Source: a virus (Duplodnaviria > Heunggongvirae > Uroviricota > Caudoviricetes). From it: a stretch of 38,086 nt of DNA. The DNA lies in the IMG/VR virus record IMGVR_UViG_2684622669_000016, positions 1 through 38,086 of that record. One strand, written 5' to 3'. The notes beneath the pieces are model-generated. The model worked only from the letters and a program-made list of their open reading frames with translations, had not been told where the DNA came from and did not search any database. Positions 1-38,086 of the stretch are shown piece after piece (positions within the stretch are counted from its first letter, which is position 1; each line of letters begins with the position of its first letter). A program made the translations under genes and the position numbers.

Positions 1-258
1 ATGCAAACCGTTATTTTTGGGCGCCCGGGATGTCCTTACTGCGTGCGAGCGAAAGATCTGGCAGAGCAGTTGAGCAACGAACGTGATGATTTTCAGTATC
101 AGTATGTTGATATTCGTGCTGAAGGGATCACTAAAGAAGATTTGCAGCAGAAAGCCGGGAAGCCTGTAGAAACCGTGCCGCAGATTTTTGTCGATCAGCA
201 ACACATTGGCGGCTATACCGATTTTGCCGCATGGGTGAAAGAGAATCTTGACGCCTGA
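1..258 (+). CDS. grxA: glutaredoxin 1
   Basis: 85-aa ORF with the CPYC active-site motif (GRPGCPYCVRAK); matches E. coli GrxA as recalled. Confidence 0.93.
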   Translation: MQTVIFGRPGCPYCVRAKDLAEQLSNERDDFQYQYVDIRAEGITKEDLQQKAGKPVETVPQIFVDQQHIGGYTDFAAWVKENLDA

Positions 259-267
259 TCGCCGGAT

Positions 268-302
268 AAGCCCTCTCTGTTTGAGGGCTTTATTGATTTT
301 TT
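268..302. terminator. hairpin plus T-tract between convergent grxA and ybjM
   Basis: Perfect 8-bp stem aagccctc (268-275) / gagggctt (283-290), followed by a T-rich run to 302. Confidence 0.45.
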
Positions 303-667
303 CTGTGATGTGGCTTGAACAGATTGCTGATAAATAAGAAGCACAACGCTCCCAGCGCACACCAGAAGACTGCACTTAATAACCACGCCAGCTCCTGCCA
401 AAATGAGCGGGTGGGAGAAAAAAACAGTCGCATAATTAACATCGAGCACGGTGCTGCCAGCATTGCACCAAACAGCGGTTTAAGAACTTCTCTACGCTGT
501 GAAAAAAAGCTGGCAACCGCTCCAGGAAGAATGAAAAACAGCAGACCGATTTCAGGGTGCCCGGCAGCCCGAAAAGCGCCTTTCATATGCGTCGCCAGAA
601 AGAGGCACACCACAATGAAAAGGACAAAACAGCAGATTGCCCCCGCCCAACGTTGTTTATGTTTCAC
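290..667 (-). CDS. ybjM: small inner-membrane protein YbjM
   Basis: 125-aa hydrophobic ORF, convergent with grxA; length and sequence match the ybjM gene that neighbours grxA and ybjL in E. coli. Confidence 0.75.
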   Translation of the reverse strand: MKHKQRWAGAICCFVLFIVVCLFLATHMKGAFRAAGHPEIGLLFFILPGAVASFFSQRREVLKPLFGAMLAAPCSMLIMRLFFSPTRSFWQELAWLLSAVFWCALGALCFLFISNLFKPHHRKNQ

Positions 668-935
668 TCGTTCCTCCTGACACTGCGTCTATCGAACACA
701 TTTTTCGCCAGTGTGGCGTTCAGTAAGATAAAGCCGCTTCGCATTCCATGCTAATATAGGCCAACGCAATTCTTATAGCCGCTGGTACCTAATGTGATTA
801 CACTAGTAAAATATATTGTTGCTTTACTATCGTTTAGGTGCGCTGAATGAATTTGCGCCCTGAGTTCTGGTAAAAACATTATCGTAAATTACCATTTCTT
901 TCAACAGCTTACTCGTAAACAAGAAGTTAGTCTCC

Positions 936-2621
936 GTGAATATAAACGTCGCCGAATTGTTAAATGGGAATTACATTCTGTTATTATTTGTGGTCCTCGC
1001 GCTTGGGCTGTGTCTCGGGAAATTACGACTTGGCTCAATCCAACTGGGTAATTCCATTGGCGTTTTGGTCGTATCGCTGTTATTAGGCCAACAACATTTC
1101 AGCATTAACACCGACGCACTGAATCTTGGTTTTATGCTGTTTATTTTCTGCGTCGGGGTCGAAGCCGGACCCAACTTTTTTTCCATTTTTTTTCGCGATG
1201 GGAAAAATTATCTAATGTTAGCCCTGGTAATGGTCGGCAGTGCGCTGCTGATCGCCTTAGGGCTGGGTAAGCTGTTTGGCTGGGACATCGGCCTGACAGC
1301 CGGGATGTTAGCTGGCTCCATGACTTCAACACCAGTTCTGGTTGGTGCCGGCGATACGTTACGCCATTCTGGTATGGAAAGCAGGCAGCTCTCTCTGGCA
1401 CTGGATAATCTTAGCCTCGGGTATGCGTTAACCTATTTAATTGGTCTGGTCAGTCTGATTGTCGGCGCGCGTTATTTACCGAAGTTGCAGCATCAGGACT
1501 TGCAGACCAGTGCTCAACAGATCGCCCGTGAACGAGGTCTGGACACCGACGCCAGCCGTAAAGTCTATTTACCAGTCATCCGCGCCTACCGTGTCGGCCC
1601 GGAGCTGGTTGCATGGACCGACGGCAAAAATCTACGAGAACTGGGCATCTATCGGCAAACGGGTTGCTATATCGAGCGTATCCGCCGTAATGGGATTCTG
1701 GCGAACCCGGATGGCGATGCCGTGCTGCAAATGGGTGATGAAATTGCGTTGGTCGGTTACCCTGACGCCCACGCCCGACTCGATCCCAGCTTCCGTAACG
1801 GTAAAGAAGTTTTTGATCGTGACCTTCTCGATATGCGTATCGTCACTGAAGAGGTAGTAGTTAAAAACCATAACGCCGTTGGTAAACGTCTGGCGCAATT
1901 GAAATTGACCGATCACGGTTGCTTCCTTAACCGCGTCATCCGCAGCCAGATAGAGATGCCAATCGATGATAACGTGGTGCTTAATAAAGGTGACGTGTTG
2001 CAAGTCAGTGGTGATGCCCGTCGCGTGAAAACCATCGCCGATCGCATTGGCTTTATCTCAATTCACAGCCAGGTTACCGATTTGCTGGCATTCTGCGCAT
2101 TCTTTGTCATTGGTCTGATGATTGGGATGATCACTTTCCAGTTCAGTACATTTAGCTTTGGCATGGGTAATGCTGCCGGATTGTTATTTGCCGGTATTAT
2201 GCTGGGCTTTATGCGCGCCAACCATCCTACCTTCGGCTACATTCCGCAGGGTGCCTTAAGCATGGTGAAAGAGTTCGGTTTGATGGTGTTTATGGCAGGC
2301 GTTGGTTTAAGCGCCGGTAGCGGCATCAATAACGGCCTTGGTGCAATTGGCGGTCAAATGCTGATTGCCGGATTGATTGTCAGTCTGGTGCCAGTGGTTA
2401 TCTGCTTCCTGTTCGGTGCTTACGTACTGCGTATGAACCGCGCGCTGTTATTCGGCGCAATGATGGGAGCACGTACTTGCGCTCCGGCAATGGAGATTAT
2501 CAGCGATACTGCGCGCAGTAATATCCCGGCGCTGGGCTATGCAGGTACCTATGCAATAGCTAACGTGCTACTGACGCTGGCGGGGACAATCATTGTAATG
2601 GTGTGGCCAGGACTCGGATAA
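936..2621 (+). CDS. ybjL: putative transporter YbjL (duplicated membrane domains around cytoplasmic TrkA-C-like domains)
   Basis: 561-aa ORF, hydrophobic N- and C-terminal halves with a soluble central region; matches E. coli YbjL as recalled. Confidence 0.9.
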
Positions 2622-2733
2622 ACCTGAAGTTGCCCTGAGAATGAAATTTTTTTGCACAAGCGCAGAACTTTTCTTCGGGGCATCAGTCTTAATTAGTGCC
2701 ACTGCTTTTCTTTGATGTCCCCATTTTGTGGAG

Positions 2734-2776
2734 CCCATCAACCCCGCCATTTAGGTTCAAGGTTGATGGGTTTTTT
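2734..2776 (+). terminator. rho-independent terminator downstream of ybjL
   Basis: Perfect 10-bp stem cccatcaacc (2734-2743) / ggttgatggg (2761-2770) followed by TTTTTT (2771-2776). Confidence 0.55.
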
Positions 2777-2834
2777 GTTGCCTGAAATTTAAGCTATTTA
2801 AAATCATGATGTTAGAAACACTGTTTTTTAACGA

Positions 2835-2856
2835 TGGCGACAAAATGGCGGCAGCG
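2835..2856. repeat. left prophage attachment core (attL): tggcgacaaaatggcggcagcg
   Basis: 22-bp direct repeat of 38047-38068 (21/22 identical); lies between host ybjL and the first phage gene, ogr. Confidence 0.6.
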
Positions 2857-3075
2857 TCAAAGAGAGAGCGCCACCTGTCCTGATTTCATTGGATGCGGCT
2901 GAACCGGATTTGACTCTTTTGGCGTTGCAATCGAACGAACAAAAGTTTCATGGGTAACAAAAGTATGGCTGCAGTTAATGTTCTGGCACTGGTTGTAACG
3001 CTCTTTGGTCAATGAAGATACCTGAAAACTGCTGCGAGTATGGGCGGCACTTCCACACAGTGGGCAAATCATCAT
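2857..3075 (-). CDS. ogr: late-gene transcription activator Ogr (186 B equivalent), C4 zinc finger
   Basis: 72 aa from the internal ATG at 3075 (MMICPLCGSAAHTRSS...CQNINCSHTF); Cys-x2-Cys...Cys-x4-Cys pattern and position after D as in P2. Confidence 0.8.
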   Translation of the reverse strand: MMICPLCGSAAHTRSSFQVSSLTKERYNQCQNINCSHTFVTHETFVRSIATPKESNPVQPHPMKSGQVALSL

Positions 3076-3165
3076 TTTTCGAGTTCTCCCCATTTTTGCT
3101 AAATTCACAATAATGATACCGCATTATTCCATTTTGCAAACTTAAAAGTTCTCCATTGCGAAGAA

Positions 3166-4266
3166 TCATTCCATTTCGAAATCATCAATCCTCACTTCAA
3201 GCTCCAGACTGGTCGTGAAACCATTATCCGGGCTGACAGTATGTGTCAGGGTGGTAATGGTCCATTCCGCATCATCTATCGGCTGTTTAAAGCCACTGAC
3301 TTTCACTGGCATTTCCGTGTAGAGATCTGCCCGACCTTCCGCCAGTTGTAGCGAGAATGTCGCAACACCGCGTTGCAGGCGTTCCCACTGCATTTTCGCC
3401 GCTCGTTCGGCGTTGCTCCGGTTGGCATAAGTGCGATTAAGTACCAGCACGTTTTCATCCGTACCCACCAGGTAATCGCCCTGCTTCGCTTCCGGCTCTT
3501 TCTTCTGCTTCTTAGTCCTGCGCTTACGCTTCACCGTGGTGCTTTCTTTCTTCTCGGGTTCGCGGGTATGCAACCAGCTGGCAATTACGCCCGTGTAGGC
3601 TCCGCGATCTGCCAGGGTAAAGCGGTGACTGTCGCCGTCCTTACGTGTGATAGTGATAACCGGTAGTGGTTTACCGCTGGCGCTTTTGCCCTGTCCCTGC
3701 CGAATGAATAACAGATTGCCATTTTTCACCGACGCAATAGCACCGTACTGGCGCGCCAGCCGCATCAAAAAACTGCCGTCACTTTCATTGGTCTGGTCTA
3801 TATGATCCACGGGTTTATTCGACAGGTCTTTACCCAGTGCCATCTTCAGTTTGTGCCGCGCGGCTATTTCCTTCACCACTTCCCCGACTGTGGTCTTGTG
3901 CCACGACTTTTCACGGCGGGTATTCAGCGTTTCACGAAAATCAGCACTTCGCGCCCGGATAGTCAGGCGATCCGGTGCGCCAGTGTGTTCAATCTCGTCC
4001 ACCGTGAATGCCCCTTTCGGGAAAAGCGGCTGCCCCTTCCAGCCCAGCGCCAGCGTAATGACCGCACCACGGCGCGGCAGCGCGATTTTTCCGTCGGCGT
4101 CGTCCAGTTCCAGATCAAGCTGGTCTGCTTCAAAGCCCCGGTTATCCGTCAACGTCAGCCCCATCAGGCGGTTGTCCAGCACAGTGGTGATATCCCTGCC
4201 CTCAATACTGATGCTGAATGCCGGAGTTTTGTTGCCTTTGTTAAGCAGTTCAGAGCTGAAATTCAC
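3166..4266 (-). CDS. D: tail protein D (late control gene D)
   Basis: 366 aa; N-terminus and overall pattern resemble P2 gpD; position at the end of the tail operon. Confidence 0.9.
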   Translation of the reverse strand: MNFSSELLNKGNKTPAFSISIEGRDITTVLDNRLMGLTLTDNRGFEADQLDLELDDADGKIALPRRGAVITLALGWKGQPLFPKGAFTVDEIEHTGAPDRLTIRARSADFRETLNTRREKSWHKTTVGEVVKEIAARHKLKMALGKDLSNKPVDHIDQTNESDGSFLMRLARQYGAIASVKNGNLLFIRQGQGKSASGKPLPVITITRKDGDSHRFTLADRGAYTGVIASWLHTREPEKKESTTVKRKRRTKKQKKEPEAKQGDYLVGTDENVLVLNRTYANRSNAERAAKMQWERLQRGVATFSLQLAEGRADLYTEMPVKVSGFKQPIDDAEWTITTLTHTVSPDNGFTTSLELEVRIDDFEME

Positions 4267-4748
4267 GACAGCAGCCCTCCCACCGTTTTACTGATATCAC
4301 TTAAGGCAGATGTTGCCGTGTCCTGCAGATTATTCAGTTGCGTACTGAGATCACCGAACATATCGGACAGGGATTCATCCACCCGTTTGAGCGACAAGGT
4401 GAACTCAATCCGGCGCGGCATACCGTCGCGGAAAAACTCCGTTTTAGTCTGATTCAGTCCCCCAATCACATACATGCCGTAAATCGTGCCGCTGCCTTCA
4501 ATCAGAGGCCATGCTTTCCCCTGTTCTGCCATCTGCTCCAGTGCCAGCAACGACAGCCTGCCGCCTGTTATCTCCGGCATAAGAACACCAGAAAGCGTCA
4601 GCATGTCATTGTCCGGTCCCAGAAACTGCGTTGACGGGCGTCGGTTAACCCGGCTGTTAGCCGCATGTCGCCAGCTGCGCTGATACTGCAGCTCCTGATA
4701 CGGCACGGTGCGCAGCATAAACACGTACAATCCCAGCACCATCATCAT
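4263..4748 (-). CDS. U: tail protein U
   Basis: 161 aa, resembles P2 gpU; start overlaps the T stop. Confidence 0.88.
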   Translation of the reverse strand: MMMVLGLYVFMLRTVPYQELQYQRSWRHAANSRVNRRPSTQFLGPDNDMLTLSGVLMPEITGGRLSLLALEQMAEQGKAWPLIEGSGTIYGMYVIGGLNQTKTEFFRDGMPRRIEFTLSLKRVDESLSDMFGDLSTQLNNLQDTATSALSDISKTVGGLLS

Positions 4749-7700
4749 GCGTCGTATCCCCCCTGATCGCTGTAGTTACTCCTGGCTTTTGCCTTCAGCC
4801 TGCGTTCACGTTCATCAAGCTGGCGGGCCACCTCCCGCGCAATATCCTGCGCACTTTGTCCTGGCTGCGTCTGAATGATGATCTGCGTCGGTGCCTCAAT
4901 CCGTTGAACAGGCGGCACAGCAGCTGCGCGACTCACCATCGCTTCACCGCCTTTCGCGGGAAGCGCCAAAGGATGCAACGGTGGAAGCTCTACTGGCGCG
5001 GCAGCAACGCCCATCATTCCGGCAACAACGGCAGCCAGTGCAGCTGTATTTCTCCGGCTGGTCACATTTGCCGGGCCATTAACAATTTCCGGCCCGTTTT
5101 CACCGACGATGCCAAACTGCCCGCGCGGGATATACCCGCCGCTGTCATACATCCCCGCAAAGCCATATCCCCATGACGGAAAACCACCTGATGGCATCAT
5201 CACTTTGCCGTCTGCATTCACTGTTGCGGGTTGCTGACGCGTCACGCTTTCCGGCAGTTTCGCCTTTGCAGCCTCTTTACTGATAATGCCGAGTTTCTCC
5301 AGCAACCAGGAAACGCCGGATTTCAGGGAGTCCAGCGGATGCATGACCATATTCAGCCCTTCCGCCAGTGCCTCCCCGAATCGTCGCCCCATTGCCGCTG
5401 CGCTCTGCAGTTCGGCAGAGGTCGACTTAACGGGCGTCAGCAGATCAGTAAACCAGCCCCACAGCGCCTGCACTTTGTCACCAATCCACTGAAACACGGG
5501 CTTAAGTGGTTCGAATGCGGCACTGATGGGACCTGCCGCCGCTTTGAATCCTTCCACCACGCCACCGAGAAATGCGGTGATGGGTTGCCAGTATTTCCAG
5601 ACAACCAGCGCCACGCCCGCCAGTGCAGTAACCACAAGACCTATCGGACTGAGCAGAGCACCTAACAGACCAGATATGGCATACAGGGCAACGCGCAGCA
5701 TCGCCAGCGGACCGGATGCCAGCACACGAAGCACCGCGCCTGCGGCAGCCAGTCCACCGCGCAGTACCGCCAGAGGATTCATAAACATCACAGCAACAGC
5801 ACGTAAACCGGATAATCCAGACCGCAACAGTGCAACCGGCACACCTGCTACAGTTTTCAGGACATTCCCCGTCAGTGATGCCGTGCGACGCAAAGACGAC
5901 AACGGAGCAGTAAGTAACCCCGCTGCGTTGCCCGATGAAGCAAGCCCGCGTCGCAGCAGTGCCAGTGGTGCGCCAGCCAGCCACGACAACGCGCTGCTGG
6001 TTCGTGTTACTGCTGCCGTAACGGAAGGTAACGTTTTGATACCCAGCACAGAGAATCCCAGACGGATCACTGCCAGCGGCCCCAGCACTGCAGCCAGCGC
6101 CACCGCTAAGGTGCCGAGGCCTACGGTAACCGCAGCCACAACAACCGCTACTTTCATCAGTGTGCCTGTCAGTTCCGGGTTAGCTTCCACCCAGCGGCGC
6201 AACGCTCCCGTGATGCTTTTCACCGTGTACAGAATATCCATCAGCGGCTGGCGCAGCGTTTCGCCCAGGCTGCTAAAGGTGTTCTGCGCTCCGGTTTTGA
6301 CCAGCAACCACTGAGCAGAAAGTGAGTCTTTGTTGATGTCGGATTCTTTCTGCATGGAACCGAGCGCATCATTGCCCGCTGTCAGTTTTAGCTGGCGCTG
6401 CAGTTCCGGAAGGTTGTTTGCCAGTTTCGCCGCGTCATCACCAAACTCTTTACCAAACAACATGGTCATGGCAGACAGACGCTTGTCCTGCGGCAGTGCG
6501 TTCACCTTCTCCAGCACACGCTGGATAGTTCCCATCGCATCCTTCGTCATCTGCTTTTCAATCACTTCAGGATTGAGTTTCAGCAGATTCATCCCTTCAA
6601 AGAAACTCTTGCTTTGCATGGTGGCAATGGACAATTCACGCACCATCGCGTTTGCTGCACTGGCTGCAACCTCCGGCGCAGCGCCCAGTGTCAGAAAGGT
6701 GGAACCCAGTGCCGCCGCTTTACGATAATCCAGACGGTCAGCCACACCGCCCAGACGTTGCATGACATCAATGATGTCCGCCCCTTTCGACATGGCGTTA
6801 TCATCCAGATAGTTCAGCGCATCGCCGAGCTGTTCAATATTGCGGGTAGGTATTTTGTAGAGCTGGGCGATTTTCCCCAGACTTTCTGACAGTTCATCCG
6901 CTGGCAGTTCAAAGGCTGTTGCCGCCTTTGCTGCCGTACTGGCGAAGGCCAGCAGGTCACGTTTCTGGTCTTCCCAGCTGTCGTCAGGGTTTGCGACGTT
7001 CATGCGCGCACCACCTTCAACCAGTGCAGCGAAGTCCACCGCACCGTTTTCCATCGGCAACTGTTCGCTGGCAGCCTTGATGGCATCCTGCATTTCATAA
7101 AAACGTGCAGTACGGTTTCCATTATCGTCACGCAGACCATTGACCTGCTTTGCCACACCTTTCATGGCATCTTCCATGCTGGTATAGCTTTTTACTGCCG
7201 CCATCACTGGCGTCCCCATTGCCAGCCCTGCAGCCGTGGTAGTGGCTCCGGCTCCTGCAATACGATCGCGCACCTCCAGCGAACGGGCATAACTGGCACG
7301 CGCCGCATTCATCCTGCGCTGAGCTTCACCCAGTCGCTTCAGCCGCGCCTCCTGTTTCGACAATTCCTGGTTATAACGTGATGTTTCACGGGCTAAACGG
7401 GCAGTTGCTCCCGCATCATCTTTCGCAGAAATTCCCGCCCGGTACAGTTCTGCACGCACAAGCGCCGTTTGCTTCTGCAAATATTTTTGTTGTTCTTCCA
7501 GGCGTTGGACTGCCAGCGTTTGCCGACCTAAAGCCACAAGGTGCCGTTGTGATGGTTGTTCCATCGCCTCCAGCTCAGAGCTAAGCAAATTAGCCTTCTG
7601 TCTGGCATAGTTCAGCCTGTCGCCTAACTTCTTGTTATCGGCCTGCAGCTTGCGAAATTTTTCCAGGCTGTTACCCGCCTGATTGAGTTGCTTTAATGCG

Positions 7701-7822
7701 TCACGGGAGTTTCTGATTGCACCAGCCAGCTCTTTCGAACTGGCCTGTGCAGTACGGAATGGGCGGGTGAGTTTGTCAACCGCATTAAGAATGACCTGCA
7801 GGCGCAGGTTGTTATCACTCAT
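4745..7822 (-). CDS. T: tail tape measure protein
   Basis: 1025 aa; coiled-coil N-terminal part, Gly/Ala-rich hydrophobic central segments, position between E/E' and U. Confidence 0.9.
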   Translation of the reverse strand: MSDNNLRLQVILNAVDKLTRPFRTAQASSKELAGAIRNSRDALKQLNQAGNSLEKFRKLQADNKKLGDRLNYARQKANLLSSELEAMEQPSQRHLVALGRQTLAVQRLEEQQKYLQKQTALVRAELYRAGISAKDDAGATARLARETSRYNQELSKQEARLKRLGEAQRRMNAARASYARSLEVRDRIAGAGATTTAAGLAMGTPVMAAVKSYTSMEDAMKGVAKQVNGLRDDNGNRTARFYEMQDAIKAASEQLPMENGAVDFAALVEGGARMNVANPDDSWEDQKRDLLAFASTAAKAATAFELPADELSESLGKIAQLYKIPTRNIEQLGDALNYLDDNAMSKGADIIDVMQRLGGVADRLDYRKAAALGSTFLTLGAAPEVAASAANAMVRELSIATMQSKSFFEGMNLLKLNPEVIEKQMTKDAMGTIQRVLEKVNALPQDKRLSAMTMLFGKEFGDDAAKLANNLPELQRQLKLTAGNDALGSMQKESDINKDSLSAQWLLVKTGAQNTFSSLGETLRQPLMDILYTVKSITGALRRWVEANPELTGTLMKVAVVVAAVTVGLGTLAVALAAVLGPLAVIRLGFSVLGIKTLPSVTAAVTRTSSALSWLAGAPLALLRRGLASSGNAAGLLTAPLSSLRRTASLTGNVLKTVAGVPVALLRSGLSGLRAVAVMFMNPLAVLRGGLAAAGAVLRVLASGPLAMLRVALYAISGLLGALLSPIGLVVTALAGVALVVWKYWQPITAFLGGVVEGFKAAAGPISAAFEPLKPVFQWIGDKVQALWGWFTDLLTPVKSTSAELQSAAAMGRRFGEALAEGLNMVMHPLDSLKSGVSWLLEKLGIISKEAAKAKLPESVTRQQPATVNADGKVMMPSGGFPSWGYGFAGMYDSGGYIPRGQFGIVGENGPEIVNGPANVTSRRNTAALAAVVAGMMGVAAAPVELPPLHPLALPAKGGEAMVSRAAAVPPVQRIEAPTQIIIQTQPGQSAQDIAREVARQLDERERRLKAKARSNYSDQGGYDA

Positions 7823-7994
7823 CGTTGGCCCCGCTTCTCTGAATCGCTTTATACCGCCATTCCAGCACTTCGGTCAGCGGCATAACGTCAGTAACGGATG
7901 GCGGCCAGTGAAAAATGGTGGCGATATCTGCCACCAGATCGTCAACCGTCAGGCTGTCGGTAAACCGGCAAGCACCGACTTCTTCAACAAAAAA
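7815..7994 (-). other. E' extension reached by -1 frameshift at T6G (7988-7994); E+E' fusion would span 7815-8251 (~145 aa)
   Basis: Slippery TTTTTTG on the minus strand; the -1 frame stays open to a TGA at 7815-7817, overlapping the T start codon at 7822. Confidence 0.6.
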
Positions 7995-8251
7995 GTGACA
8001 ACCTCAACCGACATGGCGGTGAGATCTGCCGGGTCCATCTCTGCAATTTCCTGTGCAGTCAGTGCCGGGCTGGAGATGCGGGGGATCACGGTCATCATCG
8101 CGTTCACATCCATATCCATAATGGCCTGCAGGCGTGTACCGCGCAGCGCACCGGACTGCGGTTTACGCAGCACAATTTCGGTGATTTCAGTTTTACCACG
8201 CATGATGGGGGTATCCAGTTGAATGGTCTTTTCAGTCTGCTTATCGCTCAT
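7949..8251 (-). CDS. E: tail assembly chaperone E
   Basis: 100 aa, ends ...VVTFLLKKSVLAGLPTA; contains a TTTTTTG slippery heptamer near its 3' end. Confidence 0.85.
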   Translation of the reverse strand: MSDKQTEKTIQLDTPIMRGKTEITEIVLRKPQSGALRGTRLQAIMDMDVNAMMTVIPRISSPALTAQEIAEMDPADLTAMSVEVVTFLLKKSVLAGLPTA

Positions 8252-8305
8252 TTTGCTGTCCTGTAAATTAGGTTCTGGCGCGGCATTCCGCGCCGTTCAG
8301 ATACA

Positions 8306-8821
8306 TCAGAGGCCGAGGGCGTTGCGGTGCGCTTCCATCAGGTCCACACCGTCCACAATTTCCACCATGTTGATAAGGTCCACTTCATAGAGCACCTCAC
8401 CATTGATAGTCAGCTTCGCGTAGCTGTTGGTACTGGTCACTTTAGTGGTGTTGCTTTCGCCCGTCTTCCACTCGCCGGAATCCACTTCTTTGTGACGTCC
8501 ACGCACCACAAGCTCCACGGCCTGCACTTCCCCGGTATCATCACGCTGGATAGAGCCGGTAAAGCGCAACTGGATGCCATCCACCGTGGCTTTGCCCATC
8601 TGCTTAAACAGCAGCAGCTCAGTACCACCAATGGAAAATTCTGTGTCCAGAGCACTGTCATCAAGCCCCAGATCCACATCCACCGCCCCCGGCATTCCGC
8701 CGCCGCGATACTTCTCATATTTGCGGGTGAATTTCGGCAGCGTCAGCGACTCAACGATCCCCTGCCAGTTGTTCCCGTCGTTAAACAGGTTCAGGTGTTT
8801 TAATTTGCGTGGTAAAGCCAT
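8306..8821 (-). CDS. FII: tail tube protein FII
   Basis: 171 aa; MALPRKLKHLNLF... resembles P2 gpFII. Confidence 0.9.
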   Translation of the reverse strand: MALPRKLKHLNLFNDGNNWQGIVESLTLPKFTRKYEKYRGGGMPGAVDVDLGLDDSALDTEFSIGGTELLLFKQMGKATVDGIQLRFTGSIQRDDTGEVQAVELVVRGRHKEVDSGEWKTGESNTTKVTSTNSYAKLTINGEVLYEVDLINMVEIVDGVDLMEAHRNALGL

Positions 8822-8830
8822 GTTGTCCCC

Positions 8831-10003
8831 TTACGCGCTGACCTGGCTGGAGAAATTCACCAGGTACTGATCGGTGATGCGCTGACGCAGCATCAGGTTT
8901 TCAAGTGGCGGCACTGGCGTGTAGTCGTAGTCGATGGTGAGCTTCCCGGCTTTCAGAGTATCTTTGTCGTTCACCGACTCATCCAGCCAGCAATCACCAC
9001 CAATGAGATAGCCCTGACTGACCAGGCTGCGCATTTTGGCGCGGATACCTTCGATAATGTCGCGGGCCAACGACGGGTTCAGCGGTTTGTCCACCGCCCA
9101 CATATGCGCTTCTGCCATTGTGTCCATAAGTACTTGCGCCGTGCGGGTGTAGTTTTCGAAGGCAAAGAGCGGGTCATCACTCAGGCAGCGGGAACCCCAG
9201 AAGCGGAAACCGTCTTTGCGGATAAGGGTGGTGACGTCGTTCTGGTTCAGCAGACCTGCATCGGTTGCCGTGTCCTGCAGATCCCAGAACACATCAGCAG
9301 AAATTCCGGTGACACCGTTAACGCCCACATTGGACAGGCTTTTGTGCCACCCAGTCTGCTCATCAATTTTTGCACGCAGACCAAGCGCACGGGCGGTGGC
9401 ATATGCCGTTGCTTCGGCATTCAGCACCGTGTCCCAGCCAGTAAAGTCGGGCCAGATCAGCATTCCTTCGCGCTGGCTGAAGTTTTCACGGTAAGTGATC
9501 GCCTCCTGCACCGTCTTGCAGCCATACGCTGACAGGTAAGCAAACCCACGCAGGCTTTGCGCCACACTCAGCAACTCAGTAGCAACGGCTTTGTTATCGT
9601 GACCTGGCACGCCGAGAATGCGCGGTTTAACGCCGAGCTGTGTCTGGGCAGATAACAGGGCTTTCATGCCTGTTTTTTTACCTTCAGCAGTCACTGCGCC
9701 GATGATATTGGTCGTGGTTTCTTCTTCCGTTTCACCCTGCGGCACACGCACAACAACGGTCACGGGTTTTGCCTGGTCAGCGATGGCATCCAGCGAACGG
9801 GCCAGCGTGCCGGACTCACCCGCTTTACCGCTGGCAGTCAGCACATCAGTGATCAGCACGGGTTTATTAAGAGGAAACATTTTTGCATCGGCATCATCGC
9901 CCGTGCAGACCATACCCACGATGGCGGTGCTCACCGTGGTAATGGATCGGGTGCCTTCGTTGATTTCAACAACGCGCACCCCGTGGTGGTAATCCTGAGC
10001 CAT
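8831..10003 (-). CDS. FI: contractile tail sheath protein FI
   Basis: 390 aa; resembles P2 gpFI. Confidence 0.9.
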
Positions 10004-10079
10004 AGCGGCGAACCTCCTGATTGGATTAGGCTTCGCCCTATGTTGAAGTGATTGTGCCCGACAAACAGCTAAGTGTAGT

Positions 10080-10097
10080 TGTACCGTTATTCACACA
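10080..10097 (-). promoter_or_regulatory. late-promoter activator dyad (TGT-N12-ACA) upstream of the FI operon
   Basis: tgtaccgttattcacaca, about 85 bp upstream of the FI start; motif type used by Ogr/B-activated P2 late promoters. Confidence 0.5.
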
Positions 10098-10145
10098 AAA
10101 TGACGGTATTTGTCTGCTTTCAGGGATAATCAAAATAAAGCTGAT

Positions 10146-10712
10146 TCAGGGAGATTCATTGCTCTTATTTGCCGGAAATTTTCGATAAATGGTAGAAACG
10201 CCTACATCAAAAATCAGTGCAATACGCTGTCTTGATTCTCCGGCCTTGAGTAAACGCCCAATCTGTGCCCACTGTTCGCTGGTCAACTTAGGACGGCGTC
10301 CACCTACTCTGCCTTTGGCACGAGCTGCAGCCAGCCCTGCCCTGGTACGTTCAACTATCAGTTCGCGTTCCATTTCAGCCAGGGCACCCATGACATGAAA
10401 AAAGAAACGGCCCATTGGGGTACTGGTATCAATACTGTCAGTCAGACTTCGGAAATTCACGCCGCGCTGGCGCAACTCTTCTATCAGCGTAACAAGATGC
10501 CGCATACTGCGTCCCAACCTGTCCAGCTTCCAGACAACCAGCGTGTCTCCTGCCGATAGTGTCCTGAGTAGTTTTTTCAGCCCCGGTCTGTCGGACTTAG
10601 TGCCACTGATTTTGTCCTCAAAAATCCGCTCACATCCCGCGCAGTTCAGTGCATTACGTTGCAAATCGGTGTTCTGGTCATTTGTTGACACGCGTACATA
10701 GCCAATAAGCAT
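10146..10712 (-). CDS. serine DNA invertase (Gin/Hin/Pin/Cin family)
   Basis: 189 aa from the ATG at 10712 (MLIGYVRVSTNDQNTDLQRNAL...); catalytic Ser within YVRVST; C-terminal HTH; adjacent to tail-fibre segments. Confidence 0.9.
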   Translation of the reverse strand: MLIGYVRVSTNDQNTDLQRNALNCAGCERIFEDKISGTKSDRPGLKKLLRTLSAGDTLVVWKLDRLGRSMRHLVTLIEELRQRGVNFRSLTDSIDTSTPMGRFFFHVMGALAEMERELIVERTRAGLAAARAKGRVGGRRPKLTSEQWAQIGRLLKAGESRQRIALIFDVGVSTIYRKFPANKSNESP

Positions 10713-10767
10713 GATCAATCCCCTGAATAAAAACCGGGGATGATGCCAGTTAGCCATTATCTCTGCA

Positions 10768-10793
10768 TTTTCATAAACGTTGGTTTGGGAGAA
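10768..10793. repeat. gix/hix-like inversion crossover site (right)
   Basis: ttttcataaacgttggtttgggagaa; its reverse complement matches 12151-12176 at about 21/26; 12-2-12 architecture with central AA/TT like hix/gix. Confidence 0.7.
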
Positions 10794-11174
10794 GCGGCAA
10801 AACGGAATATCGGTGCTGGAGCCAATCAAGTCCCCGACATGTCCTTTTTTACATCAGCAAAGGGTGATAACGGATACTTTTCCTTACCGGACGGCACTAT
10901 TGTGCAATATGGAAAAGCCACAACGATAAGAAATAATGAAATTAGCCTGGTAACTTTGCCATTTTCCTTTCCCACAAAGTTCTCTCAGGTACTGATAACC
11001 CATGATGATGCCGCAACTACAAATGCAGTTGCTTTTGGCGCCGCCACTCCAAAAACTGTTTCAACATTTCAGGTTGTCGTGCAGAAACTAGATTTTAATA
11101 CCGCCACTGGAGCTGTCACATTACGAACCACTGCTTCACCGTGCTACTTCCGTTATATCGCAATCGGGAGCTAA
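10768..11174 (+). CDS. alternative (silent) tail-fibre C-terminal segment
   Basis: Reading frame continues through the crossover site (…INVGLGEAAK-RNIGAGANQ…) and shares GLGEAAK with H at the other crossover site; would fuse to the H constant part after inversion. Confidence 0.7.
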
Positions 11175-11178
11175 TTTT

Positions 11179-11403
11179 ATGCAAAACAAATACAGTCCAT
11201 CTATGAATACGTTCTTTATGGCTGAATTTATGCGTCGTTACGAACAAGCTGGTACATTGCCTGATGATGCAATAGAGATACCCGATGAAGTATTTAAAGA
11301 ATACACAGGGGAACCACCGGACGGAATGATGAGGGTTGCGGGTAGTGATGGTCTACCCGCATGGGCAGAAATTATTTACACTCAGGAACCATCGGCCAGA
11401 TGA
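11179..11403 (+). CDS. alternative tail-fibre assembly protein, apparently truncated (74 aa)
   Basis: N-terminal Tfa-like region (…GSDGLPAWAEI…) but no conserved C-terminal Tfa domain; 3' end collides with the 3' end of G. Confidence 0.5.
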   Translation: MQNKYSPSMNTFFMAEFMRRYEQAGTLPDDAIEIPDEVFKEYTGEPPDGMMRVAGSDGLPAWAEIIYTQEPSAR

Positions 11404-11827
11404 TATCAGGAGCACTGGAGGTATCAATCAGTTCCAGTGCGTCCAGATAATCCAGCCACAGATTATATTGCGCCAGTTCCTCACCTTTCAGACGCCCGAT
11501 TGCTGCTTTGCCGGGCCACTGCTTGCTATTCATATAATCGTTGGCCTGGTCAATTCTCGACTGCTTTTCTGAGTCAGCCACTGCAAGTTGTTCTTCATGC
11601 GTAGGTGGCGGAAGATCTACCCAGCAAGGCAACCCATCATCACCAATGCTCCGCACTTTACCTTCGGGAGCTTCTCCCATGAAAACCAGCGCATCGGCAG
11701 CATTTATATTGATGCCGTCTGACGGCCATGTGCCAGCAGTTAAATAATCATCTTGTAGTGCTACAAGATAAAAAGCATTTTCAGCCGGGCTGAATACATA
11801 GTCGACCATTAATATCCCACTCCCCAT
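11372..11827 (-). CDS. G: tail-fibre assembly protein (P2 G-like)
   Basis: 151 aa; C-terminal motif …QYNLWLDYLDALELIDTSSAPDIIWPMVP typical of the caudoviral tail-fibre assembly domain. Confidence 0.85.
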   Translation of the reverse strand: MGSGILMVDYVFSPAENAFYLVALQDDYLTAGTWPSDGININAADALVFMGEAPEGKVRSIGDDGLPCWVDLPPPTHEEQLAVADSEKQSRIDQANDYMNSKQWPGKAAIGRLKGEELAQYNLWLDYLDALELIDTSSAPDIIWPMVPECK

Positions 11828-13212
11828 ACTGCCACTGTTGAATTAGATTTCGTATATGCGCAAGCGGCTTTGAATTTGACCCGGTCAACAATCGCTGCGC
11901 TAACAAAAGGAGCTCCATTAGTCGCGTAGATCACAGAATTGACCAGCGAAGGATTGATGGAAAGGCAAGCATTAGGAAAGGCAACCGGCCATGAGTCATC
12001 AACAACGACCATATTACCGTCGGTAGATTGCGGCACTGATACCATCTTCCACTGAAGCAGTGCTGTTCGTTGTACTCCACCAATTAATACTGGAATAGTG
12101 ATGTTACCTGCACTGCTGGCCAATGCTGTTGCAGCAGGCATTTTTGCCGCTTCTCCCAAACCAAGGTATGTGAGAAGACCAGCTACATCCTTTCCACTCA
12201 AATTAGTCAGCGTATTGTCCAGCGGTTGTTTACCTGCCAGTGCATTAAGCATTGTCGTGGCAAAGTTCGGGTCATTCCCCAGCGCCGCCGCCAGTTCGTT
12301 CAGTGTATCCAGTGCCGCAGGTGCAGAACCCACCATTGCCGCAATCGCCGATTTCACAAAAGCCGTAGTGGCAATCTGTGTATTGTTGACCGACTGCGCC
12401 GCCGTGGGGGCTGTTGGCGTTCCGGTGAGTGCCGGACTCGACAGTGGCGCTTTCAGTGCCAGCGCATTGTTAATGGTGGTACTGAATTTCGGATCATTGT
12501 TAATGGCTACGGCTATTTCTTTCAGCGTGTCCAGCGTGGCTGGAGCACCATTAATAAGAGCCGTCAGTGCCGCCTGAACAAACGCGGTGGTCGCAACCTG
12601 CGTGGTGTTATTCCCCGCCGCTGGCGTTGGCGCTTTGGGGGTTCCGGTAAACGTCGGACTTTCTTTGGGTGCATACTGTGAATGCGGGTCCGGTGCGGCA
12701 AGATGTTTTGCCATCAGGTCATCCACGTACACCTTCAGCTCCAGTGCCTTGTCATCCACATACTTGCGGGTTGCCAGCACTACGGCAGGGTCGATTTTCA
12801 GGGTGATATTGTCCGTGCTGCTGGTAATCAACACCATACGCACGGTCTGGGTACGCCCGCTGCCTTCAGCCAGTTGCGGCTTATAGCTTTCCGGGCAGTT
12901 GCCCACGGCAATCAATGCCCCGGACTCATCAAACAGGCCCACTTCACGTATCCACCAACCGCCCTCGTTTTCAGGGATCACCTGTTCAGCAATAATCTGG
13001 CTGCTGTTCTGCGGGTCGATATAGAGCATATTCAGCGCAGCCCGGCGTTTCTCATTTACTAATGCTGTCTGCTTTGCGTTCGGCGTTGGCAATGTTCCGC
13101 CGCCATCGCCGACCGCCATATGGGTAATTTTTAAAGGCACACCGAGCGCGGCGGCGCTGGCAAGTTTCTCCGCGCCAATATCCGTCAGCAGGGTATAAAA
13201 TTTTGTGCTCAT
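11809..13212 (-). CDS. H: tail-fibre protein H (constant N-terminal part plus currently expressed variable C-terminus)
   Basis: 467 aa; N-terminus resembles P2 gpH; crossover site embedded at the GLGEAAK codons. Confidence 0.9.
   Translation of the reverse strand: MSTKFYTLLTDIGAEKLASAAALGVPLKITHMAVGDGGGTLPTPNAKQTALVNEKRRAALNMLYIDPQNSSQIIAEQVIPENEGGWWIREVGLFDESGALIAVGNCPESYKPQLAEGSGRTQTVRMVLITSSTDNITLKIDPAVVLATRKYVDDKALELKVYVDDLMAKHLAAPDPHSQYAPKESPTFTGTPKAPTPAAGNNTTQVATTAFVQAALTALINGAPATLDTLKEIAVAINNDPKFSTTINNALALKAPLSSPALTGTPTAPTAAQSVNNTQIATTAFVKSAIAAMVGSAPAALDTLNELAAALGNDPNFATTMLNALAGKQPLDNTLTNLSGKDVAGLLTYLGLGEAAKMPAATALASSAGNITIPVLIGGVQRTALLQWKMVSVPQSTDGNMVVVDDSWPVAFPNACLSINPSLVNSVIYATNGAPFVSAAIVDRVKFKAACAYTKSNSTVAVWGVGY
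12151..12176. repeat. gix/hix-like inversion crossover site (left, inside H)
   Basis: ttctcccaaaccaaggtatgtgagaa; inverted repeat of 10768-10793. Confidence 0.7.
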
Positions 13213-13814
13213 GGATTCACTCTCATTGTGTCAATAACATGGACCGCCCCGCCTTCATGCGCGGTGCCGCCAGAAATAATTGTTTCGTTGATATACGGAT
13301 AGATCGTGATTTCTTCGCCAAGATAGCTGGCGGCTCCCACCCAATGCGGGCCGCTGGTCTGCAGGTTGATGGACATGCCGATCATGTGACGGCTACATGG
13401 TTTGGCATCGCTTATCAGTCGCTCAAGTTCCAGATAGGTATCTTCAGTGATGCCCTGGTCCTGCACGCCGATATCCAGGCGAAACGTGCCCGGTGTCTCT
13501 CCGGTCTGCCACCACTCAATAATGCGGATCAGAAAGCCGAACGGCTCCACCACCCGCCGCACGGCACTGGTGGTCCCTTTATGCTGATGAATATAAAAAG
13601 CATCCTTCACCACCTGGCGCTTGACGCTTTCTGTCCAGCCCTCGTCCCAGCGATCCACAGAGAACGCCCAGGCGAGATAAGGCAGGAAACTGACCGGACA
13701 GGTTGCCGGATTCCACAAGTCACGCAGCGGCACCTGCAGATCAGTAATCCCGCTGCAGGTTTGCGCCAGTCGGCGCTCCAGTGAAGTTGAACCCGGTGGC
13801 AGCAGACTATTCAT
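13209..13814 (-). CDS. I: baseplate assembly protein I
   Basis: 201 aa; …LPYLAWAFSVDRWDEGW… resembles P2 gpI. Confidence 0.85.
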   Translation of the reverse strand: MNSLLPPGSTSLERRLAQTCSGITDLQVPLRDLWNPATCPVSFLPYLAWAFSVDRWDEGWTESVKRQVVKDAFYIHQHKGTTSAVRRVVEPFGFLIRIIEWWQTGETPGTFRLDIGVQDQGITEDTYLELERLISDAKPCSRHMIGMSINLQTSGPHWVGAASYLGEEITIYPYINETIISGGTAHEGGAVHVIDTMRVNP

Positions 13815-14715
13815 CCGTTCCTCCGTTGGTTACGTGCCACTGCGTACATGATGCCGCCTGTGTTTTGTTCAGGACCACATCCGCCAGAGGAGAAGCCAGC
13901 TCCACACGCTGCACACCCTCAACATGCAGGGCGGCAAAGATGGCGCTACGGCGAATATCCCGACCAAGACGCGTCTGACTGGCGATGTACTTCTGCAGGC
14001 TGACTTTTGCCGCTGCCATTACCGGCTCTGCTTCCGGTCCCGGATAAAGAAAAATGGTGGCTTCCACTCGGTACGGGATGATTTCTGCGCTGCGAACCGT
14101 CAGACGGTCAGCCACCGGGCGGACGTTCTCACTGTTCAGGGCGTTCTCCACCACATCCAGCAAGTCTTTTTCTGCTGTTCCGTCGCCTTCGCGGCTAAGG
14201 ACAGTCAGCACCACCTCTGCAGGTGCCGGACTGGTTGCACTGGCATCCGCCACCCGACCGTCGGCGCTTCGTGCATGAAACTCATAAGCGGCAGTTGGCC
14301 CCGCAACAGAAAGCCCTTCAAAGGCTGCAGGCACACGCAGGCGTAATGCTTCATCATTTTCCATCACAGCCGCAACGGGCGGTACAGCGTCATCATCAGC
14401 AGGTGTCACCGTCAGGCGTTTCACGTTGTAGTTAGCAGCGAGCTGGTCAAGATCGCCGCCCATCGCGTAAGCCACCATCACCGCCTGCGCGGCTTCGTTA
14501 ATGCGCTGGCGCAGAAGCAACTCACGATAAGCGTTCTCCTGCAACAATTTGGTAACGGGTTCAGATTCCAGTTCCAGCGTGCGGATCACTGCTTCCTGCT
14601 CATCTTTCGGATGAAGCGCCACAAATTCTGCCTTGCGTTCGGCAAGCAGCGTCTCAAAGTCCGGCACATCCACAATCTGCGGCGCAGGCAACTGCGAAAG
14701 GTCAATCACTGCCAT
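13807..14715 (-). CDS. J: baseplate assembly protein J
   Basis: Start taken at the ATG at 14715 (MAVIDLSQLPAPQ…), matching the P2 gpJ N-terminus; overlaps the W 3' end by 14 nt. Confidence 0.85.
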   Translation of the reverse strand: MAVIDLSQLPAPQIVDVPDFETLLAERKAEFVALHPKDEQEAVIRTLELESEPVTKLLQENAYRELLLRQRINEAAQAVMVAYAMGGDLDQLAANYNVKRLTVTPADDDAVPPVAAVMENDEALRLRVPAAFEGLSVAGPTAAYEFHARSADGRVADASATSPAPAEVVLTVLSREGDGTAEKDLLDVVENALNSENVRPVADRLTVRSAEIIPYRVEATIFLYPGPEAEPVMAAAKVSLQKYIASQTRLGRDIRRSAIFAALHVEGVQRVELASPLADVVLNKTQAASCTQWHVTNGGTDE

Positions 14716-15061
14716 TCTCTGCTCCTGTTGATACGGAAAGGGAAACAGGCACACCGTTATTACGCCGCCCGGTCAGCGCCACCACCATTGAACCGTCAAA
14801 ATGGCTGTTGATGGTGATGGAATCCAGCGTCAGCCGTGGCTCCCAGCGACTCAGCGCCACATACACTGCCGACATGACCTGCAGGCGTAACGCCGGATTT
14901 TGTGGCTGGTCTATCAGTGCCGACAGCAGGGAACCATATTCACGGCGAGCAATGCGGCTACCCTGCGGCGTCAGCAGAATGTCCCGCACCGACTGGCGCA
15001 GATGGTCAATATCAGTAATGGCTTTACCGCTGGTATTGTTCATCCCGCTATAAAGCGTCAT
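14702..15061 (-). CDS. W: baseplate protein W
   Basis: 119 aa; position and size as P2 gpW. Confidence 0.85.
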   Translation of the reverse strand: MTLYSGMNNTSGKAITDIDHLRQSVRDILLTPQGSRIARREYGSLLSALIDQPQNPALRLQVMSAVYVALSRWEPRLTLDSITINSHFDGSMVVALTGRRNNGVPVSLSVSTGAENGSD

Positions 15062-15636
15062 ACCGGGCCTCCGGTTGTGTCGCCGCCTTTCAGGACGCCA
15101 GTATGCTGATGCGCATCAACCTCGATCCCGTTAGAACTCATCGCTCCGCCGCCCTGGGTAACGCCACCATTGATCACCACTTCGCTGTTAATGCGCGTGC
15201 GGTCAGCCTCCAGTACAAACTCACTGGTTTTCATGGTGATGTTGTCAGCGGCCTCAATGACCATTGATTTGATGCCCCTGACATACCAGCGCCCGGTGGC
15301 GGGTTCGTATTCAAACCAGCCACCGTCAGGATGTTCTGTCACACAGGCGTCCGCCGACGTCGACGGTGGCGCGAACTGATTCGAATAGATGGCGGGTAAC
15401 GCAAAGGCGGTTTCCAGATTGCCGCCCAGACTCAGCAGCACCACCTGCTCACCTTCCGATGGTCGCCACCATGTGCGGGCATTCCCGGCACGCAGCGTCA
15501 GCCAGCTGATCCAGTTAGTTTCAAGCTCGCCCGTTTTCACCCGGCAAAGCCAGTTTTCCCGGTCCACTTCGGTGACTACACCTGTGCGGATCAGGTTGGT
15601 GATAAGGCGCATGATTTCGGTTAATTGTGCGTTCAT
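15058..15636 (-). CDS. V: baseplate spike/assembly protein V
   Basis: 192 aa; resembles P2 gpV. Confidence 0.85.
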   Translation of the reverse strand: MNAQLTEIMRLITNLIRTGVVTEVDRENWLCRVKTGELETNWISWLTLRAGNARTWWRPSEGEQVVLLSLGGNLETAFALPAIYSNQFAPPSTSADACVTEHPDGGWFEYEPATGRWYVRGIKSMVIEAADNITMKTSEFVLEADRTRINSEVVINGGVTQGGGAMSSNGIEVDAHQHTGVLKGGDTTGGPV

Positions 15637-15682
15637 AGGGAAAGGTTGCCATCAGGGGAAGAAAGGCGGCAGTGCTGCAACT

Positions 15683-15700
15683 TGTATCAGTGCTGATACA
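15683..15700 (-). promoter_or_regulatory. late-promoter activator dyad (TGT-N12-ACA) upstream of the V operon
   Basis: tgtatcagtgctgataca, near-perfect palindrome between the S stop and the V start. Confidence 0.5.
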
Positions 15701-15704
15701 AAGA

Positions 15705-16151
15705 TCACCCCGCCAGCCATTGCAGAATCATGTCGCGGGTCATTGCCTCAACATCATCATTTACACCCAGAAGGCGACGCTCTGCGTAACGGACCTCCGG
15801 TCCTTTGCGGCTGACGCGATCACGCAGGCCATAATGGTGAACGCGGGCAATGCTCTGCACCTTACCTTCAAACTGTACGCTGGCAGAATCCGCGCTGGCG
15901 GCGGTTTTCAGGTATTTTGTGGTGCGCAGCTTTGCAAACATCTGACGTTTGATGCGCCCTTTTTTACTTCGTGCTGTTACCCGTCGCGGCTCATAGCTGC
16001 TGCCGTCAGGGTTGCGCTGCATCCTGATATTCTGCTGCTGTGTCCGGCGCAGTTCCTGCGCCAGCTGGCGCATCATGCGGCTTCTGGCGGCTGGCTCCAG
16101 ATTCGCCAGCAAAGCACTCAGCCAGTCGTCCACCTTCTGCAGTTCAGCCAC
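15705..16151 (-). CDS. S: tail completion protein S
   Basis: 148 aa; order and size as P2 gpS. Confidence 0.85.
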   Translation of the reverse strand: MAELQKVDDWLSALLANLEPAARSRMMRQLAQELRRTQQQNIRMQRNPDGSSYEPRRVTARSKKGRIKRQMFAKLRTTKYLKTAASADSASVQFEGKVQSIARVHHYGLRDRVSRKGPEVRYAERRLLGVNDDVEAMTRDMILQWLAG

Positions 16152-16596
16152 GTTTCACCGTCCACATTTCTTCAGGTTCATCGGGTTCCGCTACAGCTTC
16201 AACGCTCGACACACTGCCGTCAGTGCTGACCAGCACACGTTCCGTCAGTTGCAGGTTCAGGCTGATATCACAGACATCGTTGCGCAGAATATCCACCTCA
16301 AAGGTGAATAGTTTTTCCCGTAACGCCGGGTTATTGATGGCATCGGGCTGGTTATCCCTCAGCCACAGCAAAACCGGGGCCATCAGCAGATTCTGGTCGC
16401 CGCTGAAATCCTCAATCACCGCGTTCAGGGTGTAACGGTACTCCCACGACATGGAGCTGGCCCCCGTGGCAACCAGCGAACCGTTATCCACAAACAGATG
16501 CAGTTTGTCCGGGTTATTGCGGACATAAGGCACCGCTTTATTGAGGGCGTGGCGCAGGGATTGTGGTTTGTTCACTGTTTCGCTCCTGACACGCAA
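16144..16596 (-). CDS. R: tail completion protein R
   Basis: 150 aa; …RYTLNAVIEDFSGDQNLLMAPVLLWLRDNQPD… resembles P2 gpR. Confidence 0.85.
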   Translation of the reverse strand: MRVRSETVNKPQSLRHALNKAVPYVRNNPDKLHLFVDNGSLVATGASSMSWEYRYTLNAVIEDFSGDQNLLMAPVLLWLRDNQPDAINNPALREKLFTFEVDILRNDVCDISLNLQLTERVLVSTDGSVSSVEAVAEPDEPEEMWTVKRG

Positions 16597-16828
16597 TAAT
16601 CATGTCCACTTTGTCTGCACAGACCGCCCAGGCGGCCTCCGTTTCATCCAGCAACGCGTCCAGATCACCGTTAGTGCGCGGCGTTGCCTGCTCCAGCCGA
16701 CACGGCGTCACTCGCGGACAACCACTGACGGTAAGCTGCACCTCCGGTGAGTGTCGGACGTTCCCGCAGCCGGATAATGTCAGCAGGCAAAGGAGTATCA
16801 GCCCAGCGGCGTAAATCCTCGTTCTCAC
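16538..16828 (-). CDS. lysC: LysC-like outer-membrane lipoprotein spanin (Rz1-like)
   Basis: 96 aa with lipobox LTLSGC; begins inside lysB in another frame and extends past it. Confidence 0.7.
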   Translation of the reverse strand: MRTRIYAAGLILLCLLTLSGCGNVRHSPEVQLTVSGCPRVTPCRLEQATPRTNGDLDALLDETEAAWAVCADKVDMIIACQERNSEQTTIPAPRPQ

Positions 16829-17099
16829 GTTTCAGCTCCTCGATCCGGTGTTGTCGTTGTCTCAGCAGCGCGCTGGTCTGTTCTGCTTCGGCATAGAGCC
16901 GCGCCTGCTCCCGGTTATTGGTTTCAGTCAGAATGGACAGGCTAATAAGCTGGCTGTTGCTCTTTGCCAGTGCCTGGCTTTTGCTCTGCAGCTCGTCTGA
17001 CTGCGTGCTGATGGTCTGGCTGGCATCAGCCAGCCGCCACGTCTGCCAGCCCAGCGCCGCCAGTAATAACGCCAGCACAACCAGCAGCAACCGGTTCAT
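16671..17099 (-). CDS. lysB: LysB-like inner-membrane spanin (Rz-like)
   Basis: 142 aa; N-terminal transmembrane helix then a coiled-coil region. Confidence 0.75.
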   Translation of the reverse strand: MNRLLLVVLALLLAALGWQTWRLADASQTISTQSDELQSKSQALAKSNSQLISLSILTETNNREQARLYAEAEQTSALLRQRQHRIEELKRENEDLRRWADTPLPADIIRLRERPTLTGGAAYRQWLSASDAVSAGAGNAAH

Positions 17100-17473
17100 G
17101 CTGCTACCTGTTGCGCCATCTGATTACGGGTGATCCAGAAGGCAATAACGGTCAGCAGATAAAAGACCAGGGTAATAGCCCACCCCGTCCAGGCGAGACT
17201 TACGACAATCAGCAATCGCATCACCCAACTGATAAATACGTTTTCTTTTCGGGTAATTGTCTTCAGCAAAGATGCCCTTAACTCCTGCCAGAGCGGGCTA
17301 TTCTTAATTAACGCAGCCAGTGCTACCGGAATTACCGCCCATGTCAGCAAACAGGCTACCCAAACGCCGGACGCTGCCAGTACCGGAAAAATCCCCTGCG
17401 GATACACCATTGCTGCGATTAACAACGCCATCCATAACATCAGAAACAGTCCGCTGATTAATTTCTTTTTCAT
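17096..17473 (-). CDS. lysA: LysA-like membrane protein (lysis timing)
   Basis: Start taken at the ATG at 17473 (MKKKLISGLF…); about four predicted transmembrane helices. Confidence 0.7.
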   Translation of the reverse strand: MKKKLISGLFLMLWMALLIAAMVYPQGIFPVLAASGVWVACLLTWAVIPVALAALIKNSPLWQELRASLLKTITRKENVFISWVMRLLIVVSLAWTGWAITLVFYLLTVIAFWITRNQMAQQVAA

Positions 17474-17474
17474 T

Positions 17475-17987
17475 TCAGTTTGCTCCCTGTAAACACCAGG
17501 CCATCTCCCGCGCACGGCGGTTATCCAGCCCCTGATTAAACACACCTTTTACATAAACCCAGCGCGGCAACTGTCGGCACGCATCCGCCCAGCGCCGCTG
17601 ATTGAGCAATTTCACCAGCGTGGAGCTGCAGGCATTGCCTGTCCCCACGTTGAAGGCAAACGACACCACCGAGTCATACACCTTTTGTGGCGGCTGTTGC
17701 TTCACACATCTTTCCAGCGCCCGCTCCACACGCAGCACGTTGGAGATAAGCCCTTCTGCTGCCTGTCGTTCCGTAATGGTTTTGCCGGGAATGACGCCCG
17801 ACGTATTACCAATGCCGTCAGTCCATACACCCGCGCTGCACTGATACGGCTGCAGACGACAGCCTTCGTAATCGGCAATCAGTTTCAGTCCTTCCACGGA
17901 GGTGTGAAGCTGCTGAAAACCCGGCAGCGTGGCAGCAATAGCCAGCACGGTCCCGACAAGGCAGCGTTTAACGATTGATGGATTCAT
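17475..17987 (-). CDS. K: endolysin with N-terminal signal-anchor-release (SAR) domain
   Basis: 170 aa; hydrophobic N-terminus (CLVGTVLAIAATLPGF) then EGLKLIADYEGCRLQPYQCSAGVWTDGIGNT, like P1 Lyz / phage 21 R. Confidence 0.85.
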   Translation of the reverse strand: MNPSIVKRCLVGTVLAIAATLPGFQQLHTSVEGLKLIADYEGCRLQPYQCSAGVWTDGIGNTSGVIPGKTITERQAAEGLISNVLRVERALERCVKQQPPQKVYDSVVSFAFNVGTGNACSSTLVKLLNQRRWADACRQLPRWVYVKGVFNQGLDNRRAREMAWCLQGAN

Positions 17988-18183
17988 AGTCCTCCCGCGT
18001 GATCTGCCCGTCGCGCAGAAGCTGGTAGGCTTTGTGTTTGTAGTACCAGTTGATAGCCAGCATCAGCACACCGATCATCAGGCCGCCCAGCGTTGAGGCA
18101 TCCTTGATGGACAAATCGCCCAGCCAGGCCAGCACGACGGCGATGCAATACGTGATAAAGGCGCTGATTCGCTCAAGCGTCAT
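17968..18183 (-). CDS. Y: small two-helix holin, possibly pinholin-type
   Basis: 71 aa, two hydrophobic helices and a charged C-terminal tail; immediately upstream of the endolysin gene. Confidence 0.75.
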   Translation of the reverse strand: MTLERISAFITYCIAVVLAWLGDLSIKDASTLGGLMIGVLMLAINWYYKHKAYQLLRDGQITREDYESINR

Positions 18184-18186
18184 AAT

Positions 18187-18390
18187 TCAGTCCCATAGCT
18201 GGACGGTCTGCACGGTGGTGGTTGTCGGAATGTCCGGCAGCTCCACCTGCAGCCCGTGAGGTAAAAAGGGGCCATATTCGGCAAGCCCCGGATTTGCCTT
18301 CAGTACCTGCTCCGTGACACCCTGCGTGCGCCCGTAATGACGCCAGCAAAGCGCGTCCACCGTGTCATACTGATGCGCACGCACTTTCAT
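18187..18390 (-). CDS. X: tail protein X
   Basis: 67 aa; MKVRAHQYDTVDALCWRHYGRTQGV… resembles P2 gpX. Confidence 0.85.
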   Translation of the reverse strand: MKVRAHQYDTVDALCWRHYGRTQGVTEQVLKANPGLAEYGPFLPHGLQVELPDIPTTTTVQTVQLWD

Positions 18391-18917
18391 CAGATAAGCT
18401 CCACTGTGCAGTGCGGCGCGTCCTGTACCCGGCTGATGGCCCAGCGGGCGTCACGCCATAAATCACCGCTGGCTTCCGCCAGTTCCTCGCCCCGCTTCAC
18501 ACCGGATGCCGTGGCGTCATAGTCCTGGTAACGTTCGTTGAGCATGGCGCGTGCCCAGCAGTAAACCGCGTTGAAATAGTGCTGAATGCGCTCACTTTTG
18601 CCGTCCAGCTGTTCCGCCGGAACCTCTGCCAGCGAGGCATACCCCAGCATCTGCTGGCGTCTGCGAAACTCATACAGCTCTGCGTTGACCTCCGAAATTG
18701 CCGACAGCGCAACCTGCTTTAAACGCGGCTGCGTCACCGTGCCGTCAGTGCGCATGACACTGCGAAACTCCGACAGGTCCACATCAGGCCAGAACGGCGT
18801 ATTTCTGATGATTTCCGCCTGTTCCGGTGCCTGTTCTGGCGCAACAAACTTCATGCTGCTTTCTCCTGAAATAGAGGGCGGTGGACGGGGTTTTGATGTG
18901 GCAGTGCCTTTCGCCAC
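18390..18917 (-). CDS. L: head completion/stabilisation protein L
   Basis: 175 aa; C-terminal …DLWRDARWAISRVQDAPHCTVELI resembles P2 gpL; the true start could be the internal Met 21 codons in. Confidence 0.85.
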   Translation of the reverse strand: MAKGTATSKPRPPPSISGESSMKFVAPEQAPEQAEIIRNTPFWPDVDLSEFRSVMRTDGTVTQPRLKQVALSAISEVNAELYEFRRRQQMLGYASLAEVPAEQLDGKSERIQHYFNAVYCWARAMLNERYQDYDATASGVKRGEELAEASGDLWRDARWAISRVQDAPHCTVELI

Positions 18918-18949
18918 CCCGTGCCGCCCGTGCGCGGGGGCACGTTCTG

Positions 18950-19600
18950 TCAGCGGCTGTCATTGCGCAGTCTGCGCTCCAGCTGCTGTTTGTCTTTTTT
19001 CACGCCACAGCGGGGATCGAGCTGTAACGCATGGTTGAGATGATTAAGGGCAGACGCCGGATTGCTTTCACTCAGGACCGCGCCAATCGCTTTATGCAGA
19101 CGCGCCCGTGACTGGTCCGGCATATCCAGACCGTCTGTCAGCTCCAGCGTCTGCAGCAACAGATCGGCATCAAAGCCGGTGGTGGCAAGCATTGCGCTCT
19201 GCGCGGCGTCTGCCATTTCCTCTGCCAGCACGGTCTGCACGTTGCGGTTACCCAGCGGCATCACCCAGCCATGACGCAGGGCATGACGCCCGATCTCCAG
19301 CGCTCCGGCATAATCTCCGGCATCAATGCGCCACAGCATCACGTACATCAGCACGTCATCCTGTTGAGCGCCTCCGGCAGCCAGGACACCCTCTGCCCAG
19401 GCGGCGTACTTCGGCAGCAGCTCCACCTTGATTTCCGCTTTTTTGACCGTGGACTGAACGCCCTTGAGACGGCGGCGGTCTTCCGCCAGTTGCAGCAGCA
19501 TCAGGTCATAGCCCGATGCGTGGCGAACACTGCCGCCCTCGCGGGCGGCCTGTTCAGCCTGAACGCGCAGGCGATGCTGCCGTGCGGGACTCAGGCTCAT
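18950..19600 (-). CDS. M: terminase small (endonuclease) subunit M
   Basis: 216 aa; position between L and N as in P2. Confidence 0.85.
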   Translation of the reverse strand: MSLSPARQHRLRVQAEQAAREGGSVRHASGYDLMLLQLAEDRRRLKGVQSTVKKAEIKVELLPKYAAWAEGVLAAGGAQQDDVLMYVMLWRIDAGDYAGALEIGRHALRHGWVMPLGNRNVQTVLAEEMADAAQSAMLATTGFDADLLLQTLELTDGLDMPDQSRARLHKAIGAVLSESNPASALNHLNHALQLDPRCGVKKDKQQLERRLRNDSR

Positions 19601-19603
19601 GGA

Positions 19604-20662
19604 TTACGCTCCGGTTTCGGCTGCGGCGGCGCTGAAATCACCAATCTGGATGTTTTCCACCAGTGCGGCGCAGCGGTAGTCCTCAACCACATAGGCTTCG
19701 TTAACGGATTCAAAGTTTTCAATCCGGTCACGTTTCGGGTTGTCGATAACTGAACGGCGGCGGGTGTCTTCCTGCCAGTAGATGGACAGGTTATCCAGAC
19801 GGGTGATCAGCAGCGCATTCGGCGGGAAGAACGGCGCACGCACGGCCTGCAGGCCACCCATGCGTTTCTGACTGATGATCATATCGGCAGCCAGTTTTTC
19901 ACTGTTTTCCTGCTCTTTGTTGACCAGCGGGAAATACTTGTCAGACAGCAGTTCACGACCGCAAATCACCACCAGATCGTCATCGTCCTGATAGACCACA
20001 TCGATAAGCTCATTAACGGCATCCATCACCACGGCGTCCAGGTTGGCATATTCGCCACCTTTCCCGACTTTCACCGCACCCGGTGTGGTTTCACCGCCCG
20101 TGGTGGTGCTGCCCATGACGTGATCCGGTGCATCCTCACGGATTTTCTGCAACCAGCCTTTATTCACATCCTGCAGTAACGGGTTTTCGCTACGGTTGGA
20201 GGTTTTCGCACGCTTCACGCCGTTAAAGCCGATCATGATGCGGTCCAGTGCCTGACGTTTCACGATGGCGTCACGGATACGCACCTGAAAATCCTGAAAC
20301 TTCGCCCACAGGTCCAGCTTCGCGTAGGTCAGTACCGTGTCAAAGTTGGTCTGCTCGCATTTATATTCCACATCGACCATCAGCGTCGGATCGACAGGTT
20401 CACGCTCTTTCGCGGTAGTATCAGTGGTTCCGGCAATGGTGCTGCCAACTCCCAACCCCAGCAGCTGACCGGACTGCTCAGTCACTGGCGTGACGTTAAT
20501 CAGCGTCAGGAAAGCGGCGGACTGCTGGATCTGGTCTTCCAATGTCTGCTGCACGGACGGCTCTACGGTGAACTTGCTGGACAGTTCTTCAACTGCCACA
20601 CCGTTCAGACGCGCCAGTTGCTGCAGGTAAGCGTTAAAAGCAAAGCGGGTATTCTTCTTCAT
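19604..20662 (-). CDS. N: major capsid protein N
   Basis: 352 aa; size and position as P2 gpN. Confidence 0.9.
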   Translation of the reverse strand: MKKNTRFAFNAYLQQLARLNGVAVEELSSKFTVEPSVQQTLEDQIQQSAAFLTLINVTPVTEQSGQLLGLGVGSTIAGTTDTTAKEREPVDPTLMVDVEYKCEQTNFDTVLTYAKLDLWAKFQDFQVRIRDAIVKRQALDRIMIGFNGVKRAKTSNRSENPLLQDVNKGWLQKIREDAPDHVMGSTTTGGETTPGAVKVGKGGEYANLDAVVMDAVNELIDVVYQDDDDLVVICGRELLSDKYFPLVNKEQENSEKLAADMIISQKRMGGLQAVRAPFFPPNALLITRLDNLSIYWQEDTRRRSVIDNPKRDRIENFESVNEAYVVEDYRCAALVENIQIGDFSAAAAETGA

Positions 20663-20678
20663 CAGGTTTTGTGCTCCA

Positions 20679-21512
20679 TCAGCAATTGGTCAGAGTGTCA
20701 GCGGGGGCGTTACCGCCTGTTGCACGCTGGCGGTAGTCCTGGCGGCTGTCTTCATGGCTCAGCTTGTCCACCAGTTCGTTAAAGGCGGTCTGCTGTGCCT
20801 GCAGGGCAGTCTCCAGCTCAGACAGGCGTTCTTCCTGCTCAGACAGGGATTTTTCGGTGCGCGCACTCAGGTTCTGCTGCTCAGTGGCGACCAGTTCCAC
20901 GGCCTTATGCACATCAGAGAACCGGGCGTCATCGGACTGCTCTTTTTTGGTGAACAGCGCCGTGACACGGGCAAACAGGGACGGCTTGTCCTCCTGGATT
21001 TCTTCCAGTTCGATCACCGTTTCCTCTGCGGCGGTAAAGAGATTGGCGGGATTCTGCTTGCGGTTTGCCAGCGGGTTATGGGCTGCACTGGCGCTGAATG
21101 TCAGCATTTCCGTACCCAGACTGGCGGGATCATCAGTGGCAGCCAGACCGACCAGATAGGCTTTGCCCGTATCAGCAAACTTCGGGCTGACTTCCATAGA
21201 GGTGAATAATTTCTGGCCTTTTTTCACCAGTTCCACCAGAGATTCCGTTGGCTCAACGTCGGCATACAGCGCCATCTTGCCTGCCAGCGGACCTTCCGTG
21301 ATTTCTTCAGCAAACAGCGCCGTCACCTTGCCGTAGCGGTTAAAGGTGCTGTCCGGCAGATAAGACTTGATGTGCTCAAGGTTAATCAGCGCGGTATACA
21401 CCGCCGGGTTGTAGCTGGCTGCCATCTGTTCCAGCCATTCACGCTGGATTTCGCGTCCGTCGGTGGTGGCACCTTCCACCCCGATGCGAAAACGCTTTGC
21501 TTTCACTGTCAT
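20679..21512 (-). CDS. O: capsid scaffolding protein O
   Basis: 277 aa, acidic with coiled-coil character; first gene of the O-N-M-L operon. Confidence 0.85.
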   Translation of the reverse strand: MTVKAKRFRIGVEGATTDGREIQREWLEQMAASYNPAVYTALINLEHIKSYLPDSTFNRYGKVTALFAEEITEGPLAGKMALYADVEPTESLVELVKKGQKLFTSMEVSPKFADTGKAYLVGLAATDDPASLGTEMLTFSASAAHNPLANRKQNPANLFTAAEETVIELEEIQEDKPSLFARVTALFTKKEQSDDARFSDVHKAVELVATEQQNLSARTEKSLSEQEERLSELETALQAQQTAFNELVDKLSHEDSRQDYRQRATGGNAPADTLTNC

Positions 21513-21590
21513 GAGCCGTGCTCCGTTAGAAAAAACTTACTGGAGCCTTATGGTTGCGGTGATGGGGGCAGTGAAACAATGCTCGGTATT

Positions 21591-21608
21591 TGTACCGATA
21601 ACCACACA
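21591..21608. promoter_or_regulatory. late-promoter activator dyad (TGT-N12-ACA) in the divergent O/P region
   Basis: tgtaccgataaccacaca, 15/18 identical to the FI-operon box; lies between the O start (21512) and P start (21655). Confidence 0.5.
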
Positions 21609-21654
21609 AACCGCAGGCGGGGAAAGCCTTCATTCAAGGCTGTAGGTTTGTGCC

Positions 21655-23421
21655 ATGAACACCACACTGACCCCCGCAGATCTCGATCCCCGTAGGCAGG
21701 CCATGCTGCTGTACTTTCAGGGATACCGCGTAGCCCGCATTGCTGAAATGCTGGGCGAGAAAGTTGCAACCGTTCACAGCTGGAAGAAACGCGACAAGTG
21801 GGGTGACTATGGGCCGCTGGATCAGATGCAGCTCACCACCGCCGCCCGCTACTGCCAGCTCATTATGAAGGAGCACAAAGAAGGGAAAGATTTCAAAGAG
21901 ATTGACCTGCTGGCGCGCCAGTCGGAGCGCCATGCACGGATCGGCAAGTTTAACAATGGCGGCAACGAAGCCGACTTAAACCCTAACGTCGCCAACCGCA
22001 ACAAAGGCCCGCGTCGTCAGCCGGAAAAGAACGTTTTCACCGATGAACAGATTGAGAAGCTGGAAGAAATCTTCCATTCCTCCATGTTCAACTACCAGCG
22101 CCACTGGTGGGAAGCCGGAAAAACCAACCGCATCCGCAACCTGCTGAAGTCACGCCAGATCGGCGCGACCTTTTACTTTGCCCGTGAAGCCCTGATTGAC
22201 GCCCTGCTTACTGGACGTAACCAGATTTTCCTTTCTGCCAGTAAGGCACAGGCTCACGTCTTTAAGCAGTACATCATCGACTTCGCCAAAGAAGTGGAGG
22301 TGGAGCTGAAAGGCGATCCGATGGTGCTTCCCAACGGGGCCACACTGTATTTCCTCGGCACCAATGCCCGCACGGCCCAGAGTTACCACGGCAACCTTTA
22401 TCTGGATGAATATTTCTGGATACCGAAATTCCAGGAGCTGCGCAAAGTGGCTTCCGGTATGGCTATTCACAAGAAATGGCGACAGACCTATTTTTCCACG
22501 CCATCCAGCCTGACCCACAGTGCTTATCCGTTCTGGTCCGGTGCTCTGTTCAACCGTGGGCGCAACAAAGCCGACAAGGTGGACATCGACCTGTCCCACA
22601 GCAATCTGGCTCCCGGCCTGCTGTGTGCAGACGGGCAATACCGCCAGATAGTCACCGTGGAAGATGCGGTGCGCGGCGGCTGTAACCTGTTCGACCTTGA
22701 CCAGTTACGTATGGAATACAGCCCGGACGAATACCAGAACCTGCTGATGTGTGAGTTCGTGGACGATCTCGCGTCCGTGTTCCCGCTCAGCGAGCTGCAG
22801 GCGTGCATGGTGGACAGCTGGGAAGTCTGGACCGACTTTCATGCACTGGCGCTGCGCCCGTTTGGCTGGCGCGAAGTGTGGATCGGTTATGACCCGGCAA
22901 AAGGTACGCAGAACGGCGACAGTGCCGGATGCGTGGTGGTGGCACCGCCAGCCGTGCCGGGTGGTAAGTTCCGCATTCTTGAGCGTCACCAGTGGCGCGG
23001 GATGGACTTCCGCGCCCAGGCTGACGCCATCAAAAAACTGACCGAGCAGTACAACGTGACCTACATCGGCATCGACTCGACAGGTGTCGGCCACGGGGTT
23101 TACGAGAACGTGAAAGCGTTTTTTCCAGCCGTCCGGGAGTTTGTCTACAACCCCAACGTTAAAAACGCCCTGGTACTCAAGGCCTACGACATTATCAGTC
23201 ACCGTCGTCTGGAGTTTGACGCCGGACACACCGACATAGCGCAGTCATTTATGGCAATCCGTCGTGCCACCACCGCCAGCGGCAACCGCCCGACCTATGA
23301 AGCCAGCCGCAGCGAAGAAGCCAGCCATGCCGATCTGGCCTGGGCAACAATGCACGCACTGTTTAACGAACCGCTGCAGGGCGAGTCCGCCAATACCAGC
23401 AATATTGTGGAGATTTTTTGA
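21655..23421 (+). CDS. P: terminase large (ATPase) subunit P
   Basis: 588 aa; size and position as P2 gpP; transcribed divergently from O. Confidence 0.9.
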   Translation: MNTTLTPADLDPRRQAMLLYFQGYRVARIAEMLGEKVATVHSWKKRDKWGDYGPLDQMQLTTAARYCQLIMKEHKEGKDFKEIDLLARQSERHARIGKFNNGGNEADLNPNVANRNKGPRRQPEKNVFTDEQIEKLEEIFHSSMFNYQRHWWEAGKTNRIRNLLKSRQIGATFYFAREALIDALLTGRNQIFLSASKAQAHVFKQYIIDFAKEVEVELKGDPMVLPNGATLYFLGTNARTAQSYHGNLYLDEYFWIPKFQELRKVASGMAIHKKWRQTYFSTPSSLTHSAYPFWSGALFNRGRNKADKVDIDLSHSNLAPGLLCADGQYRQIVTVEDAVRGGCNLFDLDQLRMEYSPDEYQNLLMCEFVDDLASVFPLSELQACMVDSWEVWTDFHALALRPFGWREVWIGYDPAKGTQNGDSAGCVVVAPPAVPGGKFRILERHQWRGMDFRAQADAIKKLTEQYNVTYIGIDSTGVGHGVYENVKAFFPAVREFVYNPNVKNALVLKAYDIISHRRLEFDAGHTDIAQSFMAIRRATTASGNRPTYEASRSEEASHADLAWATMHALFNEPLQGESANTSNIVEIF

Positions 23422-24449
23422 TGGGAAAGAGTAAGAAGAACCGCGCTGCGTCGACGAAACAGATCCAGCATAAAAGCCAGACTTCAGCTGAAGCATTCAG
23501 CTTCGGTGATCCCGTTCCTGTTCTGGACCGCCGCGAACTGCTGGACTATGTGGAATGCGTACAGATGGATCGTTGGTATGAGCCGCCTGTGAGTTTCGAC
23601 GGACTGGCGCGAACCTTCCGCGCCGCCGTGCATCACAGCTCACCGATTGCAGTGAAGTGCAACATTCTGACCAGCACCTACATCCCTCACCCGCTGCTCA
23701 GCCAGCAGGCTTTTTCGCGCTTTGTGCAGGACTATCTGGTTTTTGGTAACGCCTACCTGGAGAAACGCACGAACCGCTTCGGTGAAGTTATCGCCCTTGA
23801 GCCTGCTCTGGCAAAATACACCCGACGCGGGTTAGACCTGGATACCTACTGGTTTGTGCAATACGGTATGACAACCCAGCCGTATCAGTTCACGAAAGGC
23901 AGCATTTTTCATCTGATGGAACCGGACATCAACCAGGAGATCTACGGCCTGCCCGGTTATCTTTCTGCCATTCCGTCAGCCCTGCTCAACGAGTCCGCCA
24001 CGCTGTTCCGCCGTAAGTATTACATCAACGGCAGCCATGCAGGCTTCATCATGTACATGACCGATGCCGCGCAGAACCAGGAGGACGTGAACAACCTCCG
24101 CAATGCGATGAAAAGCGCCAAAGGCCCTGGCAACTTCCGCAACCTGTTTATGTACTCGCCTAACGGCAAAAAGGACGGGCTTCAGATTATTCCTCTGTCA
24201 GAAGTCGCGGCAAAGGATGAATTTTTGAATATCAAGAACGTGAGCCGGGATGACATGATGGCAGCACACCGAGTGCCGCCGCAAATGATGGGGATAATGC
24301 CGAATAATGTTGGGGGATTTGGGGATGTGGAGAAGGCTAGTAAGGTTTTTATGCGTAATGAATTGATACCGCTACAAAACAGAATAGAAGAACTCAATAA
24401 ATGGCTCAAAGATGACATAATAAAATTCATGCCATACAGTTTCATATAA
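23418..24449 (+). CDS. Q: portal protein Q
   Basis: 343 aa; size and position as P2 gpQ; start overlaps the P stop. Confidence 0.9.
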   Translation: MMGKSKKNRAASTKQIQHKSQTSAEAFSFGDPVPVLDRRELLDYVECVQMDRWYEPPVSFDGLARTFRAAVHHSSPIAVKCNILTSTYIPHPLLSQQAFSRFVQDYLVFGNAYLEKRTNRFGEVIALEPALAKYTRRGLDLDTYWFVQYGMTTQPYQFTKGSIFHLMEPDINQEIYGLPGYLSAIPSALLNESATLFRRKYYINGSHAGFIMYMTDAAQNQEDVNNLRNAMKSAKGPGNFRNLFMYSPNGKKDGLQIIPLSEVAAKDEFLNIKNVSRDDMMAAHRVPPQMMGIMPNNVGGFGDVEKASKVFMRNELIPLQNRIEELNKWLKDDIIKFMPYSFI

Positions 24450-24454
24450 AACTA

Positions 24455-24475
24455 AGGGCCGAATACCTCGGCCCT
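24455..24475. terminator. hairpin between convergent Q and the 557-aa cargo gene
   Basis: Stem agggccga (24455-24462) / tcggccct (24468-24475), 5-nt loop; T-rich on the minus-strand 3' side. Confidence 0.4.
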
Positions 24476-24480
24476 CTACA

Positions 24481-26154
24481 TTAAGATTTATGGCTAAAGA
24501 GTATACCTGTAACAGAACGTTGATAGGCATCAAGCTTCTCTTGCCTCTGCTTAAATTTAGATTTGATATCACTAATACTCGGAATACCTATTACTCCAAG
24601 GCCTGCACTTAACGCCGCTAAAGTAGTATTGCCAGTCAGCGCTCCAGCAATTGCTATAGCACCATTTGCGATACATGGTAGGACATCCAGTCCGTAAATT
24701 CTCAATTTCTCTTTTTGGGCTTTTGCAAGAATCCTTTGATGTTCAATAAAAGCCCGGTCTACATTATCAATTACTTTTTGCGTTGTCCTCGAAAAGCTCT
24801 CTGCCGAAGAATTGATTAAAGAGTCAACACCATTTGATAAGATGGATCTTACATCCTCCATCAATTTGTTACGTCTCAACTCAATTATTTTATTGACCGG
24901 TACATTTCCTAACCATGAAAAACCATCTTGCATACCAGCAGATAACGCATGAACCATATGCAAATTTTTTAGTTCAATATCATTGACATCAAAATTAAGA
25001 GATTCGTACTCAATAAGCCAAGTATAATAGAGCCAAGATGTGTCTGCATTTATATATGGAGTACTACCAAGTTCTTGTGCATTACATTTTGCTGAATAGG
25101 CTTGCGGCATTCTTCCAATGCAGGAAAGGAAAACCTCCATTCCAGCATGATCACCAACAACATTACGTGATATTCTTTTTTTATCAGATAGTAGTTTTTC
25201 TAATTGAGTTTTTGGATTTAGCCCCCATGCTGTATCAAAAATAAGTCTATCTGCTCTCTTAATATTTTTAAGAACAGCATCAATATCATTCATCGAATAA
25301 CTAAAATCTTGAAATTCATCGTAGCTTTCGAACCGTCGATCATAGAGATATTGCGCATGAGTCAGAGCATAAGGCTCACAAAAACTCATCAAATTTTTTT
25401 TGCTCTCAGTTTCAAAATCTCTTCTATCCGGCAAAATTAATACTATTGCTGGCTCTATATCTTCAAGCGCTACTTCTTTATATGTCATACATGTTAGGAC
25501 ATGCTTCAGAAGTATCCTTGTAAACTCAGCCTTATCTGACTTTTCATAGAGACGACCGACTCTTAATATAGGACATGGAAGTGAAATAGTATCAACATAC
25601 AACCCTGCAATAGAGACAGCATTCTCATCAAATGCAGGAAATAAGTCACCAGAAAAATTAGCTTTAAACTGAGAACCATCCTGCAAATGTATTACACCAA
25701 TATCGGATGTTACCTGCCAAAACTCTATTACCTGATTATATAACTCAGGAAAAATATCTTCTATTTGCTTAACATATTCTTCTTGTTGAGAAAAAAAACT
25801 TGATGCTTTATGTGGCGTTGCATTAGTTTTTTTCATCAGATAAAACAACTCGCCAAAATTACTAAAAAGAATATTAAAGTAAGAACTTTGCAAGTCCTGA
25901 ATAGAGTATTTGTTTTTTATATCTTCTCTTTCTAAAAAGTGATTAACCGCTGCTCCCATAGCCCTTATTCTGCCATCAACAGTAGAAGGGTCAACTTTAC
26001 CATCCTGTCGCAGCCTTATTCTTTTAAAACTTTCAATAAAACCTTCTACAAGATGATGAGCTATTTTTAGTTTTCCCGCTTCCAGTTGTTGCTTAATGAG
26101 AAAAACACGCTCAGTTAAATCGTCTACATATTCCTCATCTTGATATTTTTCCAT
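24481..26154 (-). CDS. 557-aa protein of unknown function, AT-rich cargo gene (candidate anti-phage / exclusion gene)
   Basis: Long uninterrupted ORF, visibly AT-rich against the GC-rich structural genes; no recognisable motif by eye; C-terminal Gly/Ala-rich hydrophobic stretch. Confidence 0.8.
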   Translation of the reverse strand: MEKYQDEEYVDDLTERVFLIKQQLEAGKLKIAHHLVEGFIESFKRIRLRQDGKVDPSTVDGRIRAMGAAVNHFLEREDIKNKYSIQDLQSSYFNILFSNFGELFYLMKKTNATPHKASSFFSQQEEYVKQIEDIFPELYNQVIEFWQVTSDIGVIHLQDGSQFKANFSGDLFPAFDENAVSIAGLYVDTISLPCPILRVGRLYEKSDKAEFTRILLKHVLTCMTYKEVALEDIEPAIVLILPDRRDFETESKKNLMSFCEPYALTHAQYLYDRRFESYDEFQDFSYSMNDIDAVLKNIKRADRLIFDTAWGLNPKTQLEKLLSDKKRISRNVVGDHAGMEVFLSCIGRMPQAYSAKCNAQELGSTPYINADTSWLYYTWLIEYESLNFDVNDIELKNLHMVHALSAGMQDGFSWLGNVPVNKIIELRRNKLMEDVRSILSNGVDSLINSSAESFSRTTQKVIDNVDRAFIEHQRILAKAQKEKLRIYGLDVLPCIANGAIAIAGALTGNTTLAALSAGLGVIGIPSISDIKSKFKQRQEKLDAYQRSVTGILFSHKS

Positions 26155-26255
26155 AAACGCTCCATTAAAATATTTAATAATGCATATAAGAATAGTTAAT
26201 AATATTTACAGTAACTATATCACATTAGATCCAGATTGTTACACTGTTGCGCGCG

Positions 26256-26274
26256 CTCGTATCCCCGCCACGCC
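26256..26274 (-). other. candidate cos cohesive-end site
   Basis: Minus strand reads GGCGTGGCGGGGATACGAG, about 15/19 identical to the 186 cohesive end as recalled (GGCGTGGCGGGGAAAGCAT). Confidence 0.5.
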
Positions 26275-26544
26275 TGCCCGCTTTATGTAGTGGTTTTCAT
26301 GCACCTGCATGCTCTACGCAAAAGCCCGCCAGTTCTGGTGGGCCTTAGCAATAACGATCCTCAAACGATCATGCAATCTCATGCAGTATAGGCATGCACA
26401 ACAACTTACCTTAAGAAAAAACATCTGATATGCCCAACTGTTTCGTCTCTTTTCCAGTAGCTTGCTATGGCTTATCTTTAATGCAACTGTAATCGTGTAT
26501 GAAGATACAATCCCTACCAATCATAAAAATGAGGAACACAAAGA

Positions 26545-27285
26545 ATGACTGTGCACAAGCTCTCTGGTGCGTTTTTCCACGATATGCAGGTTGAGTGGCC
26601 CTGCCCTAACTGCAATCAGAAAACCCTACAGATCATTAAAGAAAGTTTCGTCTCGTATGACACACATGATACCCGAAAATTCCGCAGTGAAGATTGGTTT
26701 GAACCAGAAATGGATTCATCTATTTTCAGTTGCATGGCCCGCTGTTCAAGAATGCAATGTGGTGAAGTTGTGGCCTGTACTGGTAAGAGTGGATGGGAAC
26801 AAGGTTGGGATGAAGAAAGAAATGATATTGAGTACTATCAATGGCACAGACCTTTCACCTTTTACCCATCACTGCATCCTTTCGAAATACCTGAAAAATG
26901 CCCAGAAGAAATTACCGAACCGCTTGAAGCCTCATTTTCCATTTTCCTAATACAGCCTGGCGCAGCAGCAAACCTAATTCGAATTTCAGTTGAAAGAATG
27001 CTAACCGCTATGGATGTAGCTGAACGTAATGATAATGGCAAACGCATAACTCTACACCACCGTTTAGGGATGCTACCTGAATTATACGGATCGTTTTCAA
27101 GACCTCTTATGGCAATTAAATTTTTAGGAAATGCCGGAAGCCATACCTACGATGAAGTAAAAGTCAAAGACATTGAGGATGCTTTTGAGATTATGGAGTA
27201 CGTCGTCAATGACTTGTTCTCCGGTCGCAAAGAATCTGTCGAAGTATTGACGAAACGATTAAGTGAAAAATTCAAAGAAAACTGA
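26545..27285 (+). CDS. 246-aa protein: N-terminal Cys-rich zinc-ribbon-like region plus C-terminal DUF4145/HEPN-like domain (candidate abortive-infection effector)
   Basis: Strong SD (tgagga) before the ATG; CPNC…C…CSRMQC cysteine cluster; C-terminal …RITLHHRLG…IKFLGNAGSHTYDE… resembles the DUF4145 signature as recalled; AT-rich. Confidence 0.8.
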   Translation: MTVHKLSGAFFHDMQVEWPCPNCNQKTLQIIKESFVSYDTHDTRKFRSEDWFEPEMDSSIFSCMARCSRMQCGEVVACTGKSGWEQGWDEERNDIEYYQWHRPFTFYPSLHPFEIPEKCPEEITEPLEASFSIFLIQPGAAANLIRISVERMLTAMDVAERNDNGKRITLHHRLGMLPELYGSFSRPLMAIKFLGNAGSHTYDEVKVKDIEDAFEIMEYVVNDLFSGRKESVEVLTKRLSEKFKEN

Positions 27286-27295
27286 TCAAGATACA

Positions 27296-27343
27296 GGTGG
27301 TTCACTTTTACGGGCAAAATAACCGCTTTACTTTTGAACCACC
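27296..27343. terminator. inverted repeat between the convergent 246-aa gene and the dinI-like gene (possible bidirectional terminator)
   Basis: 9-bp arms ggtggttca / tgaaccacc around a 30-nt loop. Confidence 0.3.
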
Positions 27344-27413
27344 TAACACCTCGCTACAATCGTTGTTCAGCCTTGCAGATGGTAAAAGCTAGTTTTATCA
27401 TCCGCAACGTTCT

Positions 27414-27647
27414 CTAATGCAGCCAGCTGTCGTCTTCCCACACCTTCTGCATAATTTTCATCACTTGTTTTCTTTCTTCGTCCAGTTGCAGTCCGGTCAG
27501 TTCCACACCGTTAGAGCTACCTTTGCGGATACGAATTACCGTTTTTGGATACAGGGGGCGCAGATTGCGGTAAAGCTCGGATTCAAGGGCATCCAGGATA
27601 GACTGGCTAATCTTCTGCTCTTTATCGATCATTATTTCAATGCGCAT
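27414..27647 (-). CDS. DinI-family protein (Tum C-terminal-domain-like)
   Basis: 77 aa from the ATG at 27647 (MRIEIMIDKEQKISQSILDALESELYRNL…WEDDSWL); matches the DinI fold pattern. Confidence 0.8.
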   Translation of the reverse strand: MRIEIMIDKEQKISQSILDALESELYRNLRPLYPKTVIRIRKGSSNGVELTGLQLDEERKQVMKIMQKVWEDDSWLH

Positions 27648-27657
27648 AAAAGTCACC

Positions 27658-27846
27658 TCAACTGATGACATCCATTGAGCGGTTGTATTCGTGGGTTCTG
27701 ATTTTTGCCATGAGTTCATCTGTTAGTTCAGAAACCCACTGCAAAGCCAGCCCCTTCTCTTCATCACTACACTCACTAGCCGCTACAAGCTTAAGAAAAA
27801 AATCAATGCGCTGGAGCTTCAAAGACTCCAAAAAATAGTCCTGCAT
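27658..27846 (-). CDS. 62-aa protein, first gene of the LexA-controlled operon (possible Tum N-terminal part)
   Basis: Strong SD (ggagg) before the ATG at 27846; LexA box and promoter directly upstream. Confidence 0.6.
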   Translation of the reverse strand: MQDYFLESLKLQRIDFFLKLVAASECSDEEKGLALQWVSELTDELMAKIRTHEYNRSMDVIS

Positions 27847-27887
27847 TTTTCCTCCTATGACACCACAAGCAATACTGTATGCATAAC

Positions 27888-27907
27888 CACTGTTTATATT
27901 TACAGTA
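27888..27907 (-). promoter_or_regulatory. LexA (SOS) box overlapping the promoter of the tum/dinI-like operon
   Basis: caCTGTttatatttACAGta, a perfect CTGT-N8-ACAG; promoter-like TTTACA and an AT-rich -10 just upstream on the minus strand. Confidence 0.7.
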
Positions 27908-27998
27908 TATAATAATCTTACTGATGTAAAACGTTTTTTACGTTCATCAGCCTGATATGCCTGGTATTATTAAGAGCACGAATTGTTAATCAGCGTAA

Positions 27999-30440
27999 TT
28001 AATACATGTTCCGCCATTTATCATCCTCCTGCAGACGCTGGTTCCGATAGAAGATACGCAGGCCTGCTCCTGACGGAATACTGCCACCGCGAAGGAGCAA
28101 CTCGACCTCTTTCTCGCTGCCATCAAATCCTCTGGACTTCAGTTCATAGACAAGCTGCTGTCGCTGATGGTCTGTAATTCGCTGTTTGTAGTCTTTACGC
28201 CGTTTCGGTTTCACCAGGCGTAACCTTGCTGCCAGTTCCCGGCGATCTTTTTTGCTCATACTGTGCAGATAATCGTGCAACTCCTTGTCATCCATGCAGG
28301 TAATGTCCGTTCTGGTGTCCCCATCAGCTGATTTATCTTTCTCCTGCTGGTTCAAATTTTCAGCAAGGGGACAGTTATTGCCACGAGTCCAAGGGGCGCA
28401 AGCGCCCTGGTCGGCTGCCGCCTCCTGAATGTCAACGGCCTTACGAACCATTTTCCACTTCACCGCATGAGTGCAGATCTTGCCCTCTGCAATGGGTGAC
28501 CAGATGCCATAAATACGAATGCCGTGATCGCCATAGGCGGTCGGCTCTTCGTTGATTTCATAAGCAGTTCTGATGAGGTGATATTTGCGGGGAACCAGTA
28601 CGCCGCCCTGCTTCATGATGTAGGTAGCAAAACAACCAGCATCAGCAGCAGCCAGGATTGCATCAAGGCGCGGGTTATCCAGTACCGGCGCACCTGCTTT
28701 TTTGTCCCCCTGTTGCCTTGCAACCTGACCAGCCAGCAATCGCAGTTCACGGTAAGCCTGACGCCCCGGAATGCCAAAGAAGCGGAATTGCTGAACACGA
28801 TGCAGAGACGCCCAGGCATTAACGTATTCAGCGTTATCACGCAGGGATTTACCCGTTTCCTTGCTGATCTCGCCAGCCAGACCACGCCCGTCAATGTTCT
28901 TACTGATGTATTTCGCGATGTAGCTTGTTGGCGTACCTTTGCGCGGGTTTATCAGCTCAGACTTAAAGCGTGGTCCCGTGTTATTACCCAGCTCCTCGCG
29001 GTCTTCACGAATGGCAAACTTACGCAACAAAGCAGTAATGGCACGGCGATCTTTTTTGCGCATAAAACACAACAGGTGCCAGTGAACTGTACCGTCATGA
29101 TGCGGCTCAGCTACCCGCACGCCATACCAGCGCAATCCGGCTTTGTGCATCGCCTTACGAAATGCAGCAAACATGCCGACCAGATAATCACTGCTTTGTC
29201 TTACCGTCGCATTTGTCCATGTCGGGTTTGGTCTGCCGTTATTGAGCGTGGAATGGAAACGTGACGGACAGGTGATGGTGTAGAAAACGGCGCAGTCACC
29301 GCGCATTTCCGCGATAAGTTCCAGACCTTTAACACAGGCCATCATCTCATTGCGGCGGTGCGCCGGGTTGCTGCTGCTGGCGTTTACCACATCTTCCATA
29401 TCCAGCGTGTCGCCGTCTTCGTTCACCAGTTCATGAGAACGGAAAAACTCCAGCGACTTACGGCGCTGCTCACGTTTATGCATCACGGCTTCATAGCTGA
29501 CATAGGGGGATGCTTTTTTGCTGACCAGGCAGACAGCACGCAACTGCTCTTCCCGCCATTCGCAACGCATCTTCCATAATTTCCGATACCACCAGTCGGC
29601 ACACAACATACGCGCCAGCGAACCCGGAATGAGTTCATAGGGCACGGGTTTACGGCGGTTTCTTTTCCGACGGAGTTGCTCAAACGCAGGCGGAATAACA
29701 TCCAGACGCAGGGTTTCCGCTGCCACCTTTTCCCATGTTTTGCGGATTTCTTCTGGCTTAACGTCATCGGTGGCATACAAATCACCACAAGCGGCATCAA
29801 GGCACATGCTCATATGCGCAGCGACAAGGGTAGACAGGCGCTTCACCTGATCCTGACTCATTTCAGGCAGGATAAGCAGGCCATCCAGCCCTTCATGACT
29901 TGCCATAAAGCGAAAAGAAGTGGATAGCTGACAGTCGCGGACATGCTCCAGTCGTTCCAGACATGGCTTAATCGTCTCACGCAAATAGCGGGAATAAGCC
30001 TTTGGCCTGCCCAGGCTGCTGAAATATTCAATACGTTGCATCAGCGGCTTGCTGATATGGGAAGGCTGGGCGTTGACGTCAGCCAGAATGACCATGTCTG
30101 GATTAAAACGCTGCTGCTCATGCGCCAGCTTTGCCCGGCTAATGAGCTTATCCTGCTCCATTTCGTGCTGGACAGGATCACGGGATTCATTAAAGAAATA
30201 ACGCTCCCAGACCTGATCACTCAGTGCCTCGCGGCGCAGTTGTTCCTGCTCGTTATCGGCAGCGTACAGAGTGATCAGGTTTGAAAGTGCAGAAACCGGC
30301 GCAACTTCCGCCGGGTCCAGATAAGGGTTAATGGCCTTTTTCGGGCTGTTCCATGAGAATGCTGCGGCGACCTCGTTAAAGCCGCTGCAGTTGTTCATAT
30401 CAGCATGGCTCATGCACGCACTCCGTACACGGCGGAACAA
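27999..30440 (-). CDS. A: replication initiation protein A (rolling-circle HUH endonuclease)
   Basis: 813 aa; HUH-type motif (…[12 protein letters not shown]…); size and position as P2 gpA; the true start may be the ATG at 30413. Confidence 0.9.
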
Positions 30441-31267
30441 TCCACGCCACGCGAAGGATCAAATCCTACCCAGCAGCGCGGCCCGGAAACAGCAATGATT
30501 TCTGTTGCAGATTTACTCTCACCAGCTGCCACGCCGATGCTGCGTTTTGCCTTGATGTAGTGGTGAGTAAAATTGCGATACAGCGAACGGATCAGGGATG
30601 TGTCACTGTTAGAAATAATGACCGGATATCCTTCTGATGACCGATGTTCAAGAACGGATGCCAGGTGATACTGGTCATCTTCAGTGAAACCATCAGTGTG
30701 ATAGCCGGAAAACGTACCGTCATAAGGCGGATCGCAATACACCACATCCCCCGCGTGCAACATCGCCAGCGTTTCATCGAAGCTGGCGCAGATAAACGTT
30801 GCCCGCTGGGCTTTTACTGCAAATGCACGAATTTCTTTTTCAGGAAAATACGGATTTTTATAATTACCGTAGGGAATGTTGAAATGCCCGCTCTTGTTAT
30901 AGCGACATAAACCACGGTAACCGTGACGATTGAGATACAGGAAATATATTGCTTTCATGAAATCAGTAATTTCAGTTGAGTAATTAAACTCCTGCCTTAT
31001 GTTGTAATAATCCATCTCCCTATTTGCGTTCTCAAATAAAACTCTGGCGCGAGATATAAACGATTCACAATCAGCAGCAACCTTTTTATAGAGGTTGATT
31101 AAATCAGGATTAATATCCGCGACAAGATAGCTGGGGTACTCCGTCTCCATCATCACTGCACAGGAACCCGCGAAAGGTTCAACCAGTCGCGGGCCAGCAG
31201 GAAGATGTTTTTTCAGTTCGGACATAATGGCGGTTTTATTTCCCGCCCATTTCAGGATGGTGCTCAT
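30410..31267 (-). CDS. DNA adenine methyltransferase (Dam-like N6-adenine MTase)
   Basis: Start at the ATG at 31267 ([11 protein letters not shown]…) after GGAGG; DPPY catalytic motif; Dam-family N-terminus. Confidence 0.9.
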
Positions 31268-31491
31268 ACAGCACCTCCGTTGTAATGTTTGCCTTTCAGC
31301 TCTGCGATTTCCTGGCAGGTAATGCAAAGCTGCACTCCCGGAATGGCGCGGCGTCGTGCTGGCGGAATTGGCGCTTCACATTCAATACAAAGCACGCGAG
31401 ACACGCCCGGTGTTTTGGCACGGGCAGCACGAATATGGCGCTGGAGTTCTTCTTCAACGCGCTGCTGTACGAGATCCATTGCATCAGCCAT
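31264..31491 (-). CDS. TraR/DksA-family C4 zinc-finger protein
   Basis: 75 aa; CIECEAPIPPARRRAIPGVQLCITCQ zinc finger. Confidence 0.75.
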   Translation of the reverse strand: MADAMDLVQQRVEEELQRHIRAARAKTPGVSRVLCIECEAPIPPARRRAIPGVQLCITCQEIAELKGKHYNGGAV

Positions 31492-31730
31492 CAGTGGATC
31501 TCCTGCGCTTCGTTCTGGATTGCTTCAGCGGTCACACGCAGCAGTTCTGCTGCTTCGACGTGGTTTAGCTGGCGAGATGTGATATGACACGCCAGGCTAT
31601 CAAGGCGAGCAGCCATTGCTTCAGCCCTTGCCCGGCGCTCTTCCAGACGAGCCTCTGTCAGTAAAATATTAAGCCCTGCGTCATCCGGTCCGGTTTTGGT
31701 CGTGAGGGTTTCAATATTACGCATAATCAA
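31491..31730 (-). CDS. hypothetical early-region protein
   Basis: 79-aa ORF in tight operon spacing with the flanking early genes. Confidence 0.55.
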   Translation of the reverse strand: MIMRNIETLTTKTGPDDAGLNILLTEARLEERRARAEAMAARLDSLACHITSRQLNHVEAAELLRVTAEAIQNEAQEIH

Positions 31731-31791
31731 TTCTCCTGAATTTAGATAAAGGGATGCCCGGCGGGTTTACGCCATTAATTTCATTAGTTGG

Positions 31792-32133
31792 TTAATTCGG
31801 CATGGTTAGCCGTCTGGGAAATAAGCTCACCACTGCACGAAAATGATTCATTGCTTTAATCAACTCCCGCTTTTCGTCAGTGGTCAGCTCATTAATGCTG
31901 ATGCTATGACGTTCAGCTGGAATTTTTGCCATAAAGAATATGGCAGCCAGTGCTCGTTTATTTTGTTCGTTATTGATATCCCGTGGATCACGCATATCTT
32001 TTATAAACCGCTCAAGCTCTGACTCAATATTCAAGCCAAATACTTTCGCCCTTAACTCCGCAATGTGATTAAGTCCATTCAGGCGTTCACCGGGGCTTAA
32101 TGGAACAGTCGCCGCAGCGCCATTAATTGCCAT
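31792..32133 (-). CDS. hypothetical early-region protein
   Basis: 113-aa ORF, same orientation as the replication operon. Confidence 0.55.
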   Translation of the reverse strand: MAINGAAATVPLSPGERLNGLNHIAELRAKVFGLNIESELERFIKDMRDPRDINNEQNKRALAAIFFMAKIPAERHSISINELTTDEKRELIKAMNHFRAVVSLFPRRLTMPN

Positions 32134-32155
32134 AATTCATATCCCCAAAACGCAA

Positions 32156-32380
32156 CTATCGTTCTTTGTTCTTACGGTAACGCTCAAGGGGAGATACATT
32201 TTTTCGTACCGTCTCTTTAACCTGCTCTCCCCGTAAAAACGTCCCATCCTTTAGCGTGAAAAAGTAACTGCCATCGCCCGACAACGACGGATAACAACAG
32301 AGCAAATCATCTTCAGGTACTGAATAACTCTCCCCTCTGTAACGAAACTGATAAACCACTTCACTTTCTGCCGCATACAT
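32156..32380 (-). CDS. hypothetical early-region protein
   Basis: 74-aa ORF; an overlapping alternative frame (32251-32493) cannot be excluded. Confidence 0.45.
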   Translation of the reverse strand: MYAAESEVVYQFRYRGESYSVPEDDLLCCYPSLSGDGSYFFTLKDGTFLRGEQVKETVRKNVSPLERYRKNKER

Positions 32381-32440
32381 TTGGACTTTCTCCGTTTCCT
32401 CGTGGTCAATTCAGACAGCAATTCATCTTGTGAATAACAT

Positions 32441-32530
32441 GGATGCCAGCGTTTACCATCCTCACCCATGATCCAGCCGTGACCGTAGTGCATTGCCGGG
32501 CTTTGTTTTACCAGCAACGATGCAAATGAT
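32441..32530. repeat. direct repeat, copy A (90-bp block; 60-bp core 32471-32530)
   Basis: 60-bp core 58/60 identical to 33274-33333; a conserved ggatgcca lies 30 bp upstream in both copies. Confidence 0.65.
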
Positions 32531-32620
32531 TGTGCCGGGAATTTTTCTACACGCCCGGCGCGTGCCTCAGTGGTAGACTATTTGTGCTAACAATCATCTA
32601 CCCCTCAAAGGAGAAAACTG

Positions 32621-32701
32621 ATGTCAGAAACAGACAACTTTCATGTACTCCCTCGCCCGGCTCCAGCACCTCAGCCTGAACCGGGGCAAGAGAAGAAATA
32701 G
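32621..32701 (+). CDS. 26-aa Pro-rich small ORF (MSETDNFHVLPRPAPAPQPEPGQEKK), possible leader or partner peptide
   Basis: Strong SD (aaaggag) 8 nt before the ATG; stop 9 nt before the next ATG. Confidence 0.35.
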   Translation: MSETDNFHVLPRPAPAPQPEPGQEKK

Positions 32702-32710
32702 GAATCCGGC

Positions 32711-33169
32711 ATGACTAAACAAAGCTCCGAATACTTCCAATTGCACTACTGTTATTACCTTGAACTAATGACAGCAACGTTCCATGGTCGAGCTGATAAA
32801 TTAATGACAGCAATCCAACTTATAAGCGGAACAGCTGTATTTGCTAATACAGGTCTGGAATGGTTGTTCGCTTTTCCTGTTGTTGTAATCGCAACAATCC
32901 AACTTGTATGGCAACCAGCTATTATTGCGGAACGAGCAAGCGTACAAAGCCGACAATATGGTGAGTTGCTTTACGCCGAGGATGAATTGTCTCCACAGTT
33001 CATTGCACAAAAATTGAAAGCTTTGCATCACTCTGACTCCACAACATTCGGATCTTTGTTAAACCCAGCCTACAAAAGAGCTGCTATTGCCTGTGGTCGG
33101 GTTGACGATGTAAACCTCAGCTTCCAAGAAAAACTTTTCGCTTGGTTCGCAGGTTGTTTGCCGCGTTAA
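32711..33169 (+). CDS. 152-aa predicted membrane protein, opposite-strand cargo gene inside the early operon
   Basis: Two adjacent hydrophobic helices (…LISGTAVFANTGLEWLFAFPVVVIATIQLVWQPAIIA…); antiparallel to every neighbouring gene. Confidence 0.65.
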   Translation: MTKQSSEYFQLHYCYYLELMTATFHGRADKLMTAIQLISGTAVFANTGLEWLFAFPVVVIATIQLVWQPAIIAERASVQSRQYGELLYAEDELSPQFIAQKLKALHHSDSTTFGSLLNPAYKRAAIACGRVDDVNLSFQEKLFAWFAGCLPR

Positions 33170-33350
33170 CCATAAATCTTTGTAGGAATCGCTTTTTATT
33201 TCTTCCCCGGTAAGCCTGTTGCCGGGGTTGTAATTCAAAACTTGGATGCCACTTTTTCCCACAAGGTAAATAAATCCAGCCGTGACCGTAATGCATTGCC
33301 GGGCTTTGTTTTACCAGCAGCGATGCAAATGATGGTTCTTTCGTCAGCAT
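33117..33350 (-). CDS. hypothetical small protein just downstream of cII (77 aa from the ATG at 33350)
   Basis: GAGGTG SD after the cII stop; its 5' region coincides with repeat copy B. Confidence 0.4.
   Translation of the reverse strand: MLTKEPSFASLLVKQSPAMHYGHGWIYLPCGKKWHPSFELQPRQQAYRGRNKKRFLQRFMVNAANNLRTKRKVFLGS
33205..33227 (+). terminator. weak hairpin downstream of the 152-aa gene
   Basis: ccccgg / ccgggg stem around an 11-nt loop; poor T-tract. Confidence 0.25.
33244..33333. repeat. direct repeat, copy B (90-bp block; 60-bp core 33274-33333)
   Basis: Partner of 32441-32530. Confidence 0.65.
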
Positions 33351-33357
33351 AAGCACC

Positions 33358-33876
33358 TCACAGCAAACCAAATGAAGCACCGAGGCCAGTCACGGTATCA
33401 ACTGCACTCGCCATCGCAGGGTTAGCCTGTAAACGGGCCTGCAATGAAACAGCAGCCAACGCCATCAGTCGTGTTACAGAGTTAATGCTGCTGATAGCAT
33501 CACGACGGCCTGCACTGGTTTTTACATCGCCAGATACCGCGCCTGCAGCTACACGCCCGATCTCTGCTGTTGCACTCATGACGTAATGCGGCAGTTTCTC
33601 TTTTGCCACCTCATTAATCGGAACACATGGCAGGCAGTGAATCTGTGCCAGAAAACCATCTACCAGTGTTGAGTCTTCTGTCAGATCAGTAAGCAACCAA
33701 ATTTCTGGTGCGGTTAATAAATGAGGTTGAGCTGGATTCAGCTTGTTCCGCAGAATCTGCACATTCATACCTGCACGTTCTGCCAGTTGCACCAAGTTGT
33801 GGCGCAATGCAAATGCACGACAGGCTTCATCAAAATGTGGATGTTTGGAAACTTGGTAATCAAACATAGTCGACAC
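33358..33876 (-). CDS. cII: phage regulatory protein CII (186 CII-like)
   Basis: 172 aa; …[24 protein letters not shown]…[26 protein letters not shown]… matches the 186 CII family as recalled; follows the apl/cox-like gene. Confidence 0.7.
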
Positions 33877-33899
33877 TCCTGATGCATCCCAAAATGGAA

Positions 33900-34121
33900 C
33901 TAGTTGAATACAACATTGAAATCAGTAAGTGCATCAACGGTAAGAGCAGCAAGGTTGATCATTACCTTTTCTCTTTTCTTGTCTTTCCGAAGGCGATGGC
34001 GAGGGATACGACCATCAGCCAGCATATCGTTGATGGTGTCGATAGAAAGACCAGTAAGTTCGCTATAACGCTCAATTGTGACGTGTGGCGTATTCAGAGT
34101 TATTGAAATGTTAGGGGTCAT
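33900..34121 (-). CDS. Apl/Cox-like small DNA-binding protein (excisionase / lytic-switch regulator)
   Basis: 73 aa with an HTH-like segment; first gene of the operon divergent from cI. Confidence 0.6.
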
Positions 34122-34208
34122 GATGCAACATCTCCTATTGGCTTGTGGTGAGCCGGTATTAATCGTGACAAAACATCACAAAACGGAGAATAGGTTCACA
34201 TAAAGAAT

Positions 34209-35147
34209 ATGCCAACTCAAAAAATCACATTTCGCCATATTGAAGATAGTCTGAAAGCTATGGTCATGCAGAATCGTGGAGGGCAAAAAGTCATTGAGAG
34301 GATACTCAAGGCCTATGGTTTCAAATCACGCCAAGCCTTCTGTAAGCATCTTGGTATTTCACAAAGCACAATGGCTAATAGATATGCACGCGATACCTTC
34401 CCTGCTGATTGGGTTGTTATATGTTCAATGGAAACTGGCGCATCCCTAGAATGGCTGGCCTTTGGTTCTAACAATGCAGAAGAAAGTTCCCCCCCTTATG
34501 TGGAACAACATGATGAAACAGTCCCACATGAGGGGTTTAACAGCAACGCTCATCAATCATCCTTTAAGCGCCGCATTGAGAATCACATTGAGCTTACTAA
34601 CGGAGGAAAAGCCGCGATAGAGAGGATTGTTAATGCTTACGGGTTTAAAACCCGCCAAGCCTTAGCCGACCACCTTGGTATTTCAAAAAGCACATTAGCC
34701 ACACGATACATGCGAGATTCTTTCCCTGCGGATTGGGTGATTAAATGCGCATTAGAAACCAAAGCGGATCTCGCCTGGCTAGTTACAGGAATCGAAACAC
34801 CAAATAGTTCACAAGAAGAAAACACTGTAATTTTAAATAAGTTCAATTTGGTCAATGGCGTGCTTGTCGAGTCAGGTTTTTTATCCATGGATCGGTGTCT
34901 ACTTCCGAAGCAAGAAACTAGCAGCTTGATGTTTGTAAGCAATGGAGAAAAACATGTCATATGTGATAAAGAATTTCACCTAATTAGAGATGGAAAATGG
35001 TTAGTAGGAATTGACAATGAGTTATCTTTAAAAGAGTTAACTCGTTTACCTAAGAACAAAATTCTTGTTTCTGGTGGGAGTAAGGATTTTGAGTGTTCCA
35101 TTGAGGATATTCAAATTATAGCCAGCATTATCTTAACAATACAATAA
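34209..35147 (+). CDS. cI: CI-type immunity repressor with tandemly duplicated N-terminal DNA-binding domain
   Basis: 312 aa; two 186-CI-like units (…ERILKAYGFKSRQAFCKHLGISQSTMANRYARDTFPADWVVICSMETGASLEWL… and …ERIVNAYGFKTRQALADHLGISKSTLATRYMRDSFPADWVIKCALETKADLAWL…) followed by a C-terminal domain. Confidence 0.85.
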   Translation: MPTQKITFRHIEDSLKAMVMQNRGGQKVIERILKAYGFKSRQAFCKHLGISQSTMANRYARDTFPADWVVICSMETGASLEWLAFGSNNAEESSPPYVEQHDETVPHEGFNSNAHQSSFKRRIENHIELTNGGKAAIERIVNAYGFKTRQALADHLGISKSTLATRYMRDSFPADWVIKCALETKADLAWLVTGIETPNSSQEENTVILNKFNLVNGVLVESGFLSMDRCLLPKQETSSLMFVSNGEKHVICDKEFHLIRDGKWLVGIDNELSLKELTRLPKNKILVSGGSKDFECSIEDIQIIASIILTIQ

Positions 35148-35190
35148 CATTGCAGACATTACTTTTAAATACTTACTGGAGGAGTCTAAA

Positions 35191-36960
35191 ATGAATCATC
35201 ATCTTTCAAAGATTTCTATAAAAAACTTTAGATCTTGCAAAGATATTGATATCAATTTTTCTTCATTCACGCCTTTAATCGGTTACAACAATGCTGGTAA
35301 GTCAACGATTTTAAATGCTATTGAATGGCTTTTTAAGAAAAAACTTTTGTCCTCTGATGATTATACTAATCCAGATAACCCTATAGAAGTTATAGGTACA
35401 GTTAAGGGTATTACTGAAGATATTTTGTCAGCTTTAACAGAAGAAAACAGAACTAGAATTTCACCCTACATTATTGACGGGGTATTGATATTTAAGCGTC
35501 AACAGCCTGTTGGTGCTCAAAGTGCAAAAGACGTCAGATTATTAATTAAAAACCCAGAAAATAACGAATTCAGGACATCACCAACGGGTATTGAGAATGC
35601 GATAAAAGCTTTATTTCCAGACCCAATACGTATAGGTGCAATGGAAAATGCAGCGGATGATTCTTCAAAATCAAAAACAGGAACTACAATAGGTAAGTTG
35701 CTGGCAGAATTGAGTTGCAAAATAGAAGAGAAGCACACTCAAAGGATACTAAGCCATTTAAATGCCGTTAATAGAAGAATGACTGCAACCGGTAATAAAC
35801 GAATATCGGACCTCAATGATATTGATGATTCAATAAGTAGTAAAGTTGCTGATTTCTTCCCTGGGATAAGTTTAAAACTACACTTCGAACTCCCTGACTT
35901 CAAGGATATATTTAAATCAGGGACTGTAAAAGTATATGAAGATTCATTTCCCGGCATTGCTCGTGACTGTTCTTCTTATGGTCATGGCACACAGCGTTCG
36001 ATTCAGATGGCTCTAATAAGACATTTAGCTGATATAACCAACGGTGATGATATTAAAACAACTACTCTACTGTTAATAGATGAACCTGAGTTATATCTTC
36101 ACCCATTTGCTATCGAACAAATTAGAGAATCTCTAAAAACACTATCTCATCATGGATATCAAATAATTTTCTCTACCCATTCATCTCAAATGATTACCTC
36201 TGACTTAGCAAAAGACACTGTGTTAATCAGAAAAAACAGTCAGCGTGGCACTCATTGCAGATTAACATTAAAAGAAGCAGTCAATAAAGTAATCGAACAA
36301 CGACCAGCACAAGCAACCCATTTATTTTCATTAACACAGTCTTCAAAAGTTTTGTTTGCTAACAATGTAATACTAACAGAAGGTAAAACAGAGACTACTC
36401 TGCTCCCATTTATTTTTAACAAAGTTAAAAATAAAACATTAGGTCAGATGCAAATAGCACTAATTGAAACAGGGTCCGTTGAAAGTATATCTAAAACGAT
36501 GCAAATTCTAAATTCAATGGATATACCTACAAAAGCAATTGTTGATTTAGATTTTGCGTTCCGCGGTGCAATAAGGAACAACTTCTTAGAACATAATGAC
36601 GAGGATATTTTACGACTAAAAGAAATCTTGAGAAGTATGCATGCTAATGGAGAATGCACTCTCGATGGATCCGGTTTGCCTACAAAGGGTAGTAACACTA
36701 CCGCAGCTGAAGCATTTGCTATTATGTCTCAAAAGCCCGGCGCCAGAGAATTTTTGTCATCATTAGCCGCAAAACTGAGAAATGCAAATATTTGGATTTG
36801 GCTAAATGGTTCGATAGAAAACCATTTGGGTCTTACAGAAAAAAATGAATCAGTATGGGCTGATTTCAAAACAAAAGCAGATACACAACCTCTTTCAGAT
36901 ATCTGTGCAGATTTCGAAAGTATTGAGGCTTTAGTCGACTGGATTACCCCTGACGTATGA
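35191..36960 (+). CDS. old: OLD-family ATPase/Toprim nuclease (P2 Old homologue)
   Basis: 589 aa; Walker A GYNNAGKST; FRSCK, IDEPELYLHP and Toprim VILTEGKTE motifs; collinear with P2 Old as recalled; AT-rich; GGAGG SD. Confidence 0.85.
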   Translation: MNHHLSKISIKNFRSCKDIDINFSSFTPLIGYNNAGKSTILNAIEWLFKKKLLSSDDYTNPDNPIEVIGTVKGITEDILSALTEENRTRISPYIIDGVLIFKRQQPVGAQSAKDVRLLIKNPENNEFRTSPTGIENAIKALFPDPIRIGAMENAADDSSKSKTGTTIGKLLAELSCKIEEKHTQRILSHLNAVNRRMTATGNKRISDLNDIDDSISSKVADFFPGISLKLHFELPDFKDIFKSGTVKVYEDSFPGIARDCSSYGHGTQRSIQMALIRHLADITNGDDIKTTTLLLIDEPELYLHPFAIEQIRESLKTLSHHGYQIIFSTHSSQMITSDLAKDTVLIRKNSQRGTHCRLTLKEAVNKVIEQRPAQATHLFSLTQSSKVLFANNVILTEGKTETTLLPFIFNKVKNKTLGQMQIALIETGSVESISKTMQILNSMDIPTKAIVDLDFAFRGAIRNNFLEHNDEDILRLKEILRSMHANGECTLDGSGLPTKGSNTTAAEAFAIMSQKPGAREFLSSLAAKLRNANIWIWLNGSIENHLGLTEKNESVWADFKTKADTQPLSDICADFESIEALVDWITPDV

Positions 36961-36977
36961 TTTAATATTTACATACA

Positions 36978-36992
36978 TTGACCACTGGTCAA
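36978..36992. promoter_or_regulatory. perfect 15-bp palindrome TTGACCACTGGTCAA flanked by ACATACA direct repeats, upstream of int
   Basis: Seen directly in the sequence; function unknown (possible protein-binding site). Confidence 0.35.
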
Positions 36993-37008
36993 ACATACAG
37001 TTAAATTT

Positions 37009-37033
37009 AGCCCTCTGACATGAGGGCTTTTTT
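37009..37033 (+). terminator. rho-independent terminator after old that sequesters the int ribosome-binding site
   Basis: Stem agccctc (37009-37015) / gagggct (37022-37028), then TTTTT (37029-37033) running directly into the int ATG at 37034. Confidence 0.6.
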
Positions 37034-38086
37034 ATGGCAGTACGAAAACTCACCACAGGAAAATGGCTTTGCGAATGTTACCCCGCCGGACGAAGTGGGC
37101 GTCGTGTGCGTAAACAATTCGCCACCAAAGGCGAAGCACTGGCTTTTGAGCGTCACACGATGGAAGAAACCGAAGCAAAGCCCTGGCTGGGTGAATCAGT
37201 GGATCGTCGAACACTGAAAGACGTGGTTGAGCTATGGTTCAAACTACATGGTAAATCTCTGACAGCTGGGCAGCATGTCTATGACAAATTGCTGTTGATG
37301 GTTGACGCTCTGGGCAATCCTCTTGCAACCGATCTCACCTCTAAAATGTTTGCCCACTATCGAGATAAACGACTGACAGGCGAGATCTACTTCAGCGAGA
37401 AATGGAAGAAAGGAGCAAGCCCGGTCACCATTAACCTGGAGCAAAGCTATCTAAGTAGTGTTTTTAGCGAACTATCCCGTCTGGGCGAATGGTCGTATCC
37501 GAACCCACTGGAGAACATGCGAAAATTCACCATCGCAGAAAAAGAGATGGCATGGCTTACCCATGAGCAGATTGTTGAATTGCTGGCTGATTGCAAACGT
37601 CAGGACCCAATTCTGGCACTGGTAGTCAAGATATGCTTAAGCACAGGCGCACGCTGGCGAGAAGCAATAAATCTTACCCGTTCACAGGTGACTAAATACC
37701 GAATTACCTTTGTAAGAACGAAGGGGAAGAAAAACAGAAGCATCCCTATCAGTAAAGAGCTTTACGAAGAGATCATGGCGCTTGATGGTTTCAATTTCTT
37801 CACAGACTGCTATTTTCAATTTTTATCCGTGATGGAAAAAACGTCTATCGTGCTCCCTCGCGGTCAACTGACACACGTTCTGCGCCATACGTTTGCGGCG
37901 CATTTCATGATGTCGGGTGGAAATATCCTTGCTTTGCAAAAAATCCTCGGACATCACGATATAAAAATGACGATGCGTTACGCACATCTGGCACCGGATC
38001 ATCTGGAAACGGCGCTCCGTTTCAATCCTCTGGCAACGCTGCCAAGTGGCGACAAAGTGGCGGCAGCGGTTGGCATTACCCCGTAA
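37034..38086 (+). CDS. int: P2-type tyrosine integrase
   Basis: 350 aa; N-terminus and catalytic region (…LSTGARWREA…VLRHTFAAHFMMSGGNILALQKILGHHDIKMTMRYAHL…) resemble P2 Int. Confidence 0.9.
   Translation: MAVRKLTTGKWLCECYPAGRSGRRVRKQFATKGEALAFERHTMEETEAKPWLGESVDRRTLKDVVELWFKLHGKSLTAGQHVYDKLLLMVDALGNPLATDLTSKMFAHYRDKRLTGEIYFSEKWKKGASPVTINLEQSYLSSVFSELSRLGEWSYPNPLENMRKFTIAEKEMAWLTHEQIVELLADCKRQDPILALVVKICLSTGARWREAINLTRSQVTKYRITFVRTKGKKNRSIPISKELYEEIMALDGFNFFTDCYFQFLSVMEKTSIVLPRGQLTHVLRHTFAAHFMMSGGNILALQKILGHHDIKMTMRYAHLAPDHLETALRFNPLATLPSGDKVAAAVGITP
38047..38068. repeat. right prophage attachment core (attR): tggcgacaaagtggcggcagcg
   Basis: 21/22 identical direct repeat of 2835-2856; lies within the last codons of int. 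Confidence 0.6.

Follow-up and report, generated by a model that had tools for sequence, protein, structure and literature searches.

A Gin-family tail-fibre inversion switch in a P2-like prophage with a probably functional half-size tail-fibre assembly protein

The window analysed here (the whole 38,086-nucleotide stretch, IMG/VR record IMGVR_UViG_2684622669_000016) contains tail genes in the P2-like (Peduoviridae) order V W J I H G ... FI FII E T U D, as assigned from open reading frames, the annotation of relatives and Pfam. GPD, GPA and CI/CII regulators are found elsewhere in the window. The prophage appears to be P2-like (186/Elveevirus-like) and to reside in a non-coli Escherichia, and the locus lies in its tail module. 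The features at the locus are as follows:

10146..10712, minus strand: 188-aa serine DNA invertase of the Gin family (start codon ATG at 10712, stop codon at 10146; Resolvase and HTH_7 domains)
10768..10793, no strand: gix/hix-type crossover site on the left, 26 bp, TTTTCATAAACG TT GGTTTGGGAGAA
10782..11174, plus strand: tip', the silent alternative C-terminus of the fibre, 130 aa counted from GLGEAAK, Gp53-like_C (E 1.5e-11)
11179..11403, plus strand: tfa', short tail-fibre assembly protein, 74 aa (N-terminal Tfa domain only)
11372..11809, minus strand: G, full-length tail-fibre assembly protein, 145 aa, Caudo_TAP, expressed in the present orientation
11809..13212, minus strand: H, tail fibre, 467 aa (constant part 12164-13212, expressed variable tip 11809-12163)
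12151..12176, no strand: right crossover site, within H (26 bp), TTCTCCCAAACC AA GGTATGTGAGAA

Profile searches found the domains of the Gin/Hin/Pin/Cin invertases in the 188-aa protein (Resolvase, E 2.4e-53; HTH_7, E 1.2e-15), and its residues 1-184 are colinear with Mu Gin (PDB 3UJ3/4M6F; E 6e-93) at about 80% identity. Ser9 and the VRVST motif are kept, and the wild-type Met is present where the activating M114V change would be. The 5' coding DNA can also be aligned with gin, which is expected from protein conservation alone. From the Gin family only, we infer that the switch may depend on Fis and an enhancer in the 5' part of the invertase gene.

The arms of the inverted repeat (10768-10802 and 12142-12176) are 35 nt each and 89% complementary, and an exact 23-nt core is confined to the two sites, with matches in 0 of 100 shuffles. 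Compared in inverted orientation, the two imperfectly symmetric 26-bp sites agree at 22/26 positions, with identical inner half-sites, different outer half-sites and a common central dinucleotide (TT/AA), the arrangement of Gin/Hin/Pin/Cin systems. In position, the left site corresponds to Mu gixR, which likewise lies about 55 bp before the invertase start. Both sites keep the reading frame, at YLGLGEAAK in H and at NVGLGEAAK where the silent tip begins. Between them lies a 1.4-kb invertible segment with the H tip and G on the minus strand and the alternative tip and the 74-aa tfa' on the plus strand, so the sequence-only reading had placed the invertase, sites, frame and segment genes of a Gin/Hin-type tail-fibre switch correctly. 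A loose core search for a third gix-like site, as in the multi-inversion system Min of p15B, returned 22 matches against 17.9 expected, which is the chance level, and a promoter and terminator scan gave nothing above chance.

That reading had also asked for both orientations to be sought, and the identical segment was indeed found both ways among assemblies. With 100% identity, the inner 1357 bp recur in GPEC1405 and eight more assemblies, four of the latter in the window's orientation (L026, L027, L030 and L033) and four flipped (L002, L028, L034 and L035). In seven of these assemblies the flanks are 94.5-100% identical, marking the prophages as near-isogenic; in L035, where the segment is flipped, the flanks are only about 80% identical and the inner 1357 bp still 100%. 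The junctions of GPEC1405 match exactly the reciprocal products that exchange at the central dinucleotide (TT/AA) would give, and a second element also occurs in both orientations (L012/L015 versus L011/L013/L014). The segment thus evidently inverts, with exchange at the centre of the site, as judged by comparing orientations between Escherichia assemblies rather than within one culture. The side with the short tfa is the expressed one at 5 of the 10 sampled places.

At its N-terminus H carries a Phage_tail_fib domain (E 7e-65), and its tip matches Gp53-like_C weakly. The alternative tip has no start codon of its own and is a clear member of Gp53-like_C (PF21882; 45.1 bits against a cut-off of 24.9). 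Strand exchange by the invertase at the central TT/AA of the inverted gix-type sites, one at the YLGLGEAAK codons of H and the other just upstream of the invertase gene, would replace the last 114 codons of H and the 145-aa G with a 127-codon Gp53-like tip and the 74-aa tfa'. Inversion in silico gave an open 480-aa fibre, H', with tfa' beginning 4 nt past the tip stop codon; this is the H' of GPEC1405, bar two substitutions in the constant part.

The product of tfa' differs in extent from its counterpart G. While G covers positions 3-131 of the 131 in Caudo_TAP (PF02413; E 1.6e-29, 103 bits), tfa' covers only positions 4-60, at 20.4 bits and under the 22.1 cut-off, and thus falls short both in its whole-protein score and in the conserved C-terminal domain (profile positions ~65-131), as had been suspected. 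By N-terminal homology and by its position directly downstream of the fibre gene, it is nevertheless of the G type. Aligned with full-length Tfa proteins, as previously suggested, it corresponds to the N-terminal domain of G-type proteins, with 38% identity over G residues 6-66 (E 8e-15), and it matches phrog_188 at positions 44-109 of 207 (E 5e-18). It also matches phrog_19350, an unannotated family of ~70 residues and unknown function, at positions 5-67 of 70, and the N-terminal domain of G matches the same family at positions 1-66; phage genomes have therefore already yielded a cluster of short N-domain-only proteins. Among the papers searched, none discusses phrog_19350 or describes N-domain-only Tfa proteins, and no NCBIfam model matches tfa' or G. 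The tfa' ATG is preceded 8 nt upstream by GGGAG, and over its final 32 nt the gene overlaps with the 3' end of G on the opposite strand.

With a 30-sequence alignment, AlphaFold2 (AF2) modelled tfa' at an overall pLDDT of 91 (about 95 for residues 1-65, about 53 for the tail; pTM 0.74). An earlier run on a shallow 10-sequence alignment had reached a pLDDT of only 63, which made a fold search on that model meaningless, and was repeated with the 30 sequences. The confident model suggests that residues 1-65 form a compact autonomous domain and that the short unconserved tail is probably disordered. Fold searches with it matched no solved structure, including the Mu Tfa N-domain (5YVQ), the tfa' profile did not match Mu U, and PDB sequence searches returned nothing relevant for tfa', the tip or G. 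A Mu-Tfa-like N-domain, considered as a candidate identity, found no support, as neither fold nor sequence resembled 5YVQ.

Short Tfa proteins proved to be a family. An exhaustive search with tfa' returned 489 matches, mostly the N-termini of ~140-aa proteins. At least 14 sequence clusters are only 69-75 aa long and diverge to ~45% identity, with conserved N-domains and freely varying tails. They come from Escherichia, Klebsiella, Salmonella, Citrobacter and Pseudocitrobacter. The exact tfa' protein occurs in 150 blocks of the collection under the record name 'MULTISPECIES: tail fiber assembly protein [Escherichia]'. It is a rare module: just one complete E. coli genome out of 5426 has it, a one-genome-per-species scan gave a single locus, in Pseudocitrobacter, and no short tfa above 60% identity was present in 50,697 phage records. 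In all contexts examined, the short gene lies 4-7 bp past a Gp53-like_C tip. Codons 1-64 of tfa' are under strong purifying selection (dN/dS 0.04-0.15), the same as the tip, and dS is near-saturated and tracks the dS of the tip. In several P2-like prophages without an invertase, the short gene is the only tfa (Salmonella, L024; metagenomes, L037-39, L025 and L017; Klebsiella aerogenes, L009). Just ~130 bp separate it from the sheath gene in L024 and L037-39, too little for a C-domain, and recoding into a downstream C-domain was rejected on this ground.

Considering these data together, we think it highly probable that the locus is a working two-state Gin-family switch and that tfa' is a complete N-domain-only Tfa, partner of the alternative tip and most likely sufficient for it. 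Under this explanation, tfa' is not decayed; it consists of the variable N-terminal domain of a G-type Tfa (residues 1-65) and a tail, with the helical C-terminal domain missing, and is a complete member of a conserved family whose genes appear to travel with tip' as a two-gene cassette. PMC9608196, citing North et al. 2019, describes the Tfa proteins of Mu and Pam3 as having a variable, fibre-specific N-terminal domain and a conserved helical C-terminal domain, the latter thought to drive trimerisation. By analogy with Mu and Pam3, the domain retained in tfa' would be the fibre-specific part. It most likely binds the H' tip and suffices for making that fibre, a step we infer; as tfa' matches neither a solved structure nor Mu U, this role rests on position, co-inheritance and analogy. 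The more general proposal, that an N-terminal Tfa domain of ~65 residues is by itself a sufficient chaperone or cap for Gp53-like tips, we regard as evenly balanced between right and wrong. A Tfa without a C-domain conflicts with the current model of these proteins.

There were three other ways to account for the short gene. First, the 74-aa protein might have lost any chaperone role and act as a small structural cap, or as an accessory to the adhesin, remaining on a Gp53-like tip that folds by itself. According to PMC9608196, Mu Tfa is still present on the mature fibre, where it has a part in receptor recognition, and both the compact domain modelled by AF2 and the strict linkage of tfa' with one tip subfamily would suit such a role. 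However, other Gp53-like_C tips, including that of the window's H, pair with full-length Tfa proteins, and we consider this account unlikely. It overlaps with the main explanation, as tip binding is common to both.

Second, the short Tfa could provide tip specificity while the function of the C-domain (trimer nucleation) is borrowed in trans, from the Tfa of another prophage or a host chaperone. Many hosts contain further prophages, and a full-length Tfa from one of these could help in this way. The C-domains of very different Tfa proteins are interchangeable at the sequence level, since residues 70-143 of G resemble Mu U 107-175 and no other part of G is similar to Mu U. In addition, PHROGs separates N-domain-only (phrog_19350) and C-domain-only (phrog_3792) families, and several tfa genes are usual in enterobacterial genomes, with a median of 2 matching places per E. 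coli genome. However, tblastn found no separate C-domain gene in the window and none adjoins the stand-alone cassettes, and every Tfa protein that has been characterised has its two domains joined covalently. Reliance on a chance co-resident prophage would also serve a phage poorly in the long term, yet the saturated dS points to an old family. Borrowing in trans is a somewhat more doubtful account.

Third, tfa' could be a truncation remnant whose C-domain was removed by a deletion or module junction, leaving the flipped fibre defective or G-requiring, as the sequence-only reading had thought possible; this is very improbable and already largely refuted, even though tfa' matches only the first half of Caudo_TAP below the Pfam cut-off, the alternative tfa genes of Cartapus and strain 4314 are full-length (131 and 200 aa), and the partner's stop codon falls at the same spot in the window, L005 and L008 (tfa' codons 65/66, which makes the tfa' tail the antisense of the partner's end), resembling a module joint. 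A length of 69-75 aa is kept across ~45-99% identity and five genera, under the purifying selection and near-saturated dS given above. Nor is there support for the proposal that the gene is short because it runs into G: the short form occurs with three different partner Tfa types, one 69-aa variant lies 34 bp clear of its partner, and elsewhere there is no partner at all. After inversion G would be antisense to the late operon, and the stand-alone prophages lack G, so dependence on G fits as poorly as does a defective orientation that is expressed as often as it is silent and whose short gene serves elsewhere as the sole tfa. The earlier reading had named a complete conserved family as the finding that would contradict an incomplete 74-aa protein, and the searches returned such a family.

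If the half-size helper does suffice, it would offer a simple way to test the purpose of the conserved Tfa C-domain, as well as a small part for retargeting phages or tailocins. The C-domain, now viewed as the universal core of Tfa, would then be dispensable for a class of enterobacterial myovirus fibres, and the cassette would be the smallest natural unit of fibre tip plus helper, already moving between P2-like and Mu-like prophages. The tip with its 74-aa helper makes a compact, naturally portable host-range cassette of ~620 bp. For annotation, short tfa genes beside invertible fibre tips should not be dismissed as pseudogenes.

The mechanism of such inversion switches has been known for 40 years, and the switch itself adds nothing new. 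Like the Mu G segment with Gin (and P1 Cin, e14 Pin and Salmonella Hin), it pairs a serine invertase with inverted 26-bp sites of imperfect dyad symmetry. As in Mu, a constant fibre N-terminus is joined in frame to either of two C-termini, each with a tfa of its own directly behind it, and these tfa genes are convergent. Unlike Mu, the segment here is 1.4 kb rather than 3 kb, the backbone is P2-like, the tips are Gp53-like and one chaperone is N-domain only (74 aa, versus 175-177 aa for U/U'); G has only its C-domain in common with Mu U, and tfa' nothing detectable. Also close are the invertase-bearing P2-like phages (Escherichia phage Cartapus/Elveevirus, pro483, 500465-1 and the Klebsiella Kp48xx prophages), which have the same order of sheath, invertase, alternative tip, alternative tfa, tfa, H, I and J; the flanks of Cartapus are 96-97% identical to those of the window. 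In contrast to the window, their alternative modules carry a full-length tfa (a YfdL-like tip with a 131-aa tfa, or a tfaE-type gene of 200 aa). Compared with the modular Tfa proteins Mu Tfa (5YVQ) and Pam3 gp25, G fits the two-domain scheme and tfa' has the N-terminal module only. The switch is thus of a known kind, and the half-size Tfa is a poorly described variant.

The window contains a P2-like prophage whose insertion adjoins ybjL-ybjM-grxA; with no more than 91.7% identity to E. coli in its flank, the host belongs to a different Escherichia species. Its tail and fibre genes are arranged as follows, with domains according to Pfam:

15058-15636, minus strand: V, tail module
14702-15061, minus strand: W, tail module
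13807-14754, minus strand: J, tail module
13209-13814, minus strand: I, tail module
11809-13212, minus strand: H (tail fibre), Phage_tail_fib N-terminal domain
11372-11809, minus strand: G (full-length Tfa), whole Caudo_TAP profile (positions 3-131 of 131)
11179-11403, plus strand: tfa', 74-aa ORF between G and the invertase, Caudo_TAP positions 4-60 only
10782-11174, plus strand: tip', start-less fibre C-terminus between G and the invertase, Gp53-like_C (E 1.5e-11)
10146-10712, minus strand: invertase, Resolvase and HTH_7
8831-10003, minus strand: sheath, tail module
8306-8821, minus strand: tube, tail module

The inverted repeat claimed in the sequence-only reading is real: its 35-nt arms (10768-10802 and 12142-12176) are 89% complementary, and their exact 23-nt core occurs in these two places only and was matched by no shuffle. 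The left 26-bp site reads TTTTCATAAACG-TT-GGTTTGGGAGAA and the right one, in inverted orientation, TTCTCACATACC-TT-GGTTTGGGAGAA; with identical inner halves, different outer halves and a shared central dinucleotide, they are laid out as gix/hix sites are. Mu gixR aligns with the left site and is about as far from the start of its invertase, and the window's invertase is colinear with Gin across residues 1-184 (E 6e-93), with the catalytic serine kept. By analogy with Gin, inversion would depend on Fis and an enhancer. Additional gix-like cores, sought with loose criteria, turned up at chance level, so the switch has two states. Between the left site and the invertase start lies a weak hairpin with a T-run (10732-10751, minus strand; consensus match only), which could curb transcription running on from the late fibre operon to the invertase gene.

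Both orientations of the claimed switch were found between assemblies. E. coli GPEC1405 carries the same prophage with the invertible segment in the opposite orientation; its 3-kb flanks are 99.8% (H side) and 97.9% (invertase side) identical to the window, and both junctions are exactly what reciprocal exchange at the central TT/AA would yield. Inverting 10781-12163 in silico yields a 480-aa H' (tip' joined to the constant part of H), with tfa' starting 4 nt later, and between this H' and the GPEC1405 protein there are just two substitutions, which lie in the constant part. The exact 74-aa protein occurs in 150 blocks of the assembly collection. Of ten places looked at, nine match the window at 100% over the inner 1357 bp (10794-12150), and five have the tip'/tfa' side joined to the fibre N-terminus. 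The window's orientation is shared by four loci with near-identical flanks (L026, L027, L030, L033); L028, L034 and L035, the last with more diverged flanks, are flipped; and of the three within Mu-like prophages, whose flanks are unrelated, two are flipped and one is not. A related element with an 89%-identical tfa' showed both orientations, in different samples. As far as these comparative data show, the segment flips; what is established is the switch anatomy, the integrity of the Gin-like enzyme, the in-frame fusion and, in near-isogenic relatives, recombinant junctions that are exact.

Window 10794-12150 is 100% identical between Mu-like (L031, L032, L029) and P2-like prophages (within L026-L035), although the genes flanking it in the Mu-like backbones (Mu gp46/47/48, DinI, an integrase) are unrelated to the window. 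Evidently, the gix-bounded cassette crossed very recently from one myovirus backbone to another, unrelated one; invertase-mediated or homologous exchange may have been the route.

On its alignments, tfa' is the counterpart of the N-terminal domain in G-type Tfa proteins. It scores 20.4 bits against Caudo_TAP (Pfam cut-off, 22.1) and is 38% identical to G residues 6-66. Against annotated phage Tfa proteins it reaches no more than 45% identity, within their residues 1-65, and all alignments end at residue 64-65. An exhaustive profile search gave 489 matches, mostly to the first ~70 residues of ~140-aa proteins. Missing is the conserved C-domain, represented in G by residues 70-143, the sole stretch of G that resembles Mu U (residues 107-175). 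PHROGs likewise holds one family matched by tfa' and by the N-domain of G (phrog_19350; 70 positions, function unknown) and a separate one for the C-domain (phrog_3792; 78 positions), and RefSeq names the 74-aa protein "tail fiber assembly protein". AlphaFold, using a 30-sequence alignment, gave a mean pLDDT of 91 and pTM of 0.74, with residues 1-65 forming a compact beta-beta-alpha-beta-alpha-beta-beta domain (pLDDT ~95) and a tail, 66-74, at pLDDT ~53. Structure searches with this confident model returned no resembling solved structure, and the tfa' profile did not match Mu U. A test for resemblance to the N-domain of Mu Tfa was likewise negative.

The earlier description of tfa' as truncated stands for the absent C-terminal assembly domain, seen in alignment with Tfa proteins, but the short form is no local accident. 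The 69-75-aa proteins form at least 14 sequence clusters, whose shared N-domain ranges from 99% down to ~45% identity; their sources are Escherichia, Klebsiella, Salmonella, Citrobacter, Enterobacter and Pseudocitrobacter. Every one ends 6-13 residues past a conserved GLPxW motif, with unrelated tails. In pairs drawn from the window, K. aerogenes, Pseudocitrobacter and a third prophage, tfa' codons 1-64 gave dN/dS of 0.04-0.15 wherever computable, with dS reaching saturation, and the tip upstream gave 0.03-0.18. Pairwise dS of tip and tfa' match (e.g. 0.48 vs 0.43, 0.88 vs 0.92), which indicates that the two genes were inherited together. We conclude that tfa' is clearly a maintained gene, selected, conserved and strictly linked to one Gp53-like tip subfamily.

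The short gene's partner varies. In the window the cassette converges with the 145-aa G; in other loci the partners are 200-201-aa tfaE-type proteins behind Collar-type fibres (L005, L008, L011-16) or a 133-aa Tfa lying 34 bp from a 69-aa short variant, with no overlap (L020-23). In P2-like prophages from Salmonella (L024, 12 contigs) and metagenomes (L037-39, 17 contigs), the order is the canonical V W J I H tfa FI FII, with a 333-aa H bearing Gp53-like_C and a 75-aa tfa; these have neither an invertase nor another tfa, and only ~130 bp precede the sheath gene. K. aerogenes (L009) and the loci L017 and L025 carry H with a 72-aa tfa, and the F operon that comes next is inverted. In these three, sheath, tube, E, T and U are inverted relative to V-W-J-I-H-tfa (GCA_031067645.1, 10350-15952, for L009), with D and ogr again forward, a tail-gene order unlike that of P2.

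The partner gene stops within tfa' codons 65/66 in the window, L005 and L008; the final residues of tfa' are thus just the antisense of the partner's end, which accounts for the variable tail. This detail favours a module joint, but a joint fails to explain the missing C-domain because stand-alone and non-overlapping versions are equally short. The two convergent tfa genes in the window's group of P2-like prophages show a regular 3'-end overlap of 29-32 bp (L001, 3024-3052; L003, 3315-3343; window, 11372-11403), so both Tfa C-termini are read from the same DNA on opposite strands.

In the modular model outlined in PMC9608196 (citing North et al. 2019), Tfa attaches to the fibre through a variable N-domain and trimerises through a conserved C-domain. 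This model, the co-inheritance with the tip and the stand-alone prophages suggest that the 74-aa protein would bind the tip of H' and suffice for its assembly; the lack of a matching solved structure and of a profile match to Mu U weakens the suggestion. A full-length Tfa from elsewhere may help in trans, with co-resident prophages as a possible source, but neither the window nor the stand-alone prophages contain a C-domain gene. The 74-aa protein may also be a cap or adhesin rather than a folding factor. The sequence-only reading's central hypothesis, a truncated tfa' leaving the alternative orientation defective or G-dependent, does not hold, and a defective orientation is very unlikely: the short form is conserved, selected and the sole tfa in some prophages.

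Elsewhere in the prophage, 35191-36960 (plus strand), adjoining the CI/CII immunity region, codes for a protein homologous over its full length to Old, the exclusion nuclease of P2 (PADLOC Old, E 1.4e-234; AAA_15 and OLD-like TOPRIM). The ORF directly after it (37034-38086, plus strand; 350+ aa, continuing past the window end) had no PADLOC match. The CI-repressor ORF (34209-35147, plus strand; 312 aa as listed) matches the Phage_CI_repr HTH in two stretches; its start may be set wrongly, or the HTH may be duplicated. The capsid/terminase side and, beyond it, replication gene A (27999-30440) enclose two genes at the position of a P2 variable hot spot: 24481-26154 (minus strand; 557 aa, no Pfam domain, weak DitB match, 6e-10) and 26545-27285 (plus strand; DUF4145 protein, weak PD-T7-4 match, 2e-5). 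Both are possible anti-phage cargo.

The switch belongs to the Gin/Pin/Cin/Hin class, and tail-fibre inversions in prophages are well documented (PMC9881135, PMC4272514). Its gene order is shared with other invertase-bearing P2-like phages, such as the Escherichia phage Cartapus, whose flanks are 96-97% identical. Unlike in the textbook switch, one of the two chaperones lacks the conserved C-domain and falls under the Pfam cut-off of its own family. Our literature search found no paper describing N-domain-only Tfa proteins; they are already clustered in PHROGs and named in RefSeq.

Follow-up and report, generated by a model that had tools for sequence, protein, structure and literature searches.

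A cos-proximal cargo gene of a P2-like prophage encodes a probable one-protein defence module remotely related to DitB of the Aditi system

The gene between the portal gene and cos

The window, that is, the whole stretch of 38,086 nucleotides that was analysed, contains a minus-strand open reading frame of 557 codons between the portal gene Q, which ends at position 24449, and the cos site, as the first-pass annotation had described. The coordinates of this gene, here called ORF557, and of the features in and around it are given in Table 1. The distance from Q to cos is about 1.8 kb in the window; in P2, where the annotation had placed the two close together, indeed no more than 168 nt separate cosL (1-19) from the Q stop at 187, a gap that contains just the terminator tQ. 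The core of cos, GGCGTGGCGGGG, was found at 26263-26274 on the minus strand; it occurs a single time in the window and gave 0 matches in 100 shuffles, and the right end of P2, adjoining the annotated cosR, aligns to window positions 26306-26262. The edge of the ORF557 module lies at about 26246-26249, some 7-10 nt from cos.

Table 1. Positions of ORF557, its parts and the neighbouring signals in the window
Feature	Position	Strand	Remarks
GC-rich hairpin, 10 pairs	24454..24476		between the convergent stop codons of Q and ORF557
ORF557 (AT-rich cargo gene)	24481..26154	-	557 aa, ATG start, exact protein WP_059238439.1
C-terminal extension, residues 474-557	24484..24735	-	last part of a long helix, then a hydrophobic hairpin and a basic tail; DitB lacks it
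Gly/Ala-rich uncharged hairpin, residues 491-528	24571..24684	-	VLPCIANGAIAIAGALTG-NTT-LAALSAGLGVIGIPSIS, basic residues on both flanks
DitB-like domain, residues 82-473	24736..25911	-	mixed alpha/beta fold, no solved relative
N-terminal helical module, residues 1-81	25912..26154	-	outside the hhalign match to DitB, which begins at residue 82
Shine-Dalgarno GGAG	26160..26163	-	precedes the ATG (26154) by 5 nt; direct sequence reading
Promoter candidate, sigma-70-like	26214..26242	-	GTAACA, 17 nt spacer, TG-TATAGT; between cos and ORF557
cos cohesive-end site	26256..26274		GGCGTGGCGGGGATACGAG as read on the minus strand

The GC content of ORF557 is 0.354 and its GC3 is 0.249, compared with 0.566/0.701 for P, 0.510/0.628 for Q and a GC content of 0.504 for the whole window. 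The gene is thus AT-rich beside the capsid genes, as had been noticed (35% GC and 25% GC3 against 51-57% GC in the neighbours), and, being foreign in composition to the prophage, it fits the separate acquisition proposed for it. Compared with its homologues the gene showed dN/dS values of 0.08-0.18, with dS saturated, which indicates that it is a real gene under purifying selection. The homologues at the portal slot diverge faster than the adjoining Q and P genes.

ORF557 appears from its flanking signals to be a self-contained module with a promoter-like site, a ribosome-binding site and a terminator of its own. The promoter candidate is a match to the consensus only, and such sites are not above shuffle expectation in the region. 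On the minus strand a T-run comes after the hairpin between the two stop codons; the hairpin occupies the position of tQ in P2 and is the terminator of ORF557.

Family size and database searches

No family was found for ORF557 in scans of Pfam, NCBIfam and PHROGs, sequence and fold searches of PDB and BFVD returned nothing, and PDB sequence-profile searches with the alignments A1 (close relatives), A3 (diverse family) and A5 gave no match. There was no dynamin or GTPase match in Pfam, no match to SieB or another exclusion family in Pfam, NCBIfam or PHROG at E<=1, and no Walker A on checking the protein for the motif. The earlier statement that no Walker A is visible was thereby confirmed, and the profile and fold searches matched no housekeeping, structural or packaging family.

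The label 'orphan', on the other hand, had to be abandoned. A word-indexed search gave 212 matches, and an exhaustive profile search (E<=1e-3) collected at least 755 cluster representatives at 50% identity, from Proteobacteria, Firmicutes, Cyanobacteria, Bacteroidota and Chloroflexota, the majority of the family being in Proteobacteria and their P2-like prophages. Some long relatives carry an N-terminal extension of about 200 aa, for which nothing was found in Pfam or PADLOC. Literature searches on DitB, the mechanism of Aditi and the protein accessions turned up no paper on the family.

Relationship to DitB of the Aditi system

The first-pass annotation had named DefenseFinder and PADLOC as tools for recognising a defence gene, and the DitB profile of PADLOC matched ORF557 with an E-value of 5.9e-10. 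DitB matches were also obtained for 17 of 33 and 22 of 80 family members in two sets, the best score anywhere in the family being 36.5 bits. DitB is a component of Aditi (DitA+DitB); the Aditi system of Saccharibacillus kuerlensis is marked 'Verified', the verification having been made in Bacillus subtilis (Millman et al., 10.1101/2022.05.11.491447). The DitB relatives that were retrieved are 355-385 aa in length and come from Firmicutes.

Comparison by hhalign of alignment A3 with the DitB family gave a probability of 96.1% and an E-value of 2.8e-9 over 339 columns, a result that depends on the diversity of A3, as the close-relative profile A1 reached 6% and a single DitB sequence 1%. Residues 82-473 of ORF557 were aligned with residues 8-361 of DitB at an identity of about 13%, and the controls (one reversed and 10 shuffled) scored at most 0.4%. 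Eight invariant residues coincide in the two families (ORF557/DitB: Q89/Q14, Y92/Y17, F145/F43, W146/W44, P195/P95, P242/P142, Q351/Q242 and P366/P257), and the family-wide LPDP motif corresponds in the alignment to the DDP motif of DitB, with Asp replaced by Cys (C194) in the clade of the window. Judged from these profile alignments, residues 82-473 are remotely homologous to nearly full-length DitB.

In S. kuerlensis, DitA (483 aa, Pfam DUF5677) is encoded directly upstream of DitB. A tblastn search with DitA (E<=1) gave no match in the window or in 33 other loci, DitA was not matched in the PADLOC scan of ORF557, and hhalign of DitA against the ORF557 family gave 0.1%. When the neighbouring genes of 33 loci were clustered, P2 core genes alone were recovered and no conserved partner gene appeared. 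ORF557 is a single-gene module with neither DitA nor another conserved partner. A DitA-DitB fusion was rejected on the size of DitA (483 aa) and its lack of similarity to the family. Also rejected was the DUF4145 gene on the other side of cos as a DitA-like partner: BLASTP revealed no similarity, and in E. coli each of the two genes is found independently of the other.

Terminal regions of the protein

AF2 predicted three N-terminal helices in ORF557 (residues 7-25, 33-44 and 61-82). The model of the core alone (residues 160-452) was poor, with a pLDDT of 62.6, because the core packs against these helices. The profile of Avs1C (86 aa) weakly matched residues 16-77 in 7 of 33 and 13 of 80 family members (best E-value 5.3e-7), and did not match the window protein itself.

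The Gly/Ala-rich hydrophobic stretch noticed earlier at the C-terminus is present as a run of 38 residues (491-528) free of charged residues, and the membrane insertion suggested for it is plausible, with borderline hydropathy: the Kyte-Doolittle means over 19 residues are 1.62 (488-506) and 1.59 (512-530). The longest uncharged run lies within the last 90 aa in 49 of 61 family members and the most hydrophobic 19-residue window in 47 of 61; the uncharged run is shorter in more distant members (median 23 residues). AF2 confidence in the hairpin is 62-73. We regard the hairpin as a putative membrane anchor or effector. Positions 392-509 of LeoBC weakly matched residues 430-540 (E-value 0.003) in the window protein only. 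The LeoBC and Avs1C matches are weak and patchy, and we take them as leads, not as evidence of membership.

Occurrence in the P2 hotspot and among defence genes

The region between gpA and gpQ has been validated as a place where P2-like prophages accumulate anti-phage systems, only about one third of the cloned systems being active on the phage panel used (Rousset et al. 2022, PMC9122126). The slot of ORF557, between A and Q and adjoining cos, falls within this hotspot, as expected from the cos-proximal location pointed out earlier. In Table S5A of that study one family member, WP_024235280, appears under the label 'hypothetical', and it is absent from the table of evaluated systems (Rousset et al. 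2022, PMC9122126).

ORF557 was found in 17 of 5426 complete E. coli genomes, while 1280 genomes match part of the stretch 24300-27900 spanning the slot. Some E. coli prophages have it as the only cargo and others next to cargo of various kinds, and its presence is independent of the DUF4145 gene on the other side of cos; alternative cargo at the locus includes sieB, DUF2971 and DUF4145 genes, and in strain EH09-18-41 the same Q-cos slot holds sieB in the same orientation. At Serratia, Pantoea-like and 13 of 14 IMG/VR loci, homologues with 46-75% identity run convergent to the portal gene, and thus the family recurs at the Q-cos position of diverged P2-like prophages. An intact homologue is retained in a decayed prophage of Enterobacter kobei, whose portal gene is reduced to fragments.

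Homologues were also located outside phages: on plasmids, in Tn7-like elements and in defence islands on the chromosomes of bacteria from several phyla. Among their neighbours is Gabija (GajA 762 bits, GajB 776 bits in PADLOC); other neighbours matched by PADLOC are Old (643 bits), MkoA of Mokosh (325), type IIG restriction-modification (1063), ZorD/DpdE-like (444), retron RT-TIR (583) and QatA/PifA-like proteins (115), to which PDC-S15 from the first PADLOC scan and a DUF4238 protein are added. In the second scan, 7 of the 10 large immediate neighbours in 9 diverse genomes gave strong defence-family matches. No recognisable defence neighbour was seen at the loci L038 and L045 and in some other contexts.

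Proposed function and alternative explanations

The DitB homology, the defence neighbours, the hotspot slot and the lack of a conserved partner all agree with the earlier suggestion of a single-gene defence, abortive-infection or exclusion protein. A role of ORF557 in defence, in which lysogens would produce the protein and be protected by it against other phages, along with the prophage they carry, is quite likely in our judgement; the more specific description of the gene as a cargo gene ('moron') of the cos-proximal hotspot encoding a one-protein module related to Aditi is probable. With basic residues on either side of the hairpin and no signal peptide, the protein may be anchored by the hairpin to the inner membrane, on its cytoplasmic side, a placement to which we give about an even chance. 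In the working scheme the DitB-like domain of ORF557 would detect a cue of infection, and the output would pass through the hairpin, by oligomerisation and permeabilisation or depolarisation of the membrane, resulting in abortive infection. The hairpin would fill the role that DitA has in the two-gene system. This division into a sensor and an effector standing in for DitA is a tentative guess. Equally speculative is the extension to the whole family, which might form a new, widespread class of one-protein immune systems combining a DitB-type sensor with a fused, membrane-inserting Gly/Ala hairpin as killing or blocking effector.

A membrane-type hairpin at the C-terminus would also suit superinfection exclusion, with ORF557 in the inner membrane keeping incoming, possibly P2-like, phages from delivering their genome or passing an early step, and no killing of the cell. 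The presence of sieB in the same slot of EH09-18-41 fits this explanation, as does the demonstration that cargo of the hotspot is able to target related P2-like phages (Rousset et al. 2022, PMC9122126). Exclusion proteins of the classical type, however, are small, whereas ORF557 has a conserved DitB-like domain of 390 residues; no SieB or other exclusion family was matched in Pfam, and the homologues in Tn7-like elements, plasmids and defence islands of several phyla favour general defence over a block of entry. We consider superinfection exclusion unlikely. A cargo function outside defence, as a lysogenic-conversion or fitness factor (for membrane-associated stress, competition or maintenance) that rides in variable regions, seems quite unlikely: partition systems and the cdt toxin also reside in the hotspot (PMC9122126), the family and structure searches yielded no assignable biochemical function and contexts such as L038 and L045 have no recognisable defence neighbour, but a protein from a verified defence system is homologous to ORF557, and to the defence-type neighbours of the second PADLOC scan the first adds Gabija and PDC-S15.

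A further reading is a counter-defence gene or inter-element weapon of the prophage against immune systems of the host or of rivals. Anti-defence genes can co-localise with defence genes, accumulating in and near defence islands, and ORF557 diverges quickly relative to its flanks. Such a role is nevertheless very improbable in view of the large size of the protein (557 aa), its homology to a defence component, the persistence of an intact copy in a decayed prophage, and a placement and orientation like those of lysogenic-conversion genes, with a promoter-like site and a terminator of its own outside the early and late operons. An accessory role in morphogenesis or packaging, tied to cos or the portal, has only the position beside cos and Q in its favour; given the distribution of the gene (17 of 5426 E. 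coli genomes, against 1280 that match part of the surrounding stretch), the empty slot in P2, the family far outside phages and the lack of a PHROG family, it is effectively refuted.

With a one-protein, Aditi-related defence module as the preferred reading, a P2-hotspot cargo gene that had lacked annotation finds an explanation, and a large unannotated family is now linked to DitB, so that the Aditi superfamily grows several-fold. Among the validated defence systems Aditi is one of a few in which no domain at all can be recognised, neither of its two proteins matching a known one. The ORF557 family occurs without DitA and with a fused putative membrane module instead, and PADLOC-type tools, which call Aditi as the two genes DitA and DitB, presumably would not flag it. 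If the sensor and fused-effector arrangement were true, DitA of classical Aditi would be a swappable effector, which would give a first mechanistic handle on Aditi, and the N-terminal extensions of the long relatives could be further alternative effectors. ORF557 offers a simple, one-gene model native to E. coli for dissecting the role of the DitB fold.

Comparison with known systems

ORF557 resembles the known cargo of the P2 hotspot (old, tin and the systems of Rousset et al.) in residing in the same hotspot, in being AT-rich, in having its own transcription signals and in its variable presence. It differs from old and tin of P2 in lying on the Q side of cos, where P2 is empty, and not on the A side, and it has no sequence relationship to the PADLOC models of Old, Tin and the Rousset systems. 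SieB, which is annotated as an exclusion protein, shares the identical slot and orientation, but has 181 aa against 557, and ORF557 has no SieB family match in Pfam. The weak similarity of the C-terminal part to the dynamin-like LeoBC of Eleos (LeoA/LeoBC) is not accompanied by a dynamin-type GTPase domain or a Walker A motif, nor that of the N-terminal module of some relatives to Avs1C, the small gene of type 1 Avs, by a STAND NTPase partner.

The closest counterpart is DitB of Aditi. ORF557 is longer than DitB (557 aa against about 365 aa; DitB has about 360-375 aa and no extra modules), the surplus being residues 1-81 and 474-557, and it has no adjacent DitA in the window or the 33 other loci. 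The ORF557 family is found mostly in Proteobacteria and P2-like prophages, whereas the retrieved DitB relatives belong to Firmicutes. Both families are devoid of a Pfam domain and a solved structure, and both are located in defence contexts.

Organisation of the ORF557 locus

The window carries a P2-like prophage in which ORF557, a 557-aa reading frame, lies between the portal gene Q and cos. Its position, length and strand, and its AT-richness relative to the neighbouring genes, are as described in the first-pass annotation; the GC and GC3 values are 0.354 and 0.249 for ORF557 versus 0.566 and 0.701 for the terminase gene P and 0.510 and 0.628 for Q. Since cosL and Q are only 168 nt apart in P2 itself, with the terminator tQ inside this interval, the Q side of cos has gained an insert of about 1.6 kb. 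ORF557 has the signals of an autonomous unit, namely a promoter-like site, a ribosome-binding site and a hairpin.

Features of the ORF557 locus in the window
Feature	Position	Strand	Remark
Terminase gene P	21655-23421	+	
Portal gene Q	23418-24449	+	
GC-rich hairpin, 10 bp			between the convergent stop codons of Q and ORF557
ORF557, 557 aa	24481-26154	-	between Q and cos
Ribosome-binding GGAG			5 nt ahead of the ATG of ORF557
Promoter-like site of ORF557	26242-26214		extended -10; consensus match only
cos core GGCGTGGCGGGG	26263-26274	-	single occurrence in the window
DUF4145 gene, 246 aa	26545-27285	+	beyond cos from ORF557
DinI-like gene and small ORF (next two rows)			between the DUF4145 gene and A
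DinI-like ORF, mechanical call, 101 aa	27414-27719	-	overlaps the upstream 62-aa ORF by 62 nt
62-aa ORF	27658-27846	-	PHROG 698
Replication gene A	27999-30440	-	

Similarity to P2 around cos is confined to the A (cosR) side, where positions 26306-26262 align (82%) with the right end of P2 (AF063097), beside its annotated cosR. On the Q side, the sequence common to other E. coli prophages stops 7-10 nt short of the cohesive end, and comparison with E. coli genomes put the module boundary at about 26246-26249; therefore, little, if any, conserved sequence is needed there.

The DUF4145 gene, across cos from ORF557, is likewise an AT-rich cargo gene (GC 0.417). Its product is Cys-rich in the N-terminal region and carries a DUF4145 domain in the C-terminal one (E 5e-13); it matches PHROG 1305 (E 8e-50) and has a weak hit to PADLOC PD-T7-4 (E 2e-5). 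Since this gene is also found without ORF557 in E. coli, it is a candidate single-gene defence module in its own right. The true start of the DinI-like gene is probably internal, as the RefSeq protein in near-identical prophages has 77 aa (234-nt CDS).

Recurrence in the portal-cos slot

The slot falls within the gpA-gpQ hotspot, a reservoir of anti-phage systems (Rousset et al., PMC9122126). Homologues with 46-75% identity occupy the same position in Serratia, a Pantoea-like prophage and 13 of 14 IMG/VR loci, convergent to the portal gene with a gap of about 30-130 nt. The adjacent genes Q (65-87%) and P (68-98%) have diverged less than these homologues. In E. coli EH09-18-41 (NZ_CP063503.1) the slot holds, in the same orientation, sieB (L017 2876-3421), whose 181-aa product is annotated as super-infection exclusion protein B; thus, on the Q side of cos, too, there is an exchangeable slot, separate from that side where old and tin lie. 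An intact homologue (59% identity) in Enterobacter kobei (FKGF01000001.1) is set among housekeeping genes, and of the P2-type portal gene beside it only fragments are left (L011 7718-8297); apparently the cargo gene was retained as the prophage decayed.

The ORF557 family and its predicted structure

ORF557 gave no match in Pfam, NCBIfam or PHROGs, and a motif check agreed with the first-pass annotation that it contains no Walker A motif. The label of orphan, on the contrary, has to be dropped: a word-indexed search detected 212 relatives, nearly all of 553-562 aa, and an exhaustive profile search 755 cluster representatives at E<=1e-3 (263 at E<=1e-30). A scan of species-representative genomes found the family in Beta-, Gamma- and Alphaproteobacteria, Cyanobacteria, Melainabacteria, Firmicutes, Bacteroidota and Chloroflexota. 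The dN/dS values against homologues are 0.08-0.18, with dS saturated, and ORF557 is a real gene. The exact protein, WP_059238439.1, occurs in Escherichia including E. marmotae and is always annotated as 'hypothetical'. It is rare in E. coli, with copies of >=99% identity in 17 of 5426 complete genomes, versus 1280 genomes that match part of the 24300-27900 stretch across the slot.

E. coli 13P477T has three copies (NZ_CP019273/CP019275/CP019279), one chromosomal and the others on two small records (37.4 kb and 22.6 kb) that are filed as plasmids; one of these records is also present in a phage collection. In both small records the alignment of ORF557 is broken into 2-3 pieces, pointing to frameshifts or assembly errors. 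About 12 family representatives (among them P0173, P0232, P0237, P0247, P0250, P0254, P0259, P0260, P0266, P0274 and P0279) carry about 200-300 additional aa at the N-terminus; these regions matched nothing in Pfam or PADLOC and may be alternative fused modules.

An AlphaFold2 model built from 33 family members was confident (pLDDT 82.4, pTM 0.75). Its N-terminal region is helical. The core is mixed alpha/beta, and its four short strands bear at their ends the invariant motifs GLYxDTxxLPCP, KHxLTxMxY, GRxPQA and TSWxYxxW of the family; a very long helix (454-507) then runs into two short helices.

The first-pass annotation had also proposed membrane insertion of a hydrophobic C-terminal stretch. 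Residues 491-528 (VLPCIANGAIAIAGALTG-NTT-LAALSAGLGVIGIPSIS) indeed form a 38-residue uncharged run between basic flanks; as to insertion, the Kyte-Doolittle means (1.62 and 1.59) are borderline, and the model is less confident there (62-73). Of 61 full-length family members, 49 have their longest uncharged run within the last 90 residues (in 25 of them it reaches 30 residues or more), and 47 have their most hydrophobic 19-residue window there. Since there is no signal peptide and both flanks are basic, the simplest predicted topology would be a hairpin inserted into the inner membrane from its cytoplasmic side.

Remote homology to DitB

The only lead to a known protein was the PADLOC profile of DitB (E 5.9e-10, residues 195-452), which recurred in 17 of 33 and 22 of 80 family members, never with a higher score. 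DitB (372 aa) belongs to Aditi, a two-gene anti-phage system in which DitA (483 aa; Pfam DUF5677) is encoded directly upstream; the verified S. kuerlensis system was used as reference (Millman et al., supplement, 10.1101/2022.05.11.491447). When 34 collected DitB relatives were compared with a diverse 80-sequence alignment of the ORF557 family, the profiles matched with 96.1% probability (E 2.8e-9, 339 columns), pairing residues 82-473 with DitB residues 8-361; less diverse queries were too insensitive to recover the match. Invariant residues of both families share columns: Q89/Y92 with Q14/Y17, F145/W146 with F43/W44, P195 with P95, P242 with P142, Q351 with Q242, and P366 with P257. In control comparisons with the DitB alignment reversed or column-shuffled (ten versions), the probability was <=0.4%. 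On these grounds the central part of ORF557, of 390 residues, is remotely homologous to DitB.

The family-wide LPDP motif aligns with the DDP motif of DitB. The enterobacterial clade reads LPCP, with an invariant Cys (C194 in ORF557, nt 25573-25575) in place of the conserved Asp.

Genomic neighbours

Outside P2-like phages, the homologues sit in defence-gene islands. Gabija directly adjoins the homologue in a Tn7-like element of Aquitalea (GajA 762 bits, GajB 776 bits). The neighbours elsewhere are Old (643 bits) and a MADS gene in Candidimonas, MkoA (325 bits) in a Burkholderiales MAG, a type IIG restriction-modification enzyme (1063 bits) in a Comamonadaceae MAG, a ZorD/DpdE-like helicase (444 bits) in a Melainabacteria (Gastranaerophilales) MAG, a retron RT-TIR (583 bits) in Pseudomonas capeferrum, a QatA/PifA-like ATPase (115 bits) in Ktedonobacter, PDC-S15 on an IMG/VR contig and a DUF4238 protein on a Photobacterium plasmid.

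DitA had no tblastn match in the window or 33 other loci, and no profile similarity to the ORF557 family. The DUF4145 protein across cos, considered as a DitA-like candidate, showed no similarity to DitA. When ORFs within 4 kb were clustered over 33 non-redundant loci, only P2 core genes recurred; in E. coli, ORF557 is the sole hotspot cargo or is accompanied by a 386-aa gene or a DUF2971 gene. A Pseudomonas-like metagenome locus (L003 13869-14699; also L004 and L005) encodes a 276-aa protein with a weak DUF5677 match, 4.2 kb downstream of the homologue and past a retron-like HTH+RT pair. It was not detected by tblastn with DitA, and its presence is probably a coincidence.

Possible function and comparison with Aditi

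The autonomy of the gene, its foreign composition, its recurrent location in the hotspot and in defence islands, its DitB homology, the absence of DitA and the fused hydrophobic tail are best explained by a putative single-protein, Aditi-related anti-phage module. We consider a defence role quite probable. The hotspot also holds non-defence cargo, and of the candidates that Rousset et al. cloned from it only about one-third showed activity against their panel (PMC9122126). The main alternative is superinfection exclusion by ORF557 at the membrane. For the anti-phage module, a tentatively proposed mechanism, less likely than not, is abortive infection, in which the DitB-like domain would recognise an infection cue and the C-terminal hairpin would anchor the protein and/or execute the response at the membrane.

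A family member, WP_024235280, is listed as 'hypothetical' in Table S5A of Rousset et al., outside their evaluated systems (PMC9122126). Among the papers searched, none names DitB in a phage context or any of four accessions of the ORF557 protein cluster, and none on the family turned up in a search for recent work on P2-hotspot defence. Since it is already known that unknown defence candidates abound in P2 hotspots, the finding is not a categorical surprise; ORF557 is a good and cheap experimental candidate that may help to open up the mechanism of Aditi.

Compared with DitB, residues 1-81 and 474-557 are additions. The former has a weak likeness to the 86-aa Avs1C profile in some relatives, not in ORF557 itself; the latter includes a hydrophobic tail of a kind that DitB lacks. 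Since the partner gene is absent and the architecture differs from that of DitB, ORF557 is not a member of Aditi as defined. Its family is a new and much larger branch of the DitB superfamily, which has no partner gene and carries added modules.

Follow-up and report, generated by a model that had tools for sequence, protein, structure and literature searches.

Introduction

The cos site of phage lambda combines a nicking site, cosN, with the terminase-binding repeats of cosB; the overhang has 12 nt, and the terminase remains on the cosB-bearing end. The chromosomes of P2 and 186 have physically defined 5′ ends of 19 nt. A core of 55 bp at the P2 cos site constitutes the sole homology between P2 and P4 (Ziermann and Calendar 1990, as cited in passages of PMC5694545 and PMC9594776). 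A P2 lysogen deprived of cos gives no phage progeny, cosmids bearing cos are packaged (PMC9942202), and sequence flanking the 55-bp core has been suggested to improve transduction (PMC9594776).

Foreign genes picked up between cosL and the Q homologue were described by Dodd and Egan (1996) and Nakayama (1999), according to a passage in PMC5694545 that cites both. Rousset et al. (2022) counted 1,650 gene arrangements in E. coli for the gpA–gpQ interval, a hotspot lying "adjacent to the cos site", and speculated that cohesive ends promote exchange; arrangements with DUF4145 are already listed in their Table S5A. The hotspot was confirmed by Vassallo et al. (2022) and by a 2026 NAR study.

Here we analyzed a 38,086-nt stretch of viral DNA (the window), from a prophage that is integrated next to rybB; its host is closely related to E. 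coli. Judging from sequence comparison, an element located between two cargo genes of the window is very probably the cos (cohesive-end) packaging site of a Fels-2-type P2-family (Peduoviridae) prophage. The cos site and its arrangement among cargo genes, as put forward in the original prediction, are correct and already known for this phage family. What may be useful beyond this is the base-precise outline of a 151-bp signal with four GCAT motifs at fixed offsets, the putative recognition elements of the small terminase.

Cohesive-End Sequence and Its Orientation

The reverse complement of positions 26256–26274 reads GGCGTGGCGGGGATACGAG, the putative 19-nt cohesive-end sequence (cosN, minus strand). 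The annotated ends of 186 (NC_001317) and P2 (NC_001895) served as the reference cohesive ends. The 19-mer is identical to the cohesive end of 186 (GGCGTGGCGGGGAAAGCAT) at 15 of 19 positions, in agreement with the original prediction, and to that of P2 (GGCGAGGCGGGGAAAGCAC) at 14 of 19; comparison with P4 also gave 14/19. It begins with the start pattern of the P2-family cos, GGCG(A/T)GGCGGGGA. Within overhang positions 14–19, which read TACGAG here versus AAGCAC/AAGCAT in P2/186, four of the six bases differ. The invariant 13-mer GGCGWGGCGGGGA occurs only once in the 38-kb window with up to one mismatch allowed, for a chance expectation of 0.07 matches and any match in 7 of 100 shuffles.

The same 19-mer is present in SEN8 (nt 1–19), Fels-2, the Yersinia phage MLG42, and CP019275. 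It was labelled a "putative cos site" by the depositors of SEN8, and the end of the SEN8 record coincides exactly with position 26275 of the window. A literature search for the sequence of the ...ATACGAG variant retrieved only the SEN8 announcement, in which cos was assigned by annotation (PMC5427200), and the deposited genomes ending at cos (SEN8, Cartapus, Midge) hold no mapped-end evidence for this variant. A similarity search with the central ~155 bp among annotated phage genomes yielded 85 matching records, which belong to P2-like phages of Klebsiella, Yersinia, Salmonella, Escherichia, Erwinia, and Aeromonas.

The genes P, Q, the 557-aa gene, cos, the 246-aa gene, dinI, and A follow each other in the order known from P2, 186, and SEN8. 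The orientation of the site is also right: the GGCG... strand runs in the direction of Q, just as it does at the left ends of P2 and 186, and A, the LexA box, and dinI lie on the opposite side, in the manner of the right end of 186. The gpQ homologue is encoded by the portal gene (23418–24449, plus strand; Pfam Phage_portal), and the distance between its stop at 24449 and the 19-mer at 26256 amounts to 1,806 bp, in agreement with the predicted 1.8 kb; the distance to dinI, on the opposite side, is 1,139 bp, and the flanking ORFs have the anticipated lengths of 557 and 246 aa. The large terminase, the gpP homologue and expected cutter of cosN, is encoded at 21655–23421 (plus strand; matches to Terminase_5, Terminase_6N, and Terminase_6C), and the small terminase, the gpM homologue and expected cos-recognition subunit, at 18950–19600 (minus strand; Pfam Phage_term_smal PF05944, 1.4e-40).

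With the annotated P2 and 186 ends as a guide, the nicks are predicted between 26275 and 26274 on the minus strand and between 26255 and 26256 on the plus strand, which would leave 5′ overhangs of 19 nt. Both predicted nicks fall 1 nt 3′ of a GCGSGC hexamer, i.e., directly after GCGGGC-A and GCGCGC-G, respectively, and the same holds for P2, 186, and P4.

Conserved Block Around the Predicted Cut

The circularised cos regions of P2, 186, SEN8, Fels-2, and the satellite P4 were aligned with the window. The 55-bp core of the P2-family cos (TGCAT...AAAACC...AAAGCGGGCA, the 19-mer, and CGCGCGC) occupies 26249–26303 on the minus strand. Over this core the window agrees with 186 at 44/55 positions, with P4 at 43/55, and with P2 at 42/55; for scale, P2 and 186 agree with each other at 48/55. 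The agreement reaches 55/55 in Fels-2 and CP019275 and 54/55 in SEN8. Hence the alignment with the P2 and 186 cos regions, proposed in the original prediction as a check, extends over the whole core, and the homology to the references runs for ~125 bp on the A side, well past the 19 nt.

The limits of the conserved region were defined with the use of IMG/VR contigs carrying an exact 29-mer around the cut, 80 of which (out of at least 120) were compared. Identity to the window amounted to 0.65–1.0 from ~26247 to 26401 and to 0.1–0.4 outside (75–80 loci). The most common starts of BLAST HSPs were 26249 (44 loci), followed by 26250 and 26247, and the most common ends were 26399 (28 loci) and 26403 (22 loci). 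Inspected base by base, the block is bounded on one side by the distal GTGCATG (offset −125, 26399) and on the other by the final C of GCGCGC (offset +25, 26249), and one base past either edge the sequence is random among the 80 loci with the same cos. The full conserved cos block, delimited on 75–80 related loci, thus covers 151 bp (26249–26399, minus strand). Near-total conservation inside the block and chance identity outside it, in 80 loci with unrelated flanks, point to purifying selection acting on exactly 26249–26399. A signal of this length fits the report that core-flanking sequence improves transduction (PMC9594776).

The 390-bp intergenic region had been described as AT-rich, a label that does not hold for the region as a whole. 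It is a composite in which the cos block (26247–26401) with 53.5% GC is inserted between a portal-side flank (26155–26246) with 24% GC and an A-side flank (26402–26544) with 36% GC. No IHF-consensus site was detected in the cos block at up to one mismatch, the window-wide count of such sites being at chance level. Neither Rfam families nor tRNA were found in the cos region, and the sole Rfam match in the window is RybB (2701–2779).

GCAT Motifs and the Inverted Repeat

Four GCAT motifs with conserved offsets, counted from the first G of the overhang, were distinguished on the minus strand of the block. The proximal one (offset −28, 26299–26302) lies within TGCATGAAAACC, and the distal cluster (26371–26397) comprises three copies at −100, −110, and −123, the putative gpM recognition repeats. 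GCAT at −28 is common to the window, 186, P2, P4, Fels-2, SEN8, five of the six P4-like satellites, and a Serratia P2-like prophage. The distal offsets are the same in all helpers and satellites examined, with −122 instead of −123 in P2. The satellites that kept the GCAT offsets come from Enterobacter, Tatumella, Citrobacter, Kluyvera, and Photorhabdus, whereas the sixth, a P4-identical locus, has the three distal motifs only. The offsets are also kept in the Serratia prophage despite yet another variant of the 19-mer. The fixed-offset criterion was derived in this analysis and is not a published criterion of membership.

The block contains 7 GCAT/ATGC per 127 nt in comparison with a window mean of 1.2, and this count was reached in only 3 of 3,796 tiles, all three at the cos site. 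Since cos is all that satellites have in common with their helpers, the four fixed-offset motifs are probably the best candidates for the recognition elements of the small terminase (gpM). No biochemical mapping of P2-type recognition elements was found in the literature.

Between the proximal and distal motifs the minus strand also carries a GC-rich inverted repeat, GCCCACCAG..CTGGCGGGC, followed by UUUUG (26318–26345; RNA fold of −18 kcal/mol, z = −3.0). A repeat of the CGCCAG..CTGGCG type occupies the equivalent place in 186, P4, and most satellites. Its absence from P2 and its degenerate form in one satellite led us to reject the repeat as a universal cos element; it is more likely a terminator for transcripts arriving from the dinI/A side.

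Cargo on the Portal Side

The slot between cos and Q is occupied by a 557-aa gene with 35% GC, read in the direction from cos to Q (24481–26154, minus strand). Its product represents an unnamed family with no known domain and gave no match in Pfam, PHROG, NCBIfam, or PDB sequences. All of its 212 full-length homologues, encoded in Enterobacterales, Aeromonas, Aquitalea, and others, are annotated as 'hypothetical'. A weak and partial match to PADLOC DitB was noted (5.9e-10), covering residues 195–452 and positions 95–344 of the 361-position profile. Aditi is reportedly a two-gene system composed of DitA and DitB, as described by Millman and colleagues in 2022. We rejected the assignment of the 557-aa gene to Aditi, given the partial match and the position of the gene, alone between Q and cos with no DitA-like partner. 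Olokun was rejected as well, the match being partial and weak and a partner gene missing.

The AlphaFold (AF2) model of the 557-aa protein, based on a 33-sequence alignment, is mostly helical (pLDDT 85, pTM 0.76) and gave no fold match. Residues ~488–530 form two marginally hydrophobic, Gly/Ala-rich helices. Distant relatives stand alone, one beside Gabija in a Tn7-like element and another in a retron/PAAR-type island; a further relative lies in the equivalent cos–Q slot in Serratia, at a distance of 63 bp from the cos of that prophage. From these genomic contexts, the 557-aa protein may plausibly have a role in anti-phage defence. The family thus couples a confident predicted structure that has no recognisable fold with recurrence in defence-type contexts.

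Promoters of both divergent cargo genes had been expected in the intergenic region, and a candidate was detected for one gene. A consensus scan revealed a sigma-70 promoter-like site for the 557-aa gene (26214–26242, minus strand), with −35 GTAACA at 26242–26237, a 17-nt spacer, and a TG-extended −10 TATAGT ending at 26214; the site belongs to the cargo module, 7 bp past the edge of the conserved block. It is a candidate only, as the scan yielded fewer sites than shuffled sequences did. For the 246-aa gene no promoter was called by the same consensus scan. The hexamer TACAAT (26506–26511), the best −10-like sequence found by eye, has no convincing −35, and we do not claim it as the promoter of that gene.

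Downstream, the converging Q and 557-aa genes are separated by a gap of 31 bp containing a GC-rich hairpin (24454–24476), a likely terminator according to the minus-strand terminator scan.

Cargo on the A Side

On the opposite side of cos, the 246-aa gene (26545–27285, plus strand) reads away from the site and encodes a protein with a Cys-rich N-terminus and a DUF4145 domain (Pfam, 5e-13). The protein also matches phrog_1305 and, weakly, PADLOC PD-T7-4 (2e-5). The same 246-aa DUF4145 gene stands beside cos in SEN8, too, and an identical one in E. coli mip270_04.

Further towards A, an SOS-type module reading towards cos was recognized on the minus strand (27414–27905). It consists of a LexA-box-like sequence, CTGTTTATATTTACAG (27890–27905), a 62-aa ORF (27658–27846), and dinI, the maximal ORF of which extends from 27414 to 27719 and matches phrog_698 and DinI. 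CTGTTTATATTTACAG is the sole match to the LexA pattern in the window, and the module suggests that the prophage is under SOS control.

Two Cargo Slots Around cos

The spacing between cos and its neighbours was determined in 55 loci with identical cos. The cos–Q distance ranged from 180 to 3,531 bp (median 1,695 bp); it was below 300 bp, as in P2/186, in 6 of the 55 loci and at least 1 kb in 40 of them. The 1.8-kb spacing in the window is therefore the typical, majority state in the clade. This state is already documented in the literature, so that the oddity implied by a cos site so distant from the portal gene is removed. The cos–dinI distance ranged from 205 to 3,211 bp (median 472 bp), with 21 loci below 300 bp, 21 at 300–1,000 bp, and 13 at 1 kb or above. 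Inserts on both sides of cos were observed in 22 of the 35 loci measurable on both.

The identification of the genes on both sides as cargo was corroborated by their distribution, a homologous 557-aa module being found in 1 of 80 identical-cos loci and a homologous 246-aa module in none of the 80. In PE15 (E. coli) and CP019275, the 557-aa gene and cos are followed directly by dinI. No complete E. coli genome (0/5,426) carries both modules of the window together, but this count says little about rarity, as the host flank (ybjL-ybjM-grxA) matches E. coli at only ~90.5% identity.

Clustering of the modules, with 55 loci analyzed for each side, gave 45 portal-side and 21 A-side types, the 'empty' type included. 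As many as 32 combinations were encountered in 35 loci, and a given type on one side pairs with varying types on the other, both ways. As a modest refinement of the published picture, the hotspot is split by cos into two slots (~24450–26248 and ~26400–27342 in the window) that assort independently. The cargo genes in both slots are transcribed away from cos.

The breakpoints of recombination in at least 75 loci fall, to the base, on the outermost putative terminase motifs, the distal GTGCATG and the GCGCGC after the cut. The breakpoints at the outermost motifs, the independent slots, and the approximately twofold higher diversity on the portal side (45 vs. 21 types) fit terminase-associated or end-initiated recombination at cos, along the lines of the speculation by Rousset et al. 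(2022). Still, the proposal that the cos block is the cause and anchor of cargo turnover and not just its neighbour, its 151 bp providing the minimal shared homology for swapping either half, is tentative, and we consider it rather doubtful.

Discussion

From the comparisons presented above we infer the terminase contacts, the exact nick positions, the use of the promoter, and the continued packaging of DNA by this prophage, which may be combined into the following model. After induction, the terminase, composed of gpM (18950–19600) and gpP (21655–23421), would recognise the 151-bp signal at 26249–26399, with the small subunit contacting the four GCAT motifs at −28, −100, −110, and −123. The large subunit would then nick twice, 19 nt apart, to produce 5′ overhangs GGCGTGGCGGGGATACGAG. 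The virion chromosome would carry the 19-mer, the promoter, and the 557-aa gene, followed by Q and P, at its left end, and A, the LexA-box/dinI module, the 246-aa gene, and the GCAT repeats at its right end. The same assignment of termini, with the 557-aa gene at one end and the 246-aa gene plus the dinI module at the other, was contained in the original prediction, and strand and gene order, compared with P2 and 186, support it. By analogy with lambda, packaging would begin at the GCAT-bearing (A/dinI/246-aa) end, which we do not claim here.

The strongest competitor of this model accepts the site as a genuine P2-family cos by descent and regards it as a relic in a defective prophage, with nothing acting on it any more. 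The window ends inside the integrase gene, and the 557-aa/cos module is carried both by a degraded E. coli PE15 prophage with truncated portal and tail genes and by CP019275, a circular 37.4-kb element with several frameshifted genes. Yet in the window the ORFs for the terminase subunits, portal, scaffold, capsid, head-completion, and tail proteins, A, cII, and cI are full-length with strong family matches, and the cos core shows no decay, being identical to that of Fels-2 at all 55 positions. We therefore judge loss of function unlikely.

It is less probable still that packaging relies on a functional site elsewhere, e.g., beside Q, and that the element studied here is a duplicated or decoy copy brought in with the cargo. 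The distance of only ~165–185 bp between cos and the portal gene in P2/186 would speak for such a location, but GGCGWGGCGGGGA occurs nowhere else in the window even with one mismatch, and the 31 bp between Q and the 557-aa gene leave only a terminator hairpin there, so that the search for a second cos-like site, next to Q or anywhere in the window, came out in favour of the single site predicted. A single cos copy at least 1 kb from Q is moreover what 40 of the 55 loci contain, and Fels-2 and SEN8 have the same layout.

A chance GC-rich similarity, with the block being just regulatory or terminator sequence between two divergent genes, might be proposed from the terminator-like hairpin and from the occurrence of the 13-mer alone in 7 of 100 shuffles, but this reading, the least probable of all, is effectively refuted by the extended alignment, i.e., by identity over 55 bp with P2/186/P4 and over 151 bp with Fels-2-type phages and by the fixed-offset motifs shared with satellites, and P2 has a functional cos without the hairpin.

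Taken as the packaging site of the prophage, the cos element fixes the predicted virion ends and the gene order for this genome and places one of the two accessory genes at either extremity of the packaged DNA. The 151-bp signal with its GCAT motifs may serve as a model for recognition by the small terminase and as a design rule for P2/P4 cosmids.

Comparison with Known cos Systems

The likeness to lambda cos lies in the architecture: a nicking site with partial two-fold symmetry and repeated, putative recognition elements on one side only. The two differ in that there is no sequence similarity, the overhang has 19 nt versus 12 nt, and the block in the window is devoid of an IHF-consensus site.

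P2 and 186 share with the window the GCGCGC after the 19-mer, the TGCAT–AAAACC and AAAG(C/T)GGGC elements upstream, and the orientation relative to Q and A. In neither phage is a gene interposed between cos and the portal gene, in contrast to the window with its 557-aa gene. The old-tin transcript of P2, which begins ~150 bp from cosR and is directed away from that end, is a precedent for cargo reading away from cos, and the LexA-box/dinI module of the window parallels the p95/LexA/tum layout of 186.

P4 and P4-like satellites share the 55-bp core and the distal GCAT triplet, the sole homology between helper and satellite, and in them, too, an accessory hotspot abuts cos. The neighbours of the P4-type cos are the satellite genes psu and gop, which is not the case in the window. 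Six psu-containing P4-like loci from other genera confirm the architecture of the site but not its exact variant, as their overhangs end in ...AAAGCAC, ...AGAGCAT, or ...ATAGCAT, never in ...ATACGAG; no satellite was among the 80 IMG/VR loci that contain the exact 29-mer.

The closest relatives are the phages of the Fels-2/SEN8/RE-2010 type (Felsduovirus), with the same 19-mer, the same 151-bp block, and the same layout of P, Q, cargo, cos, cargo, dinI, and A. These are Salmonella phages, whereas the host here is a relative of Escherichia. The cargo also differs: on the portal side SEN8 encodes a 332-aa hypothetical protein and an HNH endonuclease, and in Fels-2, Q is followed by an unrelated 565-aa gene, cos, an unrelated 243-aa gene, and dinI. 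In E. coli mip270_04, a DUF262 gene lies on one side of cos and the identical DUF4145 gene on the other.

Finally, the window shares with the published gpA–gpQ hotspot the variable accessory or defence genes located between A and Q beside cos. The publications treat this interval as one, whereas here it resolves into two independently assorting slots on either side of the 151-bp block.

Conserved motifs and predicted nicks at cos

Four GCAT motifs lie on the A side of the predicted packaging site of the P2-like prophage (cohesive end at 26256-26274, minus strand), at 26299-26302, 26371-26374, 26381-26384 and 26394-26397, that is, at offsets of -28, -100, -110 and -123 from the cos cut. The comparison of the window with P2, 186, P4, six P4-like satellite loci (L132-L137) and a Serratia P2-like prophage (L141) demonstrated that these offsets are fixed in all the P2-like helpers and nearly all the P4-like satellites examined, across at least eight genera, with the distal motif of P2 standing at -122. 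The P4-identical locus L132 lacked the -28 motif alone. The fixed-offset pattern extends far outside the published 55-bp cos core, and no description of such motifs at P2-family cos sites was found in the literature.

The predicted nicks themselves are symmetrical. On each strand, the nick falls 1 nt 3' of a GCGSGC hexamer (26249-26255 and 26275-26281, reading GCGCGC-G and GCGGGC-A, respectively, up to the nick), and the same two-fold symmetry could be read from the alignments of the P2, 186 and P4 cos sites. The conserved cos block also contains a terminator-like GC hairpin (26318-26345, minus strand), absent from P2, which faces transcripts arriving from the dinI/A side. In relatives that carry no A-side cargo, it is the first terminator encountered beyond dinI.

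Cargo on both sides of cos

Among the IMG/VR loci with an identical cos (L012-L091), the slot between cos and the portal gene Q carried 45 module types and the slot between cos and dinI/A carried 21 (55 loci each), hence the portal-side slot was about twice as diverse. It was rarely empty (6/55), whereas the A-side slot often was (21/55).

The same cos and 557-aa gene as in the window were present in CP019275.1, a circular sequence of 37,446 bp deposited as an E. coli "plasmid", which is a circular P2-like phage genome. It could represent an episomal or excised prophage. Several of its genes are annotated as frameshifted, among them the 557-aa gene, gene A and the methylase; alternatively, these frameshifts could be assembly errors.

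Probable integration site, SOS-type module and the Old homologue

The RybB sRNA (2701-2779; Rfam, 106 bits) directly adjoins the tail-gene end of the prophage, so integration probably took place at rybB. In every one of the 5,420 E. coli genomes with a match, the identity to the host flank ybjL-ybjM-grxA (within positions 1-2800) was only approximately 90.5%, which points to a non-coli Escherichia or a close relative as the probable host.

A perfect match to the LexA-box pattern, CTGTTTATATTTACAG (27890-27905), was found upstream of a 62-aa ORF and dinI. Although it is the single match in the whole window, 0.44 matches per window are expected by chance, and the argument therefore rests on position, not count. 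The layout mirrors the SOS-controlled p95-tum operon of 186 and, together with the position of the box, suggests that the prophage is SOS-inducible.

The CI-repressor ORF (34209-35147, plus strand; 312 aa) contains two Phage_CI_repr helix-turn-helix stretches and seems long for a 186-type CI; its start may be wrongly set, or it may result from a fusion or duplication. Between it and the tyrosine integrase (37034-38086) lies a full-length homologue of Old, the exclusion nuclease of P2 (35191-36960, plus strand; PADLOC Old, 778 bits), with AAA_15 and OLD-like TOPRIM domains. In P2, in contrast, old adjoins cosR; thus, the same defence gene occupies a different hotspot in the two phages.

Follow-up and report, generated by a model that had tools for sequence, protein, structure and literature searches.

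The locus at positions 27,414 to 27,907 of the window, that is, the whole stretch of viral DNA that was analysed (38,086 nucleotides), is very probably an intact two-gene SOS-induction operon, tumA/tumB, of a 186/Fels-2-type P2-like prophage. It is the two-gene form of the tum module of phage 186, an arrangement that has already been described for the Salmonella phages Fels-2 and PSP3 and that is extremely common. An earlier note, made from the sequence alone, had considered either a tum gene interrupted by a frameshift, through mutation or sequencing error, or a genuine two-gene variant; the latter is borne out, as the same pair of genes occurs in Escherichia coli genomes and in isolated phages. 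The anatomy of the operon, its homologies, its conservation and its two-gene status are directly observed. The operon lies on the minus strand directly downstream of the replication gene A (813 codons, 27999-30440). Its features, together with the gene of the presumed target, are the following:

27925-27930, minus strand: TTTACA, a putative -35 hexamer for the SOS promoter (analogous to p95), read from the sequence and invariant in 10/10 related phages.
27888-27907, minus strand: LexA box TACTGTAAATATAAACAGTG, 17/20 to the consensus (0/100 shuffles), the homologue of the LexA site annotated in 186.
27907-27902, minus strand: putative -10 hexamer TACTGT, the first six bases of the LexA box.
27851-27856, minus strand: Shine-Dalgarno sequence AGGAGG, 4 nt ahead of the ATG of the first gene, read from the sequence and invariant in 10/10 phages.
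27658-27846, minus strand: tumA-like gene (62 aa), orthologous to Fels-2 STM2728 and presumed to encode an antirepressor, by phrog_698, hhalign, identity to Fels-2 and dN/dS (0.06-0.09).
27659-27654, minus strand: Shine-Dalgarno sequence GAGGTG of the second gene, overlapping the TGA stop codon of the first.
27648-27657, minus strand: intergenic spacer of 10 nt.
27414-27647, minus strand: tumB-like gene (77 aa, DinI-family protein), by Pfam DinI, identities to PSP3 TumB and 186 Tum, and dN/dS.
27369-27411, minus strand: conserved hairpin right after the tumB stop codon, by RNAalifold on seven phages.
34209-35147, plus strand: gene for the 186-type CI immunity repressor (312 aa), on which the TumA-like protein presumably acts, by Pfam (PF07022 twice, PF16452).

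The LexA box that had been pointed out as CTGT-N8-ACAG at 27890-27905 is present and is the sole copy of this motif in the window. The core motif alone is not rare, occurring at least once in 31 of 100 shuffles; the full 20-mer (27907-27888, minus strand) agrees with the LexA consensus TACTGTATATATATACAGTA at 17 of 20 positions, a score that was not reached in 100 shuffles. The promoter proposed to overlap the box is supported by position, although a consensus promoter scan called no sigma-70 site at the operon, which we ascribe to TACTGT being a poor -10 hexamer. Read by position, TTTACA (27930-27925) is followed after 17 nt by TACTGT (27907-27902), a layout similar to that annotated for p95 of 186, which consists of TTCACA, 18 nt and TACTGT with the LexA site beginning at the -10. 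The -35 hexamer, the LexA box and both ribosome-binding sites are kept in 10/10 aligned phages, with the exception of a single half-site change. This change is located in the Klebsiella phage ST15-OXA48phi14.1 (L006), where the right half-site of the LexA box upstream of 7310 has changed from CAG to CAT (TACTGTAAATATAAACATTG), which might weaken LexA repression of the tum operon of this phage. A further motif, ATACAG, which resembles a LexA right half-site (ATACAGTA; 27871-27879, minus strand), is situated between the LexA box and the tumA Shine-Dalgarno sequence, about 10 nt downstream of the box, and is likewise kept in 10/10 phages.

The 62-aa ORF at 27658-27846 on the minus strand (ORF62) is present as had been described. 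A PHROG profile search assigned it to phrog_698 (E 3.6e-38), with additional matches to phrog_8554 (2.4e-8) and phrog_1993 (2.2e-3); PSP3 TumA is a member of phrog_1993 (2.7e-32), and residues 1-70 of 186 Tum match phrog_1993 (1.5e-23), phrog_8554 (3.4e-12) and phrog_698 (5.9e-6). Alignment by hhalign of the ORF62 family (35 sequences) with the family of the 186 Tum N-terminus and TumA (27 sequences) yielded a probability of 96.2% and an E-value of 2.4e-9 over 43 columns, pairing residues 2-44 of ORF62 with residues 2-44 of Tum. Judged by these profiles, ORF62 and the first 44 residues of 186 Tum are distantly but genuinely homologous, and the two share a core that can be approximated as L-x-R-I/V-D/E-x-I/F-x-R/K-L-x-A-x-x-x-C-x-x-x-D/E-K/R-x-L/I-A-L-x-W/L-I/V-x-E-L. 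BLASTP of ORF62 against 186 Tum and against PSP3 TumA produced no alignment, no family was assigned by Pfam, NCBIfam or PADLOC, and a sequence search of the PDB returned no match to ORF62. AlphaFold2 predicts two helices (2-23 and 28-61) that form a hairpin (mean pLDDT 87.7), for which Foldseek against PDB and BFVD retrieved generic helical hairpins only, none of them at E <= 0.001. The ORF62 protein has exact counterparts (100% identity) in Escherichia phage Cartapus and in several Klebsiella phages, differs at a single residue from Fels-2 STM2728 (61/62) and likewise from its RE2010 counterpart (61/62), and is conserved to 89% in SopEPhi and SEN8 and to 84% in Yersinia phage MLG42. The 62-aa product is a TumA-type protein with a presumed role as antirepressor.

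The assignment of the second ORF (27414-27647, minus strand) to the DinI family is confirmed by Pfam, as its 77-aa product matches PF06183 with an E-value of 1.3e-22 and 80.4 bits against a gathering cut-off of 24.2, covering profile positions 1-63 of 63. The protein aligns without gaps to residues 71-145 of 186 Tum (41% identity), and residue 71 of Tum, which coincides with the tumB start, is the annotated internal GTG start of a separate 'truncated Tum' in 186. The link to 186 Tum that had been proposed thus holds for both ORFs, with ORF62 corresponding to Tum residues 2-44 and the DinI-like ORF to residues 71-145. The second product is furthermore 77% identical to PSP3 TumB and shares 76/77 residues with Fels-2 STM2726.1. 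The equivalog model of chromosomal DinI, NCBIfam NF007893, reached 42 bits against a cut-off of 111; by these matches, the tumB product is a DinI-like protein other than the host dinI orthologue. The only solved relative is E. coli DinI (PDB 1ghh), which is also the sole PDB sequence match for Tum, and binding to RecA filaments and modulation of the coprotease may be inferred for the tumB product from E. coli DinI. The gene is equipped with its own Shine-Dalgarno sequence, GAGGTG, 6 nt upstream of an ATG at 27647, which is located 10 nt past the tumA stop codon. The two ORFs had been described as overlapping by 62 nt by way of an in-frame upstream extension to 27719. An ORF from 27414 to 27719 does exist on the minus strand, but the extension lies outside the gene: the DinI profile fits the ATG-27647 start, its alignment beginning at residue 1 of that product, and the genes do not overlap but are 10 nt apart (27648-27657). 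The extension is open only in the subtype with the 10-nt spacer, is without a start codon in SEN8 and SopEPhi and is closed after four codons in YpM_MLG42. Therefore, the stretch up to the ATG at 27719 is no part of the tumB gene.

The presumed target of the TumA-like protein is encoded in a switch region that consists of an Apl/Cox-like gene (34121-33900, minus strand), a CII-like gene (33876-33358, minus strand; PF06892) and the divergent gene for CI (34209-35147, plus strand). CI contains two PF07022 stretches (CI HTH) and PF16452 (CI C-terminal domain), and no S24 (LexA-like) peptidase domain is found among its Pfam matches. With a CI that lacks a self-cleavage domain, SOS induction therefore needs an antirepressor, as it does in 186 (PMC7708051), whose Tum binds CI and is required for induction by UV or mitomycin (Shearwin et al. 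1998, as cited). LexA control, antirepressor activity and a RecA-related role are taken over for the operon from 186, PSP3, Fels-2 and SopEPhi, and on this analogy we infer the following course. In the lysogen, LexA would occupy the box that overlaps the -10 of the promoter just downstream of gene A and keep the operon off; upon DNA damage, LexA would be cleaved and the operon transcribed. The 62-aa two-helix protein would then bind the 186-type CI of the prophage and block its binding to DNA, resulting in lytic development, and the 77-aa DinI-like protein, which corresponds to the C-terminal half of Tum and to PSP3 TumB, would act on RecA filaments and in this way modulate the SOS signal.

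The CI of the window carries its tandem 186-CI-type HTH domains at about residues 24-86 and 130-200. A doubled HTH also occurs in the CI proteins of Klebsiella phage ST11-VIM1phi8.4 (311 aa) and PSP3 (286 aa), while Fels-2, RE2010, Cartapus and others possess a CI of 209-210 aa with a single HTH; the CI of 186 comprises 192 aa.

A TumA-like protein with 98-100% identity co-occurs with at least five different CI proteins, namely the 312-aa form of the window, a 311-aa form that is 54% identical to it, and three forms of 209-210 aa with identities of 39-44%. By domain, the HTH parts of these repressors are 61-89% identical and the C-terminal domains only 24-34%. A near-invariant TumA-like protein next to divergent CI proteins would not be expected for a strictly cognate pair of antirepressor and repressor. 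It might thus be argued that the operon is under SOS control and that its 62-aa product is not an antirepressor of the CI of the window, either because it has another target or because this CI has escaped. In line with such a reading, the CI is unusual in its length of 312 aa and its two HTH domains, with a C-terminal domain that has only 24-34% identity to those of Fels-2, RE2010 and Cartapus, and the tum genes adjoin gene A, far from cI, so that recombination could uncouple the two. However, across 14 phages TumA similarity correlates much more closely with how alike the CI proteins are in the HTH (Spearman 0.82) than with how alike they are in the C-terminal domain (0.26), the pairs not being independent of one another; purifying selection on ORF62 is strong in all these CI backgrounds; and a 186-type CI is present in every examined phage with the gene. 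We therefore regard a missing match between the 62-aa protein and this CI as rather unlikely and favor the TumA-like protein as the presumed antirepressor. The correlation with the HTH is suggestive, being compatible with binding to the conserved DNA-binding domain and also with mere linkage or mosaicism. As a tentative extension, for which we would claim no great likelihood, a near-invariant TumA-type antirepressor may serve prophages with very different CI proteins, with one HTH or two, by binding to their conserved HTH, so that a single SOS-induced allele could cross-induce several co-resident P2-like prophages that differ in CI type; separately and with equal reserve, the hairpin behind tumB may be a regulatory RNA element.

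The reading of the locus as a 186-type tum gene broken by a frameshift, which would leave the prophage not SOS-inducible, can draw on the two ORFs lying in different frames, on the sum of 62 and 77 codons, which approaches the 146 aa of Tum, and on the occurrence, in close relatives of 186, of tum genes that really are frameshifted or truncated, for example P0206 and P0235, with a 32-aa DinI remnant. The conservation of the split stands against it. The 651-nt region is present in 1,125 of 5,426 complete E. coli genomes, where RefSeq annotates a 'hypothetical protein' and a 'DinI-like family protein' without a pseudogene label, and in 67 phage records from Klebsiella, Salmonella, Escherichia and Yersinia; an identical layout in some 1,100 E. 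coli genomes is thus joined by that in the isolated, viable phages Fels-2, RE2010, SopEPhi, Cartapus and MLG42. Both tumA and tumB are under purifying selection. In comparisons with nine phages (Nei-Gojobori), dN/dS of tumA lies at 0.00-0.09 and that of tumB at 0.04-0.09, with dS reaching about 1-1.5; values of 0.04-0.09 in both ORFs at dS of up to about 1 count against a broken gene. The junction between the genes varies: the spacer measures 10, 11 or 12 nt across the phages compared and 3 nt in PSP3, and the first gene ends in TGA, TAA or TAG. Therefore, the second gene is placed in the +1, the +2 or the same frame relative to the first, that is, in all three relative frames, and a gene disabled by a frameshift, or one read by programmed frameshifting, would not show so unconserved a junction. 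Moreover, the second gene has a Shine-Dalgarno sequence and an ATG of its own, and the ORF62 family is without any fused member: none of its 66 cluster representatives (50% identity) is fused to DinI, the few longer ones being alternative start calls or chimeric assemblies. At the locus itself, a single fused ORF of the Tum type (~146 aa) is absent; a stop codon and a 10-nt spacer separate two conserved genes.

We consider this comparative sequence evidence decisive for two genes; it refutes the broken tum gene, a highly improbable reading, and the loss of SOS induction that had been envisaged as a consequence of the frameshift falls with it, both genes being intact. The earlier note had also set its frameshift against two possible findings, an ORF62 without similarity to the Tum N-terminus and relatives with the same two separate genes. 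The relatives do carry the separate genes; the similarity of ORF62 to the Tum N-terminus is nil by BLASTP but is found by profiles. Its suggestion to locate an indel by alignment with 186 tum proved meaningless, since residues 45-70 of Tum form a linker without recognisable counterpart and the length of the junction varies among the relatives. Equally improbable is a programmed ribosomal frameshift or readthrough that would yield one Tum-like polypeptide from both ORFs: in the 10-nt-spacer subtype, the DinI frame extends for 25 open codons ahead of the gene, overlapping the end of ORF62 and containing an A5 run, and 186 yields a fused as well as a separate DinI-like product, but this extension lacks conservation (SEN8 and SopEPhi have 14 codons in another frame, MLG42 has four), the relatives would require +1 or +2 shifts or stop readthrough, respectively, no canonical slippery heptamer is evident, and the ribosome-binding site and ATG of the second gene are conserved.

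The two-gene operon is closest to that of Fels-2 (STM2728/STM2726.1), with which it shares 61/62 and 76/77 residues and the same 10-nt spacer GGTGACTTTT, LexA box and promoter; the same gene pair occurs in RE2010 and SopEPhi. Differences are the host, Salmonella instead of E. coli, the sequence downstream of tumB, and the CI, which in Fels-2 has 210 aa and one HTH, compared to 312 aa and two HTH in the window, at 41% identity. On these identities, the window carries the Fels-2 allele of the described module. That tum is split in two in Fels-2 and PSP3 has been stated by Lemire et al. 2011 (PMC3121763), who also refer to the upstream gene of PSP3 as the antirepressor, citing a personal communication of E. 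Christie in Bunny et al. 2002; the title of the latter paper, as cited there, states that Fels-2 makes a lexA-null lethal in Salmonella LT2. In SopEPhi, inflammation-driven induction has been ascribed to 'the antirepressor Tum', whose expression is SOS-dependent (review, PMC9827884).

In the PSP3 record (NC_005340), tumA is annotated as 'similar to 5' end 186 tum; UV induction of prophage' and tumB as 'similar to dinI and 3' end of 186 tum'. These genes (PSP3p39/p40) likewise follow gene A, with a LexA box over the -10 and a gene of ~60 aa ahead of one for a 77-aa DinI-like protein; TumB is 77% identical, and the TumA family, phrog_1993, is weakly matched by ORF62. In contrast, PSP3 TumA and ORF62 are beyond the reach of BLASTP, with only the helix-loop-helix core motif in common, and the PSP3 spacer is 3 nt and in frame, compared to 10 nt and +1 in the window. 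The p95 SOS operon of 186 with its 146-aa Tum is similar in its LexA-repressed promoter after gene A, in the relatedness of the N-terminal ~44 residues of Tum to ORF62, in the DinI-like C-terminal 76 residues, in the CI/Apl/CII type of switch, and in the separate translation of the DinI-like part from an internal GTG. It differs in uniting both modules in one polypeptide across a linker of ~25 residues, where the window has two genes, and in orf97, which is missing in the window and has a convergent DUF4145 gene in its stead. The dinI-gfoA/gftA operons of the Gifsy phages (Lemire et al. 2011, PMC3121763) are also LexA-controlled and combine a DinI homologue with a small antirepressor directed against a non-cleavable repressor; here, the likeness is one of operon make-up, the order is reversed with dinI first, and the phages are lambdoid.

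TumA-type genes also occur without a DinI gene, as in ESSI2_ev040 and in Yersinia phage 06.16-2 ('tum protein', 60 aa). There are, in addition, 186-type TumA-only 'Tum proteins' of 63-67 aa that are followed by a DNA methylase or other unrelated cargo, and most proteins closely homologous to the N-terminal region of 186 Tum stand alone, with 63-78 aa. These stand-alone genes indicate that the small N-module is an autonomous effector with the DinI module as an optional partner, and that the fused Tum of 186 is the unusual form. The sequences compared also point to two separate genes as the usual arrangement, with the fusion seen in 186 Tum as an exception, and to the small N-module as the unit that selection retains.

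Genuinely frameshifted or truncated copies of tum do exist among close relatives of 186 (L025 1201-1640; P0206, P0235, P0237). In these damaged copies of the 186 type the N-module is intact and the C-terminal tail is out of frame, and at one locus a 32-aa DinI remnant is left.

RefSeq and the majority of phage records call the product of the first gene a 'hypothetical protein', a few records a 'levan regulatory' protein, and the second gene is given just as 'DinI-like'. The pair is most likely the DNA-damage switch of very common P2-like prophages of E. coli, Salmonella and Klebsiella. As the locus is intact, the prophage should be treated as potentially SOS-inducible and not as crippled, and the useful output of the analysis is a correction of the annotation, from 'hypothetical protein' to TumA-type presumed antirepressor in an intact locus.

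The hairpin right after the tumB stop codon (27369-27411, minus strand) comprises 17 pairs, seven of them with compensatory double changes, in an RNAalifold analysis of seven phages, and the fold z-score of the 141-nt region at this position is -3.3. What follows it is not a U-tract but a single-stranded stretch that is conserved, AAGGTTGAACAACGAG...GCGAGGCGTT. Counterparts are located at 8431-8502 in L005, at 7740-7811 in L006 and at about 8432-8504 in L011-L014. The hairpin is absent from Fels-2, RE2010 and ST11-VIM1phi8.4, in which divergence sets in directly at the stop codon. It could be the 3' end of the operon transcript or a stabiliser thereof, or the border of a cargo hotspot; an Rfam search of the region returned no family, the best match having an E-value of 0.87. 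A terminator-like hairpin at the tumA stop codon and tumB Shine-Dalgarno sequence, GTCATC-AGTTGA-GGTGAC, the one hit of this kind in the consensus scan, was considered as an element of translational coupling and rejected, since it is missing from the phages with 11- or 12-nt spacers.

The tumB and DUF4145 genes converge, and a second strong hairpin (27294-27345, GGTGGTTCA...TGAACCACC) is located between them; it may be a bidirectional terminator, though there is a clear U-tract on neither side. The cargo between tumB and the portal gene (24481-27285) includes the convergent DUF4145 gene (26545-27285, plus strand), with a weak match to PD-T7-4 (E 2e-5), and a 557-aa ORF (24481-26154, minus strand) without a Pfam domain and with a weak match to DitB (E 6e-10). 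A near-identical E. coli locus (L002) carries different genes at this place, which marks the cargo region as a variable hotspot. A full-length homologue of P2 Old (35191-36960, plus strand; PADLOC Old E 1.4e-234, with AAA_15 and OLD-like TOPRIM domains) is encoded in the interval that separates cI from the integrase gene, which occupies 37034 to the end of the window. Near the left end of the window, the gene of the host sRNA RybB is found (2701-2779, plus strand; Rfam RF00110, 106.5 bits), which probably indicates the side of the prophage attachment site on which the chromosome lies.

Follow-up and report, generated by a model that had tools for sequence, protein, structure and literature searches.

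Phage morons, in the sense of Hendrix and Juhala, include lambda bor and lom, HK97 gp15, and the old, tin and fun(Z) genes of P2. The gene fil is a phage cell-division-inhibitor gene, and known SLATT effectors act together with a sensor partner such as a CD-NTase or an RT. SLATT proteins are predicted to be pore-forming defence effectors (PMC9226505), and the variable slots of P2-like phages are known to house defence cargo (PMC9122126).

The cassette described here occupies about 710 bp (32534-33243) of a 186/Fels-2-type prophage sequence of 38,086 nt, analysed over its whole length (the window). In common with morons, it is a small unit with a putative promoter and terminator of its own, lies between conserved genes and is variably present, its occurrence being patchy among close relatives at the same position. 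Judged from the sequence, its orientation would permit expression from the repressed prophage. Unlike morons and the cargo of P2, the cassette is placed head-on in the early lytic operon, in a slot that is not among the two P2 hotspots (PMC9122126). The window prophage also carries Old and other defence cargo.

Organization of the locus

The genes surrounding the cassette, cII, fil, the DUF5347 and DUF2732 genes, a TraR/DksA gene, dam and repA, all lie on the minus strand, and the plus-strand unit is antiparallel to the early operon, as the earlier note had described it. The cII gene (33358-33867, minus strand) encodes 169 aa from an ATG at 33867, matches Pfam Phage_CP76 at 3.4e-42 and lies upstream of fil as part of the early lytic operon. 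Its start is overlapped by the CII half-sites ATGTTTG-N13-CAAACAT, which match the annotated 186 CII site. The order apl-cII-fil is that of 186 and Fels-2. The locus differs from the early operon of phage 186 (apl-cII-fil-dhr) in having one fil with a foreign, near-neutral tail and a second, 5'-truncated fil, and in containing no dhr homologue.

The first of these, filA (33117-33350, minus strand), is a complete Fels-2-type fil of 77 aa, which aligns with the Fil proteins of 186 and Fels-2 and starts with an RBS and an ATG at 33350, 8 nt downstream of the cII stop codon. The downstream copy, filB (32251-32533, minus strand), begins at codon 6 and has lost the RBS and the first five codons, among them the start codon. 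In all other respects filB corresponds to the 98-aa fil of cassette-free phages, as seen in the alignment with Fil of vB_EcoM-813R9, and it covers positions 11-98 of the 98 positions of phrog_32377 (4e-60). Both copies exceed the gathering cut-off of 25 bits for Pfam Phage_186_Fil (PF10893), filA with 83.6 bits and filB with 67.1 bits, and the PHROG cell-division-inhibitor families match them at 1e-25 and 4e-60. The peptide HYGHGWI...WHP, pointed out previously as common to two small minus-strand ORFs, is thus shared by two members of the Fil family.

The coding constraint on filA is uneven. A conserved core of 36 codons is followed by an almost unconstrained tail running across the terminator hairpin of the cassette and into the 3' part of the 152-aa gene: dN/dS is 0.02-0.16 in codons 1-36 and 0.5-0.9 in codons 37-60, and every change in codons 61-77 is non-synonymous. 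The tail of filB overlaps by 130 nt with orf74 (32156-32380, minus strand; phrog_4312), which has a GGAG of its own and is part of the resident long-fil module. A homologue of orf74 adjoins the cassette in Klebsiella sp. R390. Its identity as a Dhr homologue was considered and rejected, there being no similarity to Dhr of 186. The DUF5347 gene (31792-32133, minus strand; Pfam DUF5347, 3.7e-33) is found in all haplotypes of the region and delimits the variable slot on its right-hand side as a conserved anchor.

The cassette is bracketed by direct repeats. The two homologous blocks reported in the earlier note were recovered in the repeat search as a 63-nt core (32471-32533 and 33274-33336) with 60 of 63 positions identical at a spacing of 803 nt, adjoined in both copies by about 30 nt of weaker similarity; a second repeat family (32436-32458 and 33239-33261, 78% identity) covers the shared 'ggatgcca'. 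The 63-mer occurs at only these two sites in the window at up to 3 mismatches, and a second match was seen in 0 of 100 shuffles. With the weaker part included, copy A (33244-33336) corresponds to codons 6-36 of filA, and copy B (32441-32533) to the same codons of the long-type resident fil. In their inner 30 nt the copies represent different fil alleles (YLPCGKKWHP vs MGEDGKRWHP); across the core the two fil copies share 95% identity, and they diverge sharply in codons 27-36 and in the tails. The earlier proposal that the repeats mark the starts of paralogous genes therefore holds as to the homology of the two ORFs, but not as to the downstream copy, which is not a gene start because the repeat consists of fil codons 6-36.

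Conservation and control signals of the cassette

Similarity to every cassette-bearing locus starts at an inverted repeat, GCCGGG-N14-CCCGGC (32534-32559), which marks the left-hand limit of the cassette module. It has a folding energy of -15.5 kcal/mol (z -2.3) and no other occurrence in the window, and in Yersinia it is changed on both sides, to ACCGGG...CCCGGT. Control of the cassette by CII was considered and rejected, as this inverted repeat is unrelated to the 186-type CII site; the boundary hairpin is likewise unrelated to tR1 of 186. The repeat is followed by a putative promoter and leader (32571-32613, plus strand) with an extended -10-like motif TGGTAGACT (32571-32579), kept as TGGTATATT in Yersinia in the multi-locus comparison, and a Shine-Dalgarno sequence AAGGAG (32608-32613). 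A consensus promoter scan found no canonical sigma-70 promoter at the cassette, and the extended -10-like motif is a candidate on sequence grounds. At the other end, 36 nt after the stop codon of the 152-aa gene, lies a terminator-like hairpin CCCCGGTAAGCCTGTTGCCGGGG with a weak T-tail (33205-33227, plus strand). As RNA it folds with -16.8 kcal/mol (z -2.8) on the plus strand and -11.2 on the minus strand, and it is retained in Fels-2, but with the T-tail absent. An Rfam scan of 31000-35500 returned only a chance CRISPR-DR match.

The cassette encodes a Pro-rich ORF of 26 codons (32621-32701, plus strand; MSETDNFHVLPRPAPAPQPEPGQEKK), hereafter the uORF, and a 152-aa protein (32711-33169, plus strand), placed as stated earlier, with AAGGAG 7 nt upstream of the small ORF as its strong Shine-Dalgarno sequence. 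The stop codon of the uORF lies 9 nt before the main ATG, inside the Shine-Dalgarno sequence of the main gene (TAGGA). Both ORFs are under purifying selection: dN/dS is 0.05-0.10 for the uORF, against values above 1.5 in other frames, and 0.04 for the 152-aa gene, against 0.12-0.19 or at least 0.77 in other frames. The uORF is present in 10 of 10 lineages examined, with a core H-V-x-x-R-P-x-P-x-P-x-P, and its stop is found 1-10 nt upstream of the main ATG across the ten lineages. It contains PxP or PPP runs, with PPP in some lineages. RNAalifold found no conserved RNA structure linking the uORF to the main gene (the covariation term was positive).

This arrangement resembles leaders of the hok/mok type and polyproline leaders dependent on EF-P, in which a short ORF with a strong Shine-Dalgarno sequence ends in or next to that of a membrane-protein gene; the PxP or PPP runs add to the likeness. 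The cassette differs from the hok/mok type in the size of its main protein, three times larger than type I toxins, and in showing neither a dedicated antisense RNA gene nor a conserved RNA structure. Ribosome stalling on the uORF is a conjecture, and the uORF may act as a partner peptide instead of a translational control element.

The two-helix membrane protein

The 152-aa protein belongs to phrog_6315, which it matches over its full length at 4e-76. Its description as a two-helix membrane protein is borne out by hydropathy, with peaks at residues ~31-47 and 50-72 that recur family-wide, and by an AlphaFold2 model of a long helical hairpin. The model, built on an alignment of 100 sequences, has a pLDDT of 92.5; an alignment of 11 close sequences gave 67. 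Hydropathy and model together indicate two TM helices flanked by cytoplasmic helices, the arrangement of SLATT proteins, in which an N-terminal helix is likewise followed by a two-TM hairpin and C-terminal helices. In a Foldseek search of BFVD, 9 of the 19 top matches were named SLATT, with probabilities of 0.30-0.98, E-values of 0.02-1 and TM-scores of 0.35-0.60. The search for solved structures gave none specifically resembling the protein, and no solved SLATT structure was retrieved.

The window protein matches no model in Pfam, NCBIfam or PADLOC and does not reach a significant match to a SLATT profile; neither cassette ORF was matched by PADLOC at E ≤ 1, PADLOC-DB and Pfam revealed no homology to characterised exclusion or Abi proteins, and a larger protein search repeated at E ≤ 10 yielded nothing further. 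Other members of phrog_6315 have sub-threshold Pfam matches to SLATT_fungal (0.005), SLATT_1 (0.048) and DUF4231 (0.06), and weak PADLOC matches to the CBASS 2TM effector and the RT-associated SLATT (RTasSLATT) at 2.7e-4; one member is labelled SLATT family 5 by its source. The predicted fold and the weak HMM matches point to SLATT-like two-TM effectors. The family differs from described SLATT effectors in having no nucleotide-signalling or RT partner and in being preceded by a conserved Pro-rich uORF: SMODS, SLOG, RT or other sensor partners are absent, and the uORF is the sole companion in 10 of 10 inspected lineages.

The family phrog_6315 comprises about 170 sequence clusters from temperate phages of Enterobacterales and Pasteurellaceae and from gut metagenomes. 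It is uncharacterised, having neither annotation nor literature; a search of the literature for STM2734, WP_000166365, SLATT with uORF, and fil morons of 186 returned nothing relevant. In the lineages of temperate phages examined, the gene always stands alone, antiparallel to its neighbours, with the Pro-rich uORF ahead of it. Distant loci are found beside CI-type repressors and GmrSD/HEPN or PD-(D/E)XK genes, and others occupy the Q-holin slot or the early operon of a P2-like phage. This strictly conserved unit of a Pro-rich mini-ORF and a SLATT-like hairpin is the more useful result of the analysis, and at 710 bp it is small, easily cloned and easily tested.

Proposed function of the cassette

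With moderate confidence we favour an overall explanation that combines the origin of the repeats by an illegitimate join, discussed below, with the following role for the cassette. The cassette would be a moron that supplies its own terminator and a promoter of the extended -10 type, and would be transcribed unopposed in the lysogen because CI keeps the convergent early promoter off; early transcription across it during the phage's own lytic growth would silence it. Since the strongly initiated uORF ends inside the Shine-Dalgarno sequence of the 152-aa gene, its translation would determine how much of the main protein is made. This protein is envisaged as an inner-membrane hairpin of two helices whose termini both face the cytoplasm, and it might perturb the membrane in the manner of SLATT-type effectors and thereby exclude superinfecting phages or abort their infection. 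By analogy with these effectors, we infer that the protein, made in the lysogen, acts in exclusion or abortive infection. The view that the protein is a superinfection-exclusion or lysogenic-conversion factor, put forward in the earlier note, is plausible in the light of the SLATT-like fold, the moron-like placement and the defence-gene neighbours in distant relatives. If the role as an exclusion or abortive-infection effector is true, the cassette would represent a stand-alone SLATT-type system under a new kind of control.

The tight and universally conserved two-gene unit, with a strong Shine-Dalgarno sequence on the small gene and a membrane hairpin protein encoded by the large one, might also be read as an addiction or TA-like pair stabilising the prophage, in which a two-TM membrane toxin is restrained by the Pro-rich peptide or by the antisense early transcript. 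SLATT proteins can indeed be toxic (PMC9226505). We nevertheless consider such a pair unlikely, as the cassette has no similarity to known TA families, 152 aa is far larger than type I toxins, and the uORF peptide has neither a fold nor a known binding motif.

The position of the cassette, head-on in the early operon, directly after fil and overlapping its 3' end, is what would be expected of an element serving the phage's own life cycle, either through convergent transcription or antisense RNA damping fil and the replication genes, or through a protein that modulates division or lysis together with Fil; convergent promoters are known in the regulation of phage 186 (186 annotation). This is quite unlikely, however, given that distant homologues occupy other slots (lambdoid immunity and Q-holin), the antiparallel stand-alone arrangement being the only constant, and that most related phages are without the cassette.

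A bolder extension of the exclusion role would see the Pro-rich uORF and the SLATT-like two-TM gene as a widespread, undescribed prophage defence module, with translation of the leader acting as the sensor: altered ribosome transit or termination during infection would release a membrane-permeabilising effector, the leader replacing the nucleotide-signalling or RT partner. We regard this as improbable. Lysogenic conversion unrelated to phage conflict, affecting envelope stress, antimicrobial tolerance or host colonisation, would suit a membrane protein carried on prophages of gut and pathogenic Enterobacterales and Pasteurellaceae. Nothing specific speaks in its favour, and the neighbours at remote loci are phage-defence genes, as is cargo of the window prophage itself (Old among it), which makes it very unlikely.

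Origin of the repeat bracket

The cassette was found in 40 of the 1,318 E. coli genomes that have this cII-fil region, and four haplotypes of the slot were seen. The tandem form of the window occurs in 38 E. coli genomes with at least 99.5% identity. The phages 813R9 and 4LV2017 and most of the 1,318 E. coli genomes are cassette-free, 803 bp shorter, and hold one repeat copy. In Fels-2, Citrobacter, Enterobacter, Klebsiella and two E. coli (including GPEC60), the cassette is accompanied by a single fil and no repeat, and this Fels-2 form is distributed over several genera, with nucleotide identities of 77-83%. The comparison with cassette-free relatives called for earlier thus gave a single retained copy, and the arrangement is not a conserved core free of repeat-bounded presence and absence, since these relatives are shorter by exactly the length of one repeat interval. 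The aligned haplotypes show the region from the fil core to the DUF5347 gene in 186/Fels-2-like phages behaving as a small variable slot, filled after fil codon 36 by the antisense cassette of about 710 bp in the Fels-2 lineage, and by a long fil tail with orf74 in another lineage. It constitutes a third variable slot in P2/186-like prophages, beside the two known defence hotspots. The prophages GF130 (tandem) and GF4-3 (cassette-free), which share a chromosomal site, were considered as a case of recent gain or loss and rejected, being only 95-96% identical.

When the window is compared with both cassette-free and Fels-2-type phages, a junction emerges at 32531-32533, where fil-derived sequence (...GCAAATGA) meets Fels-2-type sequence (...TTGTGCCGGG). 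The junction has the character of illegitimate recombination, with patchy microhomology only, and is identical in NC101, E1V33 and GF130. The sequence of filA and the 152-aa gene is 98-100% identical to that of an E. coli Fels-2-type phage. A block of Fels-2 type, comprising the fil core followed by the cassette, would have been joined illegitimately at this point to a resident fil of the long type, at its codon 6, so that fil codons 6-36 now flank the cassette on either side; recombination between the 63-nt cores could then delete 803 bp and restore an intact fil. The identity of at least 99.5% among the 38 tandem genomes fits one event. The bracket is, on this sequence comparison, most probably the scar of one illegitimate join in a narrow Escherichia lineage and not a part of the cassette, because the repeats are missing, and fil is single, where the cassette occurs in Fels-2 and the other genera. 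The proposal that the repeats serve to capture the cassette is not upheld, in view of the widespread form with one fil and no repeat, of the different fil alleles in the inner 30 nt, and of the illegitimate left junction.

In-situ tandem duplication of fil followed by insertion of the cassette would make the tandem form ancestral and the other forms its deletion products: deletion between the repeats would yield the cassette-free form, and loss of the truncated fil and orf74 the Fels-2 form. The distribution is at odds with this order of events, as the tandem form occurs only in Escherichia prophages that are almost identical to one another, and the Fels-2 form is found in several genera at much greater divergence. 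The fil copies, too, combine a near-identical core with sharply different codons 27-36 and tails, and the identities already suggest that the tandem-form sequences are nested within Fels-2-form diversity. We consider this history highly improbable, and the distribution and the allele pattern suggest that the tandem form is derived, not ancestral. An autonomous mobile element, inserted in fil with a 93-bp target duplication or recombining at the repeats, would account for the direct repeats around the unit and the one copy kept in cassette-free relatives, but is largely refuted and scarcely credible: neither the unit nor the sequence next to it encodes a recombinase or transposase, 32441-33336 contains no attC and no terminal inverted repeats, the supposed 'duplication' consists of 93 nt of fil in two allelic versions with differing inner 30 nt, the commoner cassette form is without a second repeat copy, and the left junction is a non-homologous join.

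The illegitimate join agrees with the mosaic junctions of temperate phages in the exchange of modules at gene boundaries, with one conserved junction (the fil core) and one non-homologous. It differs from them in that the exchange appears to have been unequal, leaving a partial tandem duplication that marks both parents. The repeat bracket itself would represent ordinary phage mosaicism, yet a case that records an unequal exchange between two lineages of phages with unusual clarity. In the reference annotation of Fels-2, STM2733.1 is placed on the wrong strand.

Two fil alleles bracket the cassette

The cassette, a plus-strand unit at 32534-33243 that joins a 26-codon proline-rich uORF to the gene of a 152-aa membrane protein, lies between the copies of a 63-nt direct repeat (32471-32533 and 33274-33336; 60/63 identical, spacing 803 nt in a repeat search of the window). 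At up to 3 mismatches the 63-mer is found at these two sites only, and a second match appeared in 0 of 100 shuffles. The earlier note had described the repeats and the cassette accurately, down to the GGATGCCA upstream in each copy, which falls in a weaker 23-nt extension of the repeat. Judged by its sequence, the repeat represents codons 6-36 of fil, the phage 186-type cell-division-inhibitor gene. Both small minus-strand ORFs encode Fil, matching Pfam Phage_186_Fil with 83.6 and 67.1 bits (cut-off 25 bits) as well as PHROG cell-division-inhibitor families. The upstream copy, filA (33350-33117, minus strand), has its ATG 8 nt past cII and encodes 77 aa, similar in length to the Fil of Fels-2. 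Cassette-free phages have a 98-aa Fil, and the downstream copy, filB (32533-32251, minus strand), matches it over positions 11-98. The proposal that the repeats are paralogous gene starts is borne out by the identity of both ORFs as Fil, but not by filB, which has neither a start codon nor a ribosome-binding site and is missing codons 1-5. Beyond codon 26 the copies represent different alleles (YLPCGKKWHP versus MGEDGKRWHP), and beyond codon 36 they are unrelated. The long fil frame overlaps orf74 (minus strand, 32156..32380; phrog_4312, with its own GGAG) by 130 nt at 32251-32380 in another frame, and the last ~43 residues of the 98-aa Fil are probably a non-functional tail that arises by read-through.

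The slot that separates DUF5347 from the fil core occurs in four states. In the short form, a 66-aa fil directly adjoins DUF5347. The long-fil form, with a 98-aa fil overlapping orf74, is seen in vB_EcoM-813R9, Klebsiella phage 4LV2017 and most E. coli matches; these cassette-free relatives, of the kind the earlier note had proposed to compare, retain a single copy of the 63-mer, matched by both copies of the window, and are exactly 803 bp shorter. The Fels-2 form consists of the fil core, the cassette and DUF5347, with no second fil, and occurs in Fels-2, E. coli GPEC60-12-649, Citrobacter, Enterobacter and, with an orf74 homologue, Klebsiella sp. R390; outside E. coli it matches the window at 77-83% nucleotide identity. 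Besides the window, the tandem form is carried by Escherichia sp. E1V33 and, among 5,426 complete E. coli genomes, by 38 that include NC101; all these cassettes are at least 99.5% identical. The 36-codon core of filA is strongly selected (dN/dS 0.02-0.16), and its tail, which crosses the terminator-like hairpin of the cassette and reaches the 3' end of the gene for the 152-aa protein, evolves almost free of constraint; the Fels-2 form therefore looks like a cassette that has replaced the 3' part of fil. In the R390 locus (L009, 3274-3737) the orf74 homologue and another antiparallel ORF of 82 aa adjoin the cassette, so the slot can house more than one small opposite-strand unit. A 1.5-kb contig from a Parachlamydiaceae MAG bin (JBKEAL010000276.1) carries enterobacterial phage DNA of the Fels-2-like kind, which shares 83% identity with the window; the contig is almost certainly mis-binned or a contaminant.

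Origin of the repeat bracket

Similarity between cassette loci always begins at 32529-32535, at an inverted repeat, GCCGGG-N14-CCCGGC, conserved in every cassette-bearing locus. The window junction reads GCAAATGA-TTGT-GCCGGG, against GCAAATGA-TGGT-TCTTTC in intact fil and TTTGAAG-TTGT-GCCGGG in the Fels-2 form. Microhomology at the join is patchy and amounts to a few bases at most, so that the event counts as illegitimate recombination. The junction is identical in NC101, E1V33 and GF130, and an E. coli Fels-2-form phage shares 98-100% identity with the window in filA and the 152-aa gene. The simplest history would be a single unequal exchange, in which a Fels-2-form genome broke just past the cassette and its end was fused to codon 6 in a long-fil genome, the other side of the exchange being supplied by ordinary homology from the conserved fil core and cII. 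Duplication of fil in situ is unlikely, as the allele pattern of the two copies speaks against it, and so does the tandem form being so narrowly distributed. A transposon-like insertion is excluded by the lack of a recombinase and of terminal inverted repeats, the allelic nature of the duplication and the repeat-free state of the common cassette form.

As a recombination scar, the repeat bracket belongs to a familiar type. The idea of recombinational capture was half right: recombination left the scar, but repeats are missing from the cassette in its common form. Taken with the demonstrated anatomy, haplotypes, junction and selection on both ORFs, this structural account of the cassette and its bracket is very probably correct. 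Recombination within the 63-nt core would remove 803 bp scarlessly, leaving the long fil intact again.

Anatomy and coding of the cassette

The boundary inverted repeat (32534-32559) occurs once in the window and lies exactly at the module boundary in every genome; in Yersinia it has changed on both sides, to ACCGGG...CCCGGT. Its centre precedes the putative transcription start by ~40 nt, and the repeat was considered as a CII site and rejected. An extended -10-like TGGTAGACT is present at 32571-32579 (Yersinia counterpart TGGTATATT); a consensus scan of the cassette returned no canonical promoter, so we only infer the promoter. Both ORFs were found as the earlier note had placed them: the uORF at 32621-32701 (plus strand), with an AAGGAG Shine-Dalgarno (SD) sequence 7 nt upstream, and the 152-aa gene at 32711-33169 (plus strand), whose own SD, TAGGA, includes the uORF stop codon. 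For the terminator-like hairpin at 33205-33227, plus-strand RNA gives a markedly more stable fold than minus-strand RNA.

Between the window and five other enterobacterial loci, dN/dS is 0.03-0.06 in the 152-aa frame (0.12-0.19 or at least 0.77 in the other five) and 0.05-0.10 in the uORF (>1.5 in other frames). These low values indicate, at the level of sequence, that both ORFs are translated and constrained. In Fels-2 (L001, NC_010463.1) the minus-strand CDS STM2733.1, annotated at 1595-1999, is on the wrong strand and is a mis-annotation of the reference record; the selected conserved gene is the plus-strand 152-aa ORF at 1682-2140, with its 26-codon uORF at 1592-1672.

A family of two-helix membrane proteins

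The 152-aa protein has hydrophobic segments at residues 31-47 and 50-72, in agreement with the predicted two-helix membrane protein. Its gene contains an in-frame internal repeat (32802-32844 and 32886-32928, 72%, 84 nt apart), and the two TM helices, TAIQLISGTAV and ATIQLVWQPAI, resemble products of an ancient duplication in which a single helix was copied. The homology search the earlier note had called for placed the protein in a family and gave it no function. Close homologues (67-99% identity) are all 152 aa, all 'hypothetical' and restricted to Enterobacterales; a profile search of 1.84 billion representatives gave 170 clusters at E ≤1e-3, nearly all of 150-180 aa, and 100 of 100 aligned members fall in phrog_6315, annotated without function. 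Pfam, NCBIfam and PADLOC models and PDB sequences gave no match to the window protein.

In a confident AlphaFold model from the 100-sequence alignment (pLDDT 92.5, pTM 0.85), a long N-terminal helix leads into TM1; after a tight turn, TM2 extends into a long helix, and three short helices follow. Fold searches of the PDB returned generic helical hairpins only; among predicted viral structures, SLATT proteins dominate the top matches, at E of only 0.02-1. About 15 family members match PADLOC CBASS 2TM-effector and RT-associated SLATT models weakly (best 2.7e-4), 3 of 10 distant members have sub-threshold Pfam matches to SLATT_fungal, SLATT_1 or DUF4231, and one carries the source name 'SLATT family 5'. 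Fold and weak profile matches together make it moderately probable that the family branches off distantly within the SLATT clan. Proteins of that clan are predicted to form pores as effectors in defence systems (PMC9226505); the UG17/DRT10 reverse transcriptase has the SLATT-5 family as its partner (bioRxiv 10.64898/2026.04.29.721553).

Homologues of 25-30% identity reside in Haemophilus-, Pasteurella- and Mannheimia-type lambdoid prophages and in a metagenomic P2-like phage, and in one further phage the gene lies between antiterminator Q and holin. At all distant loci inspected the gene stands as a lone unit antiparallel to its neighbours, frequently a CI-type repressor and GmrSD/HEPN, PD-(D/E)XK or RNase T genes. 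All ten lineages inspected have an upstream ORF of 22-50 codons ending 1-10 nt before the main ATG, so the conserved unit is a gene pair rather than a single gene. Nine of the ten peptides (MSETDNFHVLPRPAPAPQPEPGQEKK, MEIEKEEKSHVPTRPTPQPKPR and MERKRDGRGHVPPRPTPPPKPR among them) align on a proline-rich core, H-V-x-x-R-P-x-P-x-P-x-P; the tenth, of 50 codons (L025), shares only a PPP run and was left out of the alignment. PPP runs occur in the most distant uORFs. No conserved RNA structure accompanying the pair was found.

Prophage setting and possible function

The window is most of one 186/Fels-2-like (Peduoviridae) prophage. Its minus strand carries apl/cox-like, cII (Phage_CP76), fil, DUF5347, DUF2732, TraR/DksA zinc-finger, dam and replication A genes, with the cassette and repeats immediately downstream of cII; CI, an Old-family nuclease and int lie on the plus strand to the right. 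The cassette may be a moron, expressed in the lysogen while CI silences the convergent early promoter, and early lytic transcription across it would turn it off during the phage's own growth. Translational coupling, or ribosomes occupying the overlapping SD, could let the uORF control synthesis of the membrane protein, and the protein, in the inner membrane, would act as an exclusion or abortive-infection effector. We advance this defence function only tentatively; on rival readings, the two genes could form an addiction or toxin-antitoxin-like pair, help to regulate the phage itself, or serve lysogenic conversion outside phage conflict. Compared with stand-alone SLATT effectors the cassette is similar, and its conserved proline-rich leader ORF is new. 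A literature search found no mention of the two-gene module in any paper of the library covered; the cargo is a compact, widely distributed and uncharacterised module.

In the CI repressor (34209-35147, plus strand; 312 aa), two Phage_CI_repr HTH domains in tandem (KAYGFKSRQAF... and NAYGFKTRQAL...) precede the C-terminal domain; CI proteins of related phages have 190-200 aa, and the long form is also present in Klebsiella phage 4LV2017. A full-length P2 Old-family ATPase/TOPRIM nuclease (35191-36960, plus strand; PADLOC Old 1.4e-234) lies between cI and int, unlike old in P2, which has a different position. The portal-to-repA hotspot (24481-27285) encodes a DUF4145 / PD-T7-4-like protein and one of 557 aa that matches PADLOC DitB weakly, probably further defence cargo; in relatives it holds a PIN-domain protein or the retron Ec67 reverse transcriptase.

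Follow-up and report, generated by a model that had tools for sequence, protein, structure and literature searches.

The question raised by the cI gene of this prophage is how a repressor of the phage 186 type comes to carry two DNA-binding heads, and which DNA each of them may read. Coliphage 186 CI is a textbook alternative to the lambda switch: a 14-mer wheel of seven dimers (PDB 2FKD) has been proposed for it, with one head per subunit and with DNA wrapping that depends on operator phasing. The gene studied here (open reading frame list, Pfam; positions 34209..35147, plus strand) lies in a window of 38,086 nucleotides, which is the whole stretch of DNA analyzed, and encodes 312 amino acids (aa) followed by a stop codon. 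No description of a two-headed 186-type CI was found in the literature searched, by which the architecture is so far unstudied, and the database label for such proteins is simply 'repressor protein CI'. Here, we report that the two-headed CI is an old and common variant of phage 186 CI and not a recent duplication peculiar to this prophage.

The genomic context is that of a 186-like immunity repressor, as the sequence-only reading of this DNA had proposed: cI is divergent from apl-cII-fil and upstream of int, and phage 186 has its cI in the same position, with int on one side and the face-to-face pR/pL switch with apl-cII-fil on the other. The PGAP annotation of a 99.7% identical E. coli prophage gives the order fil, cII, apl / cI, old, int together with P2-type structural genes, and the annotated counterpart of cI is WP_042096903.1, 'phage repressor protein CI'. 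The first gene of the lytic operon is apl-like (73 aa; 33900..34121, minus strand; open reading frame list and annotation), and an identical apl-like protein occurs beside different long-form cI alleles. The spacer between cI and apl measures 87 bp in the window versus 129 bp in 186.

The proposal of two 186-CI-type N-terminal units in front of a single C-terminal domain (CTD) is confirmed. In local self-alignment, residues 9-94 of CI pair with residues 121-205 (45 of 82 positions identical), and the internal repeat passes the statistical test suggested for it, with a score of 226 against 26.9 +/- 4.5 in 1000 shuffles (z = 44), far above chance. In Pfam, PF07022 (Phage_CI_repr) matches in two stretches (E 1.6e-58) and PF16452 (Phage_CI_C) once, at residues 210-308 (E 1.4e-22), while the domain HMM delimits the head units as residues 21-91 (D1) and 129-199 (D2). 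AlphaFold2 predicts two five-helix bundles (residues 25-85 and 133-193), separated by residues 89-126 with pLDDT<50 and followed by a confident beta-rich CTD; the helices of D1 have a pLDDT of about 85-90, and the monomer model has a pTM of 0.41 and does not give the inter-domain geometry. The gene can accordingly be divided, on the plus strand, into a leader of 20 codons (MPTQKITFRHIEDSLKAMVM; 34209..34268), whose translation is uncertain given the alternative starts M18 and M20; the alpha-type helix-turn-helix (HTH) head D1 with the recognition helix SQSTMANRYARD (34269..34481; HMM domain, AlphaFold2); an inter-head linker, residues 92-128, disordered by pLDDT and hypervariable in alignments (34482..34592); the beta-type HTH head D2 with the recognition helix SKSTLATRYMRD (34593..34805; HMM domain, 2FJR alignment); and the C-terminal oligomerization domain, residues 206-311 (34824..35141; PF16452, Foldseek).

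Coliphage 186 CI has the same Pfam domains (PF07022 head, PF16452 CTD) and, in line with the sequence-only reading, only one such head in about 190 aa: the 189-aa protein of PDB 2FJR, a match in both phmmer and Foldseek, aligns only to residues 136-308 of the window CI, i.e. D2 and the CTD (E 2e-28). D2 occupies the place of the single N-terminal domain (NTD) of 186 CI, with a short D2-CTD junction, whereas the second head, the disordered linker of ~38 aa and the 20-codon leader overlapping pR distinguish the window protein. The two CTDs are 33% identical in sequence and conserved in fold (Foldseek against 2FKD: TM 0.89, rmsd 1.2 A); similarity of the CTD to LexA is a distant fold similarity only (Foldseek, E 4e-6). 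A Pfam search of CI for Peptidase_S24 (PF00717) gave no match, and a search of NCBIfam gave no model for this protein. The canonical layout of the family has one head per subunit in about 185-210 aa; with 312 aa and two heads, CI is a variant architecture of the 186-type family (PF07022 and PF16452), not a canonical member.

Could such a protein be an artefact, produced by a sequencing or frameshift error that joined two neighboring genes, or else a pseudogene in decay? Only the unusual length speaks for this, together with one shortened relative (L013/P0041; 229-231 aa, no CTD). Against it, the same 312-aa ORF recurs at 99% identity (14 complete E. coli genomes, 5 IMG/VR contigs), and the reading frame is uninterrupted across the hypervariable linker in dozens of diverged homologs. 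Selection also speaks against it. Among 8 long-form cI genes, D1 has pN 0.071 and pS 0.683 (dN/dS about 0.05) and D2 has pN 0.154 and pS 0.741 (dN/dS about 0.10); in the linker, which is 12-30% identical to its relatives and variable in length with the frame always kept, pN is 0.49 and pS 0.74 (dN/dS about 0.5). The recognition helices are near-invariant across proteins that are about 50% identical overall. Since strong purifying selection acts on both heads, both are functional, and the artefact reading, of negligible probability, is effectively refuted.

The long form is widespread. Among 5,426 complete E. coli genomes, at least 218 have it (about 4%, including CFT073), and so does Klebsiella phage 4LV2017. 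Recurrence of the duplicated form in related prophages was among the checks suggested by the sequence-only reading, and the form does recur. The sequence-only reading had also allowed for the opposite outcome, in which relatives of this length would be the norm and lack duplicated domains; the length is indeed common, occurring in 46 of the 120 closest clusters, but all of these are likewise two-unit proteins. The two-head architecture makes up 29% of the full-length family representatives and has several independent origins in the family, a recurrence that speaks in favor of a selective benefit from double valency. A distant relative, P0265, has two PF07022 units joined with S24. Representatives with 4-7 'stretch' matches were rejected as multi-head CI proteins, as they are really SUMO/ubiquitin or generic HTH_3 arrays.

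The term tandem duplication, which the sequence-only reading had used, holds for the presence of two homologous units and not for a simple duplication. The protein identity of D1 and D2 (55-62% depending on the span) is close to the 55-60% estimated before, and the DNA identity of 63-65% over the aligned units (71% over the best 98 nt) falls below the earlier figure of about 75%. Identity at third codon positions is 41.5%, the synonymous sites are saturated, and none of 300 bootstrap trees places D1 and D2 as sisters, from which it follows that the event is old. In the domain tree, D1 groups with rare 'alpha' single-head repressors (94% bootstrap), and D2 with the ordinary 'beta' single-head repressors, with which it has the exact recognition helix in common. 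The event was thus a fusion between two repressor lineages or else a duplication of ancient date. Copies that are each other's closest relatives and alike at synonymous sites, as expected after a recent tandem duplication, are not what D1 and D2 represent; such copies do occur elsewhere in the family (lineages P0206, P0236, P0243, P0247/P0256 and P0261).

Single-head relatives of both kinds are available for comparison. The alpha repressors of Salmonella (P0077, 208 aa) and of Klebsiella phage ST13-OXA48phi12.1 (206 aa) share with the window CI its leader, its D1 recognition helix and a head of the D1 lineage, and their phages have the same switch type with TCACA repeats and the same FR-like site; unlike in the window CI, the CTD follows directly on their one head. 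These heads end in a tail (WLxxGxGxxF) that is D2-like or generic, so that the alpha single-head proteins may have given rise to the long form or may derive from it by deletion. An attempt to decide between the two from this tail was uninformative, since it also corresponds to a generic head-CTD junction motif. On the beta side, the 185-aa CI of L007/P0037 has a head 82% and a CTD 65% identical to D2 and the CTD of the window protein, with an identical recognition helix, in a phage whose backbone and old-int neighborhood are nearly those of the window. It has no D1, and its switch, which bears no relation to that of the window, has a TTCAC-CTGGA-GTGAC dyad immediately next to the ATG (…GATCG…TTCACCTGGAGTGAC).

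L007, a near-identical and otherwise collinear prophage, delimits the module by which the long form differs. In blastn, window positions 32530-34136 and 34614-37573 match L007 at 78-79%, with an unaligned stretch in between: a module of 477 bp (34137..34613, plus strand) replaces 138 bp of L007, and the difference at this place is a swap of exactly the switch DNA, leader, D1 and linker. A recombination breakpoint was located by blastn against L002, L009 and L011 inside D2, at codon 184 (34759..34760). On its upstream side, identity to other long-form phages is 87-90%; on its downstream side, the rest of D2, the CTD and old derive from an L007-like lineage. As these alignments show, D1 was inherited together with the switch DNA.

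In the exchanged switch, a promoter scan identified a pR-like lytic promoter (34187..34215, minus strand) with the -35 box TTGGCA at 34215..34210, which overlaps the cI ATG and reads TTGACA in relatives, and the -10 box TATTCT at 34192..34187; the block CGGAGAATAGG at pR is invariant among relatives. Consensus matching did not place pL precisely. Candidate CI operators at pR (34165..34229, plus strand), conserved in the long-form and alpha single-head switches and putative in function, comprise a GTGAC-N5-ATCAC dyad at 34165-34179 and the repeat WTCACA, which occurs three times on the same strand, at 34175, 34195 and 34224, with spacings of 20 and 29 bp. The Poisson probability of three TCACA within 66 bp on one strand is 3.6e-5, a post hoc figure. 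GTGAY-N5-RTCAC was rejected as an operator class, with one match only (34165) that is not significant alone. The block 34175-34240, including the three TCACA repeats and pR, is present in phages with alpha single-head repressors (L004), so that the layout at pR is of the same type in long-form and single-head alpha relatives, with no visible change in operator arrangement.

The leader overlaps both the -35 box of pR and the third TCACA site. Its pS of 0.31, versus 0.68-0.74 elsewhere in cI, and its dN/dS of 0.75 (8 long-form genes) point to constraint at the DNA level. PGAP annotates an internal Met as the start in one homolog, and the TCACA motif of the leader has decayed in the sole lineage whose long cI has no switch upstream (tandem-cI prophages).

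Candidate sites were found at all three places where 186 CI binds, i.e. pR, the FR equivalent and pB, with a loose motif. The element ATCCC-AAAAT-GGAAC at the apl-cII junction (33886..33900, plus strand), placed by comparison with annotated 186 at the position of its FR operator, is one of only two matches with at most one mismatch in the 38-kb window; it may simply be the -10 box of pE, which it may overlap. At the promoter of the late activator B/ogr (3126..3182, minus strand; ogr homolog at 3075..2860, minus strand), a motif scan gave three candidates conserved in 4LV2017: ATTTCGAAATGGAAT (3182..3168), CTTCGCAATGGAGAAC (3163..3148) and TTTGCAAAATGGAAT (3140..3126), the last over the -35 box. 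Phage 186 has two CI sites at pB; three repeats are present in the long-form phages versus one good copy in the one alpha single-head phage compared. The motif class TYCRC-N5-GGARY is loose, was partly defined from a site then recovered with it, and is also present in alpha single-head and beta-short phages.

The known 186 operators are TTCAC-N5-GTGAA and the pR palindrome, whereas the window candidates are WTCACA repeats and ...AAAT-GGAAY. The 186-style TTCAC-N5-GTGAA has 23 matches with at most two mismatches in the window versus 18 expected, none of them near cI; with at most one mismatch, it was found near no long-form or alpha cI and only in some beta-short phages. A candidate for FL at 34442, within cI, was discarded, having two mismatches and synonymous positions that are not conserved in eight relatives. 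Assignment of TCACA to D1 and AAATGGAAY to D2 was also rejected: alpha single-head phages have both types of site and the pB site of ST13 is a hybrid (TTCAC-AAAAT-GGAAG), which argues for one loose class.

Our best explanation as a whole, held tentatively and with slightly less than even confidence, is that the two-headed CI serves as a functional immunity repressor in an E. coli prophage of the 186-like group (Peduoviridae), and that in this protein an alpha head (D1) with its own switch is tethered to a complete beta repressor of the 186 type (D2 and CTD). We infer that the CTD would assemble the protein into 186-like oligomers, with D2 at the wheel-proximal position of the single 186 head and D1 as an outboard head on a leash of ~38 residues. 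D1 would read WTCACA over pR, as in the single-head alpha repressors, and D2 would add a second set of DNA contacts at pR, the FR equivalent and pB, on loosely related sites belonging to the phage itself. Two heads per subunit would raise avidity and relax the phasing requirement. Several observations count against this explanation, beside the looseness of the motif: none of the operators was assigned to D2; given the pR layout common to single-head alpha phages, the second head is not visibly required by the switch; and identical recognition helices adjoin very different, even unrelated, switch sequences, so that helix identity does not predict the site, and operator prediction on this basis was abandoned.

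The unchanged pR layout would also fit a mainly architectural D2, a folded spacer or dimerization element that would position D1 and make DNA contacts of a non-specific kind only, or an intramolecular D1-D2 pseudo-dimer that reads one operator per subunit. Several lineages are true tandem duplications with nearly the same heads, which fits the logic of a single-chain dimer. The NTD of 186 CI is reported to dimerize only weakly (Shearwin et al. 2002). The recognition helix would not stay invariant in a mere spacer, however, and the disordered linker of 38 aa and the low pTM give no sign of fixed D1-D2 packing. We regard this reading as improbable.

A different role for D2 is suggested by its close similarity to the stand-alone head of L007. 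According to this proposal, D1 runs the phage's own alpha switch and D2 binds the operators of beta-type 186-like phages, conferring immunity to two groups; L007, with its common phage backbone, would be a likely competitor. No L007-type TTCAC-N5-GTGAC operators adjoin cI in the window, yet D2 is under strong purifying selection. Furthermore, in a beta-type lineage (E. coli PCP06171 and three IMG/VR contigs), a long cI without a switch follows the lineage's own short cI as a second gene, much like a piece of immunity cargo. This argument from sequence is purely inferential, beta heads with the same helix stand beside such different switches that D2 may match no circulating phage, and the multi-site cooperative binding typical of 186 CI would also be needed. 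Dual immunity here is possible but unlikely, and it is doubtful that two-headed CI proteins in general are dual-specificity repressors, with long cI genes traded or carried as switch-less cargo for inter-phage defense.

Under the tethered-head explanation, induction would go through a LexA-controlled Tum-like antirepressor. Phage 186 has a LexA/Tum-type SOS module, and a comparable one was recognized in the window (27414..27900, minus strand; LexA-box match, tblastn, NCBIfam), comprising the LexA box CTGTAAATATAAACAG, a 62-aa ORF (27846..27658, minus strand) similar to the N-terminal half of Tum (41% identity to residues 71-145 of 186 Tum by tblastn, E 5e-20) and a DinI-like ORF (27647..27414, minus strand; NCBIfam DinI). 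At the sequence level, these features correspond to a LexA-controlled Tum antirepressor rather than to self-cleavage, and the module is probably the antirepressor route of induction. As Tum inhibits DNA binding by CI according to the phage 186 annotation, the extra head might itself be tied to induction, as a target of or decoy for the Tum-like protein that tunes SOS sensitivity or resists the antirepressors of co-resident phages. A decoy needs no conserved DNA-reading helix, yet both heads keep one, and we consider a role of this kind quite improbable.

Conceptual precedents exist for one polypeptide with two DNA-binding modules that reads a single, asymmetric site or two sites, among them the engineered single-chain 434/Cro repressors. 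A two-domain monomeric immunity repressor has been described in a mycobacteriophage (Nat Commun 2022, PMC9283540); it belongs to an unrelated fold and family and has two different domains, whereas the window CI has two homologous HTH heads before an oligomerization domain.

An abundant natural relative of 186 CI with two heads, one of them on a flexible leash, offers a ready-made test of the 186 wheel model, raising the questions of the number of heads that can be used in a wheel, of whether phasing is still important and of whether one of the heads is free to bind other DNA. Should immunity be broadened by the second head, prophages would have a new way to exclude competitors, relevant to the prediction of prophage-prophage interference and to the use of 186-type repressors as parts in synthetic biology. 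If dual specificity is true, a lysogen would silence its own alpha switch via D1 and superinfecting beta-type 186-like phages via D2, and the repeated independent origins of two-headed repressors would reflect an arms race over the breadth of immunity.

The cI gene (34209..35147, plus strand) encodes a 312-aa repressor, and there is very little doubt that it carries two N-terminal helix-turn-helix heads, D1 and D2, ahead of a single C-terminal oligomerisation domain (CTD). Pfam family PF07022 (Phage_CI_repr) matches the protein in two stretches (E 1.6e-58) and PF16452 (Phage_CI_C) once, at residues 210-308 (E 1.4e-22); the PHROGs label, transcriptional repressor, agrees with Pfam, and a domain HMM places the heads at residues 21-91 and 129-199. 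When the first 105 residues were aligned against the rest of the protein, residues 9-94 paired with 121-205 (45/82 identities), and the alignment scored 226 versus 26.9 +/- 4.5 in 1000 shuffles (z = 44). The sequence-only reading of this locus is thus borne out in the position and length of the ORF, in its two units with one C-terminal domain, and in a repeat that passes statistical self-alignment; its estimate of about 75% nucleotide identity between the units was too high, since D1 and D2 share 63-65% over the aligned units (71% in the best-matching 98 nt) and just 41.5% at the third position of codons. That 186 CI has one such unit also proved right: its structure (PDB 2FJR, 189 aa) matches residues 136-308 only (E 2e-28), and the extra part is therefore the N-terminal 130 residues. 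The AlphaFold2 model (33-sequence alignment, mean pLDDT 78.8) likewise contains two predicted five-helix bundles (helices 25-85 and 133-193, pLDDT about 85-90) and a beta-rich CTD (pLDDT>90), with residues 89-126 at pLDDT<50; its pTM of only 0.41 implies no fixed arrangement of the modules. The top Foldseek matches of the model were 2FJR (E 1e-17) and the 186 CTD, 2FKD (TM 0.89, rmsd 1.2 A). An artefact as the source of the two heads was excluded.

The window corresponds to a P2/186-like E. coli prophage. Among 5,426 complete E. coli genomes, 14 contain its cI region at 99.7% identity, and their annotation calls the gene 'phage repressor protein CI'. From left to right come P2-type structural genes, fil-cII-apl (minus strand), cI, a gene for a 589-aa nuclease, and int. 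The promoter scan found a minus-strand promoter resembling pR, with its -10 at 34192..34187 and a -35 that overlaps the start codon of cI; the face-to-face promoter layout is that annotated for 186. A perfect LexA box, CTGTAAATATAAACAG, opens a minus-strand SOS module (27414-27900) in which a 62-aa ORF resembling the N-terminal half of 186 Tum is followed by a 77-aa DinI-like ORF, 41% identical to the C-terminal half of Tum; the prophage is therefore probably induced by an antirepressor, as in 186. The two Tum-like halves are separate ORFs in different frames, overlapping by a few bases. An antirepressor-related role of the extra head is considered less likely.

Several cargo regions were observed along the way. 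The nuclease gene between cI and int (35191-36960, plus strand) is homologous over its full length to Old, the exclusion nuclease of P2 (PADLOC Old, E 1e-234); relatives carry GmrSD+HEPN, a P-loop NTPase or hypothetical genes in this slot, which is thus a hotspot for defence cargo. Another defence cargo site is seen in Klebsiella phage 4LV2017 (10905-12888), which has a polymerase and an effector of the retron St85 family placed between its replication genes and the portal gene. Relative to two compared loci (L009 and L003), the window has an insertion of ~740 bp between fil and the DUF5347 gene (32534-33273), whose flanking ~60 bp match twice; its opposite-strand 152-aa ORF (32711..33169) had no match in PADLOC. 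Between the SOS module and the portal/terminase block there is a 246-aa ORF with CxxC motifs (26545-27285, plus strand).

The two heads have different closest relatives. D1 groups with other long-form (two-head) D1s and with nine single-head repressors of ~208 aa, the alpha class, which carry the same 20-residue leader, while D2 falls among the heads of ordinary repressors of 185-199 aa (the beta class). Bootstrapping of an NJ tree supported the alpha clade at 94% and made D1 and D2 sisters in 0% of replicates. The sequence-only reading had proposed a tandem duplication; the two related heads stand, but D1 and D2 are not each other's closest relatives, and the label is imprecise. The recognition helices are SQSTMANRYARD in D1 and SKSTLATRYMRD in D2, the latter identical in 12 single-head beta loci. 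Prophage L007, which is nearly collinear with the window, shares apl, cII, fil, the 152-aa ORF, the nuclease and int with it, but its cI encodes 185 aa; window 34137-34613 (switch DNA, leader, D1 and linker) stands in place of 138 bp there, and its short CI is 82% identical to D2 and 65% to the CTD. Judged from these comparisons, D2 and a stand-alone head can replace one another. Homology of 87-90% to other long-form phages begins at cII and breaks off at 34759, within D2; the window cI is therefore itself recombinant. The cI CTD appears to be exchanged along with the cargo of the cI-int slot. The alpha singles, D1-like over ~55 residues with a D2-like tail, may be either ancestors of the long forms by fusion or deletion derivatives of them after an ancient duplication. 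The tail proved uninformative on this point, as it also corresponds to a generic head-CTD junction motif.

The close match of D2 to stand-alone heads also bears on function. D2 might retain beta-type specificity and so widen immunity to beta-type phages, the main rival to the reading preferred below and an unlikely one; it is favoured by that identity, by the window's lack of beta-type operators and by the existence of prophages in which the long cI is a second, switch-less gene. In E. coli PCP06171 (NZ_CM129872.1), and also at L115, L116 and L138, tandem cI genes lie on one strand (1881-2450 and 2501-3424 in PCP06171), the first encoding a 189-191-aa beta-type repressor next to a beta-type switch and the second, 50 bp downstream and lacking its own switch, a 307-aa two-head CI; the two share 67% identity between head and D2 and 49% between CTDs.

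Candidate operators were sought around the switch. Long-form and alpha-single switches have in common a conserved block (34165-34240) reading CGTGAC-N5/6-WTCACA-N3-CGGAGAATAGG-WTCRCA-N9-ATGTCAAC-N7-AWCACATTTCGCCAT, to which the beta-short phage switch is unrelated. TCACA occurs three times on the same strand in the window's copy of this block (34176, 34196 and 34225; post hoc P = 3.6e-5). The leader motif has decayed in the sole lineage with a long cI behind a short beta cI and no switch of its own (E. coli PCP06171 and three IMG/VR contigs), a pattern that supports its reading as an operator linked to the switch of D1. Further sites occur elsewhere. The apl-cII junction reads ATCCC-AAAAT-GGAAC where 186 has its FR operator, and this element may double as a pE -10. 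A motif derived from this site together with similar palindromes has only two matches at <=1 mismatch in the 38-kb window, the site itself and 3168, just upstream of the B/ogr homolog. The pB region has three AATGGAR repeats, conserved in 4LV2017, and pB of an alpha-single phage has one good copy, TTCAC-AAAAT-GGAAG. The candidate positions match the three places bound by 186 CI, an encouraging agreement. The motif is loose and found alongside every head type, and the sites are not separable into D1 and D2 sites. An FL-like candidate failed the conservation test.

Selection was estimated from eight long-form genes by the Nei-Gojobori method. D1 (pN 0.071, pS 0.683, dN/dS about 0.05) and D2 (pN 0.154, pS 0.741, dN/dS about 0.10) have near-invariant recognition helices in the alignment; values for the inter-head linker were pN 0.49, pS 0.74 and dN/dS about 0.5, and for the CTD pN 0.46, pS 0.70 and dN/dS about 0.37. 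Though always in frame, the linker is hypervariable, both in its sequence and in how long it is. The 20-codon leader (34209-34268) has pS 0.31 and dN/dS 0.75, a pattern that fits constraint on the DNA and not the protein, as would suit the pR -35 and TCACA motif within it. The pR -35 (TTGACAT) ends in the reverse complement of the cI ATG, and PGAP starts one CI homolog at an internal Met; together with the low pS, these make the true translation start uncertain.

The best-supported mechanistic reading, offered tentatively when all its parts are taken jointly, is that CI would be a working immunity repressor whose CTD assembles 186-like oligomers. D2 would occupy the canonical head position and contribute a further set of contacts with sites in its own phage, and D1, on a flexible leash, would read pR operators that travel with it. 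Architectural or pseudo-dimer roles are less likely.

The two-head feature is not peculiar to this prophage, and the recurrence that the sequence-only reading suggested looking for is extensive. Among the 120 closest 90%-identity clusters, 46 have lengths >=220 aa, all with two heads, and the 75 of 180-209 aa have one; the clusters derive from E. coli, Salmonella, Klebsiella, Citrobacter, Enterobacter, Kosakonia and Edwardsiella. A two-head region within one gene occurs in at least 218 of 5,426 complete E. coli genomes (CFT073 included), in 50 of the best 80 IMG/VR loci and in sequenced phages such as 4LV2017. A one-genome-per-species scan gave, across Enterobacterales, mostly single-head CI and three two-head loci. 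An exhaustive phmmer search of 1.84 billion representatives with D1 returned a small family of 190 matches; two heads were present in 24 of 83 full-length representatives (29%) and more than two in none, the apparent matches with 4-7 stretches being unrelated repeats. The two-head lineages differ: some have mutual-best-match heads (P0206, P0236, P0243, P0261, P0247/P0256), another large group has very divergent heads with 18-30-aa linkers, and a distant relative (P0265, 335 aa) joins two PF07022 heads to a LexA-like Peptidase_S24 domain instead of PF16452. The architecture therefore arose several times. The 281-aa CI of Buttiauxella massiliensis (2504-3349) combines two highly divergent heads (helices PAANVSNWVQRN and SSGTISTWIRRD) with a linker of only 20 aa, and belongs to a large separate lineage including P0122-P0202. 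Truncated, CTD-less two-head proteins of 227-231 aa (Dryocola sp. BD586, 2495-3190; P0041; P0051) represent either genes in decay or DNA binders with two heads that act on their own.

A literature search found no paper describing a two-head CI, and in a 2011 survey covering 18 CIs from P2-like phages (PMC3448106) the only mention is of longer 'couplers'. Two-head CI is thus a variant, widespread and apparently unstudied, that evolved repeatedly within a well-known repressor family, and it would be of greater interest still if its second head does confer dual immunity.

What the first reader, a model, noticed from the sequence alone, without database searches (positions are those of the whole stretch)
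35191..36960. Old-family nuclease gene inserted between cI and int rather than at the cos-proximal locus
The 589-aa product carries the OLD hallmarks (Walker A GYNNAGKST, IDEPELYLHP, Toprim VILTEGKTE) and is collinear with P2 Old. In P2 old sits at the genome end next to cos; here it sits between the repressor and integrase genes with its own GGAGG SD and no terminator after cI, so it is probably co-transcribed with cI in the lysogen. Low GC marks it as cargo. The insertion also separates int from cI, and a terminator (37009-37033) now sits immediately before int.
Basis: partly seen in the sequence, partly recalled or inferred. Interest (0 to 1): 0.6.

Follow-up and report, generated by a model that had tools for sequence, protein, structure and literature searches.

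The report
OLD nuclease in prophage cI–int slot
An E. coli P2/186-like prophage carries an intact, divergent relative of the phage P2 Old anti-phage nuclease between its repressor and integrase genes, but that position is a regular and already described cargo slot for defence genes in this phage lineage, so the finding is real but ordinary.

Summary
ORF 35191-36960 (+) encodes a 589-aa Class 1 OLD protein. It matches the PADLOC 'Old' model at E=1e-234, is 38% identical and collinear with P2 Old, and its best fold match is Thermus OLD 6P74. Ten of the 11 residues shown to be essential in P2 Old are conserved; D541 is Ser here and Ala in most relatives. The gene lies between cI and int, has a GGAGG SD, has no terminator after cI, and is 35% GC.

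The interpretation needs correction. This is not a one-off insertion. OLD homologues at 84, 77, 63 and 53% identity occupy the same slot in Citrobacter, Klebsiella and Serratia prophages. All 24 species-representative loci with int at least 69% identical have 0.4-3 kb of cargo on the cI strand between cI and int. That cargo includes PD-Lambda-1, HEC-01 and a KAP NTPase. Phage 186 itself has none. The hotspot is published (Rousset 2022; Egorov 2024; NAR 2026).

The hairpin before int belongs to a conserved int-upstream element, not to the OLD cassette. That element is present whatever the cargo. It also holds a promoter-like site with a predicted LexA box. The swapped low-GC module includes the cI C-terminal domain.

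Verdict: a new member of a known kind, of modest interest.

The parts
34209..35147 (+). cI repressor gene, 312 aa, with two tandem Phage_CI_repr HTH domains and one Phage_CI_C domain
   Evidence: Pfam PF07022 with 2 stretches, E=1.6e-58, and PF16452 E=1.4e-22. Internal 158-nt direct repeat 34278-34435 / 34602-34759 at 70%.
34760..36966 (+). Variable low-GC module: cI C-terminal domain plus OLD. This is the segment that differs from E. coli and Klebsiella relatives carrying other cargo.
   Evidence: blastn homology to L016, L018 and L001 stops at 34759 and resumes at 36967-36973. GC is 0.352 overall, with cI CTD 0.353 and OLD 0.354, against 0.443 for the cI N-terminal part.
35178..35182 (+). 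GGAGG Shine-Dalgarno sequence of OLD, 8 nt before the ATG
35191..36960 (+). Class 1 OLD family (P2-Old-like) ABC ATPase-Toprim nuclease gene, 589 aa
35281..35304 (+). Walker A motif GYNNAGKS (K37)
   Evidence: Aligns with P2 Old K37. Invariant in 25 and 34 homologues.
36067..36105 (+). Walker B and D-loop, LLLIDEPELYLHP (D297, H304). The H-loop H330 is at 36178-36180.
   Evidence: Aligns with P2 D299, H306 and H332. Invariant.
36352..36843 (+). Toprim nuclease region: E397, K399, E401, D452, D454, S541 (P2 D541), E543, K551 (P2 K550)
   Evidence: Pfam OLD-like_TOPRIM over residues 388-454. Residue mapping. P2 residue list from PMC7049728 and bioRxiv 10.64898/2026.07.10.737580.
36967..37033 (+). 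Conserved int-upstream element, present regardless of cargo
36978..37007 (+). Promoter-like site TTGACC-N18-TAAATT. Its spacer (36984-37001, ACTGGTCAAACATACAGT) is a predicted LexA box.
   Evidence: Promoter scan. ACTG-N10-CAGT: 3 found in the window against 0.49 expected. CTG-N10-CAG sits 45-52 nt before the int ATG in 29 of 29 aligned loci.
37009..37033 (+). Hairpin AGCCCTC/GAGGGCT plus T-run (intrinsic-terminator-like). The 3' arm contains the SD-like GAGGG of int.
   Evidence: A hairpin is present in 29 of 29 loci, with at least 6 different stem sequences.
37034..38086 (+). Tyrosine integrase gene, 350 aa. Its 3' end runs across the attL core (38048-38068).
   Evidence: Pfam Int_N plus Phage_integrase. 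att repeat.
33900..34121 (-). Apl/Cox-like gene, divergent from cI. The cII gene is at 33358-33876 (-).
   Evidence: Annotation of relatives. Pfam Phage_CP76 for cII. A pR-like promoter lies on the - strand at 34215-34187.
24481..27285 (.). Cos-proximal (Q-A) hotspot, for contrast. It holds other low-GC cargo: a 557-aa ORF on the - strand and a 246-aa DUF4145 ORF on the + strand. There is no OLD.

Best explanation
The gene encodes a functional Class 1 OLD (P2-Old-like) ABC-ATPase/Toprim nuclease. It is carried as anti-phage cargo in the cI-int hotspot of a 186-type (CII/Fil/Tum) Peduoviridae prophage integrated downstream of rybB in E. coli.

Shown:
- Family membership, intact catalytic motifs, purifying selection and cargo status.
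- The slot is variably filled with defence genes throughout this phage lineage.
- OLD has occupied it for a long time in several genera.

Inferred:
- OLD is transcribed with cI from the lysogenic promoter (the 186 pL/pE equivalents), so it is made in the lysogen.
- The transcript ends at the conserved hairpin and U-run just before int.
- In the lysogen the protein idles in an auto-inhibited oligomer. When a superinfecting phage replicates or disables RecBCD, the ATPase module releases the Toprim nuclease, which aborts the infection. The most likely route is tRNA anticodon-stem cleavage as in P2-OLD; the alternative is DNA nicking as in Vc OLD.
- int is separately controlled by its own promoter, probably LexA-repressed, inside the conserved int-upstream element.
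For: Family:
- PADLOC Old E=1.4e-234, full length. Pfam AAA_15 plus OLD-like_TOPRIM.
- 38% identity and collinear with P2 Old.
- K37, D297, H304, H330, E397, K399, E401, D452, D454, E543 and K551 are conserved and invariant in 25-34 homologues.
- AF2 model pLDDT 84.7. Best PDB fold hit is Ts OLD 6P74 at E=1.2e-22, followed by GajA.
- dN/dS is about 0.07 against the Citrobacter homologue.

Class 1: the neighbours are cI and int, with no helicase or reverse transcriptase.

Cargo and hotspot:
- GC 0.354.
- Relatives carry DUF4747 plus a partner, a 325-aa protein, or PD-Lambda-1 at the same place.
- 24 of 24 loci with int at least 69% identical have 401-2967 nt of cargo whose first gene is on the cI strand, while 186-type loci have a 5-12 nt gap.
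- Cargo hits PD-Lambda-1, PDC-M11A, PDC-S20/KAP NTPase, PDC-M18A and HEC-01.
- OLD homologues at 84, 77, 63 and 53% identity lie between cI and int in Citrobacter, Klebsiella and Serratia.

Operon: 43-nt gap, SD, no terminator and no usable promoter. The hairpin after the cargo is conserved.

Mechanism, from the literature: P2-OLD is a tRNase triggered in RecBCD-compromised or phage-replicating cells (PMC12445682; bioRxiv 10.64898/2026.07.10.737580). Both ATPase and nuclease residues are needed in vivo (PMC7049728).
Against: - No expression or phenotype data exist for this allele.
- The P2 metal-B ligand D541 is Ser here and Ala in most of the subfamily. P2 D541A was the one partly active mutant, so metal-B geometry, and therefore substrate or chemistry, may differ.
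- At 38% identity to P2 Old, the trigger and target cannot be transferred with confidence. Vc OLD shows that Class 1 enzymes can be RecBCD-independent DNA nickases.
- P2 old has its own mapped transcript starts, so an unrecognised promoter inside the AT-rich 3' end of cI cannot be excluded.
- AT-rich cargo may be silenced by H-NS.
- The allele is rare: 14 of 5426 complete E. coli genomes.
Confidence: 0.8

Rival explanations
1. One reading: a singular, recent insertion of an old gene into a previously contiguous cI-int operon, which displaced int and brought or created the terminator.
For: In phage 186 the cI stop overlaps the int start with no cargo. OLD is low in GC. This allele occurs in only 14 E. 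coli genomes, at 99.6% identity or more.
Against: Every locus of this int lineage has cargo in the slot. OLD homologues at 84-53% identity, with saturated synonymous sites, occupy the same slot in other genera. Window 34614-38028 aligns as one continuous block with the Citrobacter locus. The hairpin and its flank are conserved next to unrelated cargo, with covarying stems.
Confidence: 0.05
2. OLD is an independent transcription unit with its own promoter, as P2 old is, and is not part of the cI operon.
For: The P2 old-tin mRNA has its own mapped starts. AT-rich DNA contains many weak promoter-like sites.
Against: The intergenic gap is only 43 nt. The single + strand promoter-like site (35164-35192) ends on the start codon, so it could not supply the SD. 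Promoter-like sites are not enriched: 13 found against 11.6 expected. In relatives the first cargo gene starts 2-95 nt after cI on the same strand, and in L016 just 2 nt after the stop.
Confidence: 0.15
3. The protein is not a defence nuclease. Either it is a catalytically altered OLD because of D541S, or it serves the phage's own DNA transactions, such as replication or excision control.
For: The metal-B ligand is replaced. OLD homologues in archaea are reported to regulate replication (bioRxiv 10.64898/2026.07.10.737580). The gene sits beside int.
Against: Ala or Ser at this position is the norm in 24 of 24 subfamily members, while all other catalytic residues are invariant. Purifying selection is strong. 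The slot is filled interchangeably with validated or candidate defence genes. Related homologues lie in defence islands next to Mrr and nSTAND genes.
Confidence: 0.1
4. The hairpin at 37009-37033 is not mainly a terminator. It is a translational operator that occludes the int SD, or a stability element, and int is expressed by read-through of the cI-OLD transcript.
For: The 3' arm always carries the SD-like G-rich run. The Yersinia and Serratia versions keep the hairpin but lack the T-run. Int must be made during lysogenisation, when LexA is intact.
Against: Most versions have 5-7 T directly after a GC-rich stem, which is the canonical intrinsic terminator form. The promoter-like site with the LexA box is invariant just upstream. 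The two roles are not mutually exclusive.
Confidence: 0.3

Closest known systems
P2 Old (Class 1 OLD; NP_046798)
   Same: Same length (589 vs 586 aa), collinear, 38% identity. Same Walker A/B, D-loop and H-loop, Toprim E-G-K-T-E and D-x-D motifs, and distal E and K residues. Single-gene system carried by a Peduoviridae prophage.
   Different: Location is the cI-int slot with no promoter of its own, whereas P2 old is cos-proximal with its own transcript starts and tin downstream. D541 is replaced by Ser. At 62% sequence divergence, the trigger (Gam, RecBCD, ori hairpins) and the target (tRNA-Thr UGU) are untested.
Vc OLD (Vibrio cholerae PDE) and Ts OLD (6P74)
   Same: Class 1 architecture. Ts OLD is the best solved-structure match. 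Vc OLD likewise sits in an integrase-bearing mobile element.
   Different: Ts OLD shares only about 17% identity. Vc OLD is under 25% identical to P2 OLD and is a RecBCD-independent DNA nickase.
Defence hotspots of P2-like prophages
   Same: A variable, low-GC, defence-rich interval between conserved core genes. The interval near cI and int has been reported as a Vibrio K139-like cI-int hotspot (PMC9122126), as a 'third hotspot between a tail protein and CI' (bioRxiv 10.1101/2024.10.15.618418), and as 'between integrase and primase, 8% of P2 systems' (PMC13586616).
   Different: Those papers do not, in the text read here, resolve the slot to cI-int in Enterobacterales. They also do not describe OLD as an occupant, the breakpoint inside cI, or the conserved int-upstream element.
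Phage 186 lysogenic operon (pL/pE, then cI, then int)
   Same: Same switch genes (cII, apl, cI with Phage_CI_repr and CI_C domains), same order and orientation, and a Tum/DinI-like SOS module with a LexA box.
   Different: In 186 the cI stop overlaps the int start. Here 1.9 kb of cargo, a hairpin terminator and a separate promoter-like site with a LexA box intervene, and cI has a duplicated HTH domain.
LexA-repressed recombinase promoters (integron intI; 186 p95-tum)
   Same: A CTG-N10-CAG palindrome fills the spacer of a sigma-70-like promoter directly upstream of a tyrosine recombinase gene. SOS control of intI is established (PMC3108266, listed).
   Different: This is prediction only. The window's box has CTGG rather than CTGT and matches 13 of 20 consensus positions. 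No binding or expression data exist.

Membership tests
OLD family nuclease, Class 1 (P2-Old-like) | N-terminal ABC ATPase with Walker A Lys, Walker B Asp, D-loop His and H-loop His | tested here: met
   K37, D297, H304 and H330 align with P2 K37, D299, H306 and H332 and are invariant in homologues. Pfam AAA_15 and AAA_21.
OLD family nuclease, Class 1 (P2-Old-like) | C-terminal Toprim domain with metal-A ligands (E, DxD) and the EGKTE glutamates and lysine | tested here: met
   E397, K399, E401, D452 and D454 align with P2 E398, K400, E402, D453 and D455. Pfam OLD-like_TOPRIM E=1.5e-16.
OLD family nuclease, Class 1 (P2-Old-like) | Metal-B ligands (P2 D541, E543) and distal catalytic Lys (P2 K550) | tested here: inconclusive
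   E543 and K551 are conserved and invariant. D541 is Ser here and Ala in most of the 24 subfamily members. P2 D541A keeps partial activity.
OLD family nuclease, Class 1 (P2-Old-like) | Full-length collinearity with P2 Old or the family profile | tested here: met
   PADLOC Old covers residues 3-585 against model positions 2-578 of 578, E=1.4e-234. tblastn to P2 old covers 99% of the query.
OLD family nuclease, Class 1 (P2-Old-like) | Three-domain fold (ATPase, dimerisation insert, Toprim) | tested here: met
   AF2 model pLDDT 84.7, pTM 0.77. Best Foldseek hit is 6P74 Ts OLD, E=1.2e-22, TM 0.56/0.63.
OLD family nuclease, Class 1 (P2-Old-like) | Stand-alone gene: no adjacent UvrD-like helicase (Class 2), no retron RT (Class 3), no split ATPase and Toprim (Class 4) | tested here: met
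   The flanking genes are cI and int. The same holds in L005-L010.
OLD family nuclease, Class 1 (P2-Old-like) | Phenotype: phage exclusion, lethality in recBC hosts, ATP-dependent nuclease or tRNase activity | not testable with these tools
   Needs experiments.
Prophage defence hotspot (P2-like, cI-int) | Conserved flanks with variable content among related elements | tested here: met
   Flanks are 84-97% identical while the content is unrelated. There are at least 12 different cargo sets in 24 loci.
Prophage defence hotspot (P2-like, cI-int) | Cargo enriched in known or candidate defence genes | tested here: met
   PD-Lambda-1, PDC-M11A, PDC-S20/KAP NTPase, PDC-M18A, HEC-01 and a HEPN-like protein, plus Old.
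Intrinsic terminator | GC-rich hairpin followed by a U-run | tested here: met
   A 7-bp stem with 5 GC pairs plus T5-6. Folds at -13.3 kcal/mol. Termination in vivo is not testable here.
LexA-regulated (SOS) promoter | CTGT-N8-ACAG palindrome overlapping promoter elements, conserved in orthologous positions | tested here: inconclusive
   The window has CTGG-N8-ACAG exactly filling the spacer between the -35 and -10 hexamers. The position is conserved in 29 of 29 loci, most with canonical CTGT...ACAG. LexA binding was not tested.

The most novel reading that the evidence does not exclude
In this Peduoviridae lineage the cI-int cargo slot may be part of a rewired lysogeny module. cI and the defence cargo would form one lysogenic operon closed by a hairpin terminator. 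int would have its own LexA-repressed promoter whose start site (about 37014) falls inside the 5' arm of that hairpin. SOS-induced int transcripts would then escape both termination and SD occlusion, while read-through transcripts would not. In addition, the exchangeable cassette begins inside cI, so the repressor's oligomerisation domain is swapped together with the defence gene.
Probability: 0.4. Interest if true: 0.55.

Novelty: new member of a known kind. Interest (0 to 1): 0.3.

Why it matters
It adds a divergent P2-Old-like allele to the short list of Class 1 OLD proteins, of which only P2 OLD and Vc OLD have been tested for defence. The allele is 38% identical to P2 Old and carries Ser/Ala at the P2 D541 metal-B position. 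Testing it could show whether tRNA cleavage and RecBCD surveillance are general to the clade.

It also sharpens the map of a minor P2-like hotspot to a precise cI(CTD)-cargo-hairpin-int architecture. This can be used to mine cargo: the flank 'ACATTGACCACTG-N10-CAGTTAAAT' followed by a hairpin is a good anchor. The predicted SOS control of int would matter for understanding induction and excision of these very common Enterobacterales prophages. None of this overturns current views.

Tried and rejected
- A promoter for OLD in the cI-OLD gap. Only one weak site was found and it ends on the ATG. Rejected.
- The terminator as part of the OLD cassette. Rejected, because it is found next to DUF4747, PD-Lambda-1 and other cargo.
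- Loss of Toprim catalytic residues. Rejected: the pairwise alignment wrongly suggested K550 to E, and the multiple alignment shows an invariant Lys at 551.
- OLD among the 77 int-homologue loci from species-representative genomes. None was found, so OLD is a rare occupant of the slot.
- Formal covariation counting on the MAFFT alignment of the hairpin. Abandoned because arms of different hairpin types are aligned out of register. Per-sequence folding was used instead.
- NCBIfam. No model reached its cut-off.
- Rfam. Nothing in the OLD-int region; the only hit is RybB at 2701-2779. There are no tRNAs.
- Literature searches for LexA-regulated int in P2-like phages, and in Nilsson 2011 (PMC3448106), found nothing relevant.
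- The Vc OLD sequence could not be obtained, so identity to it was not measured.
Full report
**Observation.** The ORF at 35191-36960 (+) is real. It has an ATG start, encodes 589 aa, and contains GYNNAGKST, IDEPELYLHP and VILTEGKTE. A GGAGG at 35178-35182 lies 8 nt before the ATG, and only 43 nt separate it from the cI stop at 35147. The consensus scan finds no + strand terminator between cI and OLD. The only one in 33800-38086 is AGCCCTC-TGACAT-GAGGGCT plus a T-run at 37009-37033, abutting the int ATG at 37034. OLD is 35.4% GC, against 55% for the structural genes.

**Genome context.** The window is a P2/186-like prophage in reversed P2 orientation. It runs from the host gene ybjL and the RybB sRNA through D...O, P and Q (terminase and portal). 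Then come a low-GC cos-proximal cargo block, A, Dam, cII, an apl-like gene, cI, OLD and int. It is bounded by a 21-nt att repeat at 2836-2856 and 38048-38068. In P2, old lies next to cosR. Here that interval holds other cargo.

**What the gene is.**
- Pfam gives AAA_15/AAA_21 plus OLD-like_TOPRIM.
- The PADLOC 'Old' model matches end to end at E=1.4e-234, far above GajA, AriA and the others.
- P2 Old is the only close phage-database relative, at 36.9% over 99% of the query. A global alignment gives 38% identity over 576 columns.
- Schiltz et al. (PMC7049728) showed that P2 K37, D299, H306, H332, E398, E402, D453, D455, D541, E543 and K550 are needed for killing recBC cells, with D541A only partly defective. 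Here the equivalents are K37, D297, H304, H330, E397, E401, D452, D454, S541, E543 and K551. A 25-sequence alignment shows all of them invariant except position 541, which is Ala in most relatives and Ser here. K399 matches P2 K400 of the catalytic pocket.
- An AlphaFold model (pLDDT 84.7) has Thermus OLD 6P74 as its best solved-structure match (E=1.2e-22), followed by GajA and the retron Eco8 effectors. Sequence search of the PDB agrees.
- dN/dS against the Citrobacter homologue is about 0.07.
- With cI and int as neighbours it is Class 1.

**Is the position special?** No.
- Relatives with nearly identical flanks carry other genes at the same place. These are a DUF4747 protein plus a membrane partner (E. 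coli H15 and CAVP766; Klebsiella phage 4LV2017), a 325-aa protein (SA53-3), and a 558-aa DUF4041/T5orf172 protein (phages vB_EcoM-813R9 and KP12).
- I surveyed 77 int-homologue loci from species-representative genomes. All 24 loci with int at least 69% identical and a detectable cI have 401-2967 nt between the two genes. The first gene in that interval is always on the cI strand. The smallest cargo is a 63-aa Cys-rich secreted peptide.
- Loci with 186-type int (about 50-57% identity) mostly have a 5-12 nt gap, and in 186 itself the cI stop overlaps the int start.
- The cargo includes PD-Lambda-1, PDC-M11A, PDC-S20/KAP NTPase, PDC-M18A, HEC-01 and a HEPN-like protein. This is therefore a defence hotspot.
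- It is already published in coarser form: a cI-int hotspot in Vibrio K139-like phages (PMC9122126), a 'third hotspot' next to CI in P2-like phages (bioRxiv 10.1101/2024.10.15.618418), and 8% of P2 defence systems lying between int and primase (PMC13586616).

**Is OLD a newcomer there?** No. The nearest homologues all lie between cI and int of 186-like prophages. They are 84% identical in Citrobacter freundii, 77% and 53% in Klebsiella michiganensis, and 63% in Serratia. Synonymous sites are saturated between them. The window aligns to the Citrobacter locus as one continuous block from 34614 to 38028. More distant homologues sit next to integrases in other elements, including a Pseudomonas Pf-like prophage and Vibrio islands. 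This particular allele is rare. It occurs in 14 of 5426 complete E. coli genomes, always in this context, and is annotated 'ATP-dependent nuclease'. None of the 77 surveyed loci has an OLD.

**Boundaries.** Against E. coli and Klebsiella relatives with other cargo, homology stops at 34759, inside cI after the second HTH domain. It resumes at 36967-36973, 7-13 nt after the OLD stop. The cI C-terminal domain has the same GC as OLD (0.353 vs 0.354), against 0.443 for the N-terminal part. The exchangeable unit is therefore cI-CTD plus cargo, not cargo alone.

**The terminator.** The 65 nt before int are conserved whatever the cargo.
- They contain ACATTGAC(C), a -35-like hexamer, and then CTG-N10-CAG. 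This is mostly CTGT-N8-ACAG with an AT-rich spacer, which is the E. coli LexA-box core. Then come a TAAAT -10-like hexamer, a hairpin and the int ATG.
- The palindrome is present 45-52 nt upstream of the ATG in 29 of 29 aligned loci. The hairpin is also present in all 29 (-7.8 to -20.3 kcal/mol), with at least six different stem sequences. The Yersinia and Serratia versions lack the T-run.
- In the window the box (36984-37001) exactly fills the 18-nt spacer of the scanned promoter TTGACC/TAAATT.
- The only other AT-rich ACTG-N10-CAGT in the window (27889-27906) precedes the Tum/DinI-like genes, the homologue of the 186 SOS promoter p95. Chance expectation for this pattern is 0.49 per window.
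- A transcript starting about 7 nt after the -10 hexamer (about 37014) would lack the 5' arm of the hairpin. RNA folded from 37014 shows no hairpin (z=0.18), whereas the read-through RNA folds it (z=-2.9).
- The hairpin is therefore a feature of the int side, not a consequence of the OLD insertion. My inference is that it closes the cI-cargo operon and occludes the int SD, while a LexA-controlled promoter supplies int on induction. This is untested.

**How it most likely works.** OLD is made in the lysogen from the cI transcript. This is inferred from the short gap, the SD, the shared strand, the lack of a terminator and the lack of a usable promoter. By analogy with P2-OLD it would be an auto-inhibited oligomer whose ABC ATPase senses aberrant DNA, phage replication or loss of RecBCD. 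It would then release the Toprim nuclease to cleave tRNA anticodon stems and abort infection (PMC12445682; bioRxiv 10.64898/2026.07.10.737580). DNA nicking as in Vc OLD is the alternative (PMC12392090). The D541-to-Ser/Ala change in the whole subfamily leaves room for different chemistry.

**Verdict.** This is a new, divergent member of a known defence family in a known, if little characterised, prophage hotspot. The by-products of the analysis are more interesting than the finding itself: the int-upstream SOS-box and hairpin element, the breakpoint inside cI, and the duplicated HTH domain in cI.

Noticed in passing
window 36967-37033: A conserved int-upstream element: a -35-like TTGACC, a predicted LexA box (ACTGGTCAAACATACAGT) filling the spacer, a -10-like TAAATT, then a hairpin with a T-run whose 3' arm holds the int SD. 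It is present in 29 of 29 related loci regardless of cargo, and the hairpin stems covary. This suggests SOS-controlled int expression that bypasses the terminator.
   Followed up: partly
window 34209-35147 (repeat 34278-34435 / 34602-34759): The cI repressor has two tandem Phage_CI_repr HTH domains (312 aa, against 192 aa in phage 186). The same form occurs in Klebsiella phage 4LV2017 and many E. coli and Klebsiella prophages, while the Citrobacter and Serratia OLD-bearing phages have the single-HTH form. The consequence for operator recognition is unknown.
   Followed up: partly
window 34760-35147: The variable segment begins inside cI. The cI C-terminal (oligomerisation) domain has the same GC as OLD (0.353) and changes together with the cargo among relatives.
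   Followed up: partly
window 24481-27285: The canonical cos-proximal (Q-A) hotspot is also occupied. It holds a 557-aa ORF on the - strand (only a weak PADLOC DitB hit, no Pfam) and a 246-aa DUF4145 protein (weak PD-T7-4 hit), at GC 0.38. The prophage therefore carries at least two cargo islands.
   Followed up: partly
window 27414-27906 (- strand): A canonical LexA box, TACTGTAAATATAAACAGTG (27889-27906), lies upstream of a small ORF and a DinI-domain ORF (27414-27719). This looks like the counterpart of the 186 p95-tum SOS antirepressor module.
   Followed up: partly
window 2701-2779; 2836-2856; 38048-38068: A full-length RybB sRNA gene (Rfam 106.5 bits) lies 57 nt from a 21-nt att repeat. 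The second copy of the repeat lies inside the last 39 nt of the int ORF. The prophage is therefore integrated just downstream of rybB, and the int C-terminus is encoded across attL.
   Followed up: partly
window 32471-32533 and 33274-33336: A 63-nt direct repeat (95% identical) brackets a + strand 152-aa ORF (32711-33169) of unknown function, lying antisense within the early lytic operon. A 152-aa + strand ORF is called at the corresponding position of the Citrobacter prophage L005 (3855-4313). It may be a small moron.
   Followed up: no
L013 5001-6761 (Pseudomonas aeruginosa): A 54%-identical OLD homologue lies between a small + strand gene pair (89 and 232 aa, possibly a repressor) and a 615-aa integrase. 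An excisionase-like HTH_17 gene is divergent from them, within what looks like a Pf-type filamentous prophage. This is the same repressor-cargo-int layout in an unrelated phage type.
   Followed up: no
L005 8862-9269; L021 6621-6812: The Citrobacter OLD prophage has an extra 135-aa ORF between int and the att-like sequence, which corresponds to the int-att hotspot of the NAR 2026 paper. The smallest cI-int cargo seen is a 63-aa Cys-rich secreted peptide, in an Escherichia sp. genome.
   Followed up: no
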